A stretch of 64,000 bases of DNA from Candidatus Aminicenantes bacterium (GTDB lineage: Bacteria > Acidobacteriota > Aminicenantia > Aminicenantales > Saccharicenantaceae), in contig CAVTOI010000002.1 of NCBI GenBank assembly GCA_963736255.1, positions 428,411 to 492,410 of the forward strand. The letters run 5' to 3'. Within the stretch, counting starts at the first letter, position 1, and every line of letters starts with the position of its first letter. Made by a program: the position numbers and the translations under genes. The notes below the pieces were generated by a model, which saw only the letters and a program-made list of their open reading frames with translations, did not search any database and was not told where the DNA came from. This document shows positions 1 to 64,000 of this stretch, piece after piece.

Positions 1-1388
1 CCAGGTCGAATCGAAGACGGAAGCGGCCGATCTCGAGAACGTCATCTGCCATATTCCCGGCACGGACCCGGCCGCGGGCGAGATCATTTTCTCGGCCCAC
101 CTCTTCGAAGGCATGCAAAAGCAGGGGGCCAACGACAACATCTCCGGCAGCGCCTGCATCCTCGAGGTCGCCCGCGTCCTCAACACCCTGATCGCTGACG
201 GGCGCCTGCCCCGGCCGAAGCGGACCATCCGCTTCATCTGGGGTCCCGAGTTCTCGGGCATCGGCGAATGGGTCAAGGCCAACCGCGACATCATGGATCG
301 GACGCTCTGCAATATCAACATGGACATGGTCGGGGAATGGCTATCCAAGAACCAGGCCTTCTTCTGCCTCATGCGGACGACCTACGGCAATCCCCACTAC
401 ATCAACGATGTCATGGAGAACTACTACCGCTACGTCGGCGAGGGCAGCCGCGAGCGCATCCAGAACCGGGCGGGCGCCGCGGGCGTCCCGGTCCGGATCG
501 TCGCCCCGTCGGGGGCCGAGGAGCCCTTCCTCTATTCGATCGAGACGCACTACGGCGCCTCCGACCACGAGGTCTTCAACGATTGGGGCGTCGGCGTCCC
601 GGGCATCATGATGATCGCCTGGCCCGATAAGTGGTACCACACGTCGGGCGACACGGCCGACAAGGCCGACCCGACCCAGCTCAGGCGTGCGGCCGTGATC
701 GGCGCCGCGGGCGCCTACACGGTCGCAACGGCCGACGCCGCCGGGGCCGAAACGATCGCCGGCGAGATCGCCTCCAACGCGACCCGCCGTCTCGGCCACA
801 CCCTCGTCGTGGCCATGGAAACGCTCAACAAGGCCACCGCCGAGACGTTCGCCGAGGATTCCGCTTACGCCCGGGGGATCGTCGAGGCCGCCGTCATGAA
901 CGAAAAGGAGACGCTCGCGTCCGTGCTCGAGCTGGCCCCGGCCGCCGCCTCCCTGTCAGGCCATGTGGCCCGGCTGGCCAAAGCCGTCGACGGCGTCGGC
1001 GCCGCCGCGATCGCGGCCCTCGACGCCCAGCGGGCCGGCGTCGCGCTGAAGCTCGGCGTGAAAGCTCTGCCTCCCGCCGCCTCGGAACTCGAGAAGAGAG
1101 CGGCCAGGATCGTGCCTCGGCCGACGGCCAAGGTCAAGGAAGGCGGCTACCGCGAATACCAGAAGCTCCTGACCGCCGTTCCGCCGGCCGAGCGCGCCAA
1201 ATTCCCCATGGCGGGGAAGGGGCTTGTACTGGCCAACCCGGGGGAGGTCCAGACTCCTCGTTAACGGCCGGCACAGCGCCCTCGACATCAAGAAGATGCT
1301 CGACGCGCAGAACGAGAGGCGCTCGACGCTCCAGGCCGTGATCAATTACCTCGAGATCTTGAAGGTGGCCGGTCTCGTCACGTGGTGA
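1..1388 (+). CDS. M28 family zinc aminopeptidase. The 5' end is off-window and the 3' tail has a probable frameshift near 1250-1265.
   Basis: The frame reads ...NVICHIPGTDPAAGEIIFSAHLFEG... and WYHTSGDTADKADP, which are M28 signatures. The annotated ORF stops at 1264. The +1 frame then continues as protein-like sequence (NGRHSALDIKKMLDAQNERRSTLQAVINYLEILKVAGLVTW) to a stop at 1388. Confidence 0.7.
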
Positions 1389-1423
1389 GCCGGGTTTCGG
1401 GCGCTGCGCTATAATAGAGGGTC

Positions 1424-3031
1424 ATGACCATCGCCAAAGTCAGGCCCTGCCGGGCCTTCCCGGCCTTCGTCGCCGCGCTCTGCCTGGCGGGGGCCCTGCT
1501 CCTGCAGCCCGCCTGCGGCCGGCGCGCGCCGGCTGTCAAACACGTCATCTTCTTCATCGGCGACGGGATGTCGGCCGGAACGGAGATCGCGGCCAGCCGC
1601 TACCTTTACGGGACGGATGACGGGCTGGCCTGGCATAAGCTCCCGGCCAAAGCCTACGTCGCGACCTGGGACGTCAACGTCTACAACGCCAACGCCCGGC
1701 GGGCCGGCCGGCCGCCGTACTCGCGATCGTCGTTCACGCCGCTTCTCGGCTATGACGTCCGCAAGGACGGGCCGAGGCCCCGGGTGGGGCCCGACGCCGC
1801 GCATCGCTTTCCCCGGGGCCCGGCAACGGATTCGGCCTCGGCGGCCACGGCGCTGGCCACGGGGTTCAAGACCGATTCGGGCAACATCGCCTGGCTTCCG
1901 GGGGACCCTCCGGAGGGCGGCCTGGTGACGATCGCCGAGGAATTCCGCGCCCGGACCGGGGCGGGGATCGGCGTCATCAGCACAGTCCCGTTCGACCACG
2001 CGACCCCCGCGGCCTTCGTCAGCCACAACACCAGCCGCAGCGCGTATTACACGGGGCTCAAGGGATACAAGGGGCTCGGCATCGCCGACGAGATCATCCA
2101 GCGCACGAAGCCCGAGGTCGTCATCGCCGGCGGGTCGCCGCTCCTCGACAATCCCGGCTTCGATACGAAGAGGGGATACATCTCCGAATCGCTCCTACCG
2201 GTCCCTCCAGTCGTCCCAAGACTACGTCTTCGTCGAGCGGAAACCCGGCCAGGACGGCGGCCGGGCTCTCGCCGAGGGCGCCGCGCAGGCCGCCCGCGAG
2301 GGCCGCAAGCTCTTCGGGCTCTTCGGCGGCAGGGGCGGCAACTTCGAAGTGCCCCGGGTCGAGGATTCCCCCGGAGGGCCCGTCGTCAGGCCGGGGAGCG
2401 AAGAAAACCCGTCGCTTGGCCGAGGCGGCCGAGGCCGCCCTCTCCTACCTCGCCCGCGATCCCGACGGCTTTTTTCTCGTCCTCGAGCAGGGCGACATCG
2501 ATTGGGCCAACCATGACAACGATTTCCGGTCCATGGTCGGGAGCGTCGCCGACCTCGACGGGGCCGTCCGGGCGGCTCTGGCCTTCGTCGACAGGCCCGG
2601 GGACGATGTCGATTGGACCAACACCGTTCTCCTCGTGACCGCCGATCACGCGACAGGCGGCCTTTTCCTCGAGCCCGGAAGAGCCCTCGGTCCGGGTGAC
2701 CTGCCCGGCCAGGACGCCCGCGTCGAAGAGAAGGAAGCCCCGCCGCCGACAGGGAGCGACCGGGGACCGGCGACGAACGGAGCGGTGATCAAGAAGCCGG
2801 ACTACGCATCGCCCTTCGTTTACCCCGACGGGGAAGTCTCCTATGACACGGCCGGGCACACGAACGAGCTCGTCAATCTCGCGGTCACGGGCGCCGCGAC
2901 CCGGAGCTTCCTGAAGCTCCGCGGCAGCTGGTATCCGGGGCCCATCCTCGACAACACCCAGATCAACGCCGCCCTCCGGGACGCGCTGGGCCTCGGCGCG
3001 CCCGCGACGCCGGGCCCGACGGGACGACTGA
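1424..3031 (+). pseudogene. phoA: Alkaline phosphatase (PhoA family), split over three reading frames. Frameshifts lie near 2205 and 2412 and probably near 3000-3025. The 3' end is uncertain.
   Basis: N-terminal signal peptide, then VIFFIGDGMS and the active-site ATDSASAAT motif. The middle piece ...SLQSSQDYVFVE...ENPSLAE is in another frame. The C-terminal piece FFLVLEQGDIDWANHDND...LLVTADHATGG is in a third frame. The in-frame run-on to 3120 would overlap the convergent gene, so the true end is probably near 3031. Confidence 0.7.
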
Positions 3032-3034
3032 ACC

Positions 3035-6000
3035 CTACCGGATCTCCTTCAAACGGATGTTGCGGAACTCGACGATCGAGCCGTGCCCCAGGAACCCGAT
3101 GTGTCCGGACTCCCGCTTGAGGCCCGGATGGTCGTTGCCGTCGATGGTGCCGCCGGCCGAGGCCGCGTCGAGGTCGGCGTCGACGATCGGTCGCGCCGTT
3201 GACGACGACGGTGACATGCCGCCCCCTGACCGTGACCTCCTCGGCATTCCACTCGCCCGGCGGATGCAGGAAGCCGCGGCGCGCCGGGACGACCCCGTAG
3301 ACCGAGCCGTGGTACTGATACGGCCGGAGTCCCCAATAGACGGGTGAGCCGTCCTCGAGGATCTGGATTTCCATGCCGGCATAGGCGGCGTCGCCTTCGA
3401 GAGGGGCGCGGACGCCGAGGCCGTTGTTGGCCGCGGGCGGCAGCTTGAACTCGAAGCGGAGCACGAAATCGGCGTACTCTTTGGCCGTGTAGAGATTGCC
3501 GCTGCCGAGCTCGGGACGGATGACGATCTTGCCGTTCTCGGCCGCGTAGCCCTTGGTGTCGCCCGTCCAGCCCTCGAGGTCGCGCCCGTTGAAGAGGGGA
3601 GTGAATCCTTCATCCGTCTCGGCCTGGGTCACGTGCGGGGCACGGCCGTGTCGCGAGGGATCTCGCGGAGGAAGATGTTCCGGAAGTAAAGGACGTTGCC
3701 GTGGGCCTGGAGCTCGATCTGCCCCGTCGGGTAGATCGGCTTGTCCCGTTCCCAGTAATTCTCGAGGACGACATTGTCGACGACGAGCTTGTCGTTGAGA
3801 TAGACGCTGACCCGCTCGCCGATCATGATGACGCGGAAGGCGTTCCACTCGCCGACGGGGCGGTCGGCCTTCTCCGAGGGGACGCTTTTCCCTTTTTGGT
3901 TGTTGTAGAGGCCGCCCGAGCCGACAGGGTTGGCGTCGGGGTCCCAGATCTGGACCTGGGGCGAGCCCCGCAGATAGAGGCCGCTGTCGCCGCCCTTTTC
4001 GATCCTCCAATCGACGAGGAGCTCGAAATCGCCGTAGTCGGCGGCGGTGCAGAGGCTCTCCCCCTTGCCGTCGAAGACGAGGACGCCGTCGATGACCTTC
4101 CAGTGGGCCCGCATCCTGTCGTCGGCCGCGGCCTGCGCCGTGGCCAGCTCCTGGGGCGTCATCTTGGCCCGGGCCGGCGGATCGGCGACAAGGCCTTTCC
4201 AGCCGTCGAAGCCGCGCCCGTCGAAGAGCGGCGCGAACCCGCCCTGCCGCAGGCGGGCCAGGATGAGCTCGTCGATGCGCGCCCGCTCGACCGGGTCGGC
4301 CGTCCGGGCCTCGACCCGTCTGAGGACGGAGTACGCTTCGTGGCCTGACAAGCCAGCGCTCCTGGCGGCGCCTGTTCTGAGGCCAGATCGAGGAGGCCGG
4401 CCGCGGCCGCCTCGCCGAGCGCGGGATTGTCCAGATACCTGGCGAGAAGGCGCAGCGTCTCGGGCTCGCGGATGGCCGCGGCGCCGGTGACGACGAGCTT
4501 CTTGTCGGCATCGTCGAAGGGCTGGGCGAGAAGGCTCCTCGAAAAGGGCCAGCTTCTTCTGCCCGGTCATGGCGGCCCGCCCGACGAGGCGGACATAGCC
4601 CTCGACGGCCAGGAGCCGGTAGCGCTTGCTCGCGGTCGTGGTCGCGATCCGCAGGAGCTCGCCGGCCGCCTGAAAGTCGGGCCATTGGGAGAGCGCGTAG
4701 ATCGCGGCGGTCTGGACCTGGGGATCGGCGCTCGAGGTCTCGCCGATGACAGCCCGATAGGCCGCGTCCCCTCCGACCTTCGGCATGACCCTGAGGATGA
4801 CGGCCTTTCGCGGCGCCGGGGCGCTCTTCAGGATCTCGACCAAAGCGGCGCCGCGGCGCGCCGGGTCGGCGTTCCTTCGGGCCGCGGCGGCTACGGCCTC
4901 CTGCAGCCTGACGATGTCGTCCCCGTCGGTGGCCGTCTCGAGCAGGGCGACAAGGCGGGGGAGGTCGGCTTCGCCGGCCGATCTTGGCCAGGGCGCCGAG
5001 CGCCGCGGCCCGGGTTGCCGGCTCCGCATCCGAGGCCAAGGCGAAAACGCGCTCGATCTCGCCCCGGGCGCCCTTTTCGCCCAGGATGTCGATGAGGACG
5101 GCCTTGCCCGGGTGGGGCGTCGAGTCGAGGAGCCGGACGGCTTCGGGGACGACCTCCTCGGCCGTCGAAGCCGAGAAGGGCCGTTTTCAGGGCCTGCGGC
5201 CTCGTCTTCGCCGGCGGCGCCGACGAGCCCGAAGAGTCGGGCGCAACGGCCTCGCCGCCGAGGCGGACCGTGGCCGGGATGGCGGCCAGGCGGACGGTCT
5301 TGTCCGGGCTCTTCGAAGGCACTCCCGAACGAAGGGCAGAGCAGCTTTGTCGCCGCGCCGGCCGAGCATCTCGACGATCGCGGCCCGCACGTCGGGGGCC
5401 GAAGCCTCGGCCTTGTCGATCCAAAGCGACGGTCGCGGCACTCGCCACCGAGCGCTGGTCGCCAAGCTCCAGGGCGGCGCCCCGGACGGCACGGACCGGG
5501 CTGTCGACGGCGCGGAGAAGGTCGGGCAACGCCTTGTCCTTGAGGACAGAGACGATGAGGGCCAGCGCTTCCGACGCGACCGGGCTCTCTTCGGGACCGC
5601 CGTGCGTCTCGAGGACCGACCGGGCCATCGCCAGGCCCTCGCTCGTCTTGCCGGACTCCGCGAGCCGGCGGGCATAGAGGAGGAAGAGGGCGGGGGCTTC
5701 GGCCCTTTCGGCTCGAGACGAGGCCACGCGGACCTTCGAGAGAACGGCGCCCGCGGCCGGGTCGCCGATGTTGGCCAGGGCGAAGCGGGCGGCGCGGCGG
5801 AGCCCCTCATCGGCGGTTTCGGCCAGGACCATGAGCTTCTTCAAGGCTTCGCGGCTGCGCATCTCGCCCAGATGCGTCGATGATCGGGATACGGGCGTTC
5901 CCGGCGGCCGTGTCGAGGGCCGCGAGGAGCGTCTTGGAGGCCTCGGGCCCGCCGATCGTCGGAGAGCCGCGACGGCCGGCCCGGCCAGGGCCTCGTCCGC

Positions 6001-6463
6001 GAGGTATTTCGACAGTGGCTTGACGGCTTCCGCCTTTCCGGCGAGCTGGACTTGGGTGATAAGAAAACGAAGCGACCTGTCTTGTCCGGGCTCCCGGCGA
6101 CGGCGTCGAGCAGGCTCTTGACGAAGAGAAGGCGCTCGGCCTCCGCGCCCGTCCGGGTGACATAGACGGCCAGGCCGTTCACGGCGAACCGGGCCTTCGA
6201 GTCGTCTCCGGCCCCGGGCGGGAGGACGCGGCGCATCGTCTCGGCGAGGCCCGCCGGGCCGAGCTCGACGCAGCTCGGCACAGAGGGCGTCGCGCGCCGC
6301 GGCCGTCTCGGCCGGGAAACGCCCGACGATCGAGGACACCGCGGCTTTGAGATCGCGCGCCCCGGCGGGACGGGCGACCTGCCCGGCCGCGGCGAGCGGC
6401 CGGCCGCGAGCGATGACGCAGGCGATGACCGCGATAGCGAGGGCTGCGGCTCTTCTTCTTCAT
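3035..6463 (-). pseudogene. Large secreted protein with HEAT (PBS-lyase-like) repeats and two C-terminal DUF1080 (3-keto-disaccharide hydrolase / LamG-like) domains. It is disrupted by at least 7 frameshifts.
   Basis: The pieces appear in ORFs 4891..6339, 3629..5029, 2841..5039 and 3035..3613. HEAT-like segments include EALKKLMVLAETADEGLRRAARFALANIGD. There are two copies of the DUF1080 pattern (FDGKGESLCTAADYGDFELLVDWRI...GLYLRG and [18 protein letters not shown]...GLGVRAPL), and the protein ends [13 protein letters not shown]. The N-terminal signal peptide MKKKS|AAALAIAVIACVIA is itself frameshifted. Confidence 0.6.
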
Positions 6464-6485
6464 GGGGAGTCTCCTCACGGCCTTT

Positions 6486-7758
6486 CTAAAGGTGCCAGGG
6501 CGCCCGCATGGGCTGGCTCGCGAGCCGGTTGGCGGCCTCGTCGCCCGGGAAGGTCTCGCTCGCCGGGTCGAACCGCAGAGGCCGGCCGAGCTGAACGGCG
6601 ATCTTGGCCAGGTTGACGATGGTGCAAGAGCGGTGGCCGTTCCTCTCGTTCAGGGCGAAGCGGCGCCGGGCGCGGACCGCTTCGGAGAAGTCGGTGACCT
6701 GCGGCTCGGGATCGGGCAGGCCGGCCAAGCGTCTCCCGGAGGTTCGGGATGTCGGATTCGAAGCCCCGGTAGAGCTTGCCCTTCGGGCCTTCGAGGAAGG
6801 GCGCCGACTTGTCGCGGTTCTCCCCGTCGAGGACGATGACGCAGCCGTCGGCGTACTTCAGCTCGATCCTCCGCCAGCTGCCGCAGGCGTCGGGGTGCTG
6901 CTGCGGGCAGTCGGCGACGATCTCCACCGGGCTCGTGCCGTCCTTGTCGAGGAGGTATTGGACCGGATCGAGGTAGTGCATGCCCATGTCCCCCAGCCCG
7001 CCGCCGTCGTAGTCCCAGTAGCCGCGGAACGTGCCGTGGACGCGGTGGGGATGGTAGGGCTTCCAGGGCGCGGGCCCGAGCCAGAAATCGTAGTCGAGCT
7101 CGGCGGGCACGGGCTCGGGCCGGGCGTAGGTCAGGCCGCTCCAATAGAACTTCCAATCGAAACCCGTCGTCGCGCTGACCGTCGCCTTGATCGGCCAGCC
7201 GAGGAGCCCGTTCTGCACGACCTTTTTGATGGGCCGGACGTCGGTCCCGAAACCGTAGAAGCGGTCCTGGAACCGGAACCAGGTGTTGATGCGGAAGATC
7301 CGTCCGGTGCGACGGACGGCGTCGACGACGGCGCGGCCCTCTGCGATCGTCCGGGTCATGGGCTTCTCGCACCAGACGTCCTTGCCGGCCTCCGCCGCCG
7401 CGATCGAGATGAGGGCGTGCCAGTGGGGCGGCGTCGCGATGTGGACGATATCGATGTCGGGCCGGGCCAGTACCTCGCGGAAGTCCGTGTATCCCGAGAC
7501 GCCCGGGCCGGCGATCTCCAGGGCCGAGGCGAGGTGGCCCCTGTCGACGTCGCAGACAGCCCGCAGGACCGAACCCGGGTAGCCGAGATGGCCCCGGCCC
7601 ATGCCGCCGACGCCGATGACGGCCTTGGTCAGGGTATCGCTCGGGGCGATGTAACCCTGGCCGCCGAGGACGCGGCGGGGCACGATGGCGAACGACGCGG
7701 CGGCCGCGGCGCCGGCGCGGATGAAGTTTCGGCGGGAGACGCTGCGGTGTTGTGACAT
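6486..7758 (-). CDS. Gfo/Idh/MocA family oxidoreductase with a Tat signal peptide. One frameshift lies near 6730.
   Basis: MSQHRSVSRRNFIRAGAAAAASFAIV is a twin-arginine signal. The Rossmann motif is AVIGVGGMGRGHL. The C-terminus, FDPASETFPGDEAANRLASQPMRAPWHL, sits in a separate frame (6486..6728). There is a GGAAGGA Shine-Dalgarno (SD) sequence before the second ATG at 7758. Confidence 0.75.
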
Positions 7759-7945
7759 GGGATGATCCTTCCGAGCGGACATTTTGGGACATTATAGTAC
7801 AATTGCGCGGAAGATTCCGGCATGACGGCAGTCTAAAAATATGCATGGCCGAGCTACGTCCGTTCCCCCAAAGCGACGTCCCCTCGCAGGGGCGCTCCCT
7901 CGGCCGAATCCCCAGTCCGACGAGGAGGTCTCCGTGCGCTCTTCC

Positions 7946-10033
7946 ATGAACATTTCCTCTCGGCCGGCGCGCTTTCTGCCGGTCCTCATCGCCCTCGGGC
8001 TCGTCCTGGCCGGTATCCCGGCCGGCGCCCAGGCCCCACCGAAATACCATGACCACGCCGGGCTCACCAAGGCCCTTCAGGCCCTGGCCGGGGGCGCCGG
8101 ATCGGCGGCCCGGCTCGAGTCCATCGGCAAGACCATCGGCGGCCGCGACCTTTGGGTGCTCGAGATCGCCAACCCCGGCGGCGTGCCGAAGGATATGCGC
8201 CCGGCCCTGCTCATCGCGGCGGGCTTCGAAGGCGACTATCTCGCCGGAAGCGAGATCGCCCTCTCCGTCGCCGAGTACCTGGTGAAGAACGCGGCCTCAT
8301 CTCCGGAGATCAAGCAGCGGCTCGATACCTCGACGGTGTATATCATCCCCCGGGTCAATCCCGACGGGGCCGAGGGCTTCTTCGCTCCCCTCAAGACGGG
8401 GGCGAGGACCAACACCAGCCCCTTCGATAACGACAACGACGGCCGCGTCGACGAGGACGGCCCCGAGGACCTCAACGGCGACGGCTTCATCACGGTCATG
8501 CGGGTCAAGGCGGCGGGCGGCGAGTATATGGTTGACCCCGATGAGCCGCGCTTGATGAAGCGGGCCGACCCGAAAAAGGGCGAGACCGGCGTCTACAAGC
8601 TCTTCACGGAAGGCACCGACAACGACGGCGACGGCTTCATCAACGAAGATCCGCCCGGGGGCATCGACATCAACAGAAACTTCGCCCACGAGTACCCTTA
8701 CTATAAGGCCGACGCGGGGCCGCACATGATCAGCGAGGCAGAATCGCGGGGCCTGATGGATTGGATCATCGCCCACCGCAACGTCGCGGCCATCCTGACG
8801 TTCGGTGAAAGCGACAACCTCATCGTCCCGCCGACGGGCGCCGGCCGGCTCGGCCCGGCCCGCGAGCTCGACCTTGTCCGCTTTGCCGAAGCTGCCGCGG
8901 CCGGAGCCCGGGCGTCGGGCTTCATCCAGACCGGAGGCGGGATGGGCCGGGGCGGACGCTTCGGCGGGGGTGGGTTCTCCTTTGAGATGATGGGCGGTCC
9001 CGGGGGCCGGCAGAGCCAGAGGCAAGCCCAAGGCGCCTCTTCCCCCCGTATGATGATGCCCGACCGCAAGCCGGCGACGACGGTGGCCGCGGCCGATTAC
9101 GATTACTTCAAGGGCGTGAGCGACAAGTACATCGAGCTGACGGGCATCCGCCAGCCTCTCTTCGTCCGCGAGCCGCAGGGCGCCTTCTTCCAGTACGGCT
9201 ATTTCCAGTTCGGCGTGCCGTCCTTTTCGACGCCCGGGTTCGGCCTGACGGCGGTCGAGCCGTCCCCGGGTCAGCGGCGCATGATGCCTCCGGGGGCGGG
9301 GGAGAGCGGCCCGCCCGGCCAAGGCGGCCAGGCCGGCCGGCAGGGTTCGGGCGCCGGCGTGACCCAGACGGTCATCGTCCAGGGTGGCGGCCAGGACGCC
9401 ATGCCGATGATGCAGGGGGGCGGCGGCGCGTTCCGCTTCGCCCAGGCCCAGGCGGGCGCTTCCGCTGAGGCCGCGCAACCGATGACGCCCGGCATCGACA
9501 AGCAGATCCTCAAGTGGATGGACGCCGAGAAGATCGACGGCTTCGTCGGCTGGGCCAAGGCGAAGCATCCGGAGCTCGGGGAGGTTGAGATCGGAGGGTT
9601 CAAGCCCTATGCGGTCACGAACCCTCCCGCGCCGAAGCTCGCCGACCTCGGGGCCTCCCATGCCAAGTTCGCCGTCCACCTCGCCTCGCTCTTCCCCCGG
9701 GTGAACGTGGCTTCCCTCGAGGCCGTCAGCCACGGCGGCGGCATCTTTCGGATCAAGGCGGAAGTCGAGAACACGGGCTTCTGGCCGACCTCTCTCGCCC
9801 AGGGGCAGACGGCCCGGTCGGTCAAGCCGACCATGGTCCAGCTCGGCGTCGATCCGGCCGCTGTCCTCTCGGGCAGCGCCAAGACGAGCTTCCTGCCGAC
9901 GCTCGCCGGCTCCGGCAGCCGGGCCAAGTACGAGTGGCTCATCAAGGGCAAGGTTGGGGAGGTCGTGGAGCTCCTCGTGCGATCGGAAAAGGGCGGAACG
10001 GCGACCGCCCGGGTGACCCTGAAGGCAAAGTGA
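7946..10033 (+). CDS. M14 carboxypeptidase-like protein, paralog 1. It is probably catalytically inactive and has a Gly/Met/Gln-rich insertion.
   Basis: Signal peptide MNISSRPARFLPVLIALGLVLAGIPAGAQA. The M14 fold is present, with DNDNDGRVDEDGPEDLNGDGF calcium-binding-like repeats. The position of the zinc-binding HxxE is occupied by EGDY. A roughly 150-aa low-complexity insert (GGGMGRGGRFGGGGFSFEMMGG...MMMP...MPMMQGGGG) is absent from paralog 2. Confidence 0.75.
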   Translation: MNISSRPARFLPVLIALGLVLAGIPAGAQAPPKYHDHAGLTKALQALAGGAGSAARLESIGKTIGGRDLWVLEIANPGGVPKDMRPALLIAAGFEGDYLAGSEIALSVAEYLVKNAASSPEIKQRLDTSTVYIIPRVNPDGAEGFFAPLKTGARTNTSPFDNDNDGRVDEDGPEDLNGDGFITVMRVKAAGGEYMVDPDEPRLMKRADPKKGETGVYKLFTEGTDNDGDGFINEDPPGGIDINRNFAHEYPYYKADAGPHMISEAESRGLMDWIIAHRNVAAILTFGESDNLIVPPTGAGRLGPARELDLVRFAEAAAAGARASGFIQTGGGMGRGGRFGGGGFSFEMMGGPGGRQSQRQAQGASSPRMMMPDRKPATTVAAADYDYFKGVSDKYIELTGIRQPLFVREPQGAFFQYGYFQFGVPSFSTPGFGLTAVEPSPGQRRMMPPGAGESGPPGQGGQAGRQGSGAGVTQTVIVQGGGQDAMPMMQGGGGAFRFAQAQAGASAEAAQPMTPGIDKQILKWMDAEKIDGFVGWAKAKHPELGEVEIGGFKPYAVTNPPAPKLADLGASHAKFAVHLASLFPRVNVASLEAVSHGGGIFRIKAEVENTGFWPTSLAQGQTARSVKPTMVQLGVDPAAVLSGSAKTSFLPTLAGSGSRAKYEWLIKGKVGEVVELLVRSEKGGTATARVTLKAK

Positions 10034-10041
10034 GAACGACC

Positions 10042-11826
10042 ATGAGAACACGCAAGATCTTCTCCTCCATCCTGGTCCTGGCCGCCGGGCTCGCCCTGAC
10101 GGCGTCCTTCGCCCCGGCCCAGAAGGCCTCCGACCCCGCGTTCAAGGTCAAGCTCGATTTCAACCGCTGGCACGACACGAACGAGCTCTATGCCGATATG
10201 GAGCGGCTCCAAGCCGCCTTTCCCAAGTTCCTCAAGCTCGAGTCGATCGGCAAGAGCCATGACGGCCGCGACCTCATGCTCATGACCGTCAATAACCCGG
10301 CCACGGGGCCCGAATCGGGCAAGGCGGGCATGTACATCGAGGCCAATGTCCACGGCAACGAGATCCAGGGCGGCGAGGTCTGCCTCTACACGATCTGGTA
10401 CCTCATGGAGAACTACGGCCGCATCGACGACGTCACCCGGCTCGTCGATGAGCGCGTCTTCTACATCATCCCCACGGTCAACCCCGACGGCCGGCAGTAT
10501 TTCATGGAAGGGCCGGGCGGCAACGCCAGGTCGGGACACGTCCCCGTTGACGACGACAACGACGGCGTCTTCGACGAGGACCCGCCCGAGGACATCAACG
10601 GCAACGGCATCATCGAGCAGATCCGCAAGCGCGTCCCCGGCGAAGGCAACTACCGCATCAGCCGGACCAACCCGAACGTCCTCGAGCCCGTTCCCTTCGG
10701 CGAAGCGGGAGACTACATCCTGCTCGGACAGGAAGGGGTCGACAACGACGGCGACGGGATGGTCAACGAGGACGGGCCCGGCAGTTACGACGGCAACCGG
10801 AACTGGCCCAGCGACTGGCAGCCGGACTACATCCAGAGCGGGGCCATGGAGTATCCCTTCCAGATCCCCGAGGCCCGCGCCGTCGCCGACTTCCTGAAGG
10901 CCCGTCCGAACATCTCTGGCGTCCAGTCCTACCACAACAACGGCGGCATGATCCTCCGCGGGCCGGGCGCCGAATCGGTGGGCGAGTACCCGATGGGCGA
11001 CGTCCGCTTTTATGACGAGCTCGGGCAGAACGGCGAGCGCATCCTGCCGTTCTACCGCTACATCGTCCTCTGGAGCGGGCTGTACACCGTGCACGGCGGC
11101 TTCATCGACTACACGAACGACGGGCTGGGCATCCCCTCGTTCTCCAACGAGCTCTGGAACGGCGACCAGTACTTCACGAGCCCCGCCCTACAGGAGCAGC
11201 AGGCCGACCCCGCGAGCCCCATCGCCCCGGCCATCGCCCGCTATTACTTCGACAAGTACCTCGAGTTCGGCGACGAGTTCGTCGAGTGGAAGGCCTACGA
11301 TCATCCCCAGTTCGGTCCGGTCGAGATGGGCGGCATCTGGAAGAAATACCAGGGACGGGTCCCGCCGCGGTTCATGAACGAGGAGCTGTGCCACCGGAAC
11401 ATGGCCTTTTCCCTCTACCAGGCCGGCGAGATGCCTCTCATCAGCATCGGCGAGACCTCGGTCGAGAAGCTCGGCGGGGACGTCTACCGGGTCTTCGTCG
11501 ACATCACCAACCCCAAGGTCGCGCCGACGATCATGGCCCGGGCGGCCCAGAATTGCACCGTCCGGCCCGACCTCCTTCTCGTCGAGGGAAAGGGCGTCGA
11601 GGTCATCGCGGCCAGCTTTGTCGATAACAAGGTTGTGTTCAAGACGAATCCGTCGGTGACGCCGCTCGTCGACCAGAAGGACTTGAAGCGCATCGTCATC
11701 CGCAACGGGCACCCGGGCAAGACGACCCGGACGGCGGTCCTCCTGGTCAAGGGCTCCGGCACCGCGACGGTGACCTACGACAGCGTCAAAGGCGGAAAAG
11801 CGAGCCGGGCGATCACGCTCAAATAG
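10042..11826 (+). CDS. M14 family zinc carboxypeptidase, paralog 2, with catalytic residues intact.
   Basis: Signal peptide [27 protein letters not shown]. The HGNE zinc motif ([13 protein letters not shown]) is present, as is SYHNNGG. The [20 protein letters not shown] repeats are also present. It lies 8 bp downstream of paralog 1. Confidence 0.8.
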
Positions 11827-11830
11827 GGCG

Positions 11831-13721
11831 TCAGAACAGTCCGGTGACCCTTCCCGTTTCGAGATCGATGTCGACGTCGTAATAGACGGGCCGCGTGGGC
11901 AGGCCGGGCATTGTCCGCATGTCGCCGCAGAGCGGATACAGGAACCCGGCGCCGACGCTGGCCCGGATATCGCGGACGGGGATCTTGAAGCCCTTGGGGA
12001 CCCCCTTCAGCGCCGGATCGTGGCTCAGGCTGAGGTGGGTCTTGGCCATGCAGATGGGCAGCTTGTCGAAGCCGAGACGGGTGTAGAGGGCCACCTTGGC
12101 CTCCGCTTCCGGCGTGTATTCGACGCCGTCGGCCCCGTAGATCTGGGTGGCGATCGTCTCGATCTTCTTCTTGATGTCCCACTCGAGCGGGTAGAGGAAC
12201 CTGAAATCGGCCGGCTTCTGGCACGCGGCGATAACGGCCTTGGCCAGGGCGACGGCCCCGGCCCCGCCTTCGGCCCAGTGGTCGGCCATGACGGCGTCCT
12301 CGGCGCCGGCCCCGACGGCGGCCTTGCGGACCAGCTCGATCTCGGCGTCGGTGTCGGCGGCGAAGCGGTTGACGGCGACGACGACGGGCACGCCGAAACG
12401 GAGGGCGTTCCTGATGTGGGCGACCATGTTCGGCAGGCCCTTCTCGAGCAGGGCCAGGTTCTCGTCGGTGTATTCGGGGGCCAGGGGCTTGCCGGCCACG
12501 ACCTTGGGCCCTCCCCCGTGCATCTTCAGGGCCCGGATCGTGGCCACGATGACGACGCAGCTCGGGACGAGGCCGCTCGCCCGGCACTTGATGTTCATGA
12601 ACTTTTCCATGCCGCAGTCGGCCCCGAAGCCCGACTCCGTGACCACGAAGCCGTCCTTGCCGACGAGGCGGAGGGCGATCTGGTCGGCGATGATCGAGGA
12701 GTTGCCGTGGGCGATGTTGGCGAACGGGCCGGCGTGAACGATGGCCGGCGTGTTCTCGACCGTCTGCATGAGGTTGGGCATGATGGCGTCCTTCATCAGG
12801 ACGGTCAGGGCGCCGGCGACGCCGAGGTCGTCGGCGGTGACGGCCTCGCCCGCCCGGCTCGTGCCGATGACGATCCGGCCGAGGCGCTCGCGCATGTCGG
12901 CCAGGCCCGTCGTCAGGGCCAGGATGGCCATGATCTCCGAGGCGACCGAGATGTCGAACCCCGTACGGCGGGTCATGCCCTTCTCTTCCGGTCCGAGGCC
13001 GATCTCGACGCACGCGGAGGAAGCGGTCGCTGATGTCGAGGACACGGTTCCAGGTGATGCTGGCCGGGTCGATGTCGAGGCGGAACATCCGGCGCTTTTC
13101 TTCCGCGGTCAGGTCGGCGGGGTCGGTCTTGTCGATGCCGAGCTTCTTGAGGCGGCGGAGCATGATCGGCGAGAAGCGGCGCTCGCCCTTCTTGTTGGCC
13201 GGGCAGAAGGCGTTGAAGAGCTTCTCGTCGTCCTGGGTCGACTCGTGGAGGATGCGCACGTCGATGGCCGCGGCAAGAAGGTCGTGGGAGGCCGTGACGG
13301 CGTGGATGTCGCCGGTCAGGTGGAGGTTGAAGTCCTCCATGGGCACGACCTGGGAATAGCCGCCGCCGGCCGCCCCGCCCTTGATCCCGAAGGTCGGGCC
13401 CATGCTGGGCTGGCGGACGACGGTCATGACCTTCCGGCCGAGGTGGGCGCCGAGTGCCTGGCTCAGGCCGATGGTCGTCGTCGTCTTGCCTTCGCCGAGC
13501 GGAGTCGGGGTGATGGCCGTGACGTCCACGTAGTGGCCCAGGGGACGGTCCTTGAGCCGGTCGAGGACGTCGAGGTGGATCTTGGCTTTGAACTTGCCGT
13601 AGAGGTCGAGGTCGTCCTCGCCGAGACCGAGTCCGGCCGCAACCTTGATGACGGGCAGAAGCTCGGCGGCTTGGGCGATGTCGATGTCGCTCGGAACGGG
13701 TTTGACGGGCTTGACGGACAT
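11831..13721 (-). CDS. fhs: Formate--tetrahydrofolate ligase, with a frameshift near 13035.
   Basis: The N-terminus [17 protein letters not shown]...[12 protein letters not shown] is in ORF 11775..13721. The C-terminus [30 protein letters not shown]...[19 protein letters not shown] is in ORF 11831..13045. Confidence 0.8.
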
Positions 13722-13816
13722 GGTGGCGGGCCTCCTTATCCGGACTTCCGACTGAAGTCTATCGTAGGGAATTAGCCGCAGGAAAACAAGTCCCGACCCG
13801 CCGGCCGCCTCCGCCC

Positions 13817-15119
13817 TTACATGCTGATCGAGATGTTCCGGCCGCCGTTGCCGAACCTCGGGTTGACGACGTTGCTCCGCGTCGAGCCGAAGGAGAAATT
13901 GAACCCGACCGAGAAGGAGTAGTCGTAACCGGTGGCCAGCTGCCTTTGGTGGAGGAGGATCTCCTCGTAGGATGCCCCGCCGGCCGGGAGGGCCAGCTGG
14001 TCGCGGATCCGGGCGTAGCTCCCGTCGACCTCGAAGCTCAACCCCCGCCAGATGCGAAACTCCAGCTCCGCCTCGAGCTCGAGGCGGTTGAACCTGACGT
14101 TGTGGAAGAAGTGCGAACCCTGGAGCTCGACCGAGGCCTTGCCCCAGGGCCGGACGACTTCATAGGCGACGCTCAGCGCTTCCTGGAGCAGAGCTCTCGG
14201 CCGTCTTGAAATAAACGGTCTCCTCGAGGTAGCGGACCCGGCTGAAGCCGAGGCGGTAGAGGATGCGGAGCTGTCGCTTCGTCGACTCGGAATAGGGGAA
14301 GACATCGTATTCGACGGCCGGGGCGGCGGTCAGGCTGAGCTTCAGGTTCGAGTAGGTGGAGGACTCGGCCTCGACATAGCCTCCGACCGACCAGTGTTCG
14401 CCGAGGCTCTTGACGACCAGCGCCGAGCTCCCGTAGCCGTGGGTCGCGCTCTCGTAGACGCTCCCGTCGCCGAGGTCGAACCAGTAATCGTCCCAGTTCC
14501 CGTAGACGGAGGTCCGGACCTTAAACTCCGGCGTCGTCCGGTTGGCCGAGACCGAGGCGTAATAAGAGCCGTTCTTGTATTGCGTCTCGCCCATCAGGAA
14601 GGCGTTGGCGCTGAGGCTGAAAACCCAGAAGTTCCATTTGTCGTTGACCGACGTCGGCTTGGCCTGGTCGAGGAAGCGGACCGAGAGGTCCTTGGCCGAG
14701 GGCGTCTTGGCCGCGTACCGCAGCAGGCCGATCTTGATCAGGCCCGCGACGCCCTTCCTGACGTCTTCGGGCTTTTCGCCGGGCGCCGGGGTGTAGGTCA
14801 GCTTGTTGTCCTGTCCCTGGAAGTCCTTAAAGCCGGTGAATTCGATGGCCAACCCCTCCGGGGGCGGTCCCTGGGGGACCACCGCGACACGGACCTGGGC
14901 GGCCTCAAGTGAGGCGACGAACTCGACGAAGGAGATCTCTGCCCGGAGGGCCTCGATATCGGCGCCGGGCCAATCGAGGAAGACCCGGGGCAGTGCCTGG
15001 GGAGGCGCGCCGGCGGGCGGTGGCGGGACCTGGGCCACGCCGGGAACGGCTGCGACGAGAAGCATGGCCGCGGCGAAGAGGGCCGCGATCCCTGTTTTGC
15101 GCGTGATTGGGGTTTTCAT
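13817..15119 (-). CDS. Secreted, outer-membrane-like hypothetical protein, paralog A, with a frameshift near 14205.
   Basis: Signal peptide [30 protein letters not shown]. The C-terminal portion is predicted to be beta-rich. The tail ...[19 protein letters not shown] is homologous to the end of paralog B. Confidence 0.6.
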
Positions 15120-15134
15120 CGGTCTCTCCGCTTC

Positions 15135-16455
15135 CTAATGGATGCTGATGCTCATGCCGCCGCCCCCGGTGGAGCCGAAGCGGGGATTGATGACGTTGGT
15201 GAAGATGGAGCCGAACTGGAACTGGAAGCCGACGGCCACGAAGTGGTTGCTGGTCATTGGCAGCTCCCGGAGCCGGAGGAGCTGCTCCTCGTAGGTCGGC
15301 TCTCGGCCGAGGAGCGACCGCTGGCTGTCGTGGTACCAGGATTTGCCGCCGAGGACGTAGACGGACAGGCCTTTGTAAAGCCGGAGGTTGACGATGCCGA
15401 ACGTGTCGACGCGATACTGGTCCAGGGCGTGGAGGTAGTTCGAGCCCTCGGCGCTGACGCTGATCGTCCCGAACTTCTCGCGGAGGTCGAGGGTCAGCGA
15501 GAGCTCCTGCTTGAGGAGCGTTTCCCTGAGCTTGCCGAAGACCGTCAATTCCATGTATCGGACGGGGTTCAGGGCCAGGCTGTAGAGGGCCCGGAGCTGT
15601 CGCCGGGTCGACTGAGAGTAGGGAAAGAAGTTGTATTCGACGGCGGGAGCGACCTCCAGCCCGAGATCGATGTTGCTATAAAGAGAGGATTCGACATCGA
15701 AGGAGACGCCGGCCGACCAGTGCTCGCCCAGGCTCTTGACGAAGAGACCGCTCGCCTGCCGGCTCGAAGACTTCCCTGTGATCGTCGTCCTCTTCGATGA
15801 TGTATCTTTGCTTCGCGCTGTCGACGGACAGGCCGAGCCGGATCTTCGACCCCAGGGTCACCCGGTTGGCCGAGAACGAGAAGTCGGTCATGCGGCTCAT
15901 ATAGGTCTCTTCGCCGGAGAAGTAGCCGCTCCCGGTCAAGCCGAAGACCCAGGAGTCCCAGCGGTCGCGAACGAGGCCGGCCGCCTCGGGCCGGGTGTAG
16001 TCCACGGCGATGCGGCAGGCGATCGGCGTCCGTCCAACGTAGCTCATAAGCCCCAGCTTCAGGGCCCTGACGAGGCCCCGGCGGACGTCGTCATCGGTGT
16101 CGGTCTGCGAAGAATAATATTTCTGGATGTCGGTGAGGTCCCGGCATTCGTTCTGTCCGATGAAGGTCACGGTGTATTCCCGCCCGCCGCTTCCCGTCGC
16201 TTGGGTCGTGATGAGAACGTGGACCTGGGCTTCGAGGCGGTCGCGGACGTAATTGACGAAGGTGATCTCGGTCTTGATGTAATTGAGATCACAGCTATCG
16301 CAGTCGAGGAAGACCTTGACGGCCGTCTTCTTCAGCTCGTCGATGTCCGGCGTGACGGCCTGGCCGGCCGCCGGACGGGGGGACGCGAATCCCAATCCCA
16401 GGACCAGGATCAAAGGCAGAATAAGCATTGACGCGGCTCCGGAGGATCTCAGCAT
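15135..16455 (-). CDS. Secreted, outer-membrane-like hypothetical protein, paralog B, with a frameshift near 15780.
   Basis: Signal peptide MLRSSGAASMLILPLILVLGLGFASPRPAAGQA. It aligns to paralog A throughout ([19 protein letters not shown]..., EYNFFPYSQSTRRQLRALY..., end ...TNVINPRFGSTGGGGMSISIH). Confidence 0.6.
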
Positions 16456-16540
16456 GAACGCTCTCTTTCATAGGGCCGAAGGGCCCGGGGCCTCGAGGGA
16501 CTGCAGGCCAGGTACGCAGCAAGTCTTATGCCAATAAGAA

Positions 16541-16560
16541 CGGCCCCGCCTCGGGGGCGA
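16541..16560 (-). terminator. Putative intrinsic terminator downstream of the porin gene.
   Basis: On the minus strand there is a CCCCG-agg-CGGGG hairpin followed by UUCUUAUU. Confidence 0.35.
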
Positions 16561-16621
16561 ACACAAGACGGCTTGGTATATATACGCTGGGCCGTAAGGA
16601 ATGTTTACAGGATCAGGGAAA

Positions 16622-17890
16622 TCAGAAGAAATAGTAGGCCGCCAGAAGGAGCCGGAGGTTCCGGACGAACCGGGCGTCAGCGACCTTGCCGAAGAGATCC
16701 GGCGTGCCGTAGGAGGCCGCCGTTAGCTCGACCTCGCCGGCGAAGCGCATCTTCCCGACGTTGTAGACGAGCCGGGGCGAAAGGCGATATAGCTCGTCGA
16801 TGTTGAAGCCGCGCGCGTAGTTGGCCCCGGTGATCTCGTGAGGAGAGCCCAGATTCTTGGAGTAGCCGGCGAAAAGGCCGGTTTGCCAAGGCGCGCCGTT
16901 CGTCTGGACCTCGGTCCACAGGGACAGGGCGGCGGTCGGGGTGTAGGCCCAATCCAACCGGGTTTCGTCGACGACGTCGCGGACGGCATAGCCGCCGAGC
17001 ATTGTCAGATGATGGAGATTCTGGCCCCAGACGGCTTCGGCCTTCCACGTCCACTTCGGCCACTTCTGTTTGAAGAAGGCCATGGCCGCGAGGCCGGTGA
17101 GGGACTCGTCCGTGGCGTAACCGAGGGCCGTGACGATACGGGGGGCGATCCGCATCACATCGCCGCCGATGCCGGCCACGGTCTCGGTCCTCCGCTCATC
17201 GTTCTTCGATGAAACCTGCAGCTTGAGGTTGAATTCCGGCAGCGCGGCGTTGCGGAGGTAGACGGAGCTCGCCCCCTCCGGGCCGTTGCTCGCGAAGTCG
17301 CGCTGGGCCAGGGCGGTGGCGGCCAGGCTGAGGCCGCCGAACGTCCGGGTGTAGCGGACCTGCGGGCTGCGGTTGAAGGGCTGGAAGGGCGCCCCGGTGT
17401 CGAACGAGACGACGTCGGGAAAGCTCTCGGTCACGAACATCGGGTGCCAGAACTGGCCGACCATGAGCTCCGAATGCGGCCAATTGAGCTTGAGGTAGCC
17501 GTGACGGAGGCGGAAGCCGTTGATGTCCGCTTCGGAGTGGCCGAAGAACTCGGCCTCGAGAAAAGCCGAGGTCTTGGCGCCGAGGGCGTCCGGCCCGGTG
17601 ATCTTCCCGGCCAGGCGGGTCTGGATGGACAGGATGTGGAACGAATCCCGGGCGTTGATGTCGGTCCCGTCGGGATCGAGCTGCGGGCCCTTGGGGAAGA
17701 GCAGGAAATGCCCTTCGCGGATGCTCGTCGTCTGCCGCGTATCGAAGAAGATGTCGGTCTTGACGAATCCCGACAGGGTGATGCCGAAGACGGGCGGCTT
17801 CCTGTCGTCCTGGGCCGGCGCCGGCGGGGCGGCCACAGCGGCGCCAAGGGCGAGGACGAGAACGGACGCCAAAAAGCATGTCTTCTTCAT
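16622..17890 (-). CDS. Outer membrane porin / beta-barrel protein.
   Basis: Signal peptide MKKTCFLASVLVLALGAAVAAPPAPAQ. It has an amphipathic beta-strand pattern and ends with the aromatic signature ...AAYYFF. Confidence 0.65.
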   Translation of the reverse strand: MKKTCFLASVLVLALGAAVAAPPAPAQDDRKPPVFGITLSGFVKTDIFFDTRQTTSIREGHFLLFPKGPQLDPDGTDINARDSFHILSIQTRLAGKITGPDALGAKTSAFLEAEFFGHSEADINGFRLRHGYLKLNWPHSELMVGQFWHPMFVTESFPDVVSFDTGAPFQPFNRSPQVRYTRTFGGLSLAATALAQRDFASNGPEGASSVYLRNAALPEFNLKLQVSSKNDERRTETVAGIGGDVMRIAPRIVTALGYATDESLTGLAAMAFFKQKWPKWTWKAEAVWGQNLHHLTMLGGYAVRDVVDETRLDWAYTPTAALSLWTEVQTNGAPWQTGLFAGYSKNLGSPHEITGANYARGFNIDELYRLSPRLVYNVGKMRFAGEVELTAASYGTPDLFGKVADARFVRNLRLLLAAYYFF

Positions 17891-18007
17891 GTCGATCTCC
17901 AGGCGGGATGGGCCGCCGCGGGCGGCGGCCGGGGGAGTCCGGCCCTTCGTCCGGAGAGGATTATATCGGCCGGGAGGCGAAAGTCAATTGTGTGGTAAAA
18001 TCCGGGC

Positions 18008-19815
18008 ATGAAAACCGCCCGATGGGCTATGGCCGGGATGATCGTCCTCGCCGTCCTGCCGCGTCTCGCCGGGCAGGCCCGCGGACTTCCGTCTCGGCGA
18101 GAGCGAATTCCTCCTCAACGGCAAGCCGTTCCGCATCATGGCCGGCGAGATCCACTACCAGCGCATCCCGCGCGAATACTGGGCCGACCGGCTGATGAAG
18201 GTCAAGGCCGCCGGCCTCAACACGGTCGGCACGTATGTCTTCTGGAACGCTCTCGAGCCGGAGCCCGGCCAGTGGGATCTTCTCCGGAGGGAACGACCTG
18301 GCCGCCTTCATCCGGACGGCCCAGCGGGTCGGGCTGTGGGTCATCGTCCGGCCGGGCCCCTACGCCTGCGCGGAATGGGATTTCGGCGGACTGCCGGCCT
18401 GGCTCCTGCGGACGCCGGACATCAAGGTCCGCTGCTCCGACCCGCGCTACCTCGAGGCCTGCGAATCCTATGTCCTGAAGCTCGGCGAGATCCTGCGCGA
18501 TCTCCAGGTCCACCGCGGCGGCCCCGTCCTCATGGTCCAGGTCGAGAACGAGTACGGCAGCTACGGGAACGACCGGGACTATATGCTGGCTCTCAAGGGC
18601 TTCTGGGACAAGGCCGGGATCGAGGTGCCCCTCTACACGGCCGACGGCGCGACCCCCTACATGCTCGAAGCCGGAAGCCTGCCGGGAGCGGCCATCGGGC
18701 TCGACCCCGGCACGAACGAGAAGCATTTCGCCGAGGCGGCCCGGCTCGAGCGCGGTGTCCCCATTTTTTGCAGCGAGCTTTACCCGGGCTGGCTGACCCA
18801 CTGGGGCGAGGAGTGGGCCCGGGTCAAGACCGAGGACGTCCTGCCTGACCTGCGCTGGCTCCTCGACCACGGCAAGTCCTTCAGCTTCTACATGTTCCAC
18901 GGCGGGACGAACTTCGGCTTCATGGCCGGGGCCAATTTCAGCGACAAGTACGAGCCTGATGTGACGAGCTACGATTACGACGCGCCCCTCGACGAGGCCG
19001 GACGGCCGACGCCCAAGTACTTCGCCATCCGCGATATCCTGGCGCGGTATCAGCCGAAAGGGACGAAGCTTCCCGACCTGCCTGAGCCCTTGGCGGCGAT
19101 CACGATCCCCGGGATCGGGCTCGACGAGAGCGCCTCCGTCTTCGACAACCTGCCGCCGGCCGTGCGGAGCGCGCAGCCGGGCCCGATGGAATCGTACGGA
19201 CAGAACCACGGCTTCATCCTCTACCGGACGAAGCTCCTCGGCCACCGCGGCGGCAAGCTCGCCGTGACCGACGTTCACGATTACGCCGCGGTCTTCGCCG
19301 ACGGCCGGCCCGTCGGGACGATCGACCGGACGAAGAGCGAAACGGCCCTCGACGTCCCCAAGTCCGAGCCGGCCAACGAGACGCTCGACATCCTGGTCGA
19401 GGCCATGGGCCGGATCAACTATGGGCCCCGGCTCCTCGACCGCAAAGGCATCACCGAGCGGGTGACGCTGAACAATATGACCTTGATGGGCTGGGACGTC
19501 CACCCGCTGCCGATGGACGGGGAGTACCTGGAGCGGCTCAAGTTCGGGCGCCGTCCGGCCGACCGGCCGGCGAACTTCTTCCGCGGCCGCTTCGACCTCC
19601 AGAACACCGGCGACACCTATCTCGACATGAGCGGCTGGAAGAAGGGGGTCGTCTGGATCAACGGGCGGAACCTTGGACGCTACTGGGACCGCGGGCCGCA
19701 GAAACGTCTTTTCTGCCCGGCGCCGTTCCTGAGGCCGGGAACGAACGAGATCGTCGTCTTCGACCTCCACGTCCTCAAGCCGGCGCCCATCGCGGGCTTC
19801 AGGGACTTAGAGTAG
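18008..19815 (+). CDS. Glycoside hydrolase family 35 beta-galactosidase, with two frameshifts near 18060 and 18285.
   Basis: Signal peptide MKTARWAMAGMIVLAVLPRLAGQA. FRIMAGEIHYQRIPREYWADRLMKVKAAGLNTVGTYVFWNALEPEPGQW is in a second frame. The remainder, GGNDLAAFIRTAQRVGLWVIVRPGPYACAEWDFGGLPAWL...VENEYGS..., is in a third frame. Confidence 0.75.
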
Positions 19816-22494
19816 CTCCTTCGAGACTTCGACGAGCGAGCTTTCGAGGTCGTTGACGATGCGGAAGCCTCGCTTCTCGAAGACGGCGATCATTCGCGGA
19901 TTGTCCGTTGTCGTGATGGCCGTGACCGTCCGGATGCCCCAGTCCTTGGCGATGCCGAGGCAATAGTCGGTCAGCAGCCCCCCCAGTCCCTTGTCCTGCC
20001 AGGCGTCTTGGACGAGCACGGCGTATTCGGCCGACGTCCGGCCCGGTTCGGCGACGAGCCGCCCGACCCCGACGAGACGGCGGTCCTTTCCCTCGCCGGA
20101 CTCGGCGACGATGGCCATCTCCCGGTCGTAGTCGATGTAGCAGTAGCGGCTGGCCACCTCATGGGACTGCCAGAAGAAGAAATAACGGAAGCGCGAGTAG
20201 ATGGACTCCCGCGAACAGCTGGCGAGAAGGGCCAGCCAGAGCGGCTCGTCCTCGGGCTTGATCGGACGGAGCGTGATCGGCGCTCCGTCGCGCATGCGCA
20301 TCCTTTTAACGAACTCCTCGGGGTAGGGCCGCAGAGAGAGGTGCGCGTAGGGCCGCTTCGGGTCCTCGACGGCGGTCCTGTCGCCGACGACACGGGCGTC
20401 GAGGGCGACGACCCCGTCGGGGGTCACCAGCAGCGGATTGATATCGAGCTCCGCGATTTCCGGAAAGTCGGCGGCCAGGTAGGACAGGCGCACCAGGGTC
20501 TCGACGAGCTTGTCCACGGCCGCGGCAGGACGCCCTCGGTAACCATAGAGAAGCGGCCGCATCCGAAGCTCGTCGATCATGCGCCGGGCCAGCCGCTCGT
20601 TGAGCGGCGGGAAGCCGATCGAGAGGTCCTTGTAGATCTCCGCGGCGGTCCCGCCCATGCCGGCCATGACGACGGTGCCGAAGGTTGGGTCCTTCTTGAC
20701 GCCGAGGATCATCTCGACGCCGTCATCGGACCGGACCATCCTCTGGACCGTGACACCTTCGAGGCGCGCCCCCGAGGCCTTGCGTCCGACGGTCTCCATC
20801 ATGGCTTCGAACGCGGCCCGGACCGCCCCGGCATCGGGGAGATCGAGGACCACGCCGCCGACGTCCGTCTTGTGGGTGATATCCGGGGACAGGATCTTGA
20901 GCACCACCGGGTAGCCGGCGGCTTCGGCCGCCGCGACGGCATCTCCGGCCGTGGCCGCCGCGACGGGTCCCGTGACCGGGATGCCGTAAGACGCGAGGAG
21001 CTCCTTGGACCTCGATTCGGACAGGGGCCCCTCAGCCACGGTCAGAATGCCGGCGAACCTCGCCCGCAGCTCCCTGCGGTCGACGGGAAAATCGACCGGG
21101 ATGTCCTTGGGCGTTTCGTAGAGGATCTCGAGGTTACGGGCGTAGGAGACGAGAGTCATGAACGCCTTGACGGCCTGTTCGGGCGTCGGGTAGGTCGGGA
21201 TGCCGGCCTCATTCAGGAGGTTCGTCCCCTCCCGCATGGATGCCCCGCCGAGCCAGGCCGCCAGGACGGGCTTGGGGGTGGCGCCCGCCTGGGCGCAGAT
21301 CTCCCTGGCCACCGCGGTCGGATTGGTCATGGCCTGGGGGGTGATGATGACGAGGAGGGCGTCAACGCCCGGGTCTTGCAGGACGATCTGGGCCGCCTTG
21401 GCCACGAGCTTCGACTTGGCGTCGCCGAGGACGTCCACGGGATTGCGCCGCGACCACTGCGGCGGCAGGCTCTCGTTGAGAACGCGCATCGTCTCGTCGG
21501 ACAGGCGGGCCAGCGCCCCGCCCGAGGCGACGAGCGCGTCGGTGGCCATGACGCCGGGTCCTCCGGCGTTCGTCAGCACGGCCAGGCGCGGGCCCTTGGG
21601 GACCTTGTGCCGGCCGACGAGGTCAGCGCAGTCGAAGATCTCCCCAATGTTGAAGACCCGGGCCAGGCCCATGCGCTCGAAGGCCGCGTCGAAGACGGCG
21701 TCCTCGCCGGCCAAGGCCCCGGTGTGGGAAGCGGCCGCGGCCGCGGATTCGGGGAAGCGTCCGGCCTTGTAGGCGACGATGGGCTTCATACGGGCGAAGG
21801 CCCGGGCGGCGGTCATGAATTTCCGGGCGTCCGGGATGGATTCGATGTAGAGGAGGATGGACTTGGTCGCTTCGTCCTCGCCGAGATAGTCGATGAGGTC
21901 GCCGAACTCGACATCGATCATGTTGCCGGTCGAAACGAAATGCGAGAAGCCAAGCTTCTCCTCGGCGGCCCAGTCGAGGACGGACGTGCAGAGCGCCCCG
22001 GATTGGGAGACGAAAGCGACGTGCCCGGGGCGGGGCATGGCGCCGGCGAAGCTGGCGTTGAGGGGCAGGCCCGGGGAGATGATGCCGAGGCAGTTGGGCC
22101 CGATGATCCTCAGGCCTTCGAAGCGCCGGGCTTCGGCGAGGATCGACTGCTCGAGGGCCAGGCCGGCCGGCCCGGTCTCGCGGAAGCCGGCCGAGACGAT
22201 GATCAGGCCTCGGATGCCGGCCTCTCCGCAGTCGCGGACGAGCCCCGGGACCTGGGCGGCCGCGGCGCAGATGACGCCGAGGTCCGCGGTCTTGGGGAGC
22301 GAGGCGACGCTCGGGAAGCAGGGGATGCCCATCACGGCTTCGACGGACGGGGCGACGGGATAGACGACGCCGCGGAAGCCGCCGCCGATAAGGTTGGCGA
22401 GGATCCGGCCGCTGACGCTCTTCGGGTTCGGGCTGACCCCGACCAGGGCGATCCGCTGAGGCTTGAAGATCTTGTCGAGGGAGAGGCTATTCAT
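19807..22494 (-). CDS. Pat/YfiQ-like protein lysine acetyltransferase. It has an NDP-forming acyl-CoA synthetase-like N-terminus (CoA-binding plus ATP-grasp) and a C-terminal GNAT.
   Basis: There is a GGAGGA SD before MNSLSLDKIFKPQRIALVGVSPNPKSVSG. The succinyl-CoA-synthetase-like fold is present. The C-terminal GNAT reads ...AIVAESGEG...QDKGLGGLLTDYCL...FEKRGFRIV. Confidence 0.8.
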   Translation of the reverse strand: MNSLSLDKIFKPQRIALVGVSPNPKSVSGRILANLIGGGFRGVVYPVAPSVEAVMGIPCFPSVASLPKTADLGVICAAAAQVPGLVRDCGEAGIRGLIIVSAGFRETGPAGLALEQSILAEARRFEGLRIIGPNCLGIISPGLPLNASFAGAMPRPGHVAFVSQSGALCTSVLDWAAEEKLGFSHFVSTGNMIDVEFGDLIDYLGEDEATKSILLYIESIPDARKFMTAARAFARMKPIVAYKAGRFPESAAAAASHTGALAGEDAVFDAAFERMGLARVFNIGEIFDCADLVGRHKVPKGPRLAVLTNAGGPGVMATDALVASGGALARLSDETMRVLNESLPPQWSRRNPVDVLGDAKSKLVAKAAQIVLQDPGVDALLVIITPQAMTNPTAVAREICAQAGATPKPVLAAWLGGASMREGTNLLNEAGIPTYPTPEQAVKAFMTLVSYARNLEILYETPKDIPVDFPVDRRELRARFAGILTVAEGPLSESRSKELLASYGIPVTGPVAAATAGDAVAAAEAAGYPVVLKILSPDITHKTDVGGVVLDLPDAGAVRAAFEAMMETVGRKASGARLEGVTVQRMVRSDDGVEMILGVKKDPTFGTVVMAGMGGTAAEIYKDLSIGFPPLNERLARRMIDELRMRPLLYGYRGRPAAAVDKLVETLVRLSYLAADFPEIAELDINPLLVTPDGVVALDARVVGDRTAVEDPKRPYAHLSLRPYPEEFVKRMRMRDGAPITLRPIKPEDEPLWLALLASCSRESIYSRFRYFFFWQSHEVASRYCYIDYDREMAIVAESGEGKDRRLVGVGRLVAEPGRTSAEYAVLVQDAWQDKGLGGLLTDYCLGIAKDWGIRTVTAITTTDNPRMIAVFEKRGFRIVNDLESSLVEVSKELL

Positions 22495-22734
22495 CGGTCC
22501 TCCATTCTCGCCCATGGACTTCTTCTTTTCAAGGTCCATCTCCCGATGCCAGGCGATCGTCTTCTCGGCGTGCTCGGGATATCGCTCCTTGCCCCCGCAC
22601 CCCGGAAACCTTGTAGCTGGTTTCCCCCGCCTCCGGCGGGCCCCCCTTCCCTTACGGGGGCTTTGGAGCGAAATCCCTCGCCGCCTCACGACGGACGCGA
22701 GGCACCTGAGATGGAATGCTGGAATACCGGGGTA

Positions 22735-24678
22735 TCAGAGGGCCAGGCGGAAGCCGGTCCGGGCGGTGATCCCCGGCGCCCCGTATCCCCAGACGGTCTC
22801 ATAGCGGGCGTCGAGAATGTTGTCGATGCGGAAGAAGAGCTCGAGTCGCGGACCGACGGGGGCCGTAATGGCGGCACCGAGAAGGACATAACCGGGAAGC
22901 GCGACCGTAGCGTAGGGATAGGCGCTGAAATCCCGGTCGAAGCGCCGGCCGACCCAGAGCGCGCGGGCGGAAAGGTCGAACCGTCCGAAGAGCCTCGCGC
23001 CCGCCTCGGCGGAAAACGTGTCGTGCGGCCTGCGGAGGAGCTCTGTCCCCGCGTCCACGTCGCGGGCCGAGAGCCGGGTGTAGGAGGCAGAGAGGCGCGC
23101 GCCGGCCGCCGGCCGCGCTTCCGCAGAGACCTCGAGGCCCTCCGTCCTGGCCCGGCCGATATTGACGTAGCCGGCGGCGAAGTCGAAATCGACGAGGTCT
23201 CGGAAAGCGTTCGCGAACCAGGTCAGGCCGAGGGCGATGCGGCCTGCAGCGAGGCGCTGCTCGATCCCCGCGTCCCAACCGAGGGCTCGCTCGGGGCGGA
23301 GCAGGGGATTGCCGACCGGGCCGAACGACGTGGCGGGGGCGAAGAGCTGGTAGAGAGCGGGGGACTTGAAGCCTGTCCCGAGCGTAGCCTTGAGGCGCGT
23401 TCCTGTGGCGGCGACGAGATAGGCCGGGGCGACGCGGAAGGTCACGGCGGTCCCGGCGCGGCTGTGATGGTCCGCCCGGACGCCGGCCGTGACGAAGAAC
23501 CGGCCCCAGGCCTCCCAGTGATCGAGAAGATAGATCCCCGCCGACGATGCGCGGGCCGAAGGGAAGCGGGCCTCCGAAGGACCGAAGACGCTTTCCGACT
23601 CGTACTCGGAGCGCCCGGACTCGCTCTCGACTTCCAGCCCCGCCGTGAGGGTGTGGGACGGATGGAGGAAGAGGTTGTTCTGCCAATCGAGCTTGACGAT
23701 ACCGCTCTTGTAGAGGCCCTCATCCCGTTCGGCGGGATGGGACGCGTCGAAGGGGTTGTCGTTCGCGCGCCTCGCTCCGAGCCAGGACAGGGAGACTGTC
23801 CGTTCCCAGCGGCCGCTCCGGTGGAGCCCGCGATACTGTCCGCGGACGAGAAGCGTCCCGTAGTCCTGGACGGCGTTCGGATCGTCCCCGCCGGGCCCGC
23901 CGAAATTGTCGAGCTCGGTCCTGGCGCTCGCGGCCCGGACCGAGAACGACAGGACCGTCGCGGGGCGCGGCGTGAAGCCGAAGCGGGCGGCGAAGCTGAT
24001 GTTGCGATAGCCGTCCTTTTCGGCGTTCCCGGCGTAGGCGGACGAGGCCGCGGAGAGGCCGGCCGTCCGCTCGTGGAAGAGGCCGAGCGAATATTCGGTC
24101 TTCGGCCCGGAGCCGGAGAGCGAGACGTCGGCGGCGAGGGAGCTGAGCGTATCGGCCGACGAGGCCAGCGTGAGCCGGGGCCGGCCGCGGCCGGTCCGGG
24201 TGATGATGTTGATGACGCCGCCGAGCGCGTCCGAGCCATAGAGCAGGCCCTGAGGGCCTCGGAGGATCTCGACCCTGTCGACCTGGCCGAGAGGAAGGTG
24301 GGACACATCGTACGAGCGCGACGGGTTGATCGGGTCGTTGAGCTCGAGCCCGTCGAGAAGGAAGAGCGTGTGCTCGCTGTTGGCGCCGCGTACGGACACC
24401 GAGGAGGCCGCGCCCGGCCCGCCGTTCCGGACCGTAGAGAGGCCGAGAACGGATTCGAGGGCCTCGAGGACGAAGGTCTTGCCTGTGCGGAGGAGCTCCT
24501 CGCCCGTGACCACGGTGATCGAGCTTCCCACCTTCTTTTCGGGGGTTTCGAGCCGGGTGGCGGTGACGACGAGGTCGTGTTTGATGGGCGGCGCCGCCTG
24601 GTCTTGCGTGCCCGGGGCGAAGGACGTCAGCGTCATGAGCGCGGCGAGCGCTGTGAGGGAGATTCTTCTCGATGTCAT
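22735..24678 (-). CDS. btuB: TonB-dependent outer membrane receptor, BtuB-like.
   Basis: Signal peptide, a TonB box-like DLVVTATRLE, the plug motif LRGPQGLLYGSDALGGVINIITR and a beta-barrel. There is a cobalamin riboswitch in the 5' UTR. Confidence 0.8.
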   Translation of the reverse strand: MTSRRISLTALAALMTLTSFAPGTQDQAAPPIKHDLVVTATRLETPEKKVGSSITVVTGEELLRTGKTFVLEALESVLGLSTVRNGGPGAASSVSVRGANSEHTLFLLDGLELNDPINPSRSYDVSHLPLGQVDRVEILRGPQGLLYGSDALGGVINIITRTGRGRPRLTLASSADTLSSLAADVSLSGSGPKTEYSLGLFHERTAGLSAASSAYAGNAEKDGYRNISFAARFGFTPRPATVLSFSVRAASARTELDNFGGPGGDDPNAVQDYGTLLVRGQYRGLHRSGRWERTVSLSWLGARRANDNPFDASHPAERDEGLYKSGIVKLDWQNNLFLHPSHTLTAGLEVESESGRSEYESESVFGPSEARFPSARASSAGIYLLDHWEAWGRFFVTAGVRADHHSRAGTAVTFRVAPAYLVAATGTRLKATLGTGFKSPALYQLFAPATSFGPVGNPLLRPERALGWDAGIEQRLAAGRIALGLTWFANAFRDLVDFDFAAGYVNIGRARTEGLEVSAEARPAAGARLSASYTRLSARDVDAGTELLRRPHDTFSAEAGARLFGRFDLSARALWVGRRFDRDFSAYPYATVALPGYVLLGAAITAPVGPRLELFFRIDNILDARYETVWGYGAPGITARTGFRLAL

Positions 24679-24699
24679 GGCAGGAGCTCCGCAGCCGCC

Positions 24700-24895
24700 C
24701 CCGCCGCTTTTTCGTTCTCCGTCTTCCGCCCGAAGACCGGTCGACCGCGGCTTAAAGAAGGTCTCCTGACTCCCGGATCGTCCTCCTCCCGAGCCTTCCA
24801 GCCTCATGGCCGTGGCGTCTCTCGGGATTCGTCCCCGGTTACAGTAGCGGGGGCTGTGTCCGCATCGGACGGACTTCCCTTCGGAATAAGCCGGG
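24700..24895 (-). promoter_or_regulatory. Cobalamin (B12) riboswitch in the leader of the TonB-dependent receptor.
   Basis: On the mRNA strand: GAAGGGAAGUCCG...GCGGACACAGCCCCCGCUACUGUAACCGGGG...GAGUCAGGAGACCUUC. The B12 box is the complement of 24761-24775. Confidence 0.75.
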
Positions 24896-24902
24896 GAGAA
24901 TT

Positions 24903-25043
24903 ATAGCAGATATGGGGGTCAAACCTATACCTTTTTAGTTTTAGCCCTTAAGATATTCCCCAAAATCGTGGCCTCGAGCGCTCGGCCGCGATTTTGTTGG
25001 TCGCTTCGGGGACTTCGCTTCCCGCCGTAGGTTTGACCCCATC
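24903..25043. repeat. 140-bp MITE/REPIN-like element flanked by 15-16-bp inverted repeats (ATGGGGGTCAAACCTA / TAGGTTTGACCCCAT).
   Basis: The IR core GGGGTCAAACCT is identical to the core of the 31-bp TIRs that flank the Y1 transposase element at 48341..49442. Confidence 0.6.
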
Positions 25044-25516
25044 TTAAATGGGAGGGAGGCTGCCCTGAACCGTCTTCAGATCAGGGCAGCCTCGGGATGG
25101 GAATGGGGGTCTATCGGGAATTATCGAAAAGGAGGTCGAGGCTTTTCATCTTCGTTGCTCATAAGATAGTACGCGGCCGGCAGGCGATCGGTTGCAGCCC
25201 GGGAAGAAGATAAGTAAGGGAGGGCCAGGCAGAGAGGGACAAAAAGCCTATTTACCGATTTTTTTTCCGATCCCCCTCAATGACCATTTTTAATTATACC
25301 ACAAGCCTGAGCGGAATGCAATAGCTTCTCCCGAGTTATCGAAAAATACACCCGGCGGACGCCCAACACGCCCGTTTTGACCTGAAAATGCCGTTCTTCG
25401 CCGGGTTCCCGAAAAACGCGTCCGGGCCGCCGTTTCCCTGGCGGTTTCCCCTGAAAACAGGTATATTGAGGATGGCTCTCCCGACGGCAAAAAGGCTCCA
25501 GAGCGAGGAGAAGGCC

Positions 25517-26929
25517 ATGAAAAACGAGGATTTCCGGCGCTCCGGGCACCAGTTTGTGGACTGGATCGCCGATTATTTCGAGAATCTCGAGAAATACGCC
25601 GTCTTGGCCCGCGTCGAACCGGGAGACATCAAAAAGATGATCCCGGCCGTCCCCCCGGCCAGGGGAGAGGCCATGGAGGGGATCTTCCATGATTTCGAGA
25701 AGACCCTCCTGCCCGGCATCACCCACTGGCAGCACCCGGGCTGGTTCGGCTACTTCCCCGCCAACAATAGCCCGGCCTCGGTCCTGGGGGAACTCCTGAC
25801 GGCCGGTCTCGGGGCCCAATGCATGGTCTGGCAGACGTCCCCGGCGGCGGCCGAGCTCGAGGAGGTCGTCCTCGACTGGCTCCGCCAGATGATAGGGCTT
25901 CCGGCCGGCTTTTCCGGCGTCATCCAGGACACCGCCTCGGCGGCCACCCTGTGCGCCCTACTCTCGGCGAGGGAGCGGGCGACGGGCTTCGAGTCGAACG
26001 AGTCCGGCCTGAAGCTGCCCCTGATCGTCTATGCATCGGAGGAAGTCCACTCGAGCGCCGACAAAGGCGTCAAGATCGCCGGGTTCGGCCGCAAGAACTT
26101 CCGCCGTCTCCCGACCGATGCGCGGTTCTCTCTCCTTCCGGAAAAGCTCGAGGAGGCCCTCGTCCGTGACAAGGACGCCGGGCTCGTCCCGGCCTGCGTC
26201 ATGGCCACCGTGGGGACGACCTCCTCGGGCGCCGTCGACCCGCTGCGGGCCGTCGGCGAGATCTGCCGGAAGCACGGCGTCTGGTTCCACGTCGACGCGG
26301 CCTGGGCCGGCACGGCCGCCCTCCTCCCGGAAAAACGCTGGATCCTCGACGGCGCCGAGCTCGCCGACTCGCTCGTCTTCAATCCACACAAGTGGATGGT
26401 GACCAACTTCGATTGCTCGGCCTATTTCGTGCGCGACCCGGCCTCGCTCATCCGGACCTTCGAGATCCATCCCGAGTATCTCAAGACCGGCGTCGACGCC
26501 AAGGTCAAGAATTACCGGGACTGGGGCATCCCGCTCGGCCGGCGCTTCCGGGCCCTCAAGCTGTGGTTCGTCATCCGCAGCTACGGCGTCGAGGGGCTGC
26601 AGGCGATGGTCCGCGAGCACATCCGGCTCGCGGGGCTCGTCAAGGACTGGGTCGAGGCCGACGCCCGATTCGAGCTCCTGGCCCCGGTCGATATCGCCCT
26701 CATCTGCTTCCGGCTCAACGACGGGCGCGATGAGGCCGGGCTGAACGAGCTCAACCGCCGGTTCCTCGATCGCATCAACGCGGCGGGCCCTGTCTTCCTG
26801 ACCCACACGACTCTCCGCGGCAAGTACACGGTCCGGTTCGTCGTGGGTCAGCGGACGACGGAGGAGCGCCACGTCCGCGGCGCTTGGGACGTCATCTCCG
26901 CGGCCGCCGACGAGGTCCTGAGATCCTGA
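25517..26929 (+). CDS. Pyridoxal-phosphate-dependent aromatic-L-amino-acid decarboxylase (group II decarboxylase).
   Basis: The PLP-lysine motif SLVFNPHKWMVTNFDCSAYFVRD is present, along with the DDC-family N-terminal region. There is a GGAGAAGG SD before the ATG. Confidence 0.8.
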   Translation: MKNEDFRRSGHQFVDWIADYFENLEKYAVLARVEPGDIKKMIPAVPPARGEAMEGIFHDFEKTLLPGITHWQHPGWFGYFPANNSPASVLGELLTAGLGAQCMVWQTSPAAAELEEVVLDWLRQMIGLPAGFSGVIQDTASAATLCALLSARERATGFESNESGLKLPLIVYASEEVHSSADKGVKIAGFGRKNFRRLPTDARFSLLPEKLEEALVRDKDAGLVPACVMATVGTTSSGAVDPLRAVGEICRKHGVWFHVDAAWAGTAALLPEKRWILDGAELADSLVFNPHKWMVTNFDCSAYFVRDPASLIRTFEIHPEYLKTGVDAKVKNYRDWGIPLGRRFRALKLWFVIRSYGVEGLQAMVREHIRLAGLVKDWVEADARFELLAPVDIALICFRLNDGRDEAGLNELNRRFLDRINAAGPVFLTHTTLRGKYTVRFVVGQRTTEERHVRGAWDVISAAADEVLRS

Positions 26930-26938
26930 TCCGCCCGC

Positions 26939-28939
26939 TCACTCGGGCTTGAGCGCGTACCGCAGCACGCCCTCCGGGTCGGCGATCCGGACATAGAAGC
27001 CCCAGCCCCCGGCACCCTGAAGGTCCTTGACGAGGACCTTGTTCCAGCCCTTCTTGAGACGGACCGGGACCCGGTCGAGGTCGGGCTCGGCGGCCCTGTA
27101 GACGGGGTTGGTGTGGACGATCTCTCCGTTGATCCAGACGCGGACCCCGTCGTCGCTGCCGACGAGGAGCGTCGCCTCCCGGTCCTCGGGGGAATGGACG
27201 TAAGCCAGGCCGTAGGCGATCGCCTGCTCGTTGGGACGGATGAGATCGTCGAGCCGGACATAGCCCGACTCGCCGGCCCGGAAAGTCCTCCATTTGACGG
27301 TATCGCCGTTCTTGCCTTTGTAGCTCTTCGCCGGGGCCGCCTCCGTTTCCGGCGGATAGACCGTTGGCAGATCGTCCAGGTCCGCGGCGTCGAAAGGGCC
27401 GACGAGGTTCCACTCGCGGATGAACTTGCGGGCCGCTGGCCGGAGACCGAAGCCGACGAAAAAGATATCGAAACCCGCGCTCCTGGCGTCCTTTCCCGCT
27501 GCCTCGAGGACGAGCGTGTCGGAGCCGGGCTCGAGGAGAAGGTCCTTCAGGACGACGGAGCCGAGAGTCGTTTCCTTGGCGTAGCCGTCGAAGCGGCCCA
27601 GGACGCCGGGCCCGGCGGCCACCGCCATCTCCCGGCCGCCCCGGACCTGGATGTTGCCTGCCGCGGGGGATCTGAGAAAGTGGAGCTCGAGCGCATAGAG
27701 ATCGCGAACCGCGACCGGAAAGCGGAACTCGGCCCGCGTCCCGTCGGCGGCCCCGTCGGTCCGAAGCACCGGATAGCGGGCGCCGGAGCCGCTGTAAAAC
27801 GAGGAGAGGGCCGCGAGGAGGCGGGGCGCCGACATCCGAAGCCCGCCGCCGCGGTCGACGAAGTCCCCGGCCTCGCCGGGCTCTTCTTCCTCCCACTTCG
27901 GCAGGACGAAATTCTCCGGGGGCTCGAAGGCGAACGGAAGCCGCTCGGCGACGGGCGGGAACGAGGGGAAGGCCCGGTGGGGCTCGGTCTGATACCAGTA
28001 GGCGACGGACGAGAGGAGATCGCCGCGGTCGTTCGCGTGCCCGTGCTCGATCGTCACCTCGATGGATCTCTTGAACGGGATGGGATCGGGGACGTGAAAG
28101 CGATAGACCGTGGCCTTGGACCCGGCCTGGAAGTCCTCTTCCTGGAGGGGACAGCCGTAAAAGAGGCTCTGGCCCTCCCGCATGCCCCAGGCGTCCGAGA
28201 AATAATCCTCGGAGCCCGTGCCGTGGAGGGACGGCTTCGACTCGCCGTCCACCCGGATCATGTCGTCGCCTTCGCCCCACCAGCCCATGGCCCGTTGCAG
28301 GACGCTCAGATTGCAGCCGACGTAGTGGCCGGCGCCTTCCGCTTCGAGGAGAAGATAGTTCCGCCGCGCGTCGGGCGGGAACTCTTGCCGGTACTGGGCG
28401 TGGAAGGTGGGCGTATCGGCGGGAAGGTCGGGCAGCTCGCGGTAATCGACGTAATAATAGAAGGCGTCGACGGTCTGCGTGCCCTCGTTCTTGGCGGTGA
28501 TGCGGCAGGAGCGGCGGAAGGGCATGTACCAATAACAATTCCTGGCCCGGCCCTCCGACGAACAGGTGATCGGGAGGGAGGTGAAGTCCCTGTTCAGGCC
28601 GTGGCCGACGCCGAAGAAGTCGCCGACCGGCGCCTCGACCGACGGGGACTTCTCGTCGTCCCAATAGAAGCGGAGGACGATCTTGCGGCCGTAGAACGTC
28701 TCGGCCGCGATCGTCGTCCAGATGTGATGGATGGCCGCGGGGCCTTCGATCTCGGCCAGGACCGCGGTCTTCCCGGGTTCGATGACTATGGAATCGCGGT
28801 TCCCGCCGCTCCGGTCGTAGGACGAGACGCGGCGGCTGCGGTAATCCTGCTTCTGGCCGAGGCCTTTCAGCAGGTCCTGGCCGGCCGCAGACGCGGCGGC
28901 CAGGAGGACGGCGGCGAGGATCAAAGAGCGAATGCGCAT
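26939..28939 (-). CDS. Secreted DUF2961 / GH172-family protein with a C-terminal LamG/concanavalin-like domain.
   Basis: Signal peptide MRIRSLILAAVLLAAASAAGQ. The DUF2961 region reads SYDRSGGNRDSIVIEPGKTAVLAEIEGPAAIHHIWTT...RFYWDDE. The C-terminus contains VGSDDGVRVWINGEIV. There is a GAAGGAGG SD. Confidence 0.7.
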   Translation of the reverse strand: MRIRSLILAAVLLAAASAAGQDLLKGLGQKQDYRSRRVSSYDRSGGNRDSIVIEPGKTAVLAEIEGPAAIHHIWTTIAAETFYGRKIVLRFYWDDEKSPSVEAPVGDFFGVGHGLNRDFTSLPITCSSEGRARNCYWYMPFRRSCRITAKNEGTQTVDAFYYYVDYRELPDLPADTPTFHAQYRQEFPPDARRNYLLLEAEGAGHYVGCNLSVLQRAMGWWGEGDDMIRVDGESKPSLHGTGSEDYFSDAWGMREGQSLFYGCPLQEEDFQAGSKATVYRFHVPDPIPFKRSIEVTIEHGHANDRGDLLSSVAYWYQTEPHRAFPSFPPVAERLPFAFEPPENFVLPKWEEEEPGEAGDFVDRGGGLRMSAPRLLAALSSFYSGSGARYPVLRTDGAADGTRAEFRFPVAVRDLYALELHFLRSPAAGNIQVRGGREMAVAAGPGVLGRFDGYAKETTLGSVVLKDLLLEPGSDTLVLEAAGKDARSAGFDIFFVGFGLRPAARKFIREWNLVGPFDAADLDDLPTVYPPETEAAPAKSYKGKNGDTVKWRTFRAGESGYVRLDDLIRPNEQAIAYGLAYVHSPEDREATLLVGSDDGVRVWINGEIVHTNPVYRAAEPDLDRVPVRLKKGWNKVLVKDLQGAGGWGFYVRIADPEGVLRYALKPE

Positions 28940-28973
28940 GGCCGAGACCTCCTTCGCGGGGCCCCGCAAGCCC

Positions 28974-29462
28974 TTATCGGGCGGGGTGCCGTTCTTTTTG
29001 AAGCCAGCCCGTCCGGATGTGCGACTTCCGGTCCCGGCTGGTGTAAGGCTTGATGTCGAGGACGGGAGTTCCGTCGACGAGGTCCAGGCCGGAGACCTCG
29101 AGGATACGCCCGTCGCGCCCGAGGAGCCTGAGAACGCTCAAGCCCAGGGGATTGGGGCGATGCGGCGAGCGGGTGGCGAAGACACCCCGCGGCCTCTTTT
29201 GACCCGGCGGGGTGACCTTGAGCTTGGAGGCCCCGGCCTTGTGGAACTGGAAGATGACGATGATATGGGAGAAGCCGTCGAGACCGTCGAGGCCGGCCGC
29301 GAATTCGGGGCGGACCTCGATCTTGCCCGTGGAACGCTCGAAGAACCGGGGCGGCGCAAAGGCCGGGGGCGGGAGCTCCGACGGTTCTTTGTAGCGCGAG
29401 CGGACGACGCCGACCGGCCGGAGGCGGACCCCGGGACCTATTTCCCGACGTACGTCAGCCAC
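28974..29462 (-). CDS. tsaA: tRNA (N6-threonylcarbamoyladenosine) methyltransferase TsaA/TrmO (YaeB family).
   Basis: VGVVRSRY...FSHIIVIFQFHK...PNPLGLSVLRLL...GLDLVDGTPVLDIKPY. Confidence 0.75.
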   Translation of the reverse strand: MADVRREIGPGVRLRPVGVVRSRYKEPSELPPPAFAPPRFFERSTGKIEVRPEFAAGLDGLDGFSHIIVIFQFHKAGASKLKVTPPGQKRPRGVFATRSPHRPNPLGLSVLRLLGRDGRILEVSGLDLVDGTPVLDIKPYTSRDRKSHIRTGWLQKERHPAR

Positions 29463-30403
29463 TTCTCGTAGCGGGGCTCGCGCCCCGTGACGGCGTCGCC
29501 GAAGGCCTTGATCATCCGCAGGGCGATCGGGCCCGGCTTACCCGTGCCGATGGTGTGTGCGGTCTTGGGCATGGTGGGATCGGAGCCGTCCGTGACCGAG
29601 ACGATCGGGATGACCTCGACCGCGGTGCCGCAATAGAAGGCCTCGTCGGCGCCGAAGAGGTCCTGCTTGGTGATCGGGCCGACGATCGTCTTGTAGCCGA
29701 GGTCCTGGCCGATCTCGAGGAGGCTCGTCCGGGTGATGCCTTCGAGGGCGGATTCCAGCCGGCCGTTGGTGATGAGCGTCCCGTCCTTGACGATGAAGAC
29801 GTTCTGGCCGGGCCCTTCGGCGACACGGCCCTCCATGTTCAGGAAAATGGCCTCGTCGAAGCCATTCTCGCGTGCCTCGAGGCCCGCGATCGTCGACTGG
29901 ACGTAGACGCCGCCGAGCTTGGCCGACATGTTGAACTGGGTGTGGTGGACCCGGTGCCAGGGGACGACATAGGCGCTGACGCCGCGGGCCGCGTTCTCGC
30001 CGAGGTAGGCGCCCCATTCCCAGGCGCTGATGGCGAGCTCGACGGGGCAGGCCTTGGGCACGAGGCCGAGGTTGCCGTAGGAAAAAAAGAGCAGGGGGCG
30101 GATGTAACAGCTGTCGAGCTCGTTCGCCCGGACGGTCTGTTTGATGGCCTCGGTGATCTCGTCCTTGGTGTACGGGCATTTCATCCTGGCCACGCCCGCC
30201 GAGAGGAGAAAGCGGTCGTTGTGCTCGGGCAGGCGGAAGATGGCCGGCCCCTTGGCGGTGCTGTAGGCCCGGATACCCTCGAAGACGGAGCTGCCGTAAT
30301 GGAGGGCGTGCATCATGGGATGGCAACCGCCTTCGGACCAATCGTGGAACTTCCGCTCATACCAATATTTCTTGGCCTTGGGGAAGTTGGTGTTAAGAAA
30401 CAT
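29438..30403 (-). CDS. ilvE: Branched-chain amino acid aminotransferase.
   Basis: HALHYGSSVFEGIRAY, a PLP fold type IV pattern and an AAGGAG SD. Confidence 0.8.
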   Translation of the reverse strand: MFLNTNFPKAKKYWYERKFHDWSEGGCHPMMHALHYGSSVFEGIRAYSTAKGPAIFRLPEHNDRFLLSAGVARMKCPYTKDEITEAIKQTVRANELDSCYIRPLLFFSYGNLGLVPKACPVELAISAWEWGAYLGENAARGVSAYVVPWHRVHHTQFNMSAKLGGVYVQSTIAGLEARENGFDEAIFLNMEGRVAEGPGQNVFIVKDGTLITNGRLESALEGITRTSLLEIGQDLGYKTIVGPITKQDLFGADEAFYCGTAVEVIPIVSVTDGSDPTMPKTAHTIGTGKPGPIALRMIKAFGDAVTGREPRYEKWLTYVGK

Positions 30404-30588
30404 GGCTGTCTCCTTTGCGGACCTCGCCCCGCGCGGCCGGGAGAGGAGGAATGACGAGACCGTTTAGGTATATGGCGCCGTTCCCTGCTGGAGCGTCCGA
30501 TCCGAGCTTATAGAAGGCACGACCTCGCTTGGCGACCTGACTATCGGCTCAAGCCTTCTTGAGAGCGCATGCTATCACAGCGGACGGA

Positions 30589-33552
30589 TCAAGTAAATGG
30601 TCCATCCCTCAGGGCGGAACGAACGGTTTCGGCCATCTCCCGAAGGGAGAAGGGTTTCATCTGGAATCGCCGGATCCCCGCCGCCTGGGCCACCTTCGCG
30701 TCGATGATCTCGCTGAATCCCGTGCATAGAATGATCGGCAGGCCGGGGCGGATACTCAGGATCTTCCTGGCCAATTCCAGGCCTGTGAGGCGGGGCATGG
30801 TCTGGTCGGTGATCACGAGGTCGAAGGCCCCGGGATCCTGACGGAAAAGCGCCAGGGCCACCTGGCCGTCCTTCGTGGCCGTGACCCGATATCCCAGGCG
30901 TTCGAGCATGCGCTTGACGGTCTCGACCTGAATGTCCTCGTCGTCGACGAGCAGGACGCGCTCGTGGCCCGGCTCCGGGGCCGCGGCCTCGGCGGGCGGC
31001 GCGGAATCCTCCGCCCAGACGCGCGGGAAAAAGACGTTGAAGGCCGACCCCTTGCCGGGCTCGGAATAGACCGTGATGGCCCCGCCCTGGTCCTTGACGA
31101 TGCCGTGGACCACGGCCAGGCCCATGCCCGAACCCTCGCCTGGTTTTTTGGTCGTGAAGAACGGATCGAAGGCGCGCTCCAGGATCTCTTTCCTCATGCC
31201 CGTCCCCGTATCCGCGACCGTCAGCCGGAGATACGGCCCGGGCTTGAGATCGGCATTGTGAGCCGCCATATCGGCGTCCACGTCCACGTCGACCAGGCTC
31301 ACTCCGAGCACGCCGCCATTCTCGCGCATGGCGTAAGCGGCGTTGTTGCCCAGGTTCATCACCACCTGGTGGATCCGGGCAGGGTCAGCCAGAACGTAGC
31401 CCGTTTCGGCGCGCAGGTCCTCTTCGATCTGGACCGTGGCCGGCAAAGACGCGCGGAGGAACTTCAACGCCTCCTTCAACACGGGCGTGACCTTGGAAGG
31501 TCTCTTTTCCGTTTCCTTTTGCCGGCTGAAGGCGATGATCTGCTTGACCAGGTCACGGCCGCGTTCCGCCGCCTTGAGGGAGGTTTCAAGGCTCCGGCGG
31601 GCATGAGGGTCCAGGCCGGTGTCGAGGAGGACGAGTTCGGTGTTGATGAAGATGGGATTCAGGATATTGTTGAAATCGTGTGCGATGCCTCCCGCAAGCG
31701 TCCCCAGGGCATCGATCTTCTGCATCTGCCGGAGCTGCTGCTGGACCCGGACTTCCCGGGTCACGTCGCGCTCGACCACCAGGTAGTTGGTAATGGCGCC
31801 CGAGGGGTCCCGGAGAGGGGAAAAACTGATGTCGAGCTCGAACACCTGACCGTCTTTGGTCCGCCGGCTTTGGAGATCAGTCCAAGTATCGCCGCCTCGC
31901 GCCAGCGTCCGGATCTTCTCGCCAAGCGCCGCATTCCCCGTTTCTCCAACCAGAAGATCGAAATAGCGTGTTCCGCGGAGCTCGTTCCTCCCGGATCCGC
32001 TCGTCCTCTCGAACGCCGGGTTGACGTAGGTGATGCTTCCCTCGGCGTCCGTGATGGCGATCCCCACGCCCGTCTGTTCGACGGCCGCGACAAGGCGCAG
32101 GCGCTCGGCGATCTCCGCCCTCAGGCGCTCGTTGGATGCCTCCAGCTCCTCGGTCCGTTCACGCACCCGCCGCTCCAAGGCCCCGGTCAAGCCCTGGAGC
32201 TCCGCGGTCGTTTGCTTCAGCGCTTCTTCAGCCCTTTTCCTCTCGGAGATCTCCTGGCGCAGCTCGGCGCTGGCTCGTTCGGCCTGCTGGCGGGAGGCCA
32301 CGGCGTCGTCCATCAGGTTCAGGGCGGCACGACGGGATTCTTTGAGGGCGACGTTGGCGTTCCGATACAGCGCTTCGCTGGCCCTGAGCCCTTCCTCGGA
32401 TCTCTTGCGCTCGGTGACGTCGATCGAAACGAGGGTGACGCCCGCGATCTCCCCCCCGGCGTTCCTGAGCGGGTCGGCGTGGGTCTCGAAGATCGCTTCG
32501 CCCGCCTCCGTCTTCGAGGCCGCTTCCCATTGAAAGGAGACGCCTTTGGCCAGGATGTCCCGCAGGGAGGCGCGGATGCGTTGCGTTGTCTCCGCGTCGG
32601 TGGTCTGTCCGATGTCCCTGCCGATGAGCTCTTCGGCGCGGAGCCCGCCCTTGGGGTTGAAGACCCAGGTATATTTCAGATCGCGGTCGAGATTGGCCAT
32701 GACGATGGGCGCGTTCTTGAGCACGAGCCGGAACCTCTCGTCGCTCGCGGTCAGCTCGGCCGTTCGCGCCCTGACGAGAGCCTCGAGCTCCTGGCCATGG
32801 CGCTCGCTTTCGTTATAAATCTTGACCACAAAACGATAGGCCGCGATGAGGACGATCCCATAGGCTGCCAGGCGGGCGCCATGCCAGACCCACCAGTCCG
32901 CCGCCCAGACGCTGGAAAACCCGAACAGCAGGCTCGCGATCCCGAAGAGCATCGTATGGCCGGCGAAAACCAGATCCTCGTTCTGGGGTCGGCGCGCATA
33001 CCGTCGGAGGAAGAACACGGTCGCCGCCAGGAATCCCAACCCCCCCAGGGCGTTTGCGGCCTTGACCGCAAGGCCGTATTCATCGCCGATCCAGGGCGCG
33101 GGGAACCATCCGGGCTTGACCCAGACGGCCGCCGCCAAGGCCAGCGCCAGACCGGCGGCGACGAGCGCAAACGCCTGTTTTCGGCGGACCACGAGAACGG
33201 GCACGGGGAACCAGACCAGTGCGAAGAATATCCCGCCCAGGAGCGTCGCCAAATGCCTCAACCACGACCAAGCGGGACCGAGATGGGCTATGCCGTGGGC
33301 CCCGTCGATCAGGCCCATGGCGATGAGGGCCGTCACGACCCAAAACAAATGGGGCGTCGTGTCCTCGTGCCTCAGACGCAGCAGGAGGAGCACGGCCACG
33401 CTCAGGGCGACGGCGGCGCCGGCGATCTCGAGCCCTTCATGCAAGGGTTCTCCGGGATACGGGGTATCTCCGATAAAGATCCGTGCGGCATACCAGGCCA
33501 GCACCGGCAACACGCCGGCAAAAAACACGACGGCGGCGATCTTACGCTTCAT
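30589..33552 (-). CDS. Hybrid sensor histidine kinase with a multi-pass N-terminal membrane domain, PAS domains, a coiled coil, HisKA, HATPase and a C-terminal receiver.
   Basis: [22 protein letters not shown], then TM helices. The H-box is [11 protein letters not shown]. The HATPase region includes DTGTGM and GSGMGLAVV. The REC domain reads VLLVDDE...ITDQTMP. Confidence 0.8.
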
Positions 33553-36500
33553 CCTCGGATTCCAGGCGATAGCGCGGCGGCCGGCCCGCCGACATATCGA
33601 GGCCATTGATCTCCTTTTTCAGCTCGATCATGCGCAGCTCGCGGCCGACGACGACGCGGTTGAAACGCTCCAGCTCCTCGTTGGTCTCCTGCAGCTCCTT
33701 GGCCCGCCGTTCGAGCTCCTCCTCGGCCAGCCTGCGCTCGGTGATGTCGGTCAGCATGGAAACCGTTTTGACCAGGCGGCTGTCCCGATCGAGCACCGGC
33801 GAAGCCGCGGAGATCACCCAAAGGTCCGATCCGTCCTTGCGGCGGAACTTGAACTCCTGGTGAAGCTTCGAGCCGGCCATGATGGCCTCCCTGGTCCTCC
33901 GCACGATGGCTTCCTGGTCCGGGTGCAGGAATTCCGCGGGCTCCCTGCCCACGAGCTCCTCGCGGGAATAGCCCAGCATGTCCGCCATTCTCTGATTGAC
34001 CAGGGTGGTCAGCCGCGCGCCATCGGTGACCCAAATGCCTTCGTTGGCGGTTTCGAAGATGATGCGATACCCTTCTTCGCTCGCCGTGAGCTCCGCCGTG
34101 CGCTCGATGACCCGGCGTTCGAGCGTTTCGTTGACTTCCCTTAACGCGGCCTCCGCCCGCTTGACCTCGGTGACGTCGATGCCCATTTCCAGGATGAGAG
34201 GAGAACCGTCTGCGTCCCGGAAGGGAAAATCGTGAACGTCGTAGTTCCTGCCGTCGGGGCCCACCCACTCCCAGTGGTGGGGCGCGTTCGTCTGCAAGAC
34301 CTTGTAGGTTTCGCAACCCGGGCAGGCGTCGGTCCTGTCGAACAGGAATTCGAAACAGCGCCGGCCGCGGGCTTCCCCGAAGCGTTCCCGGAAGGTGCGA
34401 TTGGCGAAAGGCGCTTTGTAGTCCTTGGTCAGAAGCACGACATAGGCCGGCAGGGTTTCGAGGACGTCGTAAAGCCGTTTCCGCTCGGCCTCGACGGCCT
34501 CGTGGGTCCGGCGGATCTCCGCGGTCTGCTCGTCAACGCGGGCCTCCAATTGCTCGTTGAGGTTACGCAGGGCGTCCTCGGCTGCCTTCCGCTCTGTGAT
34601 GTCGCGCCCGTAGACGTTGGCATACCGGGCCTCGATGACCGGGACGACGGCCACGGAGAACGGGGTCCCGCCAAGGCCCAGGACCTCCTCGAGGGGCCTG
34701 GACTCCGCCATGGCCCGGGCGACCAGCGCCCGCACCTGATCGGGCAGGGGCCGGCCGACCCGGGATTGCCAGCCGGCGGTCTTAGAGGCCGCCGGGTTGA
34801 CGTAGAGCGCGAACCCCTCCGCTGACACGCGCGCGACGGGATTGGGATTCTCCCCCGGCATCCTGGCCAGCCATTCGGCCTGCTCGCGCGCCTCACGCAG
34901 CGCCTCCTCCGACTTCTTGATGTCACAGACGTCGACGAACGTGATGACGACCCCTTCGATCCGGTCGTCCAGCGTCCGGTAGGGTGTGATGCGCCGGATG
35001 TACCAGCGGCCGTCATCCGCCCGGACCTCCTTGGACAGCGGCGCCAGGGCGGCCAGGACGCGCGCCGCGTCGCCGAGCAGGGCCTCGTCGTCGAACCGGC
35101 GGAGGATGTCCGCAATGGGCCGGGCCAGGTCGGTCGGGATCAGGCTGAAAAGCCGCGTGCTGGCCGGCGTGAACCGCTTGACCTTGAGTTCCTTGTCCAG
35201 AAAGACCGTGGCGATGGCCGTGCTCTCGAGGAGGTTCGACAGGTCGTCGTTGAGTCCCTCCAGCTCCTCGACCTTGTCCTGAAGGCGGGCATTGATGGTG
35301 TTGAGCTCCTCGTTCAACGACTGGAGCTCCTCCTTGGAGGTCTCGAGCTCCTCATTGGCGGATTGGAGCTCCTCGTTCGCCGCCATGACCTCCTCGCTGG
35401 AGGCCTTGGATTGATCGTTGGAGCCCTCGAGCTGGGTGATCGTGCTCTGAAGCTCCTCGCGGGTGACCTTCAGCTCGTCCCGGAGCTGTTGGAGATCGTC
35501 TTTCGCGGCGGCGGGACGGCGGGGCTTCTCCGCGGAAAGGGCGCGGTCCTCGAAGGCGATCAGGAGCAAGCCGTCGATCTCGCGGGGGATCGTTAAGGGG
35601 CTGACCGTGGCCACGACGGGGACCGATCTCGAACCGCGCCGGACACGGGCCGTGATCGTAACCGGACGATGGGCCTCGATGCACCTGGCGACGGCAACGT
35701 CAAGCCGGGACCGCAGGCCCTCTCTGGCCATATCGACGACCCGGGTGGTCAGCTCGCCGGCCGGGAAGGTCAGGAAATGCTCGACCGGGCCGTGGACGTA
35801 GAGCACCCGGAGCTGACGGTCGATGATCACGGAGGCCGGGGCAAAGCGGTCCAGGAGGATCTGTTGGGCCGCCGTGGCCAGGCTCTGCCGGGCCGGAGAC
35901 GGCGCCGCGGCGAGGCCGGTCCGCGGCGGCCGGGTCTCACCAGCCGGCCGGAAGGGTATTTCGACGCCGGCCGGACGCCCGACGCCGATCCGGCGGTAGA
36001 TCCGCCATTTCTTGGAGACCGCCTCGAACAGATCGACCCGGTCGCCGACGGTTTCCGCGGAGCCGAGAAAAAGGGAACCCCCTTCGCGCAGGGCGAAGTG
36101 GAACAGGGCGATGACCTTCCGTTGAACGGCTTGGTCCAAATAGATCAGCAGATTGCGGCAGCTGATGAGGTCCAGGCGGGAGAACGGCGGATCGGCGGTC
36201 AGATCCTGCGGGGCGAACACGGTCCTGGCCCGGATATCCTTGATGACTTCGTAACAGCCGTCCCGGCAGACGAAAAAGCGCGCTAGCCTTTCGGGGGAAA
36301 CGCGGCCGGCGAGGCCATCGGCAGGATATCTCCCGGCGCGGGCGGCCGCCAGCGCCTCGGCGTCGGGGTCGGTGGCGAAGATCTGGAAAACGATCGCCTT
36401 GTTCGCGGCTTCGATCCGCTCAGTCAGGAGGATCGCCAGGCCGTAGGCCTCCTCACCCGTCGAGCAGCCCGGGACCCAGGCCCGGATCTCCGATCCCGGC

Positions 36501-36913
36501 GGGGTCTCTTCGACAAGGGGAGCGACGACCTTGTCGTTGAGAGCTTCCCAGGCCTGTGGCTGGCGGAAGAACTCCGTCACGCCGATAAGCAGGTCCTTCT
36601 GCAGGAGGCCGGCTTCCTCCGGGCTCTCTTGCAGGAACCGGGCATACTCGGAGAGCGTCGCGACCTTGTTCAAGGCCATCCTCCGCCGGATCCGCCGGTC
36701 CAGGGTGCTGGACTTGTAGGAATTGAAGTCCTGCCCGCCCTTGGCGCGAAGGATGTCCAGGATGTTCCGAAGGTCGGCGGTCTCTTCGGGAGCCGCCCGC
36801 GGATCGCCGGGCAGGCTCCCGTCCGGCCGATCCGGGGGCTCGTTCCCGGTCGCCGGTCCGCTCATGCCACGAACTGGCTTCGTCCCCGGTGGCCTTTTTC
36901 CGAGCATGTTCAT
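33542..36913 (-). CDS. CheR-type protein-glutamate methyltransferase fused to PAS/coiled-coil sensory domains. There is no kinase domain. It overlaps the downstream hybrid kinase by 11 nt.
   Basis: The CheR domain includes IRAWVPGCSTGEEAYGLAILL and FFRQPQAWEAL. There is a long coiled coil and several PAS domains. The tail reads NRVVVGRELRMIELKKEIN. There is a GGGGAG SD. Confidence 0.75.
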   Translation of the reverse strand: MNMLGKRPPGTKPVRGMSGPATGNEPPDRPDGSLPGDPRAAPEETADLRNILDILRAKGGQDFNSYKSSTLDRRIRRRMALNKVATLSEYARFLQESPEEAGLLQKDLLIGVTEFFRQPQAWEALNDKVVAPLVEETPPGSEIRAWVPGCSTGEEAYGLAILLTERIEAANKAIVFQIFATDPDAEALAAARAGRYPADGLAGRVSPERLARFFVCRDGCYEVIKDIRARTVFAPQDLTADPPFSRLDLISCRNLLIYLDQAVQRKVIALFHFALREGGSLFLGSAETVGDRVDLFEAVSKKWRIYRRIGVGRPAGVEIPFRPAGETRPPRTGLAAAPSPARQSLATAAQQILLDRFAPASVIIDRQLRVLYVHGPVEHFLTFPAGELTTRVVDMAREGLRSRLDVAVARCIEAHRPVTITARVRRGSRSVPVVATVSPLTIPREIDGLLLIAFEDRALSAEKPRRPAAAKDDLQQLRDELKVTREELQSTITQLEGSNDQSKASSEEVMAANEELQSANEELETSKEELQSLNEELNTINARLQDKVEELEGLNDDLSNLLESTAIATVFLDKELKVKRFTPASTRLFSLIPTDLARPIADILRRFDDEALLGDAARVLAALAPLSKEVRADDGRWYIRRITPYRTLDDRIEGVVITFVDVCDIKKSEEALREAREQAEWLARMPGENPNPVARVSAEGFALYVNPAASKTAGWQSRVGRPLPDQVRALVARAMAESRPLEEVLGLGGTPFSVAVVPVIEARYANVYGRDITERKAAEDALRNLNEQLEARVDEQTAEIRRTHEAVEAERKRLYDVLETLPAYVVLLTKDYKAPFANRTFRERFGEARGRRCFEFLFDRTDACPGCETYKVLQTNAPHHWEWVGPDGRNYDVHDFPFRDADGSPLILEMGIDVTEVKRAEAALREVNETLERRVIERTAELTASEEGYRIIFETANEGIWVTDGARLTTLVNQRMADMLGYSREELVGREPAEFLHPDQEAIVRRTREAIMAGSKLHQEFKFRRKDGSDLWVISAASPVLDRDSRLVKTVSMLTDITERRLAEEELERRAKELQETNEELERFNRVVVGRELRMIELKKEINGLDMSAGRPPRYRLESEDEA

Positions 36914-37024
36914 GCGGCACTCCCCACGCCGCTGGAGTTTATGTCATTTCAAAGGCAGGCACAAGAGAGTGTTTTCGCCCGCTCCCGGCCGAAGGCTCTG
37001 CCGCCTCGATCTGAACGCGACCGG

Positions 37025-37960
37025 TCAGGCCGGGCGCCCCGCGAAGTACGTTCGCCCCCCGTGAACGACCTTGCGGACGCGGCGGCGGGCGAGGAGCGAG
37101 GCCAGGGCCTTGAGGACTTCGTCGCGGTGACGGCCGAGGGCCGCGGCGATATCGGCGGCCGTCTGAGGACGCCTGCCGACCGTGGCCAGGATGGCCGGCT
37201 CGAGGCCGCCGGAGGCCGGGGCCTGCTCTTTGTCGGCGAACGAGGCGACGATCTCCGTATTGGGGCCGAGCTGGGCCCTGATCTTGGCCAGGGCCGCGGC
37301 CCCGAGCGGCCTCGCCGAGCGCTCCGCGGGCGGGCGGACGACGGTGTTCAGCTCGATCCTGTCGGGGCGGATGCGGGCGACGGCGGCCTTGAGGGCCCGG
37401 ACGTCGGCCGGGGAGTCGTTGACCCCCCTGACGACCATGACCTCGAGCCGGAGCTCGCCCGAAAACTCGTCGCGGAAGCGGACGAGACCGTCGATGATCT
37501 TGCGATTGTCGAGCGAAGCGTGGGGCCGGTTGACGCGCCGGAAGGCGGCGGCCGTGACGGCATCGAGCGAAGGCACGACGATGTCGGCCGCGGCAAGGTC
37601 GCGCCGGACGTCCTTCCGGGTGAGGAGGGTCCCGTTGGTTAGCACCGCGACGGGGATGCGGGTCATCCGCTTGATGGCCCGGATGAGGCGGCCAATGTCC
37701 CGGCTGAGCGTGGGTTCGCCCGACCCCGAGAAGGTGATGACGTCGATCCGCTGCCCTGAGCCCACAGCCGCCTTGATCTGGGCCAGGATCTCTTCGGGGG
37801 GGAACCAGCTTCCCCGGCGGATCGTGGCCTTGCCGGCCGACCCGAGCTGGCAGTAGACGCAGTCGAGCGAGCAGGTCTTGAAGGGGATGATATCGACCCC
37901 CAGGGAGAAACCGAGCCGCCGCGAGGCGACCGGCCCATAGACGAAGCGGTGCCCGGCCAT
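37025..37960 (-). CDS. Radical SAM enzyme (COG0731-like Fe-S oxidoreductase type) with a C-terminal wHTH-like extension.
   Basis: GPVASRRLGFSLGVDIIPFKTCSLDCVYCQ carries the CxxxCxxC cluster motif. The stop/start overlap with the upstream small ORF is TGATG. Confidence 0.75.
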   Translation of the reverse strand: MAGHRFVYGPVASRRLGFSLGVDIIPFKTCSLDCVYCQLGSAGKATIRRGSWFPPEEILAQIKAAVGSGQRIDVITFSGSGEPTLSRDIGRLIRAIKRMTRIPVAVLTNGTLLTRKDVRRDLAAADIVVPSLDAVTAAAFRRVNRPHASLDNRKIIDGLVRFRDEFSGELRLEVMVVRGVNDSPADVRALKAAVARIRPDRIELNTVVRPPAERSARPLGAAALAKIRAQLGPNTEIVASFADKEQAPASGGLEPAILATVGRRPQTAADIAAALGRHRDEVLKALASLLARRRVRKVVHGGRTYFAGRPA

Positions 37961-38163
37961 CAGACCTTGTCCCTGTAGATCTCGATGAACCGGCGCAGTG
38001 ACCGGTCGTAGGTCCTCTCCACCGAATCGGGGAACAGGCAGGCCGGCAGCTCGCGGTTCCGCCAGTGGTAGGCCAGGCAGTCGCAGCAGACACCCTTCCG
38101 GCTGCAGGGTTCATAGCTGCAGTTGCAACGGGCCTTGTTCTTGGCGCTCTTGCATTCGCTCAT
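37960..38163 (-). CDS. Small Cys-rich protein (67 aa, 8 Cys), DUF6485-like, translationally coupled to the radical SAM gene.
   Basis: MSECKSAKNKARCNCSYEPCSRKGVCCDCLAYHWRNRELPACLF...TYDRS. There is a TATAAT-like element about 70 nt upstream. Confidence 0.55.
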   Translation of the reverse strand: MSECKSAKNKARCNCSYEPCSRKGVCCDCLAYHWRNRELPACLFPDSVERTYDRSLRRFIEIYRDKV

Positions 38164-38604
38164 CCGGCCTCACTCGTCCTTCGCTATATAAGGAATATAT
38201 ACCTTTATTTATACGATCCCTATTATACGGCTTCTCTTCCCTCTGGGAAATCATTGACCTTAGCCTGTCCACATCGCAGGCATCTGGGAGGCTGTATGGA
38301 GGCCACGGGCAACAGCGGCGAAGAAGACAGTCGAACCCGACATTGGGAAAGTTTAGCCGGGCAGCGTGACGGACGAGGGCAGTTTCAGGGGAAACCGCCA
38401 AAACGTGTCTGAGCGAGGCGTAGCGGACGCCGAGCGAGTTGTTTTGGCGCCAAGTCCGGCGCACTGAACGGCGTTTTCAAACTTTCCCAGGAGGGAGAGG
38501 CTGTCCTCGAGCCGCTCAGCGGGGCCTCCACACCAGGGCCGGCATTGCCGGACCTCAAGATTTCGGGTATCATAGCCCGCATCAAGCGCTTAGTGAGGAC
38601 ACCG

Positions 38605-39003
38605 ATGCCCGGATACACCGACCGTGAGGCCAAGGCGGGCCTCGAGGCGAAGCTGCCGCCGCTCGAGACCTTCGCCAACCAGTTCCCGGACTACGAGATC
38701 GCCATCGAGTTTCCCGAGTTCACGTCGGTCTGCCCCAAGACGGGACTGCCTGACTTCGGGCGGATCACCCTGAGCTATGTCCCCGTTGGCAGGGTCCTCG
38801 AGCTCAAATCGCTGAAGGAGTACTTCCTGGCCTATCGCAACCTGGGCATCTTCTACGAGAACGTCGTCAACCGGATCCTTGAGGACGTCGTCCGGGCCTG
38901 CCGGCCGTCGAGCGCCGTCGTCAGGGGCGAGTTCAATCCCCGCGGCGGCCTCAGCTCGGTCGTCGAGGCCCGCTATCCCCGGCCCCGGAAAAGGCGGCCC
39001 TGA
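38605..39003 (+). CDS. queF: NADPH-dependent 7-cyano-7-deazaguanine (preQ0) reductase.
   Basis: EFPEFTSVCPKTGLPDFG...ELKSLKEYFLAYRN...FYENVVNRI, with a GAGGA SD. Confidence 0.8.
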   Translation: MPGYTDREAKAGLEAKLPPLETFANQFPDYEIAIEFPEFTSVCPKTGLPDFGRITLSYVPVGRVLELKSLKEYFLAYRNLGIFYENVVNRILEDVVRACRPSSAVVRGEFNPRGGLSSVVEARYPRPRKRRP

Positions 39004-39072
39004 CCCGCACCGGCGTTCCGGCGAGCGAAGCACGGCCTCTCCCATCCAAGAAGGCGGACGCAAAGCACCACC

Positions 39073-40034
39073 ATGGCCAGGACCCTGAACGGCCCGCGGA
39101 TGGGCCGGACCGACCTGCTCATCCTGCTGGTCATCCTCCTCTGGGCCGTCAACCTCTCGGTCATCAAGATCGGGCTGCGCGAGCTTTCCCCCACGCGTTC
39201 AACGCCATCCGTCTCGCGCTCGCCGCGCTCGCCTACCTGGCCGTGCTTGCGGCCCGTCCGGCGCGGTTCTCCCTGGCCAGAAAAGGCGACGGCTGGAAGG
39301 CCATGGGGCTGGGCCTGCTGGGGATCACGTTCTATCAAGTCTTCTTCATCAAGGGCATCAGCGTGATGAACGCGTCGACGGCTTCGATCGTCATGGGGAC
39401 AAGCCCCATCTTCATCGCCGTGCTGGCCACGGTGGTGGGGGAGGAGCGGATCTCGCCCGCGGCCTGGGCGGGGATCGGGCTCTCGTTCGCCGGATTTCTC
39501 CTCGTCGTCGCCGGCGAGAACGGGGGCCTGGCCTTCACCTGGGAGGCCTGGCGCGGGGCCGTCCTGATCCTCCTGGCCAACGCCTGCTGGGCCGGGTATA
39601 CAGTCTTCTCGAAACCCGTCCTCGACCGGAATTCGGCTTTCCGGCTGTCCGCGGTGGGGACGATCGCCGGGACGGCCGTCTATCTGCCGTTCGCGGCCGG
39701 GGAGCTGGGCGCGGTCGAATGGACGCACATCCCCTGGCAGGCGTGGGGCGCCATCGCCTACGCCGGCCTGGTGGCCATCTTCCTCTGCTTCGTGCTCTGG
39801 TACCAATCTGTAAAAGAGGTCGGAAGCTCCAAGACCGGCGTCTACAGCAACCTGACCCCCATCCTCTCGATCTTCTTCGCCAGCCTCGTCCTCGGCGAAC
39901 GTCTCGCCGCCATCCAGGCTATCGGCGCGGCGGTCACGCTGGCCGGGGTCTACCTCACGCGGTCCGGCTACAGGTTCTTCGAGCGGAAGGGTGGACGGAC
40001 GGCCGAGGCGGGCGAGGACCGGCCGGCCGGCTAG
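39073..40034 (+). CDS. DMT (EamA-like) family transporter, with a frameshift near 39190.
   Basis: MARTLNGPRMGRTDLLILLVILLWAVNLSVIKIGLRELSP is in the first frame. The remainder is in ORF 39243..40034, with 10 TM helices and the EamA pattern. Confidence 0.7.
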
Positions 40035-40301
40035 CCTGGATTATTCACGCCGTCTTGGATCTTCTTGTCTTATGAAAAAGCCGGCGTTTTTATGAATAGC
40101 CCAGGCTAGCCTGGATTATTCACGAGTCGAGGCGGCTGCAGATGCGAGGCGTCAAAGGGTGAGGCTGTACTCCGGGTACTGCGAGCCCTTTGCAACGAAG
40201 CAGATGCGGCCGGATCGGCTTGCCCGAAGGGTAAAAACGCCGTCTTGGATCTTCTTGTCTTATGAAAAAGCCGGCGTTTTTATGAATAGCCCAGGCTAGC
40301 G
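40031..40301. repeat. MITE-like repeat pair between convergent genes. A 63-bp unit occurs twice (40049-40110 and 40238-40300). Imperfect IRs CTAGCCTGGATTATTCA / TGAATAGCCCAGGCTAG flank the units.
   Basis: Exact direct duplication of cgccgtcttggatcttcttgtcttatgaaaaagccggcgtttttatgaatagcccaggctagc. The palindromic GCTAGC ends provide the TAG stops of both neighbouring genes. Confidence 0.6.
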
Positions 40302-40925
40302 GATCCCGTAAATCTTGTGAAGCTGGACGGAAAGGCGCAGGCCCTCGAGGCCCGCCCGGCCAGCGCTCTCCAGCAGTCCGACGGCTTTCTCGATGCTCCA
40401 CCGGGCGTTCGATTGGGGCTGAAGGATGACGGGGATGGTCGGGGGGAATGCGGCCCTCACGGTCCGGATGCCGTCGAGGTCGAGCGTACGGCAGACGACG
40501 AGCTTGACCTCGCGGGCCAGCTTCCTGAATCCCGGGTGGACGGCGTAGTCCGGGGGCTTGGGCGAGACCGAATGCCAATCCGCGAGCGGCGCGGGGGGGA
40601 AGGTCCCGTTCGTCTCGATCTGGACACGGAAGCCCTCGCCGTGGAGCCGGAGGAGGAGAGGCCGGACGTTCTGAGCCAGGGGCTCGCCTCCGGTCAGGCA
40701 GACCCAGGTCGTGGGGTATTCGCCGCGGAGGCGGCAGGCCTCGGCCACGATCGCTTCGACCGGCATCTCACGGCCGCCCCGCCAGGCCCTTTTCGTGTCA
40801 CAGAAGCCGCAGCGGAGGTTGCAGCCGGCCAGGCGGACGAAGATGGTCGGCTCGCCCTGCCGAAGGCCTTCGCCCTGGACCGAGGCGAAGATCTCAATCG
40901 TCTTCAGAGTAGGTGGCCGAAGCAT
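40296..40925 (-). CDS. queE: 7-carboxy-7-deazaguanine synthase (radical SAM).
   Basis: IFASVQGEGLRQGEPTIFVRLAGCNLRCGFCDTK. Confidence 0.8.
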   Translation of the reverse strand: MLRPPTLKTIEIFASVQGEGLRQGEPTIFVRLAGCNLRCGFCDTKRAWRGGREMPVEAIVAEACRLRGEYPTTWVCLTGGEPLAQNVRPLLLRLHGEGFRVQIETNGTFPPAPLADWHSVSPKPPDYAVHPGFRKLAREVKLVVCRTLDLDGIRTVRAAFPPTIPVILQPQSNARWSIEKAVGLLESAGRAGLEGLRLSVQLHKIYGIR

Positions 40926-41241
40926 CGTCGGATTCCCAGACCGTCACGGACGTGACCGGGTACGCTTTCCCGAGCTCGCCGTAAAGATGGCGGGCGATGT
41001 TCTCCGCCGAGGGATTGAAATCGAAGATCTCGTTGAGGAGGGCGTGGTCGGGAAGGGCCGCGGCCAGGGTCTTCTTGATCTCGGTGAAGTCGTAGCCGAG
41101 CCCCGTCCGGTCGAGCTTGCGCGCACGGATCGCGACCTCCACGCGGAACGTGTGGCCGTGCACCTTTTCGCACTTGCCTTTGTATTCCCTGAGAAAGTGG
41201 GCGGCCGAGAACGTGTCCCGGACCTTGAGTGTCCAGCTCAT
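40894..41241 (-). CDS. queD: 6-carboxy-5,6,7,8-tetrahydropterin synthase.
   Basis: MSWTLKVRDTFSAAHFLREYKGKCEKVHGHTF. It has an ATGA overlap with queC. Confidence 0.8.
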   Translation of the reverse strand: MSWTLKVRDTFSAAHFLREYKGKCEKVHGHTFRVEVAIRARKLDRTGLGYDFTEIKKTLAAALPDHALLNEIFDFNPSAENIARHLYGELGKAYPVTSVTVWESDDASATYSEDD

Positions 41242-41933
41242 GGGTTCCCTTCCTTTCGAAGACGGGCCAGGATCGGATCTTCGCGCCCGACGGTCTTCCA
41301 GGCCTCGGCGCGGAACCGGCAGGAGGAGCACTTCCCGCACGGCCGCTCGGCGCCTGCGTAGCAGGAGACCGAATAAGAATAGTCGACCCTGAGGCGGAGG
41401 CCGAGGCGGATGATGTCCGGCTTGTCGAGGCCGAGGAGCGGCACGACGATGCGAGCTTGAGGGCCGCCGAACGCGGCCTTGGTGCCCGCCTGTATGGCCT
41501 TCTCGATGGCTTTGACGAAACCCCTGGTCGTATCGGGATAATCGGGGGAGTCGGCGACGTGGAAGCCGCAGACGAGATCGCGGATGCCGCGCGTCTCGGC
41601 CCATGCGGCGGCCAGCGCCAGGAAGATCCCGTTTCGGAACGGGACGTAGGTTGACGGCGGCCCGGCCCGGCGGGCGGAGGGCCCGGACGGGCGGGGGAGG
41701 GGGATGGCTGGATCGGTCAAGGCCGAGCCCCCGATCTGCCGGAGATCGACCTTCAGGACGGCGTGGGGGACGCCGAGGCGGCGCGCCGCCTTGCGGGCCA
41801 GGCCGATCTCGATGCGGTGCCTCTGGCCATAATCGAAGGTCAGGGCGCGGACGTCATCGTACCGGTCGATGGCCCAAGCGAGCGACGTCGTCGAATCGAG
41901 CCCGCCGGAAAAGAGTACGACGCAAGATTTCAC
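41238..41933 (-). CDS. queC: 7-cyano-7-deazaguanine synthase.
   Basis: GTG start VKSCVVLFSGGLDSTTS. The zinc motif is CGKCSSCRFR. There is an AGAGGAG SD. Confidence 0.8.
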   Translation of the reverse strand: MKSCVVLFSGGLDSTTSLAWAIDRYDDVRALTFDYGQRHRIEIGLARKAARRLGVPHAVLKVDLRQIGGSALTDPAIPLPRPSGPSARRAGPPSTYVPFRNGIFLALAAAWAETRGIRDLVCGFHVADSPDYPDTTRGFVKAIEKAIQAGTKAAFGGPQARIVVPLLGLDKPDIIRLGLRLRVDYSYSVSCYAGAERPCGKCSSCRFRAEAWKTVGREDPILARLRKEGNP

Positions 41934-41951
41934 TCCGGAAACTCCTCTTTG

Positions 41952-41979
41952 ATGATAGTGGACGCCGGACAGAATATCA
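41952..41979 (-). promoter_or_regulatory. Sigma70-like promoter for queCDE.
   Basis: On the minus strand, TTGATA-17 nt-TATCAT lies just upstream of the queC SD. Confidence 0.5.
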
Positions 41980-42151
41980 ACTTGGTCCGGAATGGAGGGA
42001 ACCATCGAAGGAGAAGGGCCGGCGACAGCGGGGCTCCGGACCGGGGCGGCGTAAAGAATCACCGCAGCGAGCGGAGATGACCCCTGAGGCCCCTCCGCAG
42101 CCGAAACGGAGGGTGGCAGAGGAGATCGCGGTTTGACACTCCCGGACGGGG

Positions 42152-43012
42152 ATGGTATATCTTGAAATTCCGAAGATGAGCGAACATCCGATCGAGAAAG
42201 GCGTCATCGAGGTCGTCCGGACCTACGAGCTGATGGACCGGGTCCGGACCCGGCGGGACCTTGTCATCCGCGACGACCAGTTCGACCTCCCGGCCCTTCT
42301 CGAAGCCGCCCGGTATGCCGGCCGCCGTCGCATCCGCATGAGCCTTCTCGACACCGGGCGGTTCGGGCTCGAGGATGTCGAATCGCTGGCCCGGGCCGGG
42401 GCCCGCATTCTGGTCTCCGACGACGCCCGGCCGCGCGCCGACGAGTGGGAGATCCTGCAGGAGGCCTGCCGGAGCGCCGGGACCCACCTCTCCGTTTTCT
42501 GGAACGGCCCTCTCCCCGCGGCCGGCGCCCTGACCGGCGTGACCCTCCAGACCCTCATGGGCCTTCTCGGAATGGGCATGGACCTCCATATCTCCGATAG
42601 GACGCACGTCCGCGACGCCGCGACCCTCGCCCGGCTGGCCGCGGCCGCGAAGAGCGGGAAAGGGTATCTCGTGATTTATCATTCGGGCCCGCTCGCCGCC
42701 GAGCTCGCCGGGCCCGCCGCCTGCCGCGCCTGGGTCCATTTCTCAGACGCCTCGATAACAGACGAGCCGGCCGCCGTTGCGGCCGTCAAGATCGCCCGGG
42801 CCGCCTCCGGCGCGGGCTCGAAGGCCGCTGTCCACGTCGAACGGGGCCTGCCTCTCGAGCTCCTCGAGGCGCTCTGGGCCGCCGGGGCCGTGCTCCTCTT
42901 TACGATGCCGCCGAGCGATGACCGCTCGCTCCTCCGCCCGGTCGAAAAGCGGGCCGCCCGGCGGAAGCTCCCGCCGCGCGCCTACTATCTTTCGACGGTC
43001 TTCATGCCCTGA
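42152..43012 (+). CDS. Hypothetical Ala/Leu-rich protein with internal repeats.
   Basis: A 286-aa ORF with coding-like codon usage and a repeating ...LARAGARILVSDDA... / ...AKSGKGYLVIYHSG... pattern. I recognise no family. Confidence 0.45.
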   Translation: MVYLEIPKMSEHPIEKGVIEVVRTYELMDRVRTRRDLVIRDDQFDLPALLEAARYAGRRRIRMSLLDTGRFGLEDVESLARAGARILVSDDARPRADEWEILQEACRSAGTHLSVFWNGPLPAAGALTGVTLQTLMGLLGMGMDLHISDRTHVRDAATLARLAAAAKSGKGYLVIYHSGPLAAELAGPAACRAWVHFSDASITDEPAAVAAVKIARAASGAGSKAAVHVERGLPLELLEALWAAGAVLLFTMPPSDDRSLLRPVEKRAARRKLPPRAYYLSTVFMP

Positions 43013-43099
43013 TCTCCGCGGCGGCGAAGACGACGGGAGACCCGCCATGAGCGCGTTTTTCCTTGAAATAACTCCGGCTTCGGCTACAATACGCATTCT

Positions 43100-44350
43100 A
43101 TGAACGCGCACGATCTCGGCCGGACGCTGTCGCTGTGGGCGGTCGTCCCCTTCGTGGGGCTCCTGCTGTCCATCGCGCTCCTGCCTCTCCGTGCGCCCCA
43201 TTTCTGGGAAAACCACAAGAACAAGGGCCTGGTCGCGTTCCTCTGGTCGCTGCCTGTCGCCGTCTACTTCCTCTTCCAGATGCCCCACGAGCTCGTCCTG
43301 TCGATGAAGGATTACGCCTCGTTCCTCCTGCTGCTCACGGCCCTGTTCATCATCTCGGGCGGCATCGTCCTCAAGGGAGACCTCAAGGCGACGCCGGAGG
43401 TCAACACCCTGATGCTGTTCATCGGAGCCGTGCTGGCCAACTTCATCGGGACGACCGGGGCCAGCATGCTCCTCATCCGCCCGCTGCTGCAGACGAACTC
43501 CGAGCGCAAGCATACGCTCCATGTCCCCATCTTCTTCATCTTCCTCGTCTCCAATATCGGCGGCTGTCTGACGCCCCTCGGCGACCCGCCCCTCTTCATG
43601 GGCCTCATCAAGGGCGTGCCCTTCTTCTGGACGCTGCGCTTGTTCCCGATCTGGGCGGTCATGACCGGCGGCGTCCTCCTGATCTTCTATCTCTACGACA
43701 GCTTCCAATACCGCAAGGAGGCGTGCCGCGACATCATCCGCGACCGGCAGCGCGTCGTGCCCCTCCACATGACCGGAACGATCAACTTCCTTTGGCTCGC
43801 CGGTGTCGTCGCCGCGATCTTCCTGCCCTTCCCCAGCCGCGAGGGCGTGCTGATTCTTATGGCCATCGTGTCCCTTCTCACGACTAAACGGGTGTGCCGC
43901 ATCGACAACAAGTTCACTTACGGCCCGATCATCGAGGTGGCGATCCTCTTCGCGGGGATCTTCGTGACCATGATCCCGGCGCTCCTCATCCTCAACGCCC
44001 GCGGCGCGGAGCTCGGCATCACCCGGCCGTGGCAGTTCTTCTGGGCCACGGGCTCGCTGTCGTCCTTCCTCGACAATACGCCGACCTACCTGGCCTTCTT
44101 CTCCATGGCCCAGGGTCTCGGCCTCAACGGCGACATGATGGGCATCCCGAACCTGATGCTCAAGGCGATCAGCGTCGGGGCCGTCTTCATGGGCGCGAAC
44201 TCCTACATCGGCAACGGGCCGAACTTTATGGTCAAGGCCATCGCCGAGGAATACAAGCTGAAGATGCCGTCGTTCTTCGGCTATATGGCCTACTCCGCGG
44301 CCGTCCTCATCCCGCTCTTTGTCGTCGTTACCCTTATCTTCTTCAGGTAA
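43100..44350 (+). CDS. Ion transporter of the ArsB/NhaD (citrate transporter-like) permease superfamily. It is a putative Na+/H+ antiporter.
   Basis: About 12 TM helices and a hydrophobic N-terminus. The motif ...GDPPLFMG... is present. Confidence 0.65.
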   Translation: MNAHDLGRTLSLWAVVPFVGLLLSIALLPLRAPHFWENHKNKGLVAFLWSLPVAVYFLFQMPHELVLSMKDYASFLLLLTALFIISGGIVLKGDLKATPEVNTLMLFIGAVLANFIGTTGASMLLIRPLLQTNSERKHTLHVPIFFIFLVSNIGGCLTPLGDPPLFMGLIKGVPFFWTLRLFPIWAVMTGGVLLIFYLYDSFQYRKEACRDIIRDRQRVVPLHMTGTINFLWLAGVVAAIFLPFPSREGVLILMAIVSLLTTKRVCRIDNKFTYGPIIEVAILFAGIFVTMIPALLILNARGAELGITRPWQFFWATGSLSSFLDNTPTYLAFFSMAQGLGLNGDMMGIPNLMLKAISVGAVFMGANSYIGNGPNFMVKAIAEEYKLKMPSFFGYMAYSAAVLIPLFVVVTLIFFR

Positions 44351-44534
44351 ACATCACCCGGGTCCCCGTCATGAACTCTCCGTTCGCCCTTCCTCTGTAC
44401 GCGTGCCCGGCCGGCGGCGTTTCGCCGAAGCGACGGCGCGACGGGCTCCAAGCTGGAGCGCCGAAACCGACACTACTAATGGTGGACGTCGAGAGCCTTT
44501 CTACAAATAAAAGTGGCCGGGACCGAGAAAATAC

Positions 44535-44563
44535 TTGACAATTGGTTAGAATGCTCTATAAAT
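44535..44563 (+). promoter_or_regulatory. Near-consensus sigma70 promoter, preceded by an A-rich UP-like region.
   Basis: TTGACA-17 nt-ATAAAT (with a TATAAA alternative) lies about 70 nt upstream of the operon ATG. An AAGAGGAA SD sits at the first gene. Confidence 0.6.
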
Positions 44564-44633
44564 GAAAACAGAAAATCTTCATGATGGCAGCATTAGGAAC
44601 GATGAACGTTAGGATTGAAAGAGGAACCGAGAG

Positions 44634-45743
44634 ATGAAAGTTGCATTGCTCTATAGCTCGAAAGCGGGCATGGAGGCGACGCTCGTCGCCCGCCCCGCCG
44701 AGCACAAGGACGAGGAGGACGAACCTCCACTTCCCAGTGACATGCTCGCCGAGTGCGATTCGGACGAGACGATCGCAGCGGTCGGGCATGCTCTCCAGGA
44801 GCGGCACCAGGTCGTTTTCATCGAATCCGACGACAAGGCCTACGGCCGGCTGAAGCGTCAGCGGCCGCACCTCGTCTTCAACATCGCCGAGCGCGTCGTC
44901 GGCCCCAACCGCGAATCGCACATCCCGACGGTCTGCGAGATGCTGGACGTTCCCTACACAGGCTCCGACCCGCTGACCCTCGGCATCTGCCTCGACAAGT
45001 CGAGGGCCAAGGAGATCCTGACCTACCACCGGGTCCCCAATCCCGCTTTCTGGATCATCGAGTCGGCGGCGGCCATCCCGGCCGGCGTCCGGCTGCCGGC
45101 CATCATCAAGCCCCTCTACGAGGGCTCGAGCAAGGGCATCAAGAACAATTCCCTCGTCGGGAGCCTCGACGAGCTCTACGAGCGCGTCGAGGAGGTCATC
45201 GCGACCTACAGGCAGCCGGTCATCGTCGAGCGGTTCCTCGGCGGCCGCGAATTCACCGTCGGCGTCCTGGGGAACGCCCCGAACTATGAGATCCTTCCCA
45301 TCGTCGAGATCGACCACGGGCAGCTCCCCGCGGGGGCGGCGCCCATCTATTCCTATGAGGCGAAGTGGCTCTGGGACACCCCTGAGAAGCCTCTCGACAT
45401 CTTCAAGTGCCCGGCGCCCATCCCCGGCGTCCTCCGGGCCAAGATCGAGAACGTCGTCGACCGTACCTGCAGCGTCCTGCGCATCAGGGATTGGGCCCGG
45501 ATCGACGTCCGGCTCGACGACAAGGGCGAGCCCAACATCCTCGAGGTCAATCCTCTGCCGGGCATCCTGCCCCGCCCCGAGGACAATTCCTGTCTGCCCA
45601 AGGCGGCCCGGACCGCAGGGTATTCCTATTCGGACCTGATCCATAGGGTCGTGGACGAGGCCTCCAAGCGCTGCGGCCTCCGACAAACGCGCATCCGGCC
45701 TGCGTCGAGCGATCGGCCGGCGGTCCTTGCGGATCGTGCATGA
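44634..45743 (+). CDS. D-Ala-D-Ala-ligase-family ATP-grasp enzyme, ligase 1.
   Basis: A Ddl-like N-terminal domain (YTGSDPLTLGICLDKSRAKEIL). The ATP-grasp region reads PAIIKPLYEGSSKGI...ILEVNPLPGI. Confidence 0.75.
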   Translation: MKVALLYSSKAGMEATLVARPAEHKDEEDEPPLPSDMLAECDSDETIAAVGHALQERHQVVFIESDDKAYGRLKRQRPHLVFNIAERVVGPNRESHIPTVCEMLDVPYTGSDPLTLGICLDKSRAKEILTYHRVPNPAFWIIESAAAIPAGVRLPAIIKPLYEGSSKGIKNNSLVGSLDELYERVEEVIATYRQPVIVERFLGGREFTVGVLGNAPNYEILPIVEIDHGQLPAGAAPIYSYEAKWLWDTPEKPLDIFKCPAPIPGVLRAKIENVVDRTCSVLRIRDWARIDVRLDDKGEPNILEVNPLPGILPRPEDNSCLPKAARTAGYSYSDLIHRVVDEASKRCGLRQTRIRPASSDRPAVLADRA

Positions 45744-46774
45744 ACCCTGCGTCGAACATCGCCATCGTCTTCAACGCCTACGAACCGAGATCGACGGCGG
45801 CGGGGGAGCGTCTGTCCGAGGAGTCCGTGGCCGACATGGCCCAGCAGGCGCACGACGCCGTCCGAATGCTCGGCGTCGGCGCGACGCTCATCCCGCTCCA
45901 GAAGAGCCTGCTCAATTTCCTGGGCCGGGTCCGGGAGATCAACCCCGACGCCCTGATCAACCTCTGCGAGGGGTACTACGGGCGGCCGCAATGGGAATCC
46001 AACGTCGCCGGGATCTTCGAGCTCCTGGGCCTGTCGTTCACGGGGAATGCGGCCAAGACCCTGGCCTTCTGCCAGGACAAGTTCAAGGCCAAGGCCGTGC
46101 TTCGGGCGGCGGGGCTGCCGACCGCGCCGGCGCAGCTCATGCTCACCGGGGACGAGCCCCTCGAGCTGCGGTTCCCCGTCATCGTCAAACCCAACTCCGA
46201 GGACGCCAGCCTGGGTATCTACCCCGATTCCGTCGTCAAGGACGAGGAGGCGCTGCGTCGGCAGGTCCGGCGCTGCCTCGACAGCTACAGGCAGCCCGTC
46301 CTCGTCGAGGCGTTCATCGACGGCCGCGAATTCAACGTCTCGGTCATGGAGAACGGGGCGCCCAAGGCCCTGCCGGTCTCCGAGATCGACTTCTCGGCCA
46401 TGCCCAAGGAGATGCCGAAGATCCTCGGCTACGAGGCCAAGTGGTTCGAGGACAATCCGCTCTATCAGAAGACGCCGCCGGTCTGCCCGGCGGCGATCGA
46501 CGACGACCTCCGGGACAAGCTCCAGGGACTGGCCGTGGCGGCCTTCCGGACCATGGGCTGCCGGGATTACGCCCGGGTGGATTTCCGGATGGACGCCAAG
46601 GGCCGGCCGTTCGTCCTCGAAGTCAATCCGAACCCGGACATCAGCACCAACGCGGGCTATGCCCGGGCCCTCAAGGCGGCCGGGATCGAATACGCGGCGT
46701 TCTGGGGGGTCATGGTCAAGAACGCCGTCGAAAGAAGGGTCGGCAATGATCCGACGGATGGAATCGCGAGATAA
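45740..46774 (+). CDS. D-Ala-D-Ala-ligase-family ATP-grasp enzyme, ligase 2.
   Basis: FTGNAAKTLAFCQDKFKAKAVL...PVIVKPNSEDASLGI...VLEVNPNPDI. It has an ATGA overlap with ligase 1. Confidence 0.75.
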   Translation: MNPASNIAIVFNAYEPRSTAAGERLSEESVADMAQQAHDAVRMLGVGATLIPLQKSLLNFLGRVREINPDALINLCEGYYGRPQWESNVAGIFELLGLSFTGNAAKTLAFCQDKFKAKAVLRAAGLPTAPAQLMLTGDEPLELRFPVIVKPNSEDASLGIYPDSVVKDEEALRRQVRRCLDSYRQPVLVEAFIDGREFNVSVMENGAPKALPVSEIDFSAMPKEMPKILGYEAKWFEDNPLYQKTPPVCPAAIDDDLRDKLQGLAVAAFRTMGCRDYARVDFRMDAKGRPFVLEVNPNPDISTNAGYARALKAAGIEYAAFWGVMVKNAVERRVGNDPTDGIAR

Positions 46775-47219
46775 GGACGCCGTGCTCGGACTCGTCCGGG
46801 CCACGGGGTTCTTCACGCCGGTCGAGGTCGACGTCGCCGAGGAGCTCGTCGACATCTTCCTCGGAAAGCCGGACCAGAGGGACTACGACGTCGTCGTCGT
46901 CGAGGGTGACGGCGGGGCGCCCGCGGGCTACATGACCTGGGGCCCGACGCCGCTGGCCGAGGGCGCCTACGACCTCTACTGGATGGCCGTGGCGCCGTCC
47001 GAACAGGGCCGGGGGCGCGGCAAGGAGCTCGTCCGCTGGCTCGAGGGCGAGGTCGGCCGGCGCCAGGGGCGGGTCATCATTATCGAGACCTCGTCGCAGC
47101 CGAAGTATCACGGCACGCGGCAGTTCTATATCGATCTTGGGTACAAAGAAGTCGCCCGGGTCCCGGATTTCTACCGGGCCGGCGACGATCGCGTCATCTA
47201 CGCGAAGTACTTTCGTTAG
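46765..47219 (+). CDS. GNAT family N-acetyltransferase.
   Basis: A 151-aa GNAT fold (...LYWMAVAPSEQGRGRGKELVRWL...). Confidence 0.7.
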
Positions 47220-47230
47220 GAGTTCAGGAG

Positions 47231-48343
47231 ATGGACGACTGGCAACGTTTGATGAAGGGCGTTCTCAGGAAACCCGAAGAGATCGCCCGGAAATTCGGGC
47301 TTGACGTCGAGGAGGTCCGCCGGATCGCCAAGGTGTTCAAGATCCAGATCACGCCGTACTATGCGGGCTTGATCAAGGAGCGGGGCGACGCCATGTGGCG
47401 CCAGATGGTCCCCGACCCGGCCGAGCTGAAGGAAGACACAGGGGTGGCAGACCCGCTCGAAGAAGACGCGGATTCGCCCGTTCCGAGCATCGTCCACCGC
47501 TACCCCGACCGCTGCCTGTTCCTCGTGTCGCACAGCTGCGCGTCGTTCTGCCGGTTCTGCACCCGGAAGAGGAAGGTCGGCGACCCGTCGAAGATCCACC
47601 CGCGCTATATCGAGGACGGCATCGAATACATCCGGAGGCACACGGAGCTCCGGGACGTCATCATTTCCGGCGGCGATCCGCTGATGCTCAGCGACCGCCG
47701 GCTTGAGGCTATCATCAAGGCCGTCAGGGGCATTCCCCACATCGAGATCATCCGTATCGGCACGCGCGTGCCGTGCGTCCTGCCGCAGAGGGTCACGGAA
47801 AAGCTCGTGGCCATGCTCAAGAAGTACCACCCGCTCTACGTCAACGTGCATTTCAACCACCCGGACGAGATCACGCCGGAGTCGTCGCGGGCGCTGAACC
47901 TGCTCGCCGACGCGGGGATCCCGCTCGGGAACCAGACCGTGCTCCTCAAGGGGGTCAACGACGACCCGCTGGTCATGCGGCGGCTTATGCAGAAGCTCCT
48001 GGCCGTGCGGGTCCGGCCCTATTACATCTACCAGGCGGACTATGTCTCGGGGACCGAGCACCTCAGGACGACGGTCGAGAAGGGCCTCGAGGTCATGGAG
48101 AGCCTGCGCGGCTGGACGTCCGGGCTGGCGGTGCCCTACTACTGCATCGACGCGCCCGGAGGCGGCGGCAAGATCCCGGTCCTGCCGAAGTACCTGCAGT
48201 CGATCACCGACGAGCAGGTCGTGCTGCGCAATTACGCCGGCGAGCTGTTCATCTACCCGCAGGTCAAGCCCAAGCCGAAGCGCCGGCCCCGGCCCGCGAC
48301 CGCCCCCTGCTACAGCTTCGACGGCGCCCCCCCGATGCCTTAA
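47231..48343 (+). CDS. kamA: Lysine 2,3-aminomutase (KamA family radical SAM).
   Basis: The CASFCRFCTRK cluster motif is present, together with the KamA family signatures (YPDRCLFLVSHSCA..., ISGGDPLM) and a C-terminal Cys. There is an AGGAG SD. The TAA stop lies inside the TIR of the downstream element. Confidence 0.8.
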   Translation: MDDWQRLMKGVLRKPEEIARKFGLDVEEVRRIAKVFKIQITPYYAGLIKERGDAMWRQMVPDPAELKEDTGVADPLEEDADSPVPSIVHRYPDRCLFLVSHSCASFCRFCTRKRKVGDPSKIHPRYIEDGIEYIRRHTELRDVIISGGDPLMLSDRRLEAIIKAVRGIPHIEIIRIGTRVPCVLPQRVTEKLVAMLKKYHPLYVNVHFNHPDEITPESSRALNLLADAGIPLGNQTVLLKGVNDDPLVMRRLMQKLLAVRVRPYYIYQADYVSGTEHLRTTVEKGLEVMESLRGWTSGLAVPYYCIDAPGGGGKIPVLPKYLQSITDEQVVLRNYAGELFIYPQVKPKPKRRPRPATAPCYSFDGAPPMP

Positions 48344-49442
48344 GAAGGGGTCAAACCTTAATTCTTATAATTTTCTGCCGCCGGAAAAGTCCCCGAATAT
48401 CAACGATTCCATTTCGGCGACAGCACGGCGGAGCGGCTCGCTCGAAACGATATCGCCCCTCATCTTCCGGAAGGCAACTGCAACCGCGATAGGGCCGATG
48501 TTAAAGAATTCCCCAATCTCCTTGAGTTTGTAGTTAGTATTCCTATGCGCAATGAAGATGGTCGCCTTTTTAACGAGCCTGTTTGTTGCTCCTAACCTGA
48601 AGACAGCAACAGAATGGATGGCCGATATTTCAGGTCTCTTTACGAGGCTCGGGATTTCGGACACCTCGCTATCGGCGTGTTCAAGCGCCTGTTTAAGGTG
48701 TAATCTGCGGATCTTCTCGATAAATTCGGCGTTACCCAAGATTCCGATCCGCTCCGCTTTGGCGAACTCGGGAAACGAGGACCAGTCCACGCTGGAATTG
48801 AGATATCGACTGTGCTCTGTCCGCATTGCCATCAAATCGCCTCCGAAGCAGCGGACGATCGTTTCGGTTGTGAGCCATGCTGGGGGGTCGATGAGTCCAA
48901 AATATGCCGCGGCACTTGACCATTTGAATTCTTCCGGGCGCTCGGCGAACCCCTTGCGCACGGGATTCCCATGTATGTACATCGTCAATACCCGGGCATA
49001 GGATTCTGTGTCTAATAGTATGGCCTTGAACCGGCCCTGGAAGAGATGCCCGCATCGATCATGTTTGAGGTTGAGATAGATCGAATACGTCGTGTTTATG
49101 AAGTGCATGATCTGAGAGAGATTGCCGACGGGGCACTCCAAAATGAAATGATAGTGGTTCGGCATCAGACAATAAACGTGGAAGTTGGCCGAAAACCTTT
49201 TGTGGGCATCATGAAGAACCTTCAGGAAATAGCATCGATCGTCATCGGAAAGGAAGATAGGCTGCTTCTGGTTCCCTCGGGAATAGACGTGATAAAAAGC
49301 GCCCGGATACTCGATACGGAGATGCCTGGCCATGATAGAGTCCTCGCCGCCGTATGCCTATCTTTTTAAGAGACGCAGAGCGGGAGGAGTTATTCTCTGA
49401 TGATGCGAAATATTATAAGAATTAAGGTTTGACCCCTTCTTA
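48341..49442. mobile_element. 1.1-kb transposable element. It carries a RAYT/IS200-like Y1 transposase gene flanked by perfect 31-bp terminal inverted repeats (TAAGAAGGGGTCAAACCTTAATTCTTATAAT).
   Basis: IR-L is 48341-48371 and IR-R is 49412-49442, and they are exact reverse complements. The same IR core occurs in the MITE-like repeat at 24903-25043. Confidence 0.75.
48365..49333 (-). CDS. HUH Y1 tyrosine transposase (REP-associated / IS200-like TnpA) with a C-terminal DnaA-type HTH domain.
   Basis: The HxH motif is HVYCLMPNHYHFILE. The catalytic-Tyr region reads SYARVLTMYIHGNPVRKG. The C-terminal HTH (KLKEIGEFFNIGPIAVAVAFRKMR) resembles DnaA domain IV. Confidence 0.75.
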   Translation of the reverse strand: MARHLRIEYPGAFYHVYSRGNQKQPIFLSDDDRCYFLKVLHDAHKRFSANFHVYCLMPNHYHFILECPVGNLSQIMHFINTTYSIYLNLKHDRCGHLFQGRFKAILLDTESYARVLTMYIHGNPVRKGFAERPEEFKWSSAAAYFGLIDPPAWLTTETIVRCFGGDLMAMRTEHSRYLNSSVDWSSFPEFAKAERIGILGNAEFIEKIRRLHLKQALEHADSEVSEIPSLVKRPEISAIHSVAVFRLGATNRLVKKATIFIAHRNTNYKLKEIGEFFNIGPIAVAVAFRKMRGDIVSSEPLRRAVAEMESLIFGDFSGGRKL

Positions 49443-51629
49443 GCGGGAGCTAGCCAGGTAGCTGCTGAGGCCGACCGACTTGACGAGGGCCAACGCATCC
49501 GCCCGGTCGACGCCGCGCTTCTGTTTCAGCGATTCGAGGATGCGGATGATGGAGAATGCGACCTCCGCCGTCTGCCCCGCCTCCGCCTGCCGCCCCTTGA
49601 GGTACTCTATCGCATCGTACAGGACCGCGTTCGCTTCGCCGTACGTCACCGGCCCGCGTGCGCCGTTGGCCTTGACCCACTCGGCCGTGCCCAGGACGTC
49701 GTTCACGTGGGATTGGATGAGGAACGTGGCCCGGCCGATGAGCTTGAGGTTGCTCGGGCTGACGTTGGTCATCGTATTGCCGATGACCTTGCCGAGCTTG
49801 GCCATGACCGCCGTCGAATGGGCGTTGAGCAGCATCTTGGCGGCCATCTGTTGCCTGATGCCGAACGGGTCGCCCTCGGCCTTCACGGATACGGGCACGA
49901 CGACGAGCCTCCCGGCCGCGCCCGCCCAGAGTCTCCGGACCCGGCCCGCGATCGCCGCGAACTCCTTCGACGGCTTGTCGGTCAGGAGGATCACGCCTGC
50001 GTCGGCGCCTCCCTCCGCGGCCAGCCTCAGGACCTTGGCGAAGGACGAGCTTGCCTCCTCGAATACGCGCTCTTCCGGCGTCAGTGCGACCAGGACGCAC
50101 AGATCGCCCTTCTTCGGCCCCCGCCCCTCCGTGTTCGCCTTGGACATCGAGAAATCGTAGAGGTCCGCCTGGTCGTCCCCCGCCTTCTTCAGGCTTTCCA
50201 GGGCCGCCCGCCGCAGATAGGGGTCGCCGACCTCCGTCTCGAACGGCCGCCTGTACATCTCCGGATCCAACCCCCGGAAAGGCCGGCCGAGGAAGGCGCG
50301 CCAAGCCTCGGCCTGGTTCGCCGCCTTAGTCCAGACCTGGATCCAGCACTTCCTCCGGGGCTCCTTGACGGTGTCCAGCGGGAAGAGCCGGAAGGTCGGG
50401 CTCCGTTCGGTGCTGTCGATGAAAACGGTGATCAAGCCGTTCTCGGCATAATAGGTCGAGAAGCGTCCGCCCGCGTAGGCCGCGGCCTCGACGTCCGTGA
50501 GGGCCGCCAGCTCCTGGAGGGCCCCTCGCGCGCCTTCCAGGACCCCGCCGAACTCGCCGAGCTTCGCTGCGACCCCGGTCGCTCCCCCCTCGCCCAAGCC
50601 CGCGCTCCGCGTTCCTCCGCCCTGAACCCGAGCCGGGCCATTTCCCGCGCCCCCAGCATCCCGCCCAGGGCCCGCTCCACAGCGGTCTCGACGATCGCCC
50701 CGACGACATAGGTCTCTATCGTCGTCGCCTGCATCCTCGTCGAGCCCGTGATGGACTGCGGCCCCGTCGTCAGGTTGATCTTGGTGATGCCCGGCTCGAG
50801 CAGCACGCTCCGGCTCCGGTCGAACGGCAGCAGCCTGTCGTCCGGGTTGTTGTAGACGAAGTAGAGGCTCTTGCGGCTCTCGGCGGGATCGTACCCCGGC
50901 TCGCCCCGCCACTCGTCGAGCGCAGCCAGCACCGTCCCGATGACCGAGGACGTCTCGCCGCCCTCGGTGACGCAGATGACGACATCGCCCTTCGCGATGC
51001 CCCGGTCGTGGAGCTGGAGCCGCCCGATGAGCTGGAGGTCCTCGAAGCCCTCGAGCGAGCTGATGAGGGCCCGGTCCGCGCCCGTCATCTCGCCGATCAG
51101 GCTCTCCTCGATCGCCGCCCCCGCCGGGATGCGGCCGGCCGCCTTCTTCCAGATCCTCCCGTCCGCCTTGACCTTCCGCCAGAACGGCCGCCAGAACGTG
51201 CTTTCCATCTGCTTGGCCAGCCGTCCCGTCGCCCCGCAGCCGTAGACGTAGATCTTCCTCCCGCCGAGGATGGCCGCTTCGACCGCCTTGGCCGCCTGCT
51301 CGAGCGCTTCCGGCGCCTTGGCGAGCTCGTTCATCCTGGCCAGGATATCGTCGTCGACAGACGACAGCATCTTCAGCCCGGCCAGCGTGTCCTTCTGGAT
51401 GCGCTCGCCGAGATACCACGTCTTCTGATGCCGCTGCTCCGTCAACAGCGTGTGGAGCTGGAACTGGGTCTTGGTCTGGACATAATCGATCGACTCCGCC
51501 GACGGTTCGATCCCGAGGAGTCTGAGCAGCCCGCCGCCCGTTTCGCCGGTCGGCGCGTCCTGACCCGGCATGCCGGCCAGCGCAAAGCATAACAAAACGC
51601 CGGCAATAGCCGCGCCCGCACGGAACATA
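49440..51629 (-). pseudogene. Tandem-SIS protein of the MurQ/GckR family (two MurQ-like etherase/isomerase halves) with an N-terminal signal-peptide-like segment. It is disrupted by several frameshifts.
   Basis: The N-terminal half reads LHTLLTEQRHQKT...YVYGCGATGRLAKQ...ITGSTRMQATT. The C-terminal half reads MAAKMLLNAHSTAVMAKLGKVIGNTMTNVSPSNLKLIGRATFLI. The pieces are spread over ORFs 50432..52531 and 49440..51659. The stop TAA is inside the right TIR of the transposon. Confidence 0.55.
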
Positions 51630-51852
51630 AGGAAAGCTCTCTGAGAGGCGGCGAGGCATGTCGCCCCGAAGCCCCCGTGAGTCAATAAAAAACTCTTCTC
51701 AGATATTTCGCAGAAGTCCGGCTCCGAGTTGCTCCGCCGCACTTCTGCCGGGTCGCTCTCCAGAGTTCGCTTCCCGCCGGCGGGGAAGCGAGGGGCGATA
51801 TCCTGAGCACAGCCTCGCGAGAGATTTCCTTTATGGCGGGCCGACGATTTCA

Positions 51853-52368
51853 TCAATCCTTCCCGTACTGGCGCTCGTCGTCGAGGATGTCGCGTTCCTG
51901 CCAGTCCCGGATCCAGTCCTCGACGCGGAAGATGATCTCCCCGCCGCCCGCCGCCGAGCAGACGACCCGGTCGAGCCCGCAGTTGACGAGCATCTTCTTG
52001 CAGATGTAGCACGGGAACGCGCTGATCGGGTCCGCCCCGCCCGGGGCACTGCCGTAGATGTACATGTTCCCGCCGAGCAGGCTGACGCCCGCCCGGGCGG
52101 CGTTGATGATGGCGTTCTGTTCGGCGTGGACGCTCCGGCAGAGCTCGTAGCGCTGGCCGTGGGGGATGCCCAGCTTGTCCCTCAGGCAGAAGCCGTGTTC
52201 GAGGCTGTCCTTCGTCTTCCTCGGCGCGCCGACGTAGCCCGTCGAGATGATCTGGTCGTCCCGGACGATGATGGCCCCGATGGCCCGGCGGAAACACGTG
52301 CTCCGCTTCGAGACCTCTTTGGCGATGTCCAGGTAGTACCGGTCCTTCGGGGTTCTCGGCGCCGTCAT
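51853..52368 (-). CDS. dCMP / cytidine-deoxycytidylate deaminase family protein.
   Basis: HAEQNAIINAA and PCYICKKMLVNCG are the zinc-binding motifs. Confidence 0.75.
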   Translation of the reverse strand: MTAPRTPKDRYYLDIAKEVSKRSTCFRRAIGAIIVRDDQIISTGYVGAPRKTKDSLEHGFCLRDKLGIPHGQRYELCRSVHAEQNAIINAARAGVSLLGGNMYIYGSAPGGADPISAFPCYICKKMLVNCGLDRVVCSAAGGGEIIFRVEDWIRDWQERDILDDERQYGKD

Positions 52369-52908
52369 GCGACCTCCTCGAGCTTGCGGTGGAATTCCAG
52401 GATGGTCCCGTCGTTGACGATAAGCCGGTCGGCCGCGGCCATGCACGCCTCGAGCTGCTGGGCCGTCGTCCCTCCGGTCCTCTCCTCGTCCTCTTTCTTC
52501 TTAAAGGCCTCGAGGTCGGCCGCCGATTCATCCCGCCCGCGCACCGCCACTCGCCCGAACCTCAGCGGCGATCGGGGCGTCGATGGCCAGCAGCACGAAG
52601 CCCTCCTGCCGGCGCAGATATTCGATCTCGCCCGTATTGCGGATGCTGTCGATGACCGCCCGCCCGCCGCCGATCTTATCGATCGTCCGCCGGGCCAGGA
52701 CGTCCGGACCGCCGAGCTCCCGGAGCTCGTTCCCGGTCCGGATGAGGTTGTCCCTGCTCGCGGACTCGCCCCGCTCCCGGAGCTCGTCCCGGATGACGTC
52801 GGACAGGGAGAAGTAGGCGTAGCCCCGGGTCCCGAAATACGCCGCGGCTTCGCCCTTGCCGGCCCCGTTGGTGCCGGTCAGCCCGATCAGCCGTGGCTTG
52901 GCGTTCAC
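52365..52908 (-). CDS. P-loop (d)NMP kinase-like protein, with a frameshift near 52540.
   Basis: GTG start, then the Walker A motif IGLTGTNGAGKGEAAAYF. The C-terminus continues in ORF 52365..52550. It has ATGA-type overlaps with both neighbours. Confidence 0.5.
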
Positions 52909-54548
52909 TTTTTCAGTATCCTGGGCAGGGCCCGGACGTAGTTCAGCAGGGGAGCGGTGGCTTTGAGCCGGGGCCACTCCTTGCGCAGCCCCAGGATGGC
53001 CTGCATTTTCGCCCGGAGCCCCCCGCCGTGGAAGATCGTGACCGCCTTCTCCATGATCCCGGACAGGCTGGCGTCGTACGGGAACCACCAGGTTTGGGCC
53101 TTTTTCCGGAAAAAGTCCTCCCCGACGAGCTTGATATTCACGAGCTCATGGAGGCCGTAGGGGCCGTGGGAGCGCCCCATGCCGGTCTGCTTGATGCCGC
53201 CCCAGATCGCCCTGGGCTCGCAGAAGGAATACATGTGATCATTGACCGTGACCGAGCCCGCCTCGAGACGCTCGGCGAACCAGGCCGCCCGCCGCCTGTC
53301 GCGCGTCCAGACTGAGGCCGTCAGCCCGTAGAGGCTGTCGTTGGCCAAGGCCACGGCACGTTCGTCGCCGTCGAAGGCCATGATGGGCAGGGTCGGGCCG
53401 AATGTCTCCTCGGTCATGCACCGCATCGTGTGGTCGACGCCGGTGAGGACCGTCGGCTCGAGGAAATGGCCGGCAAGGCCGGCCGGGCGGCCGCCGCCGA
53501 CAGGTATCCCCGCGCCCTTGGCCCGCGCGTCGGCGATGTGTTCCTCGACGAGCTGACGCTGGCCGGCCGTGGCCATCGGCCCCATGTCGACGCCTGGTTC
53601 GAGCGGATCCCCGACCCGGATCTGCCGGGCCAGCTCGACGACACGCGCCGTGAAAGCCTCGGCGACATTCCGCTCGACATAGACCCGCTCGACCGACCCG
53701 CAGCTCTGGCCGCAGTTCATGAAGGCCGTCCAGACGGCCCCCCGGGCAGCGCGCTCGATGTCGGCGTCCCCGAGGACGATCATCGGGTCCTTGCCGCCGA
53801 GCTCGAGGGTCAGGTTGGTCAGGTTCCGGCTGCAGAGCTCCATGATGCGCCTGCCGATACCGACGCTGCCGGTGAACATGACGGTCTGGACGTCCGGGTC
53901 GACGATCATGGCCTCGGCCAGGGGCGTCTTGCAGACGACGACGTTGAGGGCGCCGGGCGGCAGGCCGGCCTCGGCGAAGATCTCGCCGATGACGAGCGCC
54001 GCGAACGGCGTGGCTGTCGAAGGGCGGAGGACGACGGTGTTGCCCGCCGCGAGGGAGCTCATGACGTCGAACATGGGGATGAGGAACGGGAAGTTCCAGG
54101 GCGAGATGATGAGGGTCGGCCCGAGCGGATGGAAGTGATAAGTGGCCGATTTGTTGAGGAACAACGGCGTATAGTGCCCGTCCCGCTTCGGACGCAGGAG
54201 CCGGCCCATGTTCTCGGCATAATAGCCGAGGGACTGGAGGGCCCCGAAGACCTCGACCGCGAGCGATTCGGGATAGGGGGAGCCCTTCTCCCGGGCGATG
54301 AGCCGGGCGACCTCCGTCGCCCGCCGGGCCAGCACGTTCTCGGCCCGCTTGAGGATGTCCCGCTTCTCCCGGGGATCAAGCCAGCGCCAGACTGGATAGG
54401 CCGCCTTGGCGGCCGCAATGGCCTTCTCGCAAAGCTCCCGGGAGGCGACCGAGACCTCGCCCACGGCCTCGAGGGTGGCCGGGTTCTCGGAAACGAGCTT
54501 CTGGTCCGTCTCGATGCGCTCGCCGCCGATGATAAGGCGTCCGTCCAT
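52905..54548 (-). CDS. NAD(P)-dependent aldehyde dehydrogenase.
   Basis: LELGGKDP with the catalytic Cys in FMNCGQSC, plus other ALDH family motifs. Confidence 0.8.
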   Translation of the reverse strand: MDGRLIIGGERIETDQKLVSENPATLEAVGEVSVASRELCEKAIAAAKAAYPVWRWLDPREKRDILKRAENVLARRATEVARLIAREKGSPYPESLAVEVFGALQSLGYYAENMGRLLRPKRDGHYTPLFLNKSATYHFHPLGPTLIISPWNFPFLIPMFDVMSSLAAGNTVVLRPSTATPFAALVIGEIFAEAGLPPGALNVVVCKTPLAEAMIVDPDVQTVMFTGSVGIGRRIMELCSRNLTNLTLELGGKDPMIVLGDADIERAARGAVWTAFMNCGQSCGSVERVYVERNVAEAFTARVVELARQIRVGDPLEPGVDMGPMATAGQRQLVEEHIADARAKGAGIPVGGGRPAGLAGHFLEPTVLTGVDHTMRCMTEETFGPTLPIMAFDGDERAVALANDSLYGLTASVWTRDRRRAAWFAERLEAGSVTVNDHMYSFCEPRAIWGGIKQTGMGRSHGPYGLHELVNIKLVGEDFFRKKAQTWWFPYDASLSGIMEKAVTIFHGGGLRAKMQAILGLRKEWPRLKATAPLLNYVRALPRILKK

Positions 54549-54560
54549 GTCCGCCGGTCC

Positions 54561-55301
54561 TCAGCCCGCCCGCTCCGCGCCGTCCCGGTCGGCCTTGTCC
54601 CTGCCGCGGCCGACGACGAGGGCGATCAGGATGCCGAGGCCGTAGAGGGCCAGCATCGGAACGGCCACGATGCTCTGCGTGATGGGGTCCGGCGTGGGCG
54701 TGATCACGGCGGCGATGACGAAGACGAGGAGCACGGCGTACTTGAAGTTCTTGATCATCCAGCGGGCCGTGATGAGGCCCATTTTAGCCAAAAAGAAGAC
54801 GAGCGTCGGCAGCTCGAAGACGAGGGCGATGCTGAGGAGGACCTTCAGGGCCAGGCCGAAGTATTCGTCGACCTTGATGACCGGCTGGAAGTCGCTGGCG
54901 ATCTTCAGGAAGAAGCGGCAAGCCCAGGGGAAGACGAAGAGGTAGCCGAAGACCGCGCCGAGCGAGAAGAAGAACGTGGTCATGAACACGAAGGGGATGA
55001 CGTACTTCTTTTCCTTTCGGTAGAGGCCCGGGGCGATGAAGTACCAGATCTGAAGGAAGACGAACGGCGACATGACGAATAGGGATGCCAGGAAGGCCAC
55101 CTTCATATAGACCATGAATGGGGCCGTCAGGCCGGTGAAGGCGAGCTTGGTCCCCGCTGGGAGGTACTTGGTCACGGGGCGGGCCAGGATATTGTAGATG
55201 TCCTTGGCGAAGAACCAGCCCGGGAGGAAGCCGATGAAGAGAGCGATGATGGAATAGAAGAGCCGCTTTCGGAGATCCTCCAGATGCTCGAGGAAGGTCA
55301 T
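54561..55301 (-). CDS. tatC: Twin-arginine translocase subunit TatC.
   Basis: MTFLEHLEDLRKRLFYS with six TM helices, 246 aa. Confidence 0.8.
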   Translation of the reverse strand: MTFLEHLEDLRKRLFYSIIALFIGFLPGWFFAKDIYNILARPVTKYLPAGTKLAFTGLTAPFMVYMKVAFLASLFVMSPFVFLQIWYFIAPGLYRKEKKYVIPFVFMTTFFFSLGAVFGYLFVFPWACRFFLKIASDFQPVIKVDEYFGLALKVLLSIALVFELPTLVFFLAKMGLITARWMIKNFKYAVLLVFVIAAVITPTPDPITQSIVAVPMLALYGLGILIALVVGRGRDKADRDGAERAG

Positions 55302-55305
55302 CTCG

Positions 55306-55611
55306 TCAGGTGACTTTCGGCCCTTCCCCGTTCTCATCTTTCTCCGCGTCCTTGGCGATGTCGTCCGTAAAGCTCTTGACTTCGGATTTGATGCCGTCCA
55401 TGCCGGCCTGGATGTCCTTGCGGATGTCCTTGATCTCCGACGCCTCGATCTCCTCCTCGATGCGGCCTTTGATCTCCTCCGAGGTCTTCTTGAACTCCCG
55501 GAGGGCCTTGCCGACGGTGCGGCCGATCTCGGGCAGCTTCTTGGGACCGAAAACGAGCAGGGCGATGACGAAGATGAGGATGAGTTCCGCCGGTCCGATG
55601 CTCCCGAACAT
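55306..55611 (-). CDS. tatA: Twin-arginine translocase TatA/TatB family protein.
   Basis: MFGSIGPAELILIFVIALLVFGPKKLPEIGRTVGKALREFK. Confidence 0.8.
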   Translation of the reverse strand: MFGSIGPAELILIFVIALLVFGPKKLPEIGRTVGKALREFKKTSEEIKGRIEEEIEASEIKDIRKDIQAGMDGIKSEVKSFTDDIAKDAEKDENGEGPKVT

Positions 55612-55738
55612 AGGCTTCTCGAAGCGGTATTATAGCACGGCCTCACTTGACGGCCAAAGGTCGGTCCTCGAGACGTCTCCTTCTCCGGCGTTTCCCCCAT
55701 CCGTCCTACGGCGGGAAGCGGAGTCCTCGAAGCGACCT

Positions 55739-55797
55739 GCAGAATTGGGGCTGAGCACTCGAAGCCGCAATTCTGCGAAATATCTTGACCAAGATAT
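55739..55797. promoter_or_regulatory. Operator-like palindromes in the tatA-ctpA divergent region.
   Basis: A 9-bp IR GCAGAATTG...CAATTCTGC (55739-55776) is immediately followed by the 8-2-8 palindrome ATATCTTGacCAAGATAT (55780-55797). Confidence 0.45.
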
Positions 55798-55925
55798 CTC
55801 CCAGCACCGCTCCTCCAGGTCATTCCGGAGCGGCGCTGATGGTCGCTCCCGAAAGTCCGCTCCCTGCCGGCCCCCACGCCGTCGCGTCATCGTCCCTCGG
55901 CCCGTTCCCTCCAGGGCAGATCGGC

Positions 55926-55954
55926 TTTACACTGGCCCGTCCGGATGGTAGAAT
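55926..55954 (+). promoter_or_regulatory. Sigma70-like promoter of ctpA.
   Basis: TTTACA-17 nt-TAGAAT lies about 15 nt upstream of the start codon. Confidence 0.45.
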
Positions 55955-55963
55955 TGGCGGGAA

Positions 55964-57541
55964 GTGAAGTCTATGAAAAAAGGCCTGACCTACCTGGTCC
56001 TCGCCGTGCTGGTCATCCTCCCGATCCCGTCCCATGACGAGGACCTCTGGGCGGCGGCCGAGGCCAAGGCCCGGGCCATCGCCGGGGTCCTCGAAGCGAA
56101 CTACTACAAGCCGCTCGAGGAGGAGACCCTGGCCGTGGCCTCGATCAAGGGGACGCTCGACACCCTCGATCCCCACTCCTACTTCCTCGACCCCTCGAGC
56201 TTCTCACGGATGCGCGAGGACTATACGGGCAAGTATTACGGCGTGGGCCTGCAGATCCAGAAGCAGGGCGACAACATCGTCGTCATCGCCCCCATCGAGG
56301 GCGGCCCGTCGTATCGCCTGGGGATCCTCCCGGGCGACATCATCTCGCGCATCGACGGTGAGTCGACCGTGCCGATCTCGAGCTACGACGCCATGCAGAA
56401 GCTTCGCGGCGAGAAGGGGACCAAGGTCACGGTCACCTTCGTGCGCGAAGGCGCGGAGAAGCCGTTCGACCTGACGATCACCCGCGAGGAGATCCCGCTC
56501 CTGAGCGTGCCCTACGCCTTCCTCCTCAACGAAAGCACCGGCTACATCTACATCCGGAATTTCGGCGAGGAAACGCCGAAGGAGCTCGAGGACGCGCTGG
56601 AGAAGCTCGCGGCGCAGGGGATGAAGAGCCTCGTTCTCGACTTGAGGCTGAACACGGGCGGGGCCCTCGCCGCCTCGGTCGAGGTCTCGGACCTGTTCCT
56701 CCCGCGGGGCGCGCGTATCGTGTCCATGAAGGGTCGCAACCCGGCCTACGACCGGGAATTCCCGGCCTTCATGGACGATCAGTACGAGAAGCTGCCCCTC
56801 GTCATCCTCATCGACCAGGGGACGGCCAGCGCTTCCGAGATCGTCAGCGGCGCGGTCATGGACCACGACCGCGGCCTCATCGTCGGCGAGGACTCGTGGG
56901 GCAAGGGCCTCGTTCAGACCGTCTTTCCGCTGGCCCCGAACATGGCCGTCGCCCTCACCGTCGCCAAGTACCTGACCCCGAGCGGGCGGTCCATCCAGCG
57001 CGATTACAGCCATCTCGACGACTACCTCACGAGCAAGCGCGCTCCCGAAGACAGCCGCGAAGTCCGCTACACCGAGCATGGGCGACGGGTCCTCGGGCAA
57101 GGCGGCATCACTCCCGATTACGCCGTCAACTCCCTGCTCAAGCCGCTCACCGGGCGGCTCCGTATGAGCGGAGAGTTCTTCACTTATGCCCGGCGGCTCG
57201 TCGGTCACCAGACCGACCTCGGCCGGGCGTTCGTCTTCCCCAAGGAGCCCAAGCCGGCCGGGGCCGCCTCGGCCGGGAAGATCCAGATCGGCACCTCCTT
57301 CATCGTCAACGACGACGTCATCGCCGATTTCCGCAAGTACCTCGGATCGCGCAAGATCGAGGTCGAGGAAAAGGCGTTCGGGGAAGCCGTGCCGGAGATC
57401 CGCTGGGAGCTCGAGCGCGAGATCGCCGGGGCCATCTGGGGCGTCGAGGCCGGGATCAAAGCTGCCCGCGAGAACGACCCCGTCGTCCTCAAGGCGCTCG
57501 AGGTCATGCCCGAAGCGGCCAAGCTCCTCGATCTGAAGTGA
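55964..57541 (+). CDS. ctpA: S41 family C-terminal processing peptidase (tail-specific protease) with a PDZ domain.
   Basis: Signal peptide. The PDZ region is GILPGDIISRIDGE. The S41 core reads LVLDLRLNTGGAL...ILIDQGTASASEI. The start could be the GTG at 55964 or the ATG at 55973. Confidence 0.8.
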   Translation: MKSMKKGLTYLVLAVLVILPIPSHDEDLWAAAEAKARAIAGVLEANYYKPLEEETLAVASIKGTLDTLDPHSYFLDPSSFSRMREDYTGKYYGVGLQIQKQGDNIVVIAPIEGGPSYRLGILPGDIISRIDGESTVPISSYDAMQKLRGEKGTKVTVTFVREGAEKPFDLTITREEIPLLSVPYAFLLNESTGYIYIRNFGEETPKELEDALEKLAAQGMKSLVLDLRLNTGGALAASVEVSDLFLPRGARIVSMKGRNPAYDREFPAFMDDQYEKLPLVILIDQGTASASEIVSGAVMDHDRGLIVGEDSWGKGLVQTVFPLAPNMAVALTVAKYLTPSGRSIQRDYSHLDDYLTSKRAPEDSREVRYTEHGRRVLGQGGITPDYAVNSLLKPLTGRLRMSGEFFTYARRLVGHQTDLGRAFVFPKEPKPAGAASAGKIQIGTSFIVNDDVIADFRKYLGSRKIEVEEKAFGEAVPEIRWELEREIAGAIWGVEAGIKAARENDPVVLKALEVMPEAAKLLDLK

Positions 57542-57591
57542 GCGGCGGCGGCCCGGCCGCCGGGCCGAGGGGGGAGCGAAAGGAGTCCGAC

Positions 57592-58041
57592 ATGAAGATC
57601 GCGCTGGCCTCCGACCATGCCGGCTATGACCTCAAGACGGGCGTCGCCGAATACCTCCGCGGCCGCGGCCTCCCCTTCGAAGACTTCGGGTGCGGGCCCG
57701 GCGAGTCCGTGGATTACGTCGATTACGCCGCCAAGGGCGCCCGGGCCGTCCTCGCCGGCGATTGCGACCGGGCCATCCTCATCTGCGGCACCGGGCTCGG
57801 CATGGCCATCGTGGCCAACAAGTTCAAGGGCATTCGGGCGACGCCCTGCACCTGCGAATACGCCGCCGAGGTAAGCCGCCTCCACAACGACTCGAACTGC
57901 CTGACCCTGGGCGGCCGGACCCATACTCTCGAGATGGCCTCCCGCCTCGTCAAGATCTGGCTCGAGACGCCTTTCGAAGGCGGGCGGCACGGCCGAAGGG
58001 TCCAGAAGATACGCGACATCGAGAACGAGAATCTCAAATAA
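57592..58041 (+). CDS. rpiB: Ribose-5-phosphate isomerase B.
   Basis: MKIALASDHAGYDLK...ILICGTGLGMAIVANK, with an AAAGGAG SD. Confidence 0.8.
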   Translation: MKIALASDHAGYDLKTGVAEYLRGRGLPFEDFGCGPGESVDYVDYAAKGARAVLAGDCDRAILICGTGLGMAIVANKFKGIRATPCTCEYAAEVSRLHNDSNCLTLGGRTHTLEMASRLVKIWLETPFEGGRHGRRVQKIRDIENENLK

Positions 58042-58051
58042 GGAAGGTCCC

Positions 58052-59494
58052 ATGCCATCATTCGCCGAAAAAGCCAAGGACCTGGCCGCGCGGGCCGAAA
58101 AGAACAGCGCCTGGCGCCAGAAGGACTGCTTCAATCTCATCCCCTCGGAATCGACGCCCTCTCTCCTCGTCAAGATGTGCGAGATCGCCGACCCGGCCGG
58201 CCGGTACGCCGAGCACCGGTCGATGAAAGGGGAGGAGGTCTACTTCTATCAGGGCACCGACTTCATTCGGGACGTCGAGATCGAGTGCCAGAAGGAGCTG
58301 GCCGCCTTCTTCGGCTGCTCCGATATCGAGCTGCGGCCCATCAGCGGACAGATGGCCAACGAGGTCGTCTTCAAGGGCCTGGTCAAGTTCGTCAACCGCG
58401 GCCGGGCCGAGGGACAGGCCTCGCGCCGGATCCGCCTCGTCCTCAACAACGAGCTCATCTACGGCGGGCACCTCAGCGCCCAGCCCATGGGGGCCCTGTT
58501 CAACTTCGTCGCGGAAGATCCGGCGACGGGCAAGGAGCAGGTCGTCAACTTCCCCGTCCGCAAGGACAACCCCTACAAGCCCGACCTCGAACGCCTGGCC
58601 GGGATCCTCGAGTCCCACAAGCCGGAGCTCATCATCTTCGGCAAGAGCATGTTCCTCTACCGCGAGCCGGTCAAGTTCGTGGCCGACATCGTCCGCGATT
58701 GGAAGGAGCGGCCGGTCCTGATGTTCGACATGGCCCACGTCCTGGGCCTCTACGGGGCTTTCCAGGCCCCCTTCGATGAGGGCGCGGACCTTGTCACCGG
58801 CAGCACCCACAAGACGTTCTTCGGGACGCAGCGCGGCGTCGTCGCCGGCAACATCCCGAAGGGCTCCCCGCTCCGGCCCCTATGGGTCGAGATCAAGGGC
58901 CGGGCCTTCCCCGGCTCGACGAGCAACCACCATCTCGGGACGCTCCTCGGCCTGCTCATGGCCTCTTACGAGATGAACGCCTTCAAGGAACCCTTCCAGA
59001 AGCAGGTCCAGGCCAACGCCCGGGCCCTGGCCAAGGCTCTCCATGCCCACGGCATCCCGGTCGAAGGCGACCCGGCCGACGGGTTTACCGAGACCCACCA
59101 GGTCATCATCAGGGTCAAGAGCTTCGGGCCCGGCATGGAGATCGCCAGGCGGCTCGAGACGAACAATGTCCTGACCAACTACCAGGCCCTGCCCGACGAC
59201 GCCACGTTCCTCGAGTCGAGCGGCATCCGCCTGGGCGTCCAGGAGATGACCCGGTTCGGCATGGTCGAGAAGGACTTCGACATACTTGCCGGGTTGATGG
59301 CCGACATCATCATCCGGAACAAGCCGGCCGGCCCCGATGTGGCCCGCTACCGGAAGAGCTTCCTGACCATGGGCTTCACGCTACCGCCCGCCGAGGCCCT
59401 GCCTCTCGCGGCGCAGGTCCTCGCGAGCGTCATTCCCGAATCCGGCTACGCGGCCGAGTTCGCAGACAAGCTCCGCCGGGCCGCCGGGGCGTGA
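58052..59494 (+). CDS. glyA: Serine hydroxymethyltransferase family protein, of a divergent (archaeal-like) type.
   Basis: NLIPSESTPS...GSTHKTFFGTQRG is the PLP-lysine region. It is 480 aa. Confidence 0.7.
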   Translation: MPSFAEKAKDLAARAEKNSAWRQKDCFNLIPSESTPSLLVKMCEIADPAGRYAEHRSMKGEEVYFYQGTDFIRDVEIECQKELAAFFGCSDIELRPISGQMANEVVFKGLVKFVNRGRAEGQASRRIRLVLNNELIYGGHLSAQPMGALFNFVAEDPATGKEQVVNFPVRKDNPYKPDLERLAGILESHKPELIIFGKSMFLYREPVKFVADIVRDWKERPVLMFDMAHVLGLYGAFQAPFDEGADLVTGSTHKTFFGTQRGVVAGNIPKGSPLRPLWVEIKGRAFPGSTSNHHLGTLLGLLMASYEMNAFKEPFQKQVQANARALAKALHAHGIPVEGDPADGFTETHQVIIRVKSFGPGMEIARRLETNNVLTNYQALPDDATFLESSGIRLGVQEMTRFGMVEKDFDILAGLMADIIIRNKPAGPDVARYRKSFLTMGFTLPPAEALPLAAQVLASVIPESGYAAEFADKLRRAAGA

Positions 59495-59496
59495 CC

Positions 59497-60777
59497 GTGA
59501 AGATCCTGATCGTCGGCTCCGGCGGCCGCGAGCACGCGCTGGCCTGGAAGATCGCCAAGAGCCCGCGCGCCGAGAAGATCTACTGCGCGCCGGGCAACGG
59601 CGGGACGCGGCTCGTCGCCGAGAACGTCCCGCTGGCCGATACCGACATCGCCGGGCTGGCCGATTTCGCCGAGCGGGAGAAGATCGGCCTGACCGTCGTC
59701 GGCCCCGAGGTCCCGCTGACCATGGGCATCGTCGACGAGTTCGAGCGGCGGGGCCTCAGGGTCTTCGGCCCCTCAAAGAAAGCGGCCGAGATCGAGGGCA
59801 GCAAGGTCTTTGCCAAGGAGTTCATGAGCCGCCACCGGATCCCGACCGGCCGGTTCAAGGTCGCCGACAGCTACGACGAGGCCCGCAAGGTCCTGGCCTC
59901 GGGCGAGTTCGGCTTCCCGGTTGTCGTCAAGGCTGACGGTCTTGCCGCAGGCAAAGGGGTCGTCGTCTCCGCGACGCAGAAGAAGGCCGAGGAGACGGCC
60001 GGGGAGATGCTCGTCGAGAAGAAATTCGGGCCGGCGGGCCGCCGGATCGTCATCGAGGAGTTCCTCCGCGGCCGCGAGGTGTCGTTCATCGTCATCTCCG
60101 ACGGCCTGCGCGTCCAGCCACTGGTCACGGCCATGGACCACAAGGCGGCCTATGACGGGGACAAGGGGCCGAACACGGGCGGCATGGGGGCCATTTCCCC
60201 GTCACCGCTCATGACGGAGAAGCTCTTCGACGAAGTCATGACCACGGTCATCACGCCCACGGTCACGCGCCTGCTCGAGGAAGGGCGGAAGTTCAAGGGC
60301 GTTCTCTACGCCGGGCTGATGATCACCGAACAGGGCCCGCGGGTCCTCGAATTCAACGGACGCTTCGGCGACCCCGAGACCCAGCCCCAGATGGTCCGTC
60401 TCGACAGCGATCTGGTCGACCTCTTGTGCGCGGCCGTTGAAGAGGACGTCCTGAGGACCGAGGTCCGCTGGTCGCCCAAGCCTTCGGGCTGCGTCGTCGT
60501 GGTCTCGGGCGGCTATCCCGTCCACTACGAGAAAGGCAAGATCATCTCCGGTCTCGCCGAGGCCGAGGCGATCCCCGGAGTGACCGTCTTCCACGCCGGG
60601 ACGAAGTTCGATAACGGCAAGTACCTGACGGCGGGCGGCCGCGTTCTCGACGTCTGTGCGTCCGAAAATACCCTGGCCGCGACCATGGGCAAGATCTACG
60701 AAGCCTGCGGCCACATCGACTTCGAAGCCAAGCACTATCGCCGGGACATCGGCGCGGTCAAGGAGGGGCGGACATGA
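59497..60777 (+). CDS. purD: Phosphoribosylamine--glycine ligase.
   Basis: GTG start VKILIVGSGGREHALAWK...VVKADGLAAGKGV. Confidence 0.85.
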   Translation: MKILIVGSGGREHALAWKIAKSPRAEKIYCAPGNGGTRLVAENVPLADTDIAGLADFAEREKIGLTVVGPEVPLTMGIVDEFERRGLRVFGPSKKAAEIEGSKVFAKEFMSRHRIPTGRFKVADSYDEARKVLASGEFGFPVVVKADGLAAGKGVVVSATQKKAEETAGEMLVEKKFGPAGRRIVIEEFLRGREVSFIVISDGLRVQPLVTAMDHKAAYDGDKGPNTGGMGAISPSPLMTEKLFDEVMTTVITPTVTRLLEEGRKFKGVLYAGLMITEQGPRVLEFNGRFGDPETQPQMVRLDSDLVDLLCAAVEEDVLRTEVRWSPKPSGCVVVVSGGYPVHYEKGKIISGLAEAEAIPGVTVFHAGTKFDNGKYLTAGGRVLDVCASENTLAATMGKIYEACGHIDFEAKHYRRDIGAVKEGRT

Positions 60778-61265
60778 TGGTCACCATCTTTCTCGGCAGC
60801 GAGTCGGACTTCGGGACGATCGAGGAGGCGCTCGGCGTCCTCAAGGATTTCGGCGTCCCCTTCGGGCTCGAGGTGACCTCCGCCCATCGCTCGCCTGAGC
60901 GAACGGTCCGCCTGGTGAAGTCGTCGGAGGCCGCGGGGACCGGCGTCTTCATCGCCGTGGCCGGAAAGGCCGCCCATCTCGCAGGCGTCGTCGCCGCGCA
61001 TACAGTGAAGCCGGTCATCGGCGTCCCCGTCGAGAGCGAGGCCCTGGCCGGGTACGACGCCCTGCTGTCGACCGTCCAGATGCCCAAGGGAGTGCCCGTG
61101 GCCACCATGGCCCTGGGCAAGCACGGCGGCGTCAACGCCGCCATCCTCGCGGTCGAGATCCTGGCCCTGACGGACGAGGCGCTGGGGAAGAAGCTGGCCG
61201 CCTTCCGGGCCCGGATGGCCGAAAAGGTCGAAGCCGCATCCGCCAAGCTCAAAGAAAAGCTGTAG
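60774..61265 (+). CDS. purE: N5-carboxyaminoimidazole ribonucleotide mutase.
   Basis: MMVTIFLGSESDF...VTSAHRSPERT...FIAVAGKAAHLAGVVAAHT. Confidence 0.85.
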   Translation: MMVTIFLGSESDFGTIEEALGVLKDFGVPFGLEVTSAHRSPERTVRLVKSSEAAGTGVFIAVAGKAAHLAGVVAAHTVKPVIGVPVESEALAGYDALLSTVQMPKGVPVATMALGKHGGVNAAILAVEILALTDEALGKKLAAFRARMAEKVEAASAKLKEKL

Positions 61266-61273
61266 CGTCCGGC

Positions 61274-62563
61274 ATGCCTTCGTTCGCCGTCCGGAACTTC
61301 GGCTGCCGCGTCAACCAAGCCGAAGCTTTCGCCTGGGCGGACGAATTCCGGGACCGGGGCTTGCGCCTCGAGGAGGATTGGGGCCGGAGCGACGTCGTCG
61401 TGGTCAACTCCTGTACTCTCACCGGGCGGGCCGACCGGGACGTCCGGAAGTTCATCCGGGCCGTCGCCCGGGAGAACCCCGCGGCGCGGATCGTCGTCAC
61501 AGGGTGCTATGCCGAGCGGGCGCCGGCCGAGATCGCGGCCATGCCCGGGGTCGTCGCCGTTCTGCCCCAGAGCGCCAAATCGCGGCTTGCCGCGAGCGTC
61601 ATCGCGCTCGACGGGCTGCGCGGACTTCCCGAGCGCGGCGGGACCTGTGGCCAGATCTCCGGAGCGGAAGCCGACCCCGAAGCGTCCCTCCGGGCTCGGG
61701 CCTACCTGAAGGTCCAGGACGGCTGCAACGACCGTTGCGCGTACTGTGTCATCCCCAGCGTCAGGGGGCGGAGCCGGAGCGTCCCGACCGCCGTCGTCAA
61801 GGCCTCGGTCAAGGACATGGCCGGCCGCGGCTTCCGCGAGATCGTGCTAGCGGGGATCCACCTTTCCTCCTATGGGGAAGACCTCGAGCCCCGGACTTCT
61901 CTCCTCAGGCTCCTCGACGAGATCGGTCCCGCCGCCGGCGCCGCGCGCCTCAGGCTGAGCTCCCTCGATCCGAGAAAGACGGATGACGCCTTTGTGACGC
62001 AGGTCGCGGGGGATGAGCGGATCTGCCCTCACGTTCATCTCTCGCTCCAGCATGCCGCGGGCCGCGTTCTCCGGTCGATGGGCCGGCCCGTCGAGGCGGG
62101 ATCGTACGAGGCGACATTGGACCGGTGGAGCCGCCTGGCGCCTGAAGCGGCGCTCGGAGCGGACATCATGGTCGGGTTCCCCGGCGAGACGGAGACCGAT
62201 TTTGACGCCATGAGAGGCTTCCTCGACCGGTCCCCTCTGACGTACTTCCATGTGTTCTCCTATTCGGCGCGGCAGGGGACCCCGGCCGCGGCCCGTCCCC
62301 GGGTCCCGGACGGCGTCGTCACGGAGAGGGCCAAGGCCCTCCGCCGCCTCTCGGCCATGAAGGATTTCCGCTTCAGGCGACGCTTCATCGGGCGCGAGCT
62401 CGAGGCCGTGGTCATCGACAAGTCGGACCGGGGGGCCCTGGCGCTGACGGGGAATTTCATCAAGGTGTCCGTGCCGGCATGCCCGGCGCCGGAGCGGGAG
62501 ATCGTCCGCGTCGCGCTGCGCCGGGTCCTGCCGCGCCGGACGGAAGGCGAGATCGTCCTATGA
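61274..62563 (+). CDS. mtaB: MiaB-like tRNA methylthiotransferase (MtaB type).
   Basis: The MTTase N-terminal Cys motifs are FGCRVNQAE, VNSCTLT and VTGCYA. The radical SAM motif is CNDRCAYCVIP, and there is a TRAM-like C-terminus. Confidence 0.8.
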   Translation: MPSFAVRNFGCRVNQAEAFAWADEFRDRGLRLEEDWGRSDVVVVNSCTLTGRADRDVRKFIRAVARENPAARIVVTGCYAERAPAEIAAMPGVVAVLPQSAKSRLAASVIALDGLRGLPERGGTCGQISGAEADPEASLRARAYLKVQDGCNDRCAYCVIPSVRGRSRSVPTAVVKASVKDMAGRGFREIVLAGIHLSSYGEDLEPRTSLLRLLDEIGPAAGAARLRLSSLDPRKTDDAFVTQVAGDERICPHVHLSLQHAAGRVLRSMGRPVEAGSYEATLDRWSRLAPEAALGADIMVGFPGETETDFDAMRGFLDRSPLTYFHVFSYSARQGTPAAARPRVPDGVVTERAKALRRLSAMKDFRFRRRFIGRELEAVVIDKSDRGALALTGNFIKVSVPACPAPEREIVRVALRRVLPRRTEGEIVL

Positions 62564-64000
62564 AAAAGATCCATCTGCTGCCCGAGGACGTGGCCCAGAA
62601 GATCGCCGCCGGCGAGGTCATCGAGAGGCCCGTGTCGGTCGTCAAGGAGCTCGTCGAGAACTCTCTCGACGCCGGGGCGTCCGAGATCCGCGTCGAGCTC
62701 GTCGACGGCGGCAAGGGCCTCATCAAGGTCCACGACAACGGCTCCGGCATGGACCGCGAGGACGCGGCGCTTTGCTTCCGCCGCCACTCGACGAGCAAGA
62801 TCGCCAAGGAAGAGGACCTGGAGCGGATCGCGACGCTCGGCTTCCGCGGCGAGGCCCTGGCCTCGATCGCCGCCGTCTCCCGGCTGACGCTCAGGACCTT
62901 CGACGGCGAGGGTGACCGGGGCACGATGATCGAACGGGAGGGGGAGCGCCTCGTCGCCGTCACCGATATCGCCTTCCCGCGGGGCACGAGCGTCGAGGTC
63001 CGGGACCTGTTTTTCAACTTGCCGGCCCGGCGCAAGTTCCTCCGCTCGGCCCAGTCCGAGCTCGGGCCCGTGGCCAAATATGTGACACAGGCCGCGCTGG
63101 CCTCCCCCGGGGTCCGCTTCACGCTCGTCCACGGGGCCCGCGAGACGATCTCCTGTTCGCCGGTCGCGACCCTCAGAGAGCGCGTCTTCCAGATCTTCGG
63201 CAAAAAGATGGTCGAAGGGCTCATGGACGTCGCCGCGGAGGACGGGGAGGCCCGTATCGAGGGCCTGTCGTCGCTGCCCCTGGCGGGCCGCGCCGACAAG
63301 TCGGTCCAGCACTTCTTTGTCAACGGCCGCCCGGTCAAGGACAGGGTCCTCACGGCCGCGCTGAACCAGGCTTATATGGGTATCCTCGAGCGGGGACGGT
63401 CACCGGAGGCCTTCCTCTTCCTGCGCATGCCCTACGCCGATGTCGACGTCAATGTTCACCCGGCCAAGGCCGAGGTCCGATTCATCGATACGCAACGGGT
63501 CTTCCGGCTCGTCCTCAGGGCCGTCGGGGAGGGGGCCGCCCGCGGGCACACCATTAAGGAGGTCGTGCCGGCGGGAGGCGCCGGGGGAACGGCTTCGCGC
63601 ATCGCCGAGGGCGGCCCCGGCTATCAGGCTCCGGGGCTCGAATTCGCTCCGGCCGGAGCGGGCATCTTGACGCCCGGCCTCGTGCCCCGGCCCATTGCGG
63701 GGCATGATTGGATCCCGGCGGGCCCGGCAGGCCAAGGCCCTATGGTGCTCGGCCAATTCGCGAACATGTACATCGTCGCGGCGGGCGAGGACGGCCTGAT
63801 CGTCATCGACCAGCACAACGCCCACGAGCGCGTCCTTTATGACAAGTTCAAGGAGATCGACCGGATGAAGCTGTGGCCGCGCAAGGTCCTCCTCATCCCG
63901 CCTCTCCTGGAGTTGGCGCCGTCGGCGGCGGCCAGCATCGAAGAGAACGCCGCCCTTCTCGACGAGCTCGGCTTCCGGGTCGAGGACATGGGCGGGCGCT
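62560..64000 (+). CDS. mutL: DNA mismatch repair protein MutL. The 3' end is off-window and the gene is absent from the ORF track because no stop lies in the window.
   Basis: MKKIHLLPEDVAQKIAAGEVIERPVSVVKELVENSLDAGASEIRVEL...GFRGEALASIA. It has an ATGA overlap with the mtaB stop. Confidence 0.85.
   Translation, partial: MKKIHLLPEDVAQKIAAGEVIERPVSVVKELVENSLDAGASEIRVELVDGGKGLIKVHDNGSGMDREDAALCFRRHSTSKIAKEEDLERIATLGFRGEALASIAAVSRLTLRTFDGEGDRGTMIEREGERLVAVTDIAFPRGTSVEVRDLFFNLPARRKFLRSAQSELGPVAKYVTQAALASPGVRFTLVHGARETISCSPVATLRERVFQIFGKKMVEGLMDVAAEDGEARIEGLSSLPLAGRADKSVQHFFVNGRPVKDRVLTAALNQAYMGILERGRSPEAFLFLRMPYADVDVNVHPAKAEVRFIDTQRVFRLVLRAVGEGAARGHTIKEVVPAGGAGGTASRIAEGGPGYQAPGLEFAPAGAGILTPGLVPRPIAGHDWIPAGPAGQGPMVLGQFANMYIVAAGEDGLIVIDQHNAHERVLYDKFKEIDRMKLWPRKVLLIPPLLELAPSAAASIEENAALLDELGFRVEDMGGR

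Follow-up and report, generated by a model that had tools for sequence, protein, structure and literature searches.

The A–B Gene Pair

The window (the whole 64,000-nt stretch of DNA that was analysed) contains two adjacent genes, A and B, which encode exported-type M14 paralogs with 30% identity (BLASTP of A against B, E = 9e-47; Table 1). Both proteins belong to the M14 family by the PF00246 profile, with scores of 91.2 bits for A (E = 1.2e-25) and 134.5 bits for B (E = 7.5e-39), well over the curated cut-off of 21.6 bits. Sequence matches in the PDB were to carboxypeptidases M, D, N, T, and A, and a Foldseek search with a low-confidence model of A returned M14 proteins in every match. Both structure-prediction runs were poor (mean pLDDT of 52 and 34), and the AF2 model of A reached a pLDDT of 80–93 over roughly residues 570–695. 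The 8-nt spacing between the genes implies that they are co-transcribed, and no promoter-like or credible terminator-like site was seen at the A–B junction. A possible other start for A is a GTG at 7934, located 5 nt past a GAGGAGG Shine-Dalgarno sequence.

Inspection by eye revealed signal-peptide-like N-termini on both proteins, that of A comprising a basic n-region, a hydrophobic core, and an A-x-A-type end, with no lipobox cysteine; A and B are probably exported. Each protein also contains a pair of D-x-D-x-D-G-type acidic motifs, whose columns rank with the most conserved of those common to the two sequences. In A, these motifs (DNDNDGRVDEDGPEDLNGDG, 8426–8485, and DNDGDGFINEDPPGG, 8618–8662) are arranged around a beta-hairpin segment, and the insert that holds them may bind calcium. 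The C-terminal regions were joined by a second BLASTP segment (26% identity, E = 3e-13). The signal peptides, acidic repeats, and M14 architecture that an earlier note had described as shared were seen in both paralogs.

Table 1. Features of the A–B locus, in window coordinates.
Feature	Position	Strand	Description and basis
Gene A, M14-fold pseudo-carboxypeptidase, predicted exported	7946..10033	+	695 aa; ORF, PF00246, orthologs
A signal-peptide-like N-terminus, MNISSRPARFLPVLIALGLVLAGIPAGAQ	7946..8032	+	sequence inspection
A degenerate zinc motif EGDY for HxxE	8228..8239	+	H69→E95, E72→Y98; alignments
A acidic Ca-binding-like insert, common to B	8426..8662	+	invariant D/N/G/E columns in A and B
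A retained NRNF motif	8672..8683	+	N144/R145 equivalents; binds substrate C-terminal carboxylate in active M14 enzymes
A GESDN	8804..8818	+	G287 for third zinc ligand H196, then conserved D-N-L; alignments
A insert 1, aa 316–383	8891..9094	+	Gly/Met/Arg-rich loop, FG/RGG core, predicted disordered
A P430	9233..9235	+	replaces general base E270 (FSTPGF vs FSNELW in B); alignments
A insert 2, aa 433–513	9242..9484	+	Gly/Gln/Met/Pro/Ala-rich loop, predicted disordered
A C-terminal region	9485..10030	+	W..HP.LG.VEIGG hairpin, helix, beta-sandwich domain; homologous to B C-terminal region
A–B gap	10034..10041	+	8 nt, A stop TGA to B start ATG
Gene B, M14 carboxypeptidase, predicted exported	10042..11826	+	594 aa; ORF, PF00246
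B HGNE (H104, E107)	10351–10362	+	H69, E72 zinc ligands
B R163	10528–10530	+	R127 equivalent
B NR (N252, R253)	10795–10800	+	N144, R145 equivalents
B H298, in SYH	10933–10935	+	H196 zinc ligand
B Y348	11083–11085	+	Y248 equivalent
B E370, in SNELW	11149–11151	+	catalytic E270

Catalytic Residues of A and B

All eight canonical catalytic and substrate-binding residues of active M14 enzymes were found in B (signature HERNRHYE), including the three zinc ligands, for which the HGNE and SYH motifs had already been read correctly, and the equivalents of E270, R127, N144, R145, and Y248. B is predicted to be an active, zinc-dependent carboxypeptidase, with a catalytic domain that begins straight after the signal peptide, without a pro-segment. 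It is 82–92% identical to its counterparts in syntenic MAG loci, with a dN/dS of 0.14–0.26.

In A, the positions of H69, E72, H196, and E270 are occupied by E, Y, G, and P, and pairwise, PDB, and profile alignments agreed on these assignments. The equivalences were taken from phmmer alignments to carboxypeptidases M and D, and a 58-sequence A-family profile was aligned to carboxypeptidase T across H69, E72, H204, and E277, placing a glycine (G287) at H204 and a proline (P430) at E277. The Y248 position is unconserved, and A retains counterparts of R127, N144, and R145 in R154 and N243-R244. Among 120 full-length A orthologs (68–91% identity), E95 was present in 119 and G287 in all 120, while position 98, the E72 site, was His in 94, Asp in nine, Gln in five, and Tyr in five, the tyrosine of the window being a minority state. 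No compensating invariant His or Glu was detected across the 58 diverse family members, in which the only near-invariant histidine, H541, is also present in B. With all three zinc ligands missing, and neither the catalytic Glu nor an equivalent of Tyr248, A is predicted to be unable to hydrolyse peptides. Its dN/dS of 0.20–0.33 indicates purifying selection rather than decay, and by all sequence criteria (loss of essential residues, purifying selection, and conservation) A is a pseudo-peptidase. The earlier note had proposed this, and its reading of the lost zinc ligands was confirmed by the profile alignment.

The wording that A "has lost" its ligands, implying a recent event, was not supported. 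A search for the A family yielded 4532 representative matches (864 with E ≤ 1e-30). The residues [E/D]xx[H/...], G/S, and P/R recur at the catalytic positions in at least about 140 clusters defined at 50% identity. Among the best 150 of the 4532 representatives, E or D occupies the H69 site in 115 and G or S the H196 site in 127, P or R is the commonest residue at E270, and the E72 site holds H, D, R, Q, Y, E, or L, with His the commonest (60/150). The R145 equivalent is kept in 117 of these 150, and the N144 site is N in 95 and D in 34; the R127 equivalent is kept in only 35. The source names of family members include Aminicenantes, Vicinamibacterales, Gemmatimonadales, Planctomycetota/Phycisphaerae, and one Bacteroidales MAG. 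The ligand loss is ancient, and the dead form is a large family spread over several phyla.

Glycine-Rich Inserts of A

The low-complexity insert of about 150 residues that had been described in A is indeed rich in Gly, Met, and Gln, but proved to be two inserts, separated by a highly conserved 49-residue core segment. Insert 1 consists of 25% Gly and 9% Met, and insert 2 of 25% Gly, 7% Met, and 14% Gln. Among 121 Aminicenantes-clade sequences, insert 1 is 66–75 residues long with a majority-residue frequency of 0.79; insert 2 varies from 31 to 112 residues in orthologs, with a frequency of 0.59. The dN/dS was 0.19–0.33 for insert 1 and 0.23–1.3 for insert 2. The pLDDT of the A model fell below 50 at residues 288–383 and 401–534, which include both inserts, in keeping with their predicted disorder. 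Alignment to known M14 structures places the inserts at the rim of the cleft, where they would flank the former active site. An assembly artefact was rejected, as the inserts are in frame in orthologs of 68–91% identity; no real tandem repeats were present in the DNA.

Other phyla also have inserts at these two sites, in which the GFGGRGGG-like (FG/RGG) core recurs and the composition is mainly Gly-rich, with 0–6 Met. In a Planctomycetota member one insert is missing, and the other is rich in Lys, Glu, and Asp. The family-wide hallmark is glycine-rich loops with an FG/RGG core, with Met-richness a feature of the Aminicenantes-like clade only. Insert 1 showed no detectable sequence similarity to any chain in the PDB, including the alpha subunit of the mitochondrial processing peptidase (MPP).

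Linkage and Fusion of A and B

In 66 of 66 informative metagenome loci (the other 14 end too early to be informative), and in all eight informative look-ups of divergent members with unrelated flanking genes, the gene after A is B. The same order, with B immediately after A and in the same orientation, was seen in every Aminicenantes MAG locus with downstream sequence, and the spacing in relatives ranges from a 4-nt overlap to a gap of 28 nt. Alignment of six pairs, one from the window and five from divergent loci, showed HERNRHYE in every B copy, and H69, E72, H196, and E270 in none of the A copies.

Natural fusions of the two proteins were found in six distinct Phycisphaerae proteins of 1220–1265 residues, P0162 and five proteins 59–72% identical to it, on contigs of up to 495 kb. 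In each, the N-terminal half is a dead A-type module and the C-terminal half an intact B-type one, with a Pro/Ala-rich linker in place of the B signal peptide. The B halves of all six fusions keep the zinc ligands, as do the B copies at the five divergent loci, and in five of the six fusions the R145 equivalent of the A half is replaced by L or M. Conserved co-occurrence, gene order, and fusion, the marks of an enzyme/pseudoenzyme pair, were all found for A and B. Active enzymes that resemble B and share its acidic motifs are also found alone (P0384) or fused to an M28-type domain (P0411), and, therefore, catalysis of this kind is not intrinsically A-dependent.

Comparison with Known Systems

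Animals and yeast are known to have M14 pseudoenzymes, with molecular roles that are poorly understood (PMC11266112). In AEBP1/ACLP, CPXM1, CPXM2, domain III of carboxypeptidase D, and yeast Ecm14, catalytic or substrate-binding residues are substituted, and the proteins are thought to act as binders (PMC11266112). A resembles them in that the M14 fold is kept under selection with substituted residues. However, the eukaryotic proteins lose only some of the residues (H69 is retained in most, and E72 and H196 in several; table in PMC11266112), whereas A has lost all three zinc ligands and E270, and for none of them is an active paralog described there as an obligate partner, encoded together or fused. 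A is also bacterial, has acidic DxDxDG-type inserts and two Gly-rich loops, and lacks discoidin or pro-domains. A search of the literature brought up no account of a dead/active M14 pair in bacteria.

By sequence, the solved proteins nearest to A and B are carboxypeptidase T and the N/E (M14B) carboxypeptidases D, M, and N. B shares the full catalytic set with all of these, and, as in the M14B enzymes, the catalytic domain is followed by a C-terminal beta-sandwich. The matches to A and B are mainly to the first ~115 residues, because A and B carry an acidic insert of ~100 residues before the NRN motif; neither this insert nor the Gly-rich loops are found in any solved structure.

An active subunit paired with an inactive paralog is also found in the M16 family, in MPP alpha/beta and the bacterial two-gene M16B heterodimers. 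[quoted passage not shown] The M16 enzymes differ in fold and clan, have an inverted HxxEH motif, and are endopeptidases, and the likeness to A–B is one of design only. Csd1–Csd2 of Helicobacter pylori is a metallopeptidase heterodimer of two M23B-family paralogs (PMC5053510). It belongs to another family, acts on peptidoglycan cross-links, and is not known to have low-complexity loops or to occur as a fusion. One of its partners is reportedly catalytically impaired, with the two genes adjacent.

Proposed Role of A

Since the pair occurs in every informative relative across several phyla, and is fused in some, A and B most likely work together. We consider A to be, with fair probability, a non-catalytic functional partner or subunit of carboxypeptidase B; the idea that it is a partner of the active paralog, put forward in the earlier note, gains strong comparative support from the invariant A-then-B order and the fusions. 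In this model, A and B would constitute a conserved two-gene module for a two-component exported carboxypeptidase, with B as the zinc-dependent catalytic subunit, and A as an ancient paralog of the same fold and domain layout that has gained two flexible Gly-rich loops flanking the former active-site cleft. In this clade, A keeps the residues that hold the substrate C-terminal carboxylate in active enzymes. It would bind B, non-covalently here and covalently in the Phycisphaerae fusions, and serve as the substrate-recognition, gating, or regulatory half of the enzyme. The loops might capture or admit unfolded peptide chains, in functional analogy with the Gly-rich loop of the inactive MPP alpha subunit, although a part in substrate capture or gating is proposed only tentatively. 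A and B may form a physical complex in this organism; adjacency and fusion are likewise compatible with the two acting in sequence, or with trans-regulation, and no stable complex. It counts against the partner reading that the family as a whole does not retain the carboxylate-binding residues of A.

Two other relations between the proteins appear unlikely. A might be a trans-acting inhibitor or folding chaperone, in effect a giant separate pro-domain, with B latent, for example with its active site plugged by the RGG/Met-rich loop, until A is degraded or released. The absence of a pro-segment in B, the position of A as first gene and N-terminal half, like a pro-region, and the flexibility of the loops, with conserved Arg/Gly/Phe positions in insert 1, would all suit such a role. 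However, M14B-type enzymes need no pro-domain, a well-conserved protein of 600–700 residues is costly for an inhibitor, no cleavage-site signature was identified, and one Planctomycetota A lacks insert 1, yet is paired with B. About equally improbable is that A binds peptide C-termini, cell-envelope polymers, or another ligand independently, within the pathway of B and without a complex. AEBP1, CPXM1, and CPXM2 are binding proteins rather than subunits (PMC11266112), the N144/R145 equivalents are kept in most A members, and operon linkage alone does not prove contact; against this, the covalent fusions, in six independent clusters, speak for the two modules being close together, and 66/66 adjacency with tiny or overlapping gaps suggests stoichiometric co-production.

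Readings that assign A a chemistry of its own fare worse. Copper-handling proteins carry Met-rich motifs, which the MMMP and MPMMQ strings of the inserts resemble, and the inserts are 7.7% Met, versus 1.6% for the rest, across the 121 Aminicenantes-clade sequences, with M348 (98%), M371 (96%), and M446 (91%) conserved. A could accordingly be imagined as a periplasmic protein that binds or senses Cu(I) or another soft metal on a peptidase scaffold. The suggestion of Cu(I) binding was, however, not supported, and we regard it as very improbable: the enrichment is confined to one clade and, therefore, Cu(I) binding is no family property, A–B pairing is invariant where inserts of other phyla have few Met, His is nearly absent from the inserts (0.1%) and Cys entirely so, and no copper-homeostasis genes were seen beside the loci examined. 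It is similarly hard to believe that A is still an enzyme with a rearranged site, using [E/D]xxH and G-E-S-D-N for a different metal or reaction. The prevalence of an acidic residue at 69 and of His at 72, and the invariance of D290-N291-L292 after G287 at 46–62% identity, would be explained; however, position 72 is variable and is Tyr in the window, Gly or Ser stands in for the third ligand and Pro or Arg for the general base, and no invariant His or Glu compensates across the 58 diverse members, the near-invariant H541 being shared with B.

A more specific form of the partner reading, which we regard as possible but doubtful, is an obligate two-lobed carboxypeptidase, in which the dead lobe would face the live one and enclose the active site, with the FG/RGG loops as a substrate-capturing gate. 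In that case, an equivalent of the M16 "cryptase" design would have evolved independently in M14 and dispersed across Acidobacteriota, Gemmatimonadota, Planctomycetota, and other groups. No bacterial M14 pseudoenzyme before A would have had a defined role, and the pair would be the first M14 enzyme with specificity set by a paralogous dead subunit. Should the loops handle substrate, they would provide a second, independent case of the M16 processing-peptidase design.

The A family is a large bacterial group of fully dead M14 proteins, for which genome context identifies the partner as the adjacent, sometimes fused, active paralog. Because the partner is always adjacent and sometimes fused, the role of the dead carboxypeptidase is directly testable, with two recombinant proteins or one fusion. 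The source-named A-type proteins all bear one of the annotations "hypothetical protein", "MpaA", "M14 family metallopeptidase", or "zinc carboxypeptidase". For each pair, the number of active carboxypeptidases is therefore overstated by one in peptidase surveys of Acidobacteriota, Gemmatimonadota, and Planctomycetota from sediment and soil.

Organization of the Gene Pair

Genes A and B, encoding an M14 pseudo-carboxypeptidase and an adjoining M14 carboxypeptidase, respectively, lie in tandem; a divergently oriented Gfo/Idh/MocA oxidoreductase gene flanks the pair on one side and a formate-tetrahydrofolate ligase gene, convergent with it, on the other. Both proteins matched Pfam Peptidase_M14 (91.2 bits for A and 134.5 bits for B; cut-off, 21.6 bits), and NCBIfam gave nothing significant for either. 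In pairwise alignment the catalytic domains are 30% identical (E 9e-47), and a second alignment joins the C-terminal regions (E 3e-13). No further M14 copy was found within the window. Promoter- and terminator-type scans, which did not rise above chance, gave a single promoter-like site in the window (7776-7803, upstream of A) and no credible separating signal between the two genes. Two long antisense ORFs (8297-10051 and 9607-11094) had no Pfam matches and were rejected as genuine genes, since such ORFs are a usual by-product of DNA with 65-70% GC.

Locations of genes A and B (window coordinates), of the A residues at canonical M14 positions, and of peptidase genes beside A-B pairs in three relatives' loci (locus coordinates)
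Feature	Location	Strand	Remark
Gene A	7946-10033	+	695 aa; ORF
Gene A, alternative start	GTG at 7934	+	5 nt after GAGGAGG Shine-Dalgarno sequence
Gene B	10042-11826	+	594 aa; starts 8 nt past A stop
H69 position in A	E95		replaced
E72 position in A	Y98		replaced
R127 position in A	R154		retained
N144/R145 position in A	N243-R244		retained
H196 position in A	G287		replaced
Y248 position in A			no conserved residue
E270 position in A	P430		replaced
Peptidase gene, L010	5643-6646
Peptidase gene, L016	7894-9908
Peptidase gene, L017	7493-8413

Loss of the Zinc Site in A

B carries the complete canonical M14 set, consisting of H104 and E107 (HGNE), R163, N252-R253 (NRNW), H298 (SYH), Y348, and E370 (SNELW), and looks like a competent, exported zinc carboxypeptidase. 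The equivalent residues of A were assigned from the A/B pairwise alignment, phmmer alignments to carboxypeptidases M and D, and a family profile. The phmmer alignments place 'agfegdylag' of A opposite 'anmhgdetvg', and a profile built from 58 diverse A-type sequences, when aligned with carboxypeptidase T, places 'e..h' on H69/E72, 'g' on H204, and 'p' on E277. The loss of zinc ligands proposed in the earlier note was thus borne out by all three types of alignment. Restoration of the zinc site by residues elsewhere in A was considered and rejected, as the A family contains no compensating invariant His or Glu able to rebuild it; H541, part of the HP.LG.VEIGG motif, is the sole near-invariant His and is shared with B. 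The ligand loss therefore stands, and by all sequence criteria A is predicted to be catalytically dead. The alignments show that A should be unable to bind the catalytic zinc in canonical fashion; the general base is missing too.

In the A family, a G-E-S-D-N segment (window 8804-8818, A residues 287-291) occupies the place of H-N-N-G-G in B, in the same columns across the family alignments, and D290-N291-L292 of A is invariant at 46-62% identity. Where the zinc site formerly lay, this segment, E95, and D97 make up a conserved cluster of acidic character.

Distribution and Maintenance of the A Family

The nearest relatives of A are found in Candidatus Aminicenantes MAGs, and a genome-contig scan with a single-protein query recovered Aminicenantes-like MAGs only. 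Profile searching extended the family, by source name, to Planctomycetota, Gemmatimonadales, Vicinamibacterales, and a Bacteroidales MAG, besides Aminicenantes. Comparison of A with 1.84 billion cluster representatives gave 4532 matches (864 at E<=1e-30), and the dead type accounts for nearly all of the best 150: E/D stands at position 69 in 115 and G/S at position 196 in 127, His is the commonest residue at position 72 (60 of the 150), and position 270 is mostly P or R. Tyr98 of the window protein is a minority state, with His at that position in 94 of 120 close orthologs. The occurrence of dead-type residues across representatives and phyla indicates that the ligand loss is ancient and family-wide, rather than a recent decay of one copy. 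Source annotations of A-type proteins read 'M14 family metallopeptidase', 'zinc carboxypeptidase', 'MpaA', or 'hypothetical protein'.

Among six aligned pairs (the window and five divergent loci), identity to the window protein is 37-57% for A and 43-70% for B, compared with 28-33% between A and B within one locus, indicating that the duplication is older than the spread of the pair. Of the two, A is the somewhat faster-evolving (dN/dS of 0.20-0.33 versus 0.14-0.26 for B). These ratios led to rejection of the view that A is a decaying pseudogene; A is maintained by selection.

Linkage and Fusion of A and B

A is followed by B in eight Aminicenantes-like MAG loci, wherever the sequence extends, and the seven with long enough contigs have the same flanks. 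Nine divergent A-type proteins were also placed on their contigs, and at all eight informative loci (Vicinamibacterales, Gemmatimonadales, a Bacteroidales MAG, Planctomycetota, a 2.4-Mb contig, Phycisphaerae, Saccharicenans, and one member beyond Pfam recognition) an M14 gene lies directly downstream on the same strand. The flanking genes are unrelated among these eight loci, two of the pairs overlap by 4 nt, and each of the five downstream partners aligned has the intact signature HERNRHYE (H69, E72, R127, N144, R145, H196, Y248, and E270). A metagenome scan covered 80 A-type loci, 14 of which were set aside because the contig ended inside A or less than 200 nt past it; B directly follows A in the remaining 66 of 66.

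Natural fusions of the two proteins were also found. In P0162 (1235 aa, from a 495-kb Phycisphaeraceae contig) the first half aligns to A and the second to B (the latter at 43% identity), and a search with P0162 returned five further fusions from independent assemblies (1220-1265 aa, 59-72% identical to it). All six have D/R/G/T at the four key positions in the N-terminal half and a complete catalytic set in the C-terminal half, and a Pro/Ala-rich linker occupies the site of B's signal peptide. By the classical Rosetta-stone argument, such fusions are evidence that the two modules work physically close to each other. A and B are thus inherited and ordered as a unit, and are sometimes fused. 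The constant adjacency and the fusions considerably strengthen the earlier suggestion that A is a pseudo-peptidase partner of the active paralog.

At one divergent locus (L017, 4001-7491), the A-type protein (718 aa) is very divergent and has no Pfam match; it abuts a short 444-aa M14 gene, with an M28 peptidase gene adjoining. Pairing seems to hold even after A has ceased to be recognizable as M14. Other peptidase genes are often found beside the pair; incidental examples are M28 genes, in L017 and a Gemmatimonadales contig, and a PmbA/TldD gene in Saccharicenans. These neighbors hint at a role of the pair in peptide scavenging.

The Gly-Rich Inserts of A

Low-complexity material is present in A as first described, except that the supposed single insert of roughly 150 residues is in fact two (aa 316-383 and 433-513), each with ~25% Gly. 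Insert 1 lies between the strand expected to bear H196 and the segment expected to bear Y248, and insert 2 begins 3 residues past the E270 position; the 49-residue core between them is the best-conserved part of A (majority-residue frequency, 0.94). An AlphaFold2 model of A, built on a 62-sequence alignment, was poor overall (mean pLDDT 52), being confident only in the N-terminal core and C-terminal sandwich, with pLDDT < 50 for residues 288-383 and 401-534. Foldseek comparison of this low-confidence model with the PDB gave only generic M14 matches with high rmsd, and a single-sequence prediction of B was unusable (pLDDT 34).

Among 121 Aminicenantes-clade sequences, insert 1 is 66-75 residues long with sequence conservation of 0.79, and its dN/dS (0.19-0.33) indicates purifying selection; insert 2 is under weaker constraint, its length ranging between 31 and 112 residues. 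The FG/RGG-like core of insert 1 (GFGGRGGG, FGFGFRGFRGGG, GFGRGMRFMGGGG) recurs in Acidobacteriota, Gemmatimonadota, and a Bacteroidales MAG, and the insert is wholly missing from one Planctomycetota A protein. An origin of the inserts by misassembly was ruled out, since they are in frame in orthologs that are 68-91% identical, and the DNA contains no meaningful tandem repeats.

The Met-rich character of the inserts had prompted a suggestion of Cu(I) binding. Met does make up 7.7% of the inserts in the Aminicenantes clade, versus 1.6% elsewhere, and several Met positions are conserved. However, equivalent inserts of other lineages contain only 0-6 Met, those of the Aminicenantes clade have almost no His and no Cys, and no copper-homeostasis genes occur in the A-B neighborhoods examined. 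Cu(I) binding is therefore unsupported as a family function, and would at best be a clade-specific addition.

Possible Role of A and Comparison with Known Systems

A would bind B and serve as its non-catalytic subunit. Their placement against known M14 enzymes suggests that the two inserts would emerge on opposite sides of the former active-site cleft. R127, N144, and R145, which grip the C-terminal carboxylate of the substrate in active enzymes, are kept in A of the window clade. The cleft-flanking inserts, the FG/RGG-like core, and these retained residues favor a role of A in substrate capture, gating, or regulation; as a caveat, the carboxylate-binding residues are not conserved family-wide.

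B-like enzymes also occur in other settings. P0384 (707 aa, with an N-terminal extension of ~145 residues) has the same acidic motifs and occurs alone; at its locus (L018, 4001-8337) it has no A-type neighbor and abuts a CHASE2-guanylate/adenylate cyclase gene. P0411 (1272 aa, on 4 contigs) has a B-like active-type M14 domain as its C-terminal half (signature HERNRH.., four DxDGDG-type motifs), and its N-terminal half matches M28, PA, M20, and transferrin-receptor-like dimerization domains; by its sequence, P0411 is predicted to be the same kind of carboxypeptidase with a different fusion partner. Because B-like enzymes exist alone or fused to an M28-like module, A is likelier to modulate the chemistry than to be required for it.

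The M14 pseudoenzymes covered in a review of metallopeptidase pseudoenzymes are all eukaryotic (AEBP1, CPXM1, CPXM2, CPD domain III, and Ecm14); in contrast to A, each is missing only some of the key residues, and for none does the review describe pairing with an active paralog (PMC11266112). Prokaryotic two-gene versions of M16 are mentioned in the same review (PMC11266112). Homology of insert 1 to the Gly-rich loop of MPP alpha, which it resembles, was rejected, as insert 1 gave only chance matches in the PDB (E >= 0.38), and the MPP-type comparison is thus an analogy only. The literature searched gave no account of a dead/active M14 pair in bacteria, which, as coverage was incomplete, is weak evidence of novelty. 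As far as found, A and B make up an enzyme/pseudoenzyme pair for which neither this family nor this domain of life offers a described precedent. The pair occurs widely among environmental phyla and is amenable to experiment.

Neighboring Genes

Both genes flanking the pair are frameshifted, unlike A and B, which align end to end with their orthologs. In the oxidoreductase gene (6475-7782, minus strand), the break lies near 6723-6728. The 435-aa ORF matches its family only up to ~residue 352 (Pfam C2 domain cut at 175 of 254) and continues as Arg/Pro-rich junk, the true C-terminus being in another frame (ORF 6486-6728); syntenic MAG loci give the same frame break relative to the window protein, placing the indel in the window. 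The formate-tetrahydrofolate ligase gene is split near 13010-13045, with the N-terminal part in ORF 11775-13721 (minus strand) and the C-terminal part (Pfam FTHFS 177-556) in ORF 11831-13045. The occurrence of two frameshifts inside 7 kb points to indel errors of the sort common in long-read assemblies, as opposed to genuine pseudogenes. An ORF unrelated to the A-B pair (3629-5029, minus strand), located upstream of the oxidoreductase gene, has an Ala/Arg-rich N-terminal region followed by a 3-keto-disaccharide hydrolase (DUF1080-type) domain at the C-terminal end (E 1.4e-41).

Follow-up and report, generated by a model that had tools for sequence, protein, structure and literature searches.

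A 131-bp element with TIRtron-type termini beside btuB in a Candidatus Aminicenantes bacterium, a probable non-autonomous member of the TIRYT family

A 131-bp non-coding sequence in a Candidatus Aminicenantes genome has the conserved termini of the TIRYT/TIRtron family, and it is probably (at roughly 0.65, by our estimate) a non-autonomous miniature element of that family that was moved or exchanged by a TIRYT-type Y1 enzyme. The stretch of DNA analyzed, referred to as the window, is 64 kb long and also contains a TIRYT gene at 48–49 kb. Units with the same termini are dispersed in multiple copies among related genomes, in some of which their arms vary together with the terminal inverted repeats (TIRs) of the resident TIRYT gene, and the site next to btuB has been emptied, filled, or refilled in different relatives.

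Extent, termini, and folding of the element

The first-pass annotation placed a 140-bp element at positions 24903–25043. The actual element begins with ATGGGGGTCAAACCTA at 24912 and ends with TAGGTTTGACCCCAT at 25042, and is therefore 131 bp long; positions 24903–24911 are outside it. Its perfect inverted repeat is 13 nt long (GGGGTCAAACCTA), with 100 nt separating the arms, and the outer "AT" joins this repeat only with a 1-nt bulge, because there are five G in the left arm but only four in the right. The features of the element and its borders are as follows.

24739–24908, minus strand: cobalamin riboswitch (24739–24903, 90.5 bits) with extended −10 box
24912–25042, no strand assigned: whole miniature element, non-coding, between a terminator-like hairpin and the riboswitch promoter
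24915–24927, plus strand: left TIR, GGGGTCAAACCTA
24928–24949, plus strand: AT-rich sub-terminal left arm (TACCTTTTTAGTTTTAGCCC...), of a type also found in dispersed doublets
24950–25029, minus strand: M80, a separate repeat of about 80 nt (nhmmer E = 1e−14 and alignment)
24961–24996, no strand assigned: inner hairpin of M80, arms 24961–24973 and 24984–24996, with covariation
25028–25040, minus strand: right TIR, GGGGTCAAACCTA
25056–25093, no strand assigned: hairpin bordering the other side of the element, with compensatory changes in relatives

The 12-nt core of these arms, GGGGTCAAACCT, occurs at exactly four sites in the 64-kb window (24915+, 25029−, 48347+, and 49425−), which form two inverted pairs; the expectation is 0.25, and 0/100 shuffles gave four. 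A relaxed form of the core (GGGGTCANNYCT) yielded no extra sites within the window. Thus, the core identity that had been claimed between the element ends and the 31-bp TIRs of the Y1 gene holds for both inverted pairs. The right arm of the element (TTAAGATGGGG) also has an outer TAAGA in common with those TIRs (TTAAGAAGGGG), seen as TAGAATT outward of the right TIR (TTAAGAT on the minus strand). The element termini therefore have the conserved form (AAGA-N-)GGGGTCAAACCT, as at the ends of the TIRs around Y1 genes. If the inverted repeat had arisen by chance in an AT-rich spacer, unrelated to the Y1 unit, it would be natural for perfect pairing to stop at 13 bp and for the interior to be unrelated to that unit, as is observed. 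However, this explanation is already refuted by the core statistics, by homologous doublets at at least 115 loci, and by indel polymorphism at or beside the element boundaries.

Inward of the core, the two arms differ. The left arm runs on as TATACCTTTTTAGTTTT, a type that is present at both ends of the doublet L113:5845–5940 and is also found in L051, L034, L086, and L098. The right arm consists of the 13-nt core alone, joined to M80 at the junction CCTA/CGGC. The 131-bp copy is thus a composite of a normal AT-rich TIR arm and a core-only arm fused to the unrelated M80. A near-identical copy is present in strain L215, which is 98% identical.

No target-site duplication was found at the 131-bp element (flanks GCAGATAT and ATCTTAAA) or around approximately 130 doublet relatives among the matches listed. 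The "AT" on either side was considered as such a duplication and rejected; it is palindromic and is missing from L215 and other copies. These observations bear on the possibility that a DDE-type insertion sequence sharing these TIRs gave rise to the sequence and moves it, as with any ordinary MITE. The size, the absence of coding capacity, and the terminal inverted repeats would all fit a MITE, but the missing duplications do not, all genes found between such termini are Y1/HUH genes, and the 1.4 Mb examined yielded no DDE gene with such ends. We consider a DDE origin very improbable.

Folding distinguished the arms from REP sequences. As single-stranded DNA, the four single arms gave −0.7 to −2.7 kcal/mol (z −0.8 to +1.2), no better than shuffles; REP-like single-arm hairpins were therefore rejected, and the arms are TIRs rather than REPs. 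The whole element had a DNA minimum free energy of −25.7 kcal/mol (z = −3.0), and as RNA it also exceeded shuffles (z = −4.3 and −3.8). The only structures formed were a terminal stem of 13–14 bp and a separate inner hairpin of 13 bp, so that the surplus comes from the terminal stem and the M80 hairpin. The single continuous hairpin expected of a REPIN was not formed. Of the original description as a REPIN/MITE-like non-autonomous element, the non-coding, inverted-repeat-bounded nature stands, whereas its designation as a REP doublet or REPIN does not, given that the arms are unfolded and the interior is mostly M80.

A resident TIRYT gene with conserved TIRs

The second inverted pair of cores belongs to the TIRs of a gene located 23 kb from the element.

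48341–48371, plus strand: left 31-bp TIR, TAAGAAGGGGTCAAACCTTAATTCTTATAAT, which together with the right TIR encloses the TIRYT ORF
48365–49333, minus strand: TIRYT gene, 322 aa, with an HUH/Y1 N-terminus and a C-terminus like the helix-turn-helix (HTH) of DnaA domain IV
49412–49442, minus strand: right 31-bp TIR, TAAGAAGGGGTCAAACCTTAATTCTTATAAT, pairing with the left TIR

The protein matched Pfam Y1_Tnp (8e−10) and scored 74.8 bits against NCBIfam REP_Tyr_transpos, under the cut-off of 80. The motifs H60-Y61-H62 (NHYH) and Y119-x-H-x-N-P (YIHGNP) were invariant in 27 homologues. In its C-terminal half, Pfam found nothing, even at E = 10, and a profile of the homologues compared with the PDB matched DnaA domain IV at residues ~250–316 (3pvp, E = 0.0017; also chains 8btg, 2z4r, and 1j1v) as well as, weakly, E. 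coli TnpA-REP. The gene is therefore a TIRYT, a RAYT-like HUH/Y1 protein with TIRs and a DnaA-like C-terminal domain. The earlier proposal of a Y1 transposase unit was correct as to the Y1_Tnp gene and its 31-bp TIRs, but the gene is not a REP-flanked RAYT.

The outer TAA of the left TIR is the stop codon of a lysine-2,3-aminomutase-like gene, the stop codon of the TIRYT gene itself (48365–48367) lies inside the left TIR, and the outer TAA of the right TIR is the stop codon of a convergent gene (49440–51659, minus strand). TIRYT homologues with 90% (L001), 71% (L002–L007), and 56% (L126–L128) protein identity occupy the same place, between a large SIS-like gene and the lysine-2,3-aminomutase-like gene. 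The left TIR of L002 is identical at 31/31 nt, while the adjoining non-coding DNA could not be aligned by eye, and the TAA of TAAGAAGGGG serves as the aminomutase stop codon in three lineages. Because the TIR is near-invariant across homologues of 90% to 56% identity and adjacent non-coding DNA has diverged, the comparison indicates that the TIRYT gene is a fixed resident whose TIR is under selection and kept far beyond neutral expectation. Many ~1.09–1.11-kb Logan contigs gave the appearance of a multi-copy TIRYT gene; this was rejected when longer contigs showed one syntenic locus, and a perfect inverted repeat of 31 bp would be expected to interrupt an assembly graph built with k = 31. Among 80 metagenomic homologues (32–58% identity), many were flanked on either side by TIRs beginning with GGGGTCA[AG]N[CT]CT. 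A plasmid search returned distant homologues only, the best from Legionella, with a related TIR (GGAGGGTCAGGCC).

Dispersed doublets and their link to TIRYT genes

Species-representative genomes were scanned with the pattern GGGGTCAAACCT-N87-117-AGGTTTGACCCC, which forces doublet lengths to 111–141 bp. At least 58 assemblies carried the pattern, at a minimum of 115 loci and with 6–7 loci in the richest assemblies among the matches listed, so a dispersed inverted-repeat family with Y1-gene TIR termini does exist. Among the matches listed, 130 minimal doublets had a median inverted repeat of 24 nt, compared with 13 nt in the window copy, and clusters of the L-L-R and L-R-R types were also present in assemblies of relatives. 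Only one Y1 gene lay inside the 115 doublet loci listed: a distant 176-aa gene in L012, flanked by a different repeat (GGGGTCTGACC). Element ends abutted the stop of an inbound ORF in 40% of cases, with peaks at −6 and +11/+12, although this value is descriptive and includes spurious high-GC ORFs.

The 12-nt terminus of the doublets is constant, while the sub-terminal arm varies by lineage: ...CCTTGATTTGTGATTAAT in Desulfobacterales, ...CCTGAGATCTTGCAT in two metagenome-assembled genomes (MAGs) labelled Actinomycetota, ...CCTTGACATTCGACATT in a Verrucomicrobiota MAG, and several types in Aminicenantes. Complete chromosomes of Desulfospira and Opitutales were also among the matches listed. Some MAG taxon labels ("uncultured Eubacteriales") are doubtful, because the flanks are >80% identical to Aminicenantes MAGs.

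Considering DNA that was not selected by the pattern, the 64-kb window contained a single doublet and the flanks of the other TIRYT loci contained none, and the copy number in the source genome is probably only in the tens. This low density fits the published description of moderate abundance (PMC3733652) and about 12 occurrences per replicon (PMC5581495).

The arms of the doublets follow the TIRs of the TIRYT gene in their own genome in two other lineages. In USST_maxbin.083, the TIRYT TIRs read GGGGTCAAACCTTTAATTTTTTAATTTT and GGGGTCAAACCTTTAAAAGTTTAATTTT, and the doublets (L011, L042, L067, and L121) have TTTAATTTTTTAATTT or TTTAAAAGTTTAAT arms, identical to these TIRs. The ANAN16-1/RBG_16_63_14 lineage combines a TIRYT TIR of TTAATTCTTATAAT with a btuB-site doublet whose arm, TTAAATCTTATAAT, is that of its TIRYT. 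Furthermore, the exact arm of the window TIRYT is found in doublets of RBG_19FT_COMBO_65_30 and POMEDNA-B01 (loci L041, L044, L050, L076, L082, L083, and L113), and the TIRs of distant TIRYT genes are the arms of other doublets (L134 with ACGCGATGCCAG arms; L150 with L102/L111). The link between TIRYT genes and doublets is correlative, and it appears from the same type of evidence that tied REPs to RAYTs.

M80, a second repeat within the element

The interior of the element is largely M80, of which nhmmer found 38 copies across the 1.43 Mb examined: 26 in core doublets and 12 without cores. Three of the latter are in the 64-kb window.

51701–51779, minus strand: M80 copy without GGGGTCAAACCT termini, ~40 nt upstream of a gene start
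55707–55869, no strand assigned: tail-to-tail M80 pair without termini (55707–55786, plus; 55791–55869, minus)

The 12-bp hairpin of M80 shows compensatory double changes at 11/12 pairs, with 94.5% of cells paired; its covariation score was 0.518, against 0.181 in shuffles (0 of 500), and slid controls scored ≤0.10. Rfam searches of positions 24600–25450 gave no match at E ≤ 1 except the cobalamin riboswitch, and over the M80 copies they gave chance-level matches only (E > 1).

M80 itself could be the active or selected repeat, REP-like and served by an unseen enzyme; the GGGGTCAAACCT cores would then be a mere landing pad and the 131-bp unit passive, with M80 inserted beside the ...CCTA of pre-existing TIR doublets. 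Consistent with this, the core-less copies include tail-to-tail, REPIN-like pairs, the pair in the window is missing from the orthologous spacer of L001, and the hairpin has been maintained through compensatory changes. The junction CCTA/CGGC is invariable in all 26 doublet-borne copies although their far arms are of five or more kinds, is found in one case with another core (L033), and on its opposite strand (...CCGCCGTAG) resembles the GTAG tag of REPs. Nevertheless, whole units of core, M80, and far arm recur at non-orthologous sites (L051, with 83% identity over 133 nt; L086; L095), naked M80 copies have no consistent 5' flank, and no second Y1 gene was seen within the 64-kb window. Moreover, what varies at the btuB site are entire core-bounded units, the majority of which contain no M80. 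An M80-driven origin is therefore unlikely in our judgment, and movement of the core-bounded unit by a TIRYT-type enzyme is the reading that we prefer.

Gain, loss, and replacement at the btuB site

The B12-riboswitch btuB gene and the decarboxylase gene named as neighbors by the first-pass annotation are both present: the riboswitch precedes a TonB-dependent receptor gene, and a PLP-dependent decarboxylase is encoded on the plus strand across the spacer. The extended −10 box TGCTATAAT (24908–24900) directly abuts the element. To sample this spacer, relatives were collected via decarboxylase homologues, ignoring the repeat, and three loci from the genome scan were added. Identities below are decarboxylase protein identities unless marked nt.

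L215, ~98% nt (same species): same 131-bp element
L212, 93%: 81-bp doublet, ACCCATCGTT arms
L213/L214, 92%: empty, ATTATAGCAGAAAGGGGGAATAAAAACAGGAGGGAGG
L216, 88%: 142-bp doublet of another type
L217/L218, 87%: 112-bp doublet whose arms are of the TIRYT type; an additional, truncated left end is also present
L060/L118, ~80% nt: ACTTTTCATCACTTT type
L121, ~78% nt: TTTAATTTTTTAATTT type with a third module

Presence/absence polymorphism at this site, which had been proposed as a check, was therefore observed: across relatives there were six element types (that of the window and five others) and one empty allele. A doublet was in the identical place, abutting the −10 box, in 8/10 sampled relatives. 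Because most of the types are dispersed subfamilies found elsewhere, they did not arise by divergence of a single ancestral copy. The site is an unusual hot spot for insertion. Other sites, too, were occupied by different members in different genomes: L023 versus L083, L035 versus L086/L114, and L010/L109 versus L072.

In all genomes, the site lies between a hairpin with compensatory changes and the TGCTATAAT box of the riboswitch, which is kept in L060, L118, L213, and L215; the hairpin is terminator-like in the empty allele. That allele keeps the left AGAAA+GGGGG (AGAAAGGGGG) and lacks CCCC-N-TCTT, and on the right it aligns with the sequence found beyond CCCC-N-TCTT in filled alleles. This single case points to insertion on the 3' side of an AAGA-N-GGGG-like target or, alternatively, to a footprint. 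The true boundaries of the element are uncertain, because the sole clean empty allele keeps AGAAAGGGGG on the left. A second candidate for an empty site, L029:3565–3648 compared with L064, was set aside for this purpose because a further 63 nt differ, so that the pair cannot define boundaries.

The position of the doublet against the promoter raises the question of whether it is a host cis-acting element that regulates btuB or the decarboxylase gene; possible roles are an operator pair bound by the DnaA-like HTH of TIRYT, a substitute for an UP element or −35 box, and an insulator or terminator separating the divergent units. The repeated abutment on the −10 box is in keeping with such a role, as are the DNA-binding-type domain of TIRYT and the TTGACC within the core, which lies 17 nt from TAGAAT in L121. 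However, the riboswitch and −10 box are intact in the empty allele (L213/L214), the element interiors of relatives are unrelated, and elsewhere the family is found mostly at the 3' ends of genes. A constant promoter geometry is lacking, since TTGACC is 11–12 nt from the −10 box in L060, L118, and the window. We therefore rejected a general function of TTGACC as the btuB −35 box (11–12 nt to TATAAT in three genomes, 17 nt only in L121), and a consensus scan called no sigma-70 promoter that used it. A host regulatory role of the doublet is accordingly quite improbable.

Comparison with known systems

Among described systems, the closest is that of the TIRYTs, which are RAYT-like genes flanked by long TIRs rather than REP palindromes, the TIRs containing GGGGWSAS; in the corresponding TIRtrons, copies of the TIR occur as singles, dimers, or clusters and are "moderately abundant" (Di Nocera, De Gregorio & Rocco 2013, PMC3733652). 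The same proteins are classified as TnpA-Y1 subclass 2.1, with Bac_DnaA_C/HTH-like tails in subclass 2.1.2 (Quentin et al. 2018, PMC6006769), and as RAYT Group 1, with approximately 12 occurrences of the flanking 16-mer per replicon (Bertels et al. 2017, PMC5581495). The system described here likewise has an HUH/Y1 gene with a DnaA_C/HTH-like C-terminus, long non-palindromic TIRs beginning GGGG-T-C-A, a low gene copy number, and a moderate number of dispersed TIR copies in the form of dimers and clusters. The window terminus GGGGTCAA fits 7/8 positions of the published GGGGWSAS, and the homologues L144, L148, L162, L166, and L180 (GGGGTCAG) fit it fully. The system differs in other respects as well: Aminicenantes and relatives have not been described as TIRtron hosts, the window dimer is asymmetric and carries a second repeat (M80), one site has been re-used by six subfamilies, and the 12-nt terminus is invariant in assemblies that bear the labels of different phyla.

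REPIN/RAYT systems (Bertels & Rainey 2011, PMC3116915; Nunvar 2010; E. coli TnpA-REP, PDB 4er8) similarly combine a single-copy, vertically inherited Y1 gene with a dispersed short sequence that flanks it in inverted orientation, and in both, inverted doublets act as a unit without target-site duplication. In contrast, the window arms are not imperfect palindromes and do not form a single long hairpin, there is no conserved GTAG or CGTC tag (right arm GTAGGTTTGACCCC, left arm TATAGG; CAAGG, TCAGG, or TTAAGG in other subfamilies), abundance is far lower, and the protein has an extra DNA-binding domain.

IS200/IS605 elements and PATEs have the HUH/Y1 catalytic domain in common with this system, and IS200/IS605 also show duplication-free insertion beside a short end-like target, which is hinted at here by AGAAAGGGGG in the empty allele. 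However, the ends of IS200/IS605 are asymmetric sub-terminal hairpins without TIRs and their genes are multi-copy, whereas here the TIRs are symmetric, 13–31 bp long, and without hairpins, and the gene is syntenic and single-copy. MITEs of DDE insertion sequences (Nezha, RUP, NEMIS/Correia, and ERIC) are also TIR-bounded, non-coding, intergenic sequences of 80–140 bp, frequently sited next to promoters or terminators, but the elements described here have no target-site duplication and no DDE parent, and the parent-like unit encodes a Y1 enzyme.

Proposed origin of the element

Under the preferred reading, a TIRYT-type HUH/Y1 enzyme would recognize the conserved termini and move or exchange core-bounded units without target-site duplication. 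Insertion would adjoin an AAGA-N-GGGG-like target rich in A and G, usually in the interval that separates a terminator or stop codon from the following promoter; the 131-bp element would accordingly have landed in an insertion-tolerant position between the terminator-like hairpin and the extended −10 promoter of btuB. That the termini are the substrate of the enzyme, and where it would cleave them, we infer from the relationships described above. We know of no transposition intermediate or enzyme activity for any TIRYT, or of a worked-out mechanism for a Y1 enzyme acting on symmetric TIRs.

That the TIRYT at 48–49 kb in particular is the enzyme for this copy is less likely than not, because the arms agree only in the core. 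The arms of the copy (TATACCTTTTTAG... and the M80 arm) and the TIR of the window TIRYT (TTAATTCTTATAAT) have only the 12-nt core and a one-sided TAAGA in common. A different TIRYT paralogue, or none, may be the partner of the 131-bp copy. A TIRYT TIR that fits its arms would read GGGGTCAAACCTATACCTTTTTAG or carry an M80-type arm.

A further, somewhat doubtful proposal is that the GGGGTCAAACCT termini define a site-specific, cassette-like turnover, in which one slot is refilled by different subfamilies. TIRYT would insert or exchange units on the 3' side of an AAGA-N-GGGG target resembling the outer end of the element itself, reading of the 12-nt terminus by a conserved protein domain would keep it constant across phyla, and unrelated hairpin repeats such as M80 would hitch-hike by fusion to the terminus. 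The literature doubts that the DNA-binding domain of TIRYT reads the TIRs.

Implications for TIRYT biology

TIRYT proteins (RAYT Group 1/subclass 2.1) are the largest RAYT group, and to our knowledge nothing is known of their activity and no function has been assigned to them. The class of element described here is already known, in that TIRtron TIR dimers have been described, though hardly studied; the host clade is undescribed. The fusion with a second hairpin repeat, the re-use of one site by six subfamilies, and the invariant 12-nt terminus appear to be unreported in a thin literature, where the term TIRYT was found in only three papers, and full-text searches for the GGGGTCAAACCT motif returned only unrelated primer coincidences. 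Because such elements lie directly against promoters or stop codons, they can be mistaken for regulatory motifs or structured RNAs. The locus is a natural experiment, with a fixed gene that has a conserved TIR, doublet arms that match the gene, and one site that is either empty or filled in six ways. Together with its relatives, it supplies candidate substrates and junctions for biochemistry, such as AAGAAGGGGTCAAACCT and TAAGAAGGGGTCAAACCTTAATTC. If cassette-like turnover proves to be true, it would be the first mechanistic handle on RAYT Group 1/subclass 2.1.

Copies of M80 and other small features

M80, the hairpin repeat of approximately 80 nt that also forms most of the interior of the 131-bp element (window 24912-25042), occurs in three further copies in the window, all lacking the GGGGTCAAACCT ends:

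51701-51779 (-), M80 copy
55707-55786 (+) and 55791-55869 (-), pair of M80 copies arranged tail-to-tail, REPIN-like

The pair is missing from the orthologous spacer of L001 (L numbers denote loci of relatives or other assemblies). The M80 hairpin showed strong covariation, its loop GGAGCGACTCGGA was conserved, and each unit carried about six GGA motifs; the repeat matched no family in Rfam. Two other small features were found in the window:

40060-40300, module of ~140 nt bordered by a pair of 48-nt direct repeats, tcttcttgtcttatgaaaaagccggcgtttttatgaatagcccaggctag
38314-38517, non-coding stretch of ~200 nt, with an 86% match to L124:5788-5991

The ~140-nt module was also present within the doublet at the btuB site of L121 and in the L126 unit of TIRYT (the RAYT-like HUH/Y1 gene), where it separates the end of the gene from the right TIR. 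In L002 and L003, an M80 copy adjoins the region orthologous to 38314-38517.

Segments missing in a closely related strain

Two segments of the window were missing in the 98%-identical strain L215:

22520-22733, intergenic segment of ~215 bp
30442-37023, segment of 6.6 kb
30589-33606 (-), hybrid sensor histidine kinase with receiver domain, within the 6.6-kb segment
33542-36913 (-), CheR-PAS protein, within the 6.6-kb segment

Part of the shorter segment (22565-22690) matched L070:3419-3546 and L040:258-367 at 85-87%, which, together with its absence from L215, marks it as a further short repeat that is dispersed and polymorphic for presence or absence. The longer segment is a strain-variable signalling module, given the encoded proteins and its absence from L215.

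Hairpin and short ORF near btuB, and two extended -10 boxes

25056-25093, hairpin, maintained by compensatory changes in all relatives
25111-25149 (-), 12-codon ORF, MKSLDLLFDNSR, preceding the hairpin on the minus strand
24900-24908 (-), extended -10 box, TGCTATAAT, ahead of the btuB riboswitch
55628-55636 (-), extended -10 box, TGCTATAAT, ahead of the gene starting at 55611 (-)

A counterpart of the ORF, 11-12 codons long, was conserved in L060 and L121. Since a T-run follows the equivalent hairpin in the empty btuB-site allele, the hairpin looks like a terminator or leader peptide. The two extended -10 boxes are identical, and no -35 box was recognisable for either.

Element ends and their arrangements

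The outermost TAA of each TIRYT TIR (48341-48343 and 49440-49442) provides the stop codon of a convergent neighbour gene, and the stop codon of TIRYT itself (48365-48367) falls within the left TIR. In a descriptive tally of ~139 elements, made without a matched control, inbound ORF stops adjoined many element ends; their positions peaked at 6 nt ahead of the core and at 11-12 nt inside it. Other loci carried further ends:

L012:5073-6009, short Y1 gene (176 aa) of a Desulfatibia MAG, enclosed by a different inverted repeat, GGGGTCTGACC
L217/L218:1915-1945, extra left end, truncated, GATGGGGTCAAA, immediately before AAAAGAAGGGGTCAAATC

A GGGGTCAAACCT doublet lies 100 nt upstream of the Desulfatibia gene, so that two related end types are adjacent there. 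Many further loci (e.g., L022, L073, and L091) showed the arm orders L-L-R and L-R-R; together with the extra end in L217/L218, these multiple arms suggest that elements inserted beside or into resident copies.

Follow-up and report, generated by a model that had tools for sequence, protein, structure and literature searches.

The window, a 64,000-nucleotide stretch of DNA from a Candidatus Aminicenantes bacterium, carries on its forward strand an operon for two ATP-grasp ligases (AG1 and AG2), a GNAT acetyltransferase and a KamA-type aminomutase, preceded by a promoter and a short open reading frame:

44535..44562, forward strand: sigma-70-type promoter, -35 TTGACA at 44535-44540, 16-nt spacer, -10 TATAAA at 44557-44562
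44581..44637, forward strand: short upstream ORF of 18 codons, MMAALGTMNVRIERGTER, whose TGA overlaps the ATG of AG1
44634-48343, forward strand: tightly packed four-gene operon (ORFs AG1, AG2, GNAT, KamA)
44634..45743, forward strand: AG1, Ddl-fold ATP-grasp amide ligase, 369 aa (PF07478 Dala_Dala_lig_C, E 2.6e-31)
45740..46774, forward strand: AG2, second Ddl-fold ATP-grasp amide ligase, 344 aa (PF07478, E 9.8e-33)
46746..47219, forward strand: GNAT N-acetyltransferase of the 2R7H type, 157 aa (PF13508 and PF00583)
47231..48343, forward strand: KamA-family radical-SAM/PLP aminomutase, 370 aa (PF04055 Radical_SAM and PF12544 LAM_C)

The family assignments made for these four forward-strand ORFs in an earlier note on this DNA hold, and the ATGA overlap that it described between AG1 and AG2 lies at 45740-45743. 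The overlap of AG2 with the GNAT gene, given there as 10 nt, is actually 29 nt (46746-46774), or 17 nt when counted from the second ATG at 46758; the first ATG is favoured because relatives of the GNAT also begin MIR. The GNAT and KamA genes are separated by 11 nt containing an AGGAG Shine-Dalgarno sequence. The promoter had been read as TTGACA-17-ATAAAT, a string which is literally present from 44535, but the better register is TTGACA-16-TATAAA, matching the consensus at 11 of 12 positions. A strict consensus promoter scanner made no call here only because it accepts nothing but T as the final base of the -10 element, which is A in this promoter. As a TTGACA-N15-18-TATA(A/T)A box recurs ahead of AG1 in about 73 of the 79 Aminicenantes loci examined, at varying distances from the ATG, the match is not due to chance, and the conserved element is predicted to act as a strong sigma-70 promoter of the operon in this Aminicenantes genome. 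Regulation depends on lineage, with sigma-54 boxes at 6 of 36 non-window loci as against sigma-70 in the window.

An upstream ORF of 9-25 codons, starting 45-64 nt 5' of AG1, was found in 55 of 81 loci. The motif M-[ILV]-T-x-x-G-T-[YF]-x-x-L-[SR] is common to about 40 of them, and third codon positions are more variable than the first and second (entropy 1.59 vs 1.2). This conserved peptide motif with its coding-type wobble, together with a gene order of short ORF, two ATP-grasps and a GNAT that mirrors the MdnA/B/C/D genes of microviridin clusters, would suit a modification system in which the ligases join residues such as beta-lysine to a target that the GNAT also acetylates, be it a ribosomal protein, a translation factor or a small ribosomal peptide, in RimK/TTL-, EpmA- or graspetide-like fashion, with the Aminicenantes micro-ORF as scaffold. 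RimI is the top NCBIfam match of the GNAT, though weak, and EpmB, a relative of KamA, serves in the modification of EF-P. We nevertheless consider such a modification system quite improbable. The upstream ORF is absent or unrelated in about one third of the Aminicenantes loci, near-identical operons included, and no comparable ORF occurs in five non-Aminicenantes loci; the window's own copy is degenerate, that of locus L002 reads MKGFLSNERWS, and many copies lack an acidic or Lys residue for cross-linking. Besides, the ligases are of the Ddl type and not of the RimK or MdnB/C type, the KamA scores 230 bits with the EpmB model (cut-off 369), EpmA is absent, and no conserved target gene lies near the cassette. 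The leader RNA gave no significant structure (z = +1.0) and no Rfam match. The upstream ORF probably encodes a leader peptide restricted to the lineage, or else serves to couple translation.

Public annotations name the ligases 'D-alanine--D-alanine ligase' and the GNAT structure 2R7H 'putative D-alanine N-acetyltransferase', and KamA plus a GNAT alone is the known route to N-epsilon-acetyl-beta-lysine (AblA/AblB). The locus could on this basis be taken for plain N-epsilon-acetyl-beta-lysine synthesis beside two unrelated cell-wall D-Ala-D-Ala ligase paralogues, a reading which the ligases bring close to refutation. Both fall below every NCBIfam Ddl model cut-off (164 bits for AG1 and 150 bits for AG2 with the subfamily model, cut-off 243). 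The ATP/Mg residues K97, K144, E180, E187, R255, D257, E270 and N272 are kept in both, whereas neither retains H63, Y216 and S281/L282 of the D-Ala pocket, AG2 having A, A and G at pocket positions 150, 281 and 282. The best structural matches of an AF2 model of AG1 (pLDDT 73) were only Ddl enzymes, with TM 0.65-0.8 at 21-27% identity, and the RimK model gave the ligases just 19 bits. The ligases also have orthologues in an archaeon of the Nitrososphaerales, which are known to have no peptidoglycan. The earlier note had asked whether either ligase might be a true Ddl or a RimK-type enzyme, and on these comparisons they are neither. Apart from these, the ligases are co-inherited with KamA and the GNAT in several bacterial phyla as well as in the archaeon, one of them is fused to the GNAT at some loci, and the locus does not belong to a cell-wall/division (mur/fts) cluster.

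AG1 and AG2 share 36% identity. AG1 has 45% identity with its Nitrososphaerales counterpart and 35% with that of Desulfovibrio, and for AG2 the values are 45% (Spirochaetales) and 38% (Nitrososphaerales); by sequence, the two make up distinct, non-redundant orthologue groups across phyla. AG1 orthologues adjoin KamA in other phyla. AG2 and the GNAT are always adjacent and sometimes form a single polypeptide (AG2::GNAT fusions L144, L163, P0496, P0497, P0521 and P0525), which strengthens the analogy with the synthesis of N-acetylglutaminylglutamine amide (Ngg) drawn previously.

The GNAT carries a QGRGRG acetyl-CoA motif, and its closest solved relative is PDB 2R7H from Desulfovibrio G20 (E 5e-32). 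It gave no match to the AblB (TIGR03827) and Ngg models at E < 0.01 and, judged by these models, is not an AblB orthologue, which also speaks against plain N-epsilon-acetyl-beta-lysine synthesis. In a G20-like Oleidesulfovibrio the gene context of 2R7H is a sigma-54 activator, KamA, AG1, AG2 and the GNAT, and this orphan crystal structure can be identified, at the level of sequence, as the GNAT of the cassette. As 2R7H is a structure with no assigned substrate, it provides the fold but no function.

The aminomutase passes the KamA family model TIGR00238 (294 bits, cut-off 199) and aligns with the solved lysine 2,3-aminomutase 2A5H at E 3.4e-113. It keeps C125/C129/C132, R134, D293, D330 and K337, and every lysine-binding residue of the solved enzyme is retained. 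It scores below the AblA equivalog cut-off (466 bits, cut-off 525) and has no clostridial C-terminal Zn domain. The enzyme is predicted to be an L-lysine 2,3-aminomutase making beta-lysine, as proposed earlier and in agreement with the retained lysine-specific D293 and D330, though it could act on the lysyl moiety of a larger substrate.

Conservation of the operon was examined in Aminicenantes species genomes and in 32 informative, unrelated metagenome loci with sufficient flanking sequence. All four genes, compact and in unchanged order, are present in 69 of 73 Aminicenantes genomes, and 25 of the 32 metagenome loci hold the complete set, 11 of them along with a GNAT::Hist_deacetyl gene. Outside Aminicenantes a permuted cassette KamA-AG1-AG2-GNAT, often with the GNAT::deacetylase fusion, occurs in Desulfovibrio/Oleidesulfovibrio (D. 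mangrovi and the G20-like strain among them), Woeseia, two other large genomes, other lineages and a Nitrososphaerales archaeon. The co-occurrence of the four genes is far beyond chance, and the operon has been kept together in lineages ranging from Aminicenantes to sulfate reducers and soil archaea, which answers across phyla the question of co-conservation raised in the earlier note. The presence of AG1 tracks that of KamA in the metagenome loci (25/2/0/5, Fisher p = 1e-4). KamA is absent from the locus in four Aminicenantes genomes (L030, L033, L036 and L037) and in about 7 of the 32 metagenome loci (about a fifth), where AG2-GNAT or the GNAT alone is found; the pathway may therefore not always need beta-lysine, or genes elsewhere in the genome may provide it.

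The flanks bear on whether the product of the cassette is a secreted, specialised or cofactor-like metabolite, for instance a low-molecular-weight thiol. It would then be a beta-lysine amide resembling an antibiotic or siderophore, or else a conjugate of an N-acetyl amino acid in the style of mycothiol or bacillithiol, built by a ligase, a GNAT and a deacetylase. Mycothiol synthesis follows the same ligase, GNAT and deacetylase logic, a PIG-L/LmbE-type deacetylase gene lies near locus L163, some cassettes adjoin MFS or DMT transporters and a TonB receptor gene is near locus L090. However, no transporter, resistance, precursor peptide or target protein gene recurs at the cassette flanks, the cassette has no glycosyltransferase or Cys-specific enzyme, and its near-universal vertical conservation within one class (69/73) looks like core physiology and not like a strain-specific secondary metabolite. 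A metabolite of this kind is accordingly a doubtful candidate, and we think it distinctly unlikely.

The reading that we prefer, at an even call between right and wrong, is that the cassette is a self-contained pathway to an N-acetylated, beta-lysine-containing di- or tripeptide-like amide, assembled without ribosomes or NRPS. The KamA-type enzyme would turn L-lysine into beta-lysine, a step suggested because the lysine-binding residues are intact. The 2R7H-type GNAT would move an acetyl group from acetyl-CoA onto one amino group of a presumed acceptor, neutralising its charge or blocking that nitrogen. AG1 and AG2, whose catalytic residues are intact on sequence comparison, would each form one amide bond via an acyl-phosphate. 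AG2 would work jointly with the GNAT, and AG1, which travels with KamA, is the better candidate for the step handling beta-lysine. Where a lineage has the fifth gene, its GNAT::HDAC-type amidohydrolase could take the acetyl group off again. As no recurrent transporter, precursor or target gene flanks the cassette and no defence system was matched by it, the pathway appears self-contained and probably cytoplasmic. The most likely product is a previously undescribed acetylated beta-lysine peptide, which probably stays in the cytoplasm, where it would act as a compatible solute, protect against stress or store nitrogen. No paper on the four-gene cassette was found in the searchable literature, in line with the earlier view that the combination is not a described pathway; that interpretation is partly supported overall, its computable points being borne out apart from the overlap length and the promoter register.

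Several observations sit less easily with an acetylated beta-lysine peptide. Many carriers are soil, peat and freshwater MAGs, habitats with no obvious fit to an osmolyte role. At model level the GNAT is not AblB and the KamA is below the AblA cut-off, and some loci lack KamA and regulation varies with lineage.

The ligases might also work iteratively to give beta-lysine oligomers or polymers or a cationic isopeptide of mixed composition, with amines capped or masked by the GNAT and exposed again by the HDAC-type enzyme, the product being a nitrogen reserve or polycation like cyanophycin or the streptothricin tail. At three independent loci a Peptidase_S58 gene (DmpA/BapA beta-/D-aminopeptidase family) comes after the gene of a fused, double Ddl-like ATP-grasp protein from a sister family, and such a synthetase/hydrolase pair is typical of reserve polymers; many of the representatives in the library have two ligase domains, genes for reversible acetylation are present, and streptothricin is known to be detoxified by GNATs at its beta-lysine amine. 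But the fused proteins do not simply represent AG1 joined to AG2, to which their identity is just 30-40%, neither the window nor the KamA cassettes hold an S58 or other peptidase, and the Ddl-type enzymes characterised so far yield, to our knowledge, dipeptides rather than polymers. We regard polymer formation as unlikely.

Among known systems, AG1 and AG2 share with the D-alanine--D-alanine ligase/VanA family (EC 6.3.2.4) the three-domain fold and the ATP/Mg residues, but differ in their low identity, divergent N-terminal domain, replaced pocket, archaeal orthologues and a location away from mur/fts genes. Microviridin and graspetide clusters (MdnA precursor, MdnB and MdnC ATP-grasps, MdnD GNAT) match the gene order on paper; AG1/AG2, however, come from another ATP-grasp branch, the short ORF spans 11-19 codons, has no leader/core organisation and is conserved only in part of Aminicenantes, and we know of no radical-SAM aminomutase in graspetide pathways. 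In the beta-lysylation of elongation factor P by EpmA/EpmB, a truncated KamA-like aminomutase, likewise without the clostridial C-terminal domain, supplies beta-lysine to a ligase, whereas the cassette has no EpmA (LysRS-like) gene or nearby efp and occurs in archaea too. The GNAT is a direct family member of 2R7H, the structural-genomics GNAT of Desulfovibrio desulfuricans/alaskensis G20, though its identity with GNATs of the Desulfovibrio type is only about 45-48% (47.6% with the one in D. mangrovi).

A GNAT with an ATP-grasp ligase makes N-acetylated small peptides in Ngg/AsnO (N-acetylglutaminylglutamine amide) and in NAT8L with RIMKLA/B (N-acetylaspartylglutamate, beta-citrylglutamate), and in Ngg, as in AG2::GNAT, the two domains can lie in one polypeptide. 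The cassette ligases are of the Ddl type and not of the RimK or cyanophycin-synthetase type, the cassette has no amidotransferase partner, and it includes a second ligase and an aminomutase. With AblA/AblB of methanogens and YodP-KamA of Bacillus subtilis the cassette shares a KamA-family aminomutase, its lysine-binding and PLP/Fe-S residues intact, and an adjoining GNAT. The yod operon includes the deacetylase YodQ, HDAC-family enzymes cleave amides of the N-epsilon-acetyl-lysine type, and some relatives of the cassette likewise add a deacetylase. Compared with AblA/AblB, the cassette has a 157-aa GNAT of the 2R7H type and a KamA which is sub-cut-off for AblA and without the C-terminal Zn domain. 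As two ATP-grasp ligases are co-conserved with these enzymes, the final molecule is expected to contain one or two amide bonds more than N-epsilon-acetyl-beta-lysine.

The four genes of the cassette, which encode two Ddl-fold ATP-grasp ligases (AG1 and AG2), a GNAT acetyltransferase and a KamA-like aminomutase, lie on the plus strand with almost no intergenic space between them. The features of the locus are as follows.

Features of the cassette locus (window positions)
43100-44350, plus strand: CitMHS_2 transporter gene (putative citrate or ArsB/NhaD-type), directly upstream, ending 283 nt before AG1
44535-44540 and 44557-44562, plus strand: sigma-70 promoter, TTGACA and TATAAA with a 16-nt spacer, matching 11 of 12 consensus positions
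44581-44637, plus strand: uORF, a short upstream open reading frame, MMAALGTMNVRIERGTER, whose stop overlaps the AG1 start
44634-45743, plus strand: AG1, 369 aa
45740-46774, plus strand: AG2, 344 aa
46746-47219, plus strand: GNAT, 157 aa
47231-48343, plus strand: KamA-like aminomutase, 370 aa
48365-49333, minus strand: Y1 (IS200-like) transposase-family protein, 322 aa, with an N-terminal Y1_Tnp (tyrosine transposase) domain, convergent to KamA and 21 nt away

The ATGA overlap between AG1 and AG2 described in the earlier note is present, and the overlap of AG2 with GNAT, put there at 10 nt, is actually 29 nt, shrinking to 17 nt if GNAT starts at the second ATG. The 11-nt gap between GNAT and KamA contains an AGGAG ribosome-binding site. 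The CitMHS_2 gene is a separate transcription unit, the 283-nt gap behind it containing the operon promoter, and its synteny with the operon is restricted to the closest 27 genomes among the best 80 of more than 564 AG1 relatives. In 17 other Aminicenantes loci a homologue of the Y1_Tnp protein (37-56% identity) follows KamA at a distance of less than 900 nt; mobile genes seldom keep such a position, so the copy may be domesticated or REP-associated. Besides, an ENA metagenome assembly has the identical KamA protein on a single contig. Terminator-like matches in a consensus scan were at chance level, histone deacetylase (HDAC) or Peptidase_S58 homologues were absent from the window, and none of the four proteins matched a defence system in PADLOC.

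The KamA-like protein aligned with the Clostridium lysine 2,3-aminomutase 2A5H over 343 residues (E 3e-113). The radical-SAM cysteines C125, C129 and C132 (CxxxCxxC), R134 and K337 are kept in the window KamA and in five cassette orthologues, where we take R134 to be the carboxylate-binding residue, K337 the PLP lysine, and D293 and D330 the residues binding the lysine epsilon-ammonium. The two aspartates are present in six of six cassette KamAs, which bears out the lysine-type pocket implied when the gene was earlier named a lysine 2,3-aminomutase; a 2007 study by Ruzicka and Frey reportedly found that glutamate 2,3-aminomutase has Lys and Asn at these positions, which so distinguish the lysine from the glutamate enzymes. 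The window KamA lacks C268 and the C-terminal Zn domain, and it scored 465.9 bits against a cut-off of 525.4 for the AblA equivalog TIGR03820 (cassette orthologues, 461-462 bits) and 229.9 against 369.3 bits for the EpmB equivalog TIGR03821, the broad family model TIGR00238 being the only KamA/AblA model passed. It belongs to a separate clade, whose members are probably lysine 2,3-aminomutases.

In Pfam the sole match of both ligases was the Ddl C-terminal ATP-grasp family, and their best solved relatives are all Ddl or VanA (E about 1e-24), with alignments that begin only at about DdlB residue 63-72. Their scores (164 and 131 bits for AG1, 150 and 135 for AG2) fall below the Ddl cut-offs of 243 and 246 bits (NCBIfam NF002378 and TIGR01205). 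The AlphaFold model of AG1 (pLDDT 73, pTM 0.73) gave a three-domain match to Ddl structures (TM 0.65-0.8, 21-27% identity), and as it matches these structures the predicted subfamily is Ddl-like, neither RimK-like nor L-amino-acid-ligase-like. In E. coli DdlB numbering, whose reference sequence matches the printed alignment over residues 63-295, the ATP, Mg and catalytic residues K97, K144, E180, E187, R255, D257, E270 and N272 are kept in AG1, AG2 and orthologues from five other lineages. The D-Ala pocket has changed: H63 is variable (V in AG1, Y in AG2), W takes the place of Y216 in both ligases, with A or E in proteobacterial AG1, AG2-type proteins have A or G for S150 (A in the window AG2), and the pair S281/L282 reads S-C in AG1 (S-D in its proteobacterial counterparts) and A-G in AG2. 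With the catalytic residues kept and the pocket altered, AG1 and AG2 are probably active amide ligases with substrates other than D-Ala.

The earlier note would have abandoned its pathway had either gene proved a true D-Ala-D-Ala ligase or a RimK-type enzyme, and both identities are set aside by the sub-cut-off Ddl scores, the altered D-Ala pocket and the Ddl-like AG1 model. A cell-wall D-Ala-D-Ala ligase is effectively refuted, as the cut-offs are failed, the pocket is lost, the neighbours are the CitMHS_2 transporter and the Y1 transposase-like gene, a non-cell-wall context, and a Nitrososphaerales archaeon carries members of both orthologue groups; to our knowledge the Nitrososphaerales lack murein.

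By BLAST, AG1 is the orthologue of the KamA-adjacent ligase and AG2 that of the GNAT-adjacent ligase, so the cassette holds two conserved orthologue groups. AG2-type proteins were annotated from Phycisphaerae/Planctomycetota, Thermodesulfobacteriota, Lysobacterales, Rhizomicrobium and candidate division CSSED10, and AG2 and GNAT form a single polypeptide at two loci (L144, L163) and in the database proteins P0496, P0497, P0521 and P0525. In a Woeseia MAG (L086, 5548-6123) the AG2-type gene, placed between AG1 and the deacetylase, is only a fragment of 191 aa, which likely reflects a frameshift, a pseudogene or an error of assembly.

Among the 150 library representatives of AG1, many are two-domain double ligases. 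These belong to a sister family in which one protein of about 675-725 aa combines two Ddl-like ATP-grasp units in tandem and is followed by a gene for Peptidase_S58 (the DmpA/BapA beta-/D-aminopeptidase family), the stop and start often overlapping.

Double ligase followed by Peptidase_S58
L082, 8001-11432
L084, 3181-6368
L173, 676-3811

The arrangement looks like an uncharacterised synthetase/hydrolase pair, and its occurrence in three independent loci keeps alive the alternative that the cassette ligases build an oligomer or polymer.

The GNAT exceeded the cut-offs of PF13508 and PF00583 and carries the acetyl-CoA motif QGRGRG (pattern Q/R-x-x-G-x-G/A). It matched 2R7H (E 5e-32), a structural-genomics crystal structure from Desulfovibrio G20 labelled 'putative D-alanine N-acetyltransferase'. 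There was no match to AblB (TIGR03827) at E <= 0.01, the protein having 157 aa against the two-part AblB architecture of about 270 aa, and its best weak NCBIfam match was RimI (29 bits).

An AG1 alignment was used to scan one genome per GTDB species, giving more than 564 relatives, of which the best 80 were kept. These are mostly labelled Aminicenantes or Acidobacteriota where the name is informative, and the closest are all annotated Candidatus Aminicenantes or Acidobacteriota. Among these 80, the order AG1-AG2-GNAT-KamA was kept within 4.3 kb in 69 of the 73 loci long enough to show it, with identities down to 65% for AG1 and 52% for AG2. KamA is missing at this site from the related loci L030, L033, L036 and L037, one Aminicenantes subclade, which keep AG1-AG2-GNAT, and is present in the sister genomes L031 and L032; at L037 (10113-10700) the GNAT is immediately followed by the next gene that is conserved.

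Starting from relatives of 2R7H, a permuted cassette, KamA-AG1-AG2-(GNAT::Hist_deacetyl)-GNAT, was found outside Aminicenantes in Desulfovibrio mangrovi, a Woeseia MAG and two further large genomes. A G20-like Oleidesulfovibrio contig has a sigma-54 activator before KamA and 2R7H itself as the last cassette gene, and in a Nitrososphaerales archaeon, another carrier, one of the ligases is transcribed divergently. Non-Aminicenantes GNATs used as anchors in a metagenome scan brought up 80 loci, and among the 32 counted, which have at least 6.5 kb upstream, 25 hold all four genes, three only AG2-GNAT and two only GNAT. The co-conservation on which the earlier proposal depended is thus seen in both sets, and the genes are co-inherited across several bacterial phyla and an archaeon. 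The presence of AG1 tracks that of KamA (Fisher p = 1e-4), and GNAT and an ATP-grasp gene are adjacent in every cassette.

Many non-Aminicenantes cassettes contain a fifth gene of about 580 aa, in which an N-terminal GNAT domain is fused to a histone-deacetylase-family amidohydrolase domain. No NCBIfam model covers this fusion, and the window has no homologue.

GNAT::Hist_deacetyl fusion
L085, 8629-10386
L087, 6268-8004
L090, 6250-7980
11 of the 32 metagenome loci, all among the 25 complete ones

A PIG-L/LmbE-family de-N-acetylase, which may be an alternative deacetylase, was found at L163 (2848-3705, minus strand) near an AG1 / AG2::GNAT locus without KamA and HDAC. When the 215 ORFs around complete cassettes were clustered, no recurrent flanking family emerged, with one ABC-like cluster in 7 loci, and conserved transporter or target genes are absent. 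A secreted metabolite or a thiol-like compound, another conceivable product, lacks support genes, as recurrent export or resistance genes are missing.

The promoter reported previously lies where it was placed, its register of a 17-nt spacer and ATAAAT being the same string read one base later. A consensus promoter scan called none at the operon because it demands T at the last -10 position and this box ends in A. As a TTGACA-N15-18-TATA(A/T)A pair precedes AG1 in about 73 of 79 Aminicenantes loci, 39-150 nt from the ATG, the box is under selection. In other loci sigma-54 boxes (TGGCA[CT]-N5-TTGCT, -24/-12) precede KamA in 6 of 36 cases against about 0.3 expected, so that regulation is lineage-specific.

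Sigma-54 elements outside Aminicenantes
L085, about 4456-4471, and L087, L090, L114, L124, L166: -24/-12 boxes
L085, 2857-4293, and L172, 2874-4310: sigma-54 activator genes, directly upstream in both Desulfovibrio-type loci

A uORF of 9-25 codons with the same start position was found in 55 of 81 loci, and about 40 of the 55 encode M-[ILV]-T-x-x-G-T-[YF]-x-x-L-[SR]. Its third codon positions are more variable than the first and second (entropy 1.59 vs 1.2), a coding-type wobble, and its stop is positioned at the AG1 Shine-Dalgarno sequence or ATG, or overlaps it (L003-L055 and others). Rfam gave no RNA family in window 43900-48900 at a permissive threshold, so there is no riboswitch by this search, and the 83-nt leader was no more stable than its shuffles (z = +1.0), leaving its conservation unexplained by RNA structure. 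The uORF and a microviridin-like layout raise a more radical variant, in which the ligases would tag a protein or ribosomal micro-peptide with beta-lysine. This is weakened by the ligase subfamily and by the patchy distribution of the uORF: the peptide is degenerate in the window copy, unrelated in the 94%-identical locus L002, absent from many loci, the Saccharicenans-type ones among them, and often without acidic or Lys residues. No uORF-like peptide was seen in five non-Aminicenantes loci (Desulfovibrio, Woeseia, two further large genomes, Nitrososphaerales), and the scaffold-peptide idea is therefore down-weighted. The uORF is probably a lineage-specific regulatory leader peptide or coupling ORF rather than a substrate.

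In the pathway that we infer, KamA would supply beta-lysine, the GNAT would acetylate an amine of an intermediate and each ligase would add one amide bond, giving an N-acetylated di- or tripeptide-like compound kept inside the cell, from which an HDAC-type enzyme could remove the acetyl group where its gene is present. As AG1 co-occurs with KamA and its proteobacterial copies are acidic at pocket positions 216 and 282, it may be the better candidate for the beta-lysine step. A solute or protectant, as the earlier note suggested, is a plausible role for the product, although many carriers come from non-saline habitats. It is possible, and we put it forward tentatively, that the cassette stands for an unrecognised class of acetylated beta-lysine oligopeptides or isopeptides built by two Ddl-type ligases, shared by Aminicenantes, sulfate reducers, marine Gammaproteobacteria, Planctomycetota and ammonia-oxidising archaea of soils, with a charge switched by GNAT writer and HDAC-type eraser and, in Aminicenantes, with a synthesis controlled by a conserved leader peptide.

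If this holds, a family annotated 'D-alanine--D-alanine ligase' in hundreds of genomes is mis-named, and a widespread beta-amino-acid metabolite has been overlooked in organisms that are important in the carbon, sulfur and nitrogen cycles, namely the Aminicenantes living in sediments and peat, sulfate reducers of the Desulfovibrio type, Woeseia and the ammonia oxidisers among the Nitrososphaerales. The orphan structure 2R7H would also gain a function, two new amide-bond-forming enzymes that may accept beta-amino acids would become available, and the routes to N-acetylated peptide solutes (AblAB, Ngg, NAAG) would now include a pair of Ddl-type ligases. A direct test is feasible, as Oleidesulfovibrio alaskensis G20 is a genetically tractable carrier.

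A search of the full-text literature found no paper linking an aminomutase with ATP-grasp ligases in this way, and an earlier mention is possible, for example in a survey of ATP-grasp gene neighbourhoods such as that reportedly made by Iyer et al. in 2009, which might mention such a cassette. None of the four proteins has a model of its own in NCBIfam. The pathway logic has precedents in AblA/AblB, Ngg and NAT8L/RIMKLA, and the cassette is a set of familiar enzyme families with a familiar logic in an undescribed, surprisingly widespread combination. It differs from AblA/AblB in both the KamA score and the unmatched GNAT, and from EpmA/EpmB beta-lysylation of EF-P in the missed EpmB cut-off and the lack of an EpmA or efp gene at the locus. 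Unlike graspetide (microviridin-like) clusters, it has a uORF of 11-19 codons without leader and Thr/Ser-Asp/Glu-Lys core, and its ligases are Ddl-type, not MdnB/MdnC-type. Although it differs from Ngg/AsnO in having no Ngg or 'trio' NCBIfam match and no amidotransferase at the locus, it resembles the Ngg-type N-acetyl-dipeptide synthase in that its GNAT and ATP-grasp are adjacent or fused.

Follow-up and report, generated by a model that had tools for sequence, protein, structure and literature searches.

General Features of the Locus

The window, i.e., the whole 64-kb stretch of DNA that was analysed, comes from the chromosome of a member of Aminicenantes, a lineage that is placed within Acidobacteriota in GTDB. 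[quoted passage not shown] The features of the locus, and a related repeat elsewhere in the window, are as follows (coordinates, strand, description):

47231–48343, plus strand: gene of a KamA-family radical SAM aminomutase (kamA), the left neighbour, outside the element; one side of the hot spot
48341–48374, plus strand: left TIR (kamA side), exact over 31 nt and absent from shuffles; conserved unit AAGAAGGGGTCAAACCTTAATTCTTATAATTTTC
48347–48357, plus strand: left TIR core GGGGTCAAACC, a 7/8 match to the motif GGGGWSAS published for TIRYTs (PMC3733652, accessible text)
48365–49333, minus strand: probable TIRYT gene, 322 aa, with a HUH/Y1 domain (~aa 5–140), a helical linker and a DnaA-domain-IV-like HTH (~aa 250–315), as predicted by profiles, AF2 and alignment
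49334–49408, minus strand: 5′ untranslated and putative promoter region, from the upstream TIR to the Y1 start codon
49409–49442, minus strand: right TIR (SIS side), from the inverted-repeat search
49426–49436, minus strand: right TIR core GGGGTCAAACC; the 12-mer GGGGTCAAACCT lies at 49425–49436 of the minus strand
49440–51659, minus strand: SIS-like gene, the right neighbour, outside the element; other side of the hot spot
24910–25045, no strand assigned: Y1-less member of the repeat superfamily with an inverted core pair (24915–24927/25028–25040), from core search and variant comparison

The kamA gene is the final one of an operon that also comprises two ATP-grasp genes and an acetyltransferase gene. 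The SIS-like gene, the orthologs of which encode proteins of ~750 aa, is split in the window by a frameshift near positions 50,619–50,633. The element has a GC content of 0.47–0.55, as compared to 0.63–0.70 in the flanks. It is present in the 64-kb window as one whole copy, tnpB is absent, and the repeats of the window are confined to the two arms and one degenerate doublet of another subfamily (24910–25045). The left arm of this doublet is the TIR variant of a 54%-identity allele found in L128, and its right arm keeps the core alone. The doublet was initially considered a decayed type-A copy, which was dropped in view of the L128-type left arm.

Terminal Inverted Repeats and Neighbouring Stop Codons

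The arms of the element are 34 nt long and show 97% complementarity. The perfect 31-nt inverted repeats around the Y1 gene, described in an earlier note on this DNA, were confirmed (48341–48371/49412–49442), and no inverted repeat of such kind occurred in any of 100 shuffled sequences. The boundaries of the TIR unit were set from 70 dispersed copies, among which the base outside the AAGA... unit varies. The conserved unit takes in the AA alone of each terminal TAA, the T being host sequence.

The first three nucleotides of the left arm (48341–48343) form the TAA stop codon of kamA, and the last three of the right arm (49440–49442), read on the complementary strand, form that of the SIS-like gene; the stop codon of the Y1 gene (complement of 48365–48367) also lies inside the left arm. 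According to gene calls that were crude and GC3-based, 49 out of the 61 3′ ends of adjacent genes are located within 20 nt of an arm, and the modal state, observed in 15 cases and also at the kamA/SIS locus, is a 2-nt overlap of arm and gene end. The overlap of the arms with the stop codons of both neighbours, pointed out in the earlier note, is thus a trait of the entire repeat family, but the TAA as a whole does not belong to the repeat. The flanking TTA, previously taken for a possible target duplication, is literally present but belongs to the inverted symmetry (T+AA/TT+A) rather than being a direct repeat. A target duplication is not supported: no direct repeat was found at the element junctions, nor is any base outside the unit conserved.

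Folding of a single arm yielded −2.5 kcal/mol (z −0.6), and 51 of 200 shuffles folded equally well, so that no hairpin beyond shuffle level was detected in the arm. Direct reading of both strands of TAAGAAGGGGTCAAACCTTAATTCTTATAAT revealed no GTAG, CTAC, CGTC or GACG, and no subterminal hairpins of the IS200/IS605 type were found at the element. Of the REP-RAYT-REP architecture proposed for the locus, the RAYT-like gene between inverted repeats stands, whereas the arms are TIRs devoid of hairpin and GTAG rather than REPs. A TATAAT at the inner end of the TIR points toward the Y1 gene. The promoter scan found no acceptable −35 for it, and a weak sigma70-like match at 49360–49332 was within the shuffle range; the idea of a promoter within the TIR was dropped for these reasons. 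The terminator role suggested earlier received no support from a scan of the locus, which detected no terminator-like site.

The Y1/HTH Protein

The 322-aa ORF carries MPNHYHFIL and YIHGNPV and matches Pfam Y1_Tnp (8e-10), in agreement with its first description as a RAYT-like Y1 protein. Alignment of 48 homologs demonstrated that H60, H62, Y119, H121, N123 and P124 are invariant. The curated NCBIfam RAYT model (NF047646, REP_Tyr_transpos) gave 74.8 bits, which is below its cut-off of 80, although it was aligned in whole (model positions 3–146). Some of the Y1 homologs are named RayT by JGI.

The protein has an extra C-terminal region of 180 aa. The window protein alone is below the threshold of Pfam Bac_DnaA_C; this model is matched by 20 out of 36 family members, and HTH_23 by two. 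The family profile matched the structure of DnaA domain IV (3pvp; E = 0.001), and the AF2 model of the protein (pLDDT 85) superposes on this DNA-binding domain with a TM-score (TMt) of 0.72–0.73, which bears out the DnaA-like C-terminal HTH noticed earlier. In the fold search, the top solved structure was E. coli TnpA-REP (4er8; E-value, 1e-6; TMt 0.76), ranking above the TnpA structures of IS200, ISDra2 and IS608. A single-sequence search of PDB sequences gave no match, and the only informative searches were those with the profile of the family and with the predicted fold. Taken together, these results support the prediction of a RAYT-like HUH/Y1 domain fused to a DnaA-domain-IV-like HTH, the latter being supported at the family level.

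The Y1 gene is under purifying selection (dN/dS 0.12 relative to the L002 allele). Its dS amounts to 1.5 versus 0.4–0.5 in the neighbour genes, and low GC is retained in alleles that have diverged to this extent.

Dispersed TIR Family

The genome-wide search advised in the earlier note uncovered a dispersed family. The 18-mer GGGGTCAAACCTTAATTC was found in 91 genome tiles, nearly all of them from Aminicenantes, and 11–30 exact copies are present in each of six related Aminicenantes MAGs, these counts covering related MAGs since the source genome of the window is outside the collection. The alternative outlined in the same note, according to which the 31-mer is a local palindromic terminator, is refuted by this dispersal.

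The commonest form of the TIR is a MITE-like inverted doublet with arms AAGAnGGGGTCAAACCTTAATTCTTATAATTTTC, of which 78 were recorded; a doublet folds at −36 kcal/mol (z −12.6). They often occupy orthologous positions across species with arms ~90% conserved, implying that recent mobility has been limited. Identical inner sequence was found at two loci of one genome, in either orientation. The inner segments of most doublets are mutually unrelated, which is unexpected under a simple copy-and-paste MITE model; with segments of 25–50 nt, however, "unrelated" has limited statistical power. Orthologous sites are bimodal: the inner segment either shows shuffle-level identity between conserved arms or tracks the flanks. 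No donor copies of exchanged inner segments were found, and inversion of the inner segment between the arms, considered as a source of the unrelated inner sequences, was not supported, as the flipped orientation was no better than shuffles. At no fewer than five loci, type-B doublets are nested within type-A doublets. On viral contigs, no TIR and only one distant relative (34%) were found; phage carriage was dropped from consideration on these grounds.

The kamA/SIS Junction in Related Genomes

In homologs of 52–90% identity, the junction of kamA with the SIS-like gene is likewise occupied. Among the relatives with kamA at least 88% identical, 19 have a Y1 gene (34–94% identical) and nine have none, and one cassette is inverted; the closest relative identified is Ga0214473_10000867 (L145). 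The Y1-less relatives include solo doublets, a solo arm, remnants (L118/L159 among them) and, as had been hoped for from a comparison of related genomes, a truly empty site, at which kamA and the SIS-like gene overlap tail to tail with no arm structure. In total, the states seen at this junction are empty, minimal palindrome, solo arm, solo doublet, arm remnants, TIRtrons of varied alleles and orientations, and a nested second repeat family. Presence/absence and orientation polymorphism was observed among genomes with kamA 96–97% identical. The junction is a hot spot that is occupied clade-wide by related elements with turnover, and a simple recent insertion does not describe it.

Y1 identity (42–94%) is decoupled from kamA identity (88–99%), and flanks 84–89% identical carry a Y1 of 43% identity. 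Every Y1 allele is accompanied by a TIR variant of its own: the core GGGGTCAAACC is constant across alleles, and the 15–20 nt inward of it are allele-specific. These allele-specific variants argue for replacement of whole units rather than pure vertical descent. Variants at the hot spot carry GGGGTCAG, which matches GGGGWSAS at 8/8 positions (L134). In MAG POMEDNA-B01, type-A arms are located beside kamA and SIS, and the 43%-identity Y1 gene inside is accompanied by type-B repeats.

Two other readings of these data were given up. Synteny had suggested an ancient, exclusively vertical resident, which as the whole story is at odds with the 43%-identity Y1 in 84–89% flanks and with the sites found empty, with solo repeats or in other states. 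A multicopy element had been suggested by the many Logan contigs of ~1.09 kb that carry homologs, but both ends of these contigs lie within the arms (L019, L026), for which an inverted repeat of at least 31 nt suffices if a k-mer size of 31 is assumed.

Nature and Possible Mode of Action of the Element

The locus is best read as a TIRtron, i.e., a TIRYT gene bracketed by its cognate ~34-nt TIRs, in an Aminicenantes (Acidobacteriota) chromosome; we assign a probability of roughly 0.8 to this reading. From the family as a whole, we infer how such a unit might work. The HTH and/or the Y1 domain may recognise the TIR, in which the core GGGGTCAAACC is common to every allele and the adjoining 15–20 nt on the inward side differ between alleles. 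By analogy to IS200/IS605 TnpA and E. coli TnpA-REP, the Y1 tyrosine would nick and rejoin single-stranded DNA, with cleavage sites at the TIR boundaries. Mobilisation in trans could concern short TIR-spacer-TIR doublets, units of a MITE/REPIN-like kind that would form long hairpins in ssDNA, and the whole TIR-gene-TIR unit might transpose more rarely, possibly to the present day. Insertions would fall at gene 3′ ends, with the AAGA... end of the unit overlapping or abutting the stop codon, which would explain why both neighbours end in the T+AA of the arms.

A tentative minority reading, possible rather than likely, regards the paired TIR cores as permanent docking sites at gene ends. Insertion would be directed at stop codons, the stops being provided or kept intact by the element. 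The outer arm AAGAnGGGGTCAAACC would stay, and the interior between the cores (spacer, other repeat family or Y1 gene, in either orientation) would be exchanged by the Y1/HTH enzyme or by homologous recombination. The bimodal orthologous sites, several of which combine conserved arms with shuffle-level inner identity, are in line with this, as are the invariant core, the type-A arms kept around a 43%-identity Y1 gene with type-B repeats in POMEDNA-B01, and the nesting of type-B in type-A doublets. As a general rule, however, fixed arms with swapped cargo were weakened by the inward arm sequence, which mostly changes with the Y1 allele and is equally well explained by whole-unit replacement; moreover, the inner segments are too short for strong statistics, their donors were not found, and nested insertion is common among ordinary MITEs. 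If true, the reading would amount to HUH-nuclease-based, site-specific cassette swapping, nearer to attC-type recombination than to a conventional transposon. A framing close to that of the earlier note, a domesticated and strictly defined REPIN-RAYT system, where a single-copy, immobile RAYT gene flanked by REPs is inherited vertically and maintains REPINs, appears unlikely. It accounts for the Y1 synteny at the kamA/SIS junction, which extends to homologs only 52% identical, the orthologous doublets, the nearest solved fold being that of the E. coli RAYT, and the JGI label on some homologs, but not for the non-palindromic, GTAG-less arm, the NCBIfam RAYT score under the cut-off, the TIR variant peculiar to each allele, the decoupling of Y1 from kamA along with its higher dS, or the polymorphism between genomes with nearly identical kamA.

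The preferred TIRtron reading has also to be weighed against the recent insertion of an ordinary autonomous IS200/IS605-family IS. The Y1_Tnp match, the GC content below that of the flanks and the empty site in one relative would fit such an IS, yet long TIRs replace the subterminal LE/RE hairpins, tnpB is missing, a single copy is found in 64 kb, and the site is occupied clade-wide. Since, in addition, the fold is nearer to RAYT than to the IS200, IS608 and ISDra2 TnpA proteins, the protein is extended by 180 aa, and low GC persists in strongly diverged alleles, we consider this origin very improbable. Least credible of all is a palindrome that locally serves the convergent kamA and SIS genes as a terminator or regulatory structure and has nothing to do with mobility: the arms are situated exactly at the two gene ends, but they are 1 kb apart at a locus without terminator-like sites, the same sequence recurs at many unrelated loci of related genomes, and in the empty relative the genes overlap without any such structure.

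In the literature searched, TIRYTs are mentioned in PMC3733652 and PMC6006769 only, and the accessible text of these papers reports no experiment. The kamA/SIS junction, present in dozens of related genomes and in many states, represents a natural experiment, and the invariant 11-nt core, the allele-specific extensions and the 2-nt stop-codon overlap yield concrete, testable predictions as to where binding and cleavage take place. The breaks at the arms hold a practical lesson for annotation, because TIRtrons interrupt k = 31 assemblies there and tend to be lost from MAG bins.

Comparison with Known Systems

The element shares its HUH/Y1 catalytic core with IS200/IS605 members (IS608, ISDra2), and therefore probably also a chemistry of the "peel and paste" type on ssDNA. 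Those elements differ in that they have no TIRs and possess subterminal hairpins, a 4–5-nt target, multiple copies and often tnpB.

Similar to REPIN-RAYT systems (Nunvar 2010; Bertels & Rainey 2011; Bertels et al. 2017, PMC5581495), the fold is nearest to E. coli TnpA-REP (4er8), a usually single gene is located between inverted repeat copies, the repeat is also dispersed as hairpin-forming doublets, and the doublets persist long at orthologous sites. Unlike in these systems, the repeat unit is non-palindromic and without GTAG, an HTH domain is present in the protein in addition to the nuclease, and allele turnover with presence/absence polymorphism appears to take the place of strict vertical inheritance; the repeat copies (tens) are fewer than those of Group 2/3 REPINs.

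The earlier note regarded the locus as an exception to the TIR-less IS200/IS605 elements. However, this kind of element had been named TIRtron/TIRYT by Di Nocera, De Gregorio & Rocco in 2013 (BMC Genomics 14:522; PMC3733652), and by its features (domains, TIRs) it fits subclass 2.1 (2.1.2) of TnpA-REP as classified by Quentin, Siguier, Chandler & Fichant in 2018 (PMC6006769). As far as the accessible text of the latter goes, subclass 2.1 comprises long proteins with a Bac_DnaA_C/HTH_23/HTH_28-like C-terminus and includes 20 out of 26 TIRYTs. The long Y1 protein with its C-terminal Bac_DnaA_C/HTH-like domain, and the lack of typical REPs adjoining the gene, agree with this subclass. The flanking repeat is clearly dispersed in our case, whereas REP-like sequences were not found there.

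According to the accessible text of PMC3733652, GGGGWSAS is present in many, but not all, published TIRs, a dispersed TIR family is optional in the TIRtron definition, and a sharply defined Acidobacteria TIRYT group exists. The locus corresponds to these TIRtrons in having a RAYT-like Y1 gene between long TIRs instead of REP hairpins, a gene 3′ end overlapped by the TIR, and moderately abundant TIR families of singles and dimers. The core comes close to GGGGWSAS, being GGGGTCAA in the window (7/8, the last position being A, not S) and GGGGTCAG in same-site variants. It differs from them in its new host lineage, Aminicenantes MAGs. Beyond what is described in the accessible parts of that paper, the present data add one chromosomal hot spot that is seen in a variety of states, an invariant 11-nt core flanked by a TIR extension peculiar to each allele, a stop-codon-abutting insertion pattern and a nested second repeat family.

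Anatomy of the element

The inverted arms that the earlier note had described around a Y1 transposase gene are present, and a comparable arm pair was found in none of 100 dinucleotide-preserving shuffles. The features of the locus are as follows:

47231..48343, kamA-family gene; its TAA (48341-48343) coincides with the three outermost bases of the left arm
48341-48374, left arm, inverted copy of the right arm (34 nt at 97%, 31 nt exact)
48365..49333, minus strand, Y1 gene, 322 aa; the one credible gene between the arms
49409-49442, right arm, inverted copy of the left arm (34 nt at 97%, 31 nt exact)
SIS-like ORF, minus strand; its stop is read from the complement of 49440-49442, the three outermost bases of the right arm

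The left arm also contains the stop codon of the Y1 gene itself (48365-48367), and the G-C content of the element (0.47-0.55) is lower than that of its flanks (0.63-0.70). The motifs MPNHYHFIL and YIHGNPV were both located in the 322-aa ORF as reported. The observation of the element is confirmed and its interpretation partly supported. It had been read as a REP-RAYT-REP architecture, but a single arm folded as ssDNA reaches only -2.5 kcal/mol (z -0.6; equalled by 51 of 200 shuffles) and carries neither a GTAG nor a CGTC tag. Since these two defining REP features are absent, the arms are terminal inverted repeats (TIRs), not REPs.

The Y1/HTH protein

Bioinformatics analysis revealed that the protein matches Pfam Y1_Tnp (8e-10) and aligns with the NCBIfam RAYT model REP_Tyr_transpos over the entire model, at 74.8 bits slightly below the cut-off of 80. 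The family comprises 4443 matches, mostly from Aminicenantes/Acidobacteriota metagenome bins, and in an alignment of 48 homologs H60, H62, Y119, H121, N123 and P124 are invariant. The AF2 model (mean pLDDT 85) best matches the E. coli TnpA-REP/RAYT structure 4er8 (E 1e-6, TMt 0.76), which ranks above the IS200, ISDra2 and IS608 TnpA structures. The C-terminal DnaA-like HTH was not detected by Pfam in the window protein by itself; at the family level the domain is real, as Bac_DnaA_C is matched in 20 of 36 members, the family profile matches DnaA domain IV structures (3pvp, E=0.001; also 8btg, 2z4r and 1j1v), and the C-terminal part of the model superimposes on the DnaA DNA-binding domain 3pvp (TM 0.72-0.73, 2.2-2.8 A).

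Compared with the related locus L002, the Y1 gene has a dN/dS of 0.12 and is under purifying selection. Its dS (1.5) is three times that of the neighbouring genes (0.4-0.5), and its low G-C content is retained in both lineages.

Dispersed doublets

The genome-wide repeat search proposed in the earlier note was positive in related Aminicenantes MAGs. Within a species-representative genome collection, 91 8-kb tiles contain the 18-mer GGGGTCAAACCTTAATTC, all but four of these tiles from Aminicenantes MAGs, with 11-30 exact copies per MAG in six of them. Because the repeat is dispersed in related genomes, the unique local palindrome that the earlier note had named as the refuting case is excluded for the family. 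In total, 78 short inverted TIR pairs without Y1 (doublets) were identified, with outer spans clustering at 81-86, 92-97, 105-114 and 128-141 nt, and 70 of them yielded the conserved unit AAGAnGGGGTCAAACCTTAATTCTTATAATTTTC. A doublet folds into one long hairpin (-36 kcal/mol, z -12.6). Other repeat subfamilies have only the core in common with this family (type-A). Within the 64-kb window itself, the two arms are accompanied by just one degenerate doublet (24915-25040).

The inner segments are GC-rich and mostly unrelated from copy to copy. In each of two genomes, one inner sequence is shared by two loci, in either orientation, and this is evidence for the movement of entire doublets. Some orthologous doublets of different species share about 90% identity in their arms, but their inner segments show shuffle-level identity in either orientation (L030:1240-1322 vs L090:1454-1537; L043 vs L059; L096 vs L116; L029 vs L088); inversion was rejected as the cause, the flipped orientation also being at shuffle level. 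Inner-segment identity is 83-96% for other orthologous doublets (L105/L113, L080/L099). The inner-segment lengths of the 78 doublets (L027-L117) fall into classes of ~17-22, 28-33, 41-50 and 64-77 nt, the two commonest lying ~10-11 nt, or one helical turn, apart.

Overlap with stop codons

When genes were called roughly from GC3, no doublet of the 78 fell inside a gene, and of the 61 gene 3' ends next to doublets, 49 were no more than 20 nt away from an arm. The commonest arrangement (15 cases) is an overlap of 2 nt, the stop codon then consisting of a host T and the AA of the repeat unit; both window arms (kamA and the SIS-like gene) have it too. In a second class (n=5), the reading frame continues into the arm as far as CCT-TAA; the SIS gene of L021 is of this kind. 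The claim that the arms supply the stop codons of both neighbours thus holds for the overlap, but the element contributes only two bases of each stop: the base just outside the unit, the T of the window's TAA, is variable among the 70 doublets. For the same reason the proposed TTA target duplication was not borne out, and no target-site duplication is visible in the 70 doublet copies or at the hot-spot junctions. The stop-codon overlap is not peculiar to the locus; it reflects a preference, in insertion or in retention, that the repeat family shows as a whole.

Turnover at the kamA/SIS junction

Y1 homologs of 90, 71, 64, 56 and 52% identity are all located between the SIS-like gene and kamA. 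The window and L002 are collinear at 83%, uninterrupted through the element, and at six syntenic loci kamA is 86-93% identical while Y1 spans 43-71%. A survey covered 80 metagenome kamA loci. Of the relatives whose kamA identity is 88% or more, 19 have a Y1 gene with 34-94% identity to the window protein (42-94% for full-length alleles; the values of 34 and 50% come from partial matches). In L119:5110-6300 (kamA 96% identical), Y1 is reversed with respect to the flanks, as expected from inverted-arm recombination or from insertion in either orientation. The other nine relatives lack Y1, and include the following junctions:

L143, truly empty; kamA and SIS-like genes overlap tail to tail
L134, minimal palindrome with core GGGGTCAG
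L136, L137, L139, solo doublets
L142, solo arm, which provides the kamA stop
L118, L159, 10-nt arm remnants; the two relatives with kamA 97% identical

MAG POMEDNA-B01 matches the window at 84-89% identity in the flanks, as far as the arms, and has kept type-A arms beside kamA and the SIS-like gene. Between these arms lies a Y1 with only 43% identity to that of the window, enclosed by a second repeat family, AAGAAGGGACCGGGTCTTCGCAAGG. This family (AAGAAGGGACCGGGTCTTCGCA...), itself doublet-forming, is nested in type-A doublets at at least five separate loci of this MAG (L038:1858-2032, L042:1826-1992, L046:1586-1726, L063:2616-2745, L069:2393-2595), often inserted directly after ...AATTCTTA, a pattern that suggests preferential targeting of one TIR family by another.

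Every Y1 allele comes with a TIR variant of its own: that of the 64-100% clade is ...CCTTAATTCTTATAATTTT, and those of other alleles include CCTACGCRATGCCAG, CCTACCTTTCGTTAC and CCTATACCTTTTTAG, with the core GGGGTCAAACC, or a one-base variant, retained across them. The simplest reading is that whole TIR-gene-TIR units (TIRtrons) have been replaced repeatedly at this junction. According to a minority reading, the paired cores would be fixed docking sites with the interior exchanged; this is weakened by the co-variation of TIR and allele.

No type-A Y1 was found in the 91 genome tiles. Logan short-read contigs with family members start and end inside TIR cores (L019, 1091 bp; L026, 1531 bp; many of 1.08-1.11 kb); the inverted repeat breaks the assembly graph, and TIRtrons therefore probably tend to drop out of binned MAGs.

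Other features of the window

24739-24903, minus strand, cobalamin riboswitch (Rfam RF00174, 90.5 bits)
24910-25045, Y1-less TIR doublet directly 5' of the riboswitch
25056-25093, perfect 13-bp hairpin (GAGGCTGCCCTGA / TCAGGGCAGCCTC, 12-nt loop) adjoining the small doublet
within 49440-52531, minus strand, SIS-like gene split into two frames near 50,619-50,633 (tblastn frames -2 then -1)
52905-54548, minus strand, aldehyde dehydrogenase gene

The Y1-less doublet should occupy the promoter region of the riboswitch-controlled gene. Its left arm corresponds to the TIR variant that goes with the L128-type Y1 allele; the L062 ortholog has a complete type-A TIR as its left arm and a deletion of the right one. 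The hairpin, conserved in L062, resembles the stem of an ordinary terminator. L002, L018 and L021 have an intact SIS-like gene (~750 aa), and in L001 it is fragmented similarly to the window; the split in the window is either a pseudogene or an assembly indel error. The aldehyde dehydrogenase gene, also found in L018 and split in two in L020, is absent at the same position in L072, L021 and L022, a second presence/absence polymorphism of the neighbourhood; no TIR core was found at its borders.

Proposed mechanism

The element encodes an intact, selected Y1/HTH protein with cognate TIRs that consist of an invariant core and an allele-specific extension; the family has dispersed hairpin-forming doublets, inserts at gene ends and turns over at one hot spot. 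By analogy with IS608, ISDra2 and E. coli TnpA-REP, the protein would bind the TIR, with the DnaA-like HTH as candidate binder of the invariant core, and the Y1 tyrosine would nick and rejoin ssDNA at the TIR boundary. Doublets would be mobilised in trans, and the whole unit occasionally.

Comparison with known systems

According to Di Nocera et al. 2013 (PMC3733652), RAYT-like genes with long flanking TIRs unrelated to REPs constitute TIRtrons, and their transposases TIRYTs; the TIRs have the motif GGGGWSAS in common, their families are moderately abundant as singles, dimers or groups, and the TIRYTs include a sharply defined Acidobacteria group. In Quentin et al. 2018 (PMC6006769), 20 of 26 TIRYTs fall into TnpA-REP subclass 2.1, which has a C-terminal Bac_DnaA_C/HTH_23/HTH_28-like domain and lacks typical REPs. 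Within the literature searched, TIRYTs are mentioned only in these two papers, whose available portions report no experimental work on them. The contrasting class is that of Bertels et al. 2017 (PMC5581495), RAYTs that are single-copy and vertically inherited, with abundant flanking 16-mers. The window element has the long non-REP TIRs of TIRtrons and, at the family level, the C-terminal domain type of subclass 2.1; its core matches GGGGWSAS at 7 of 8 positions. It is a TIRtron-type element in a new host lineage, of a kind known but almost unstudied; the element itself would not surprise a specialist, and the hot-spot series and the precise stop-codon overlap offer unusually concrete handles on how TIRYTs work.
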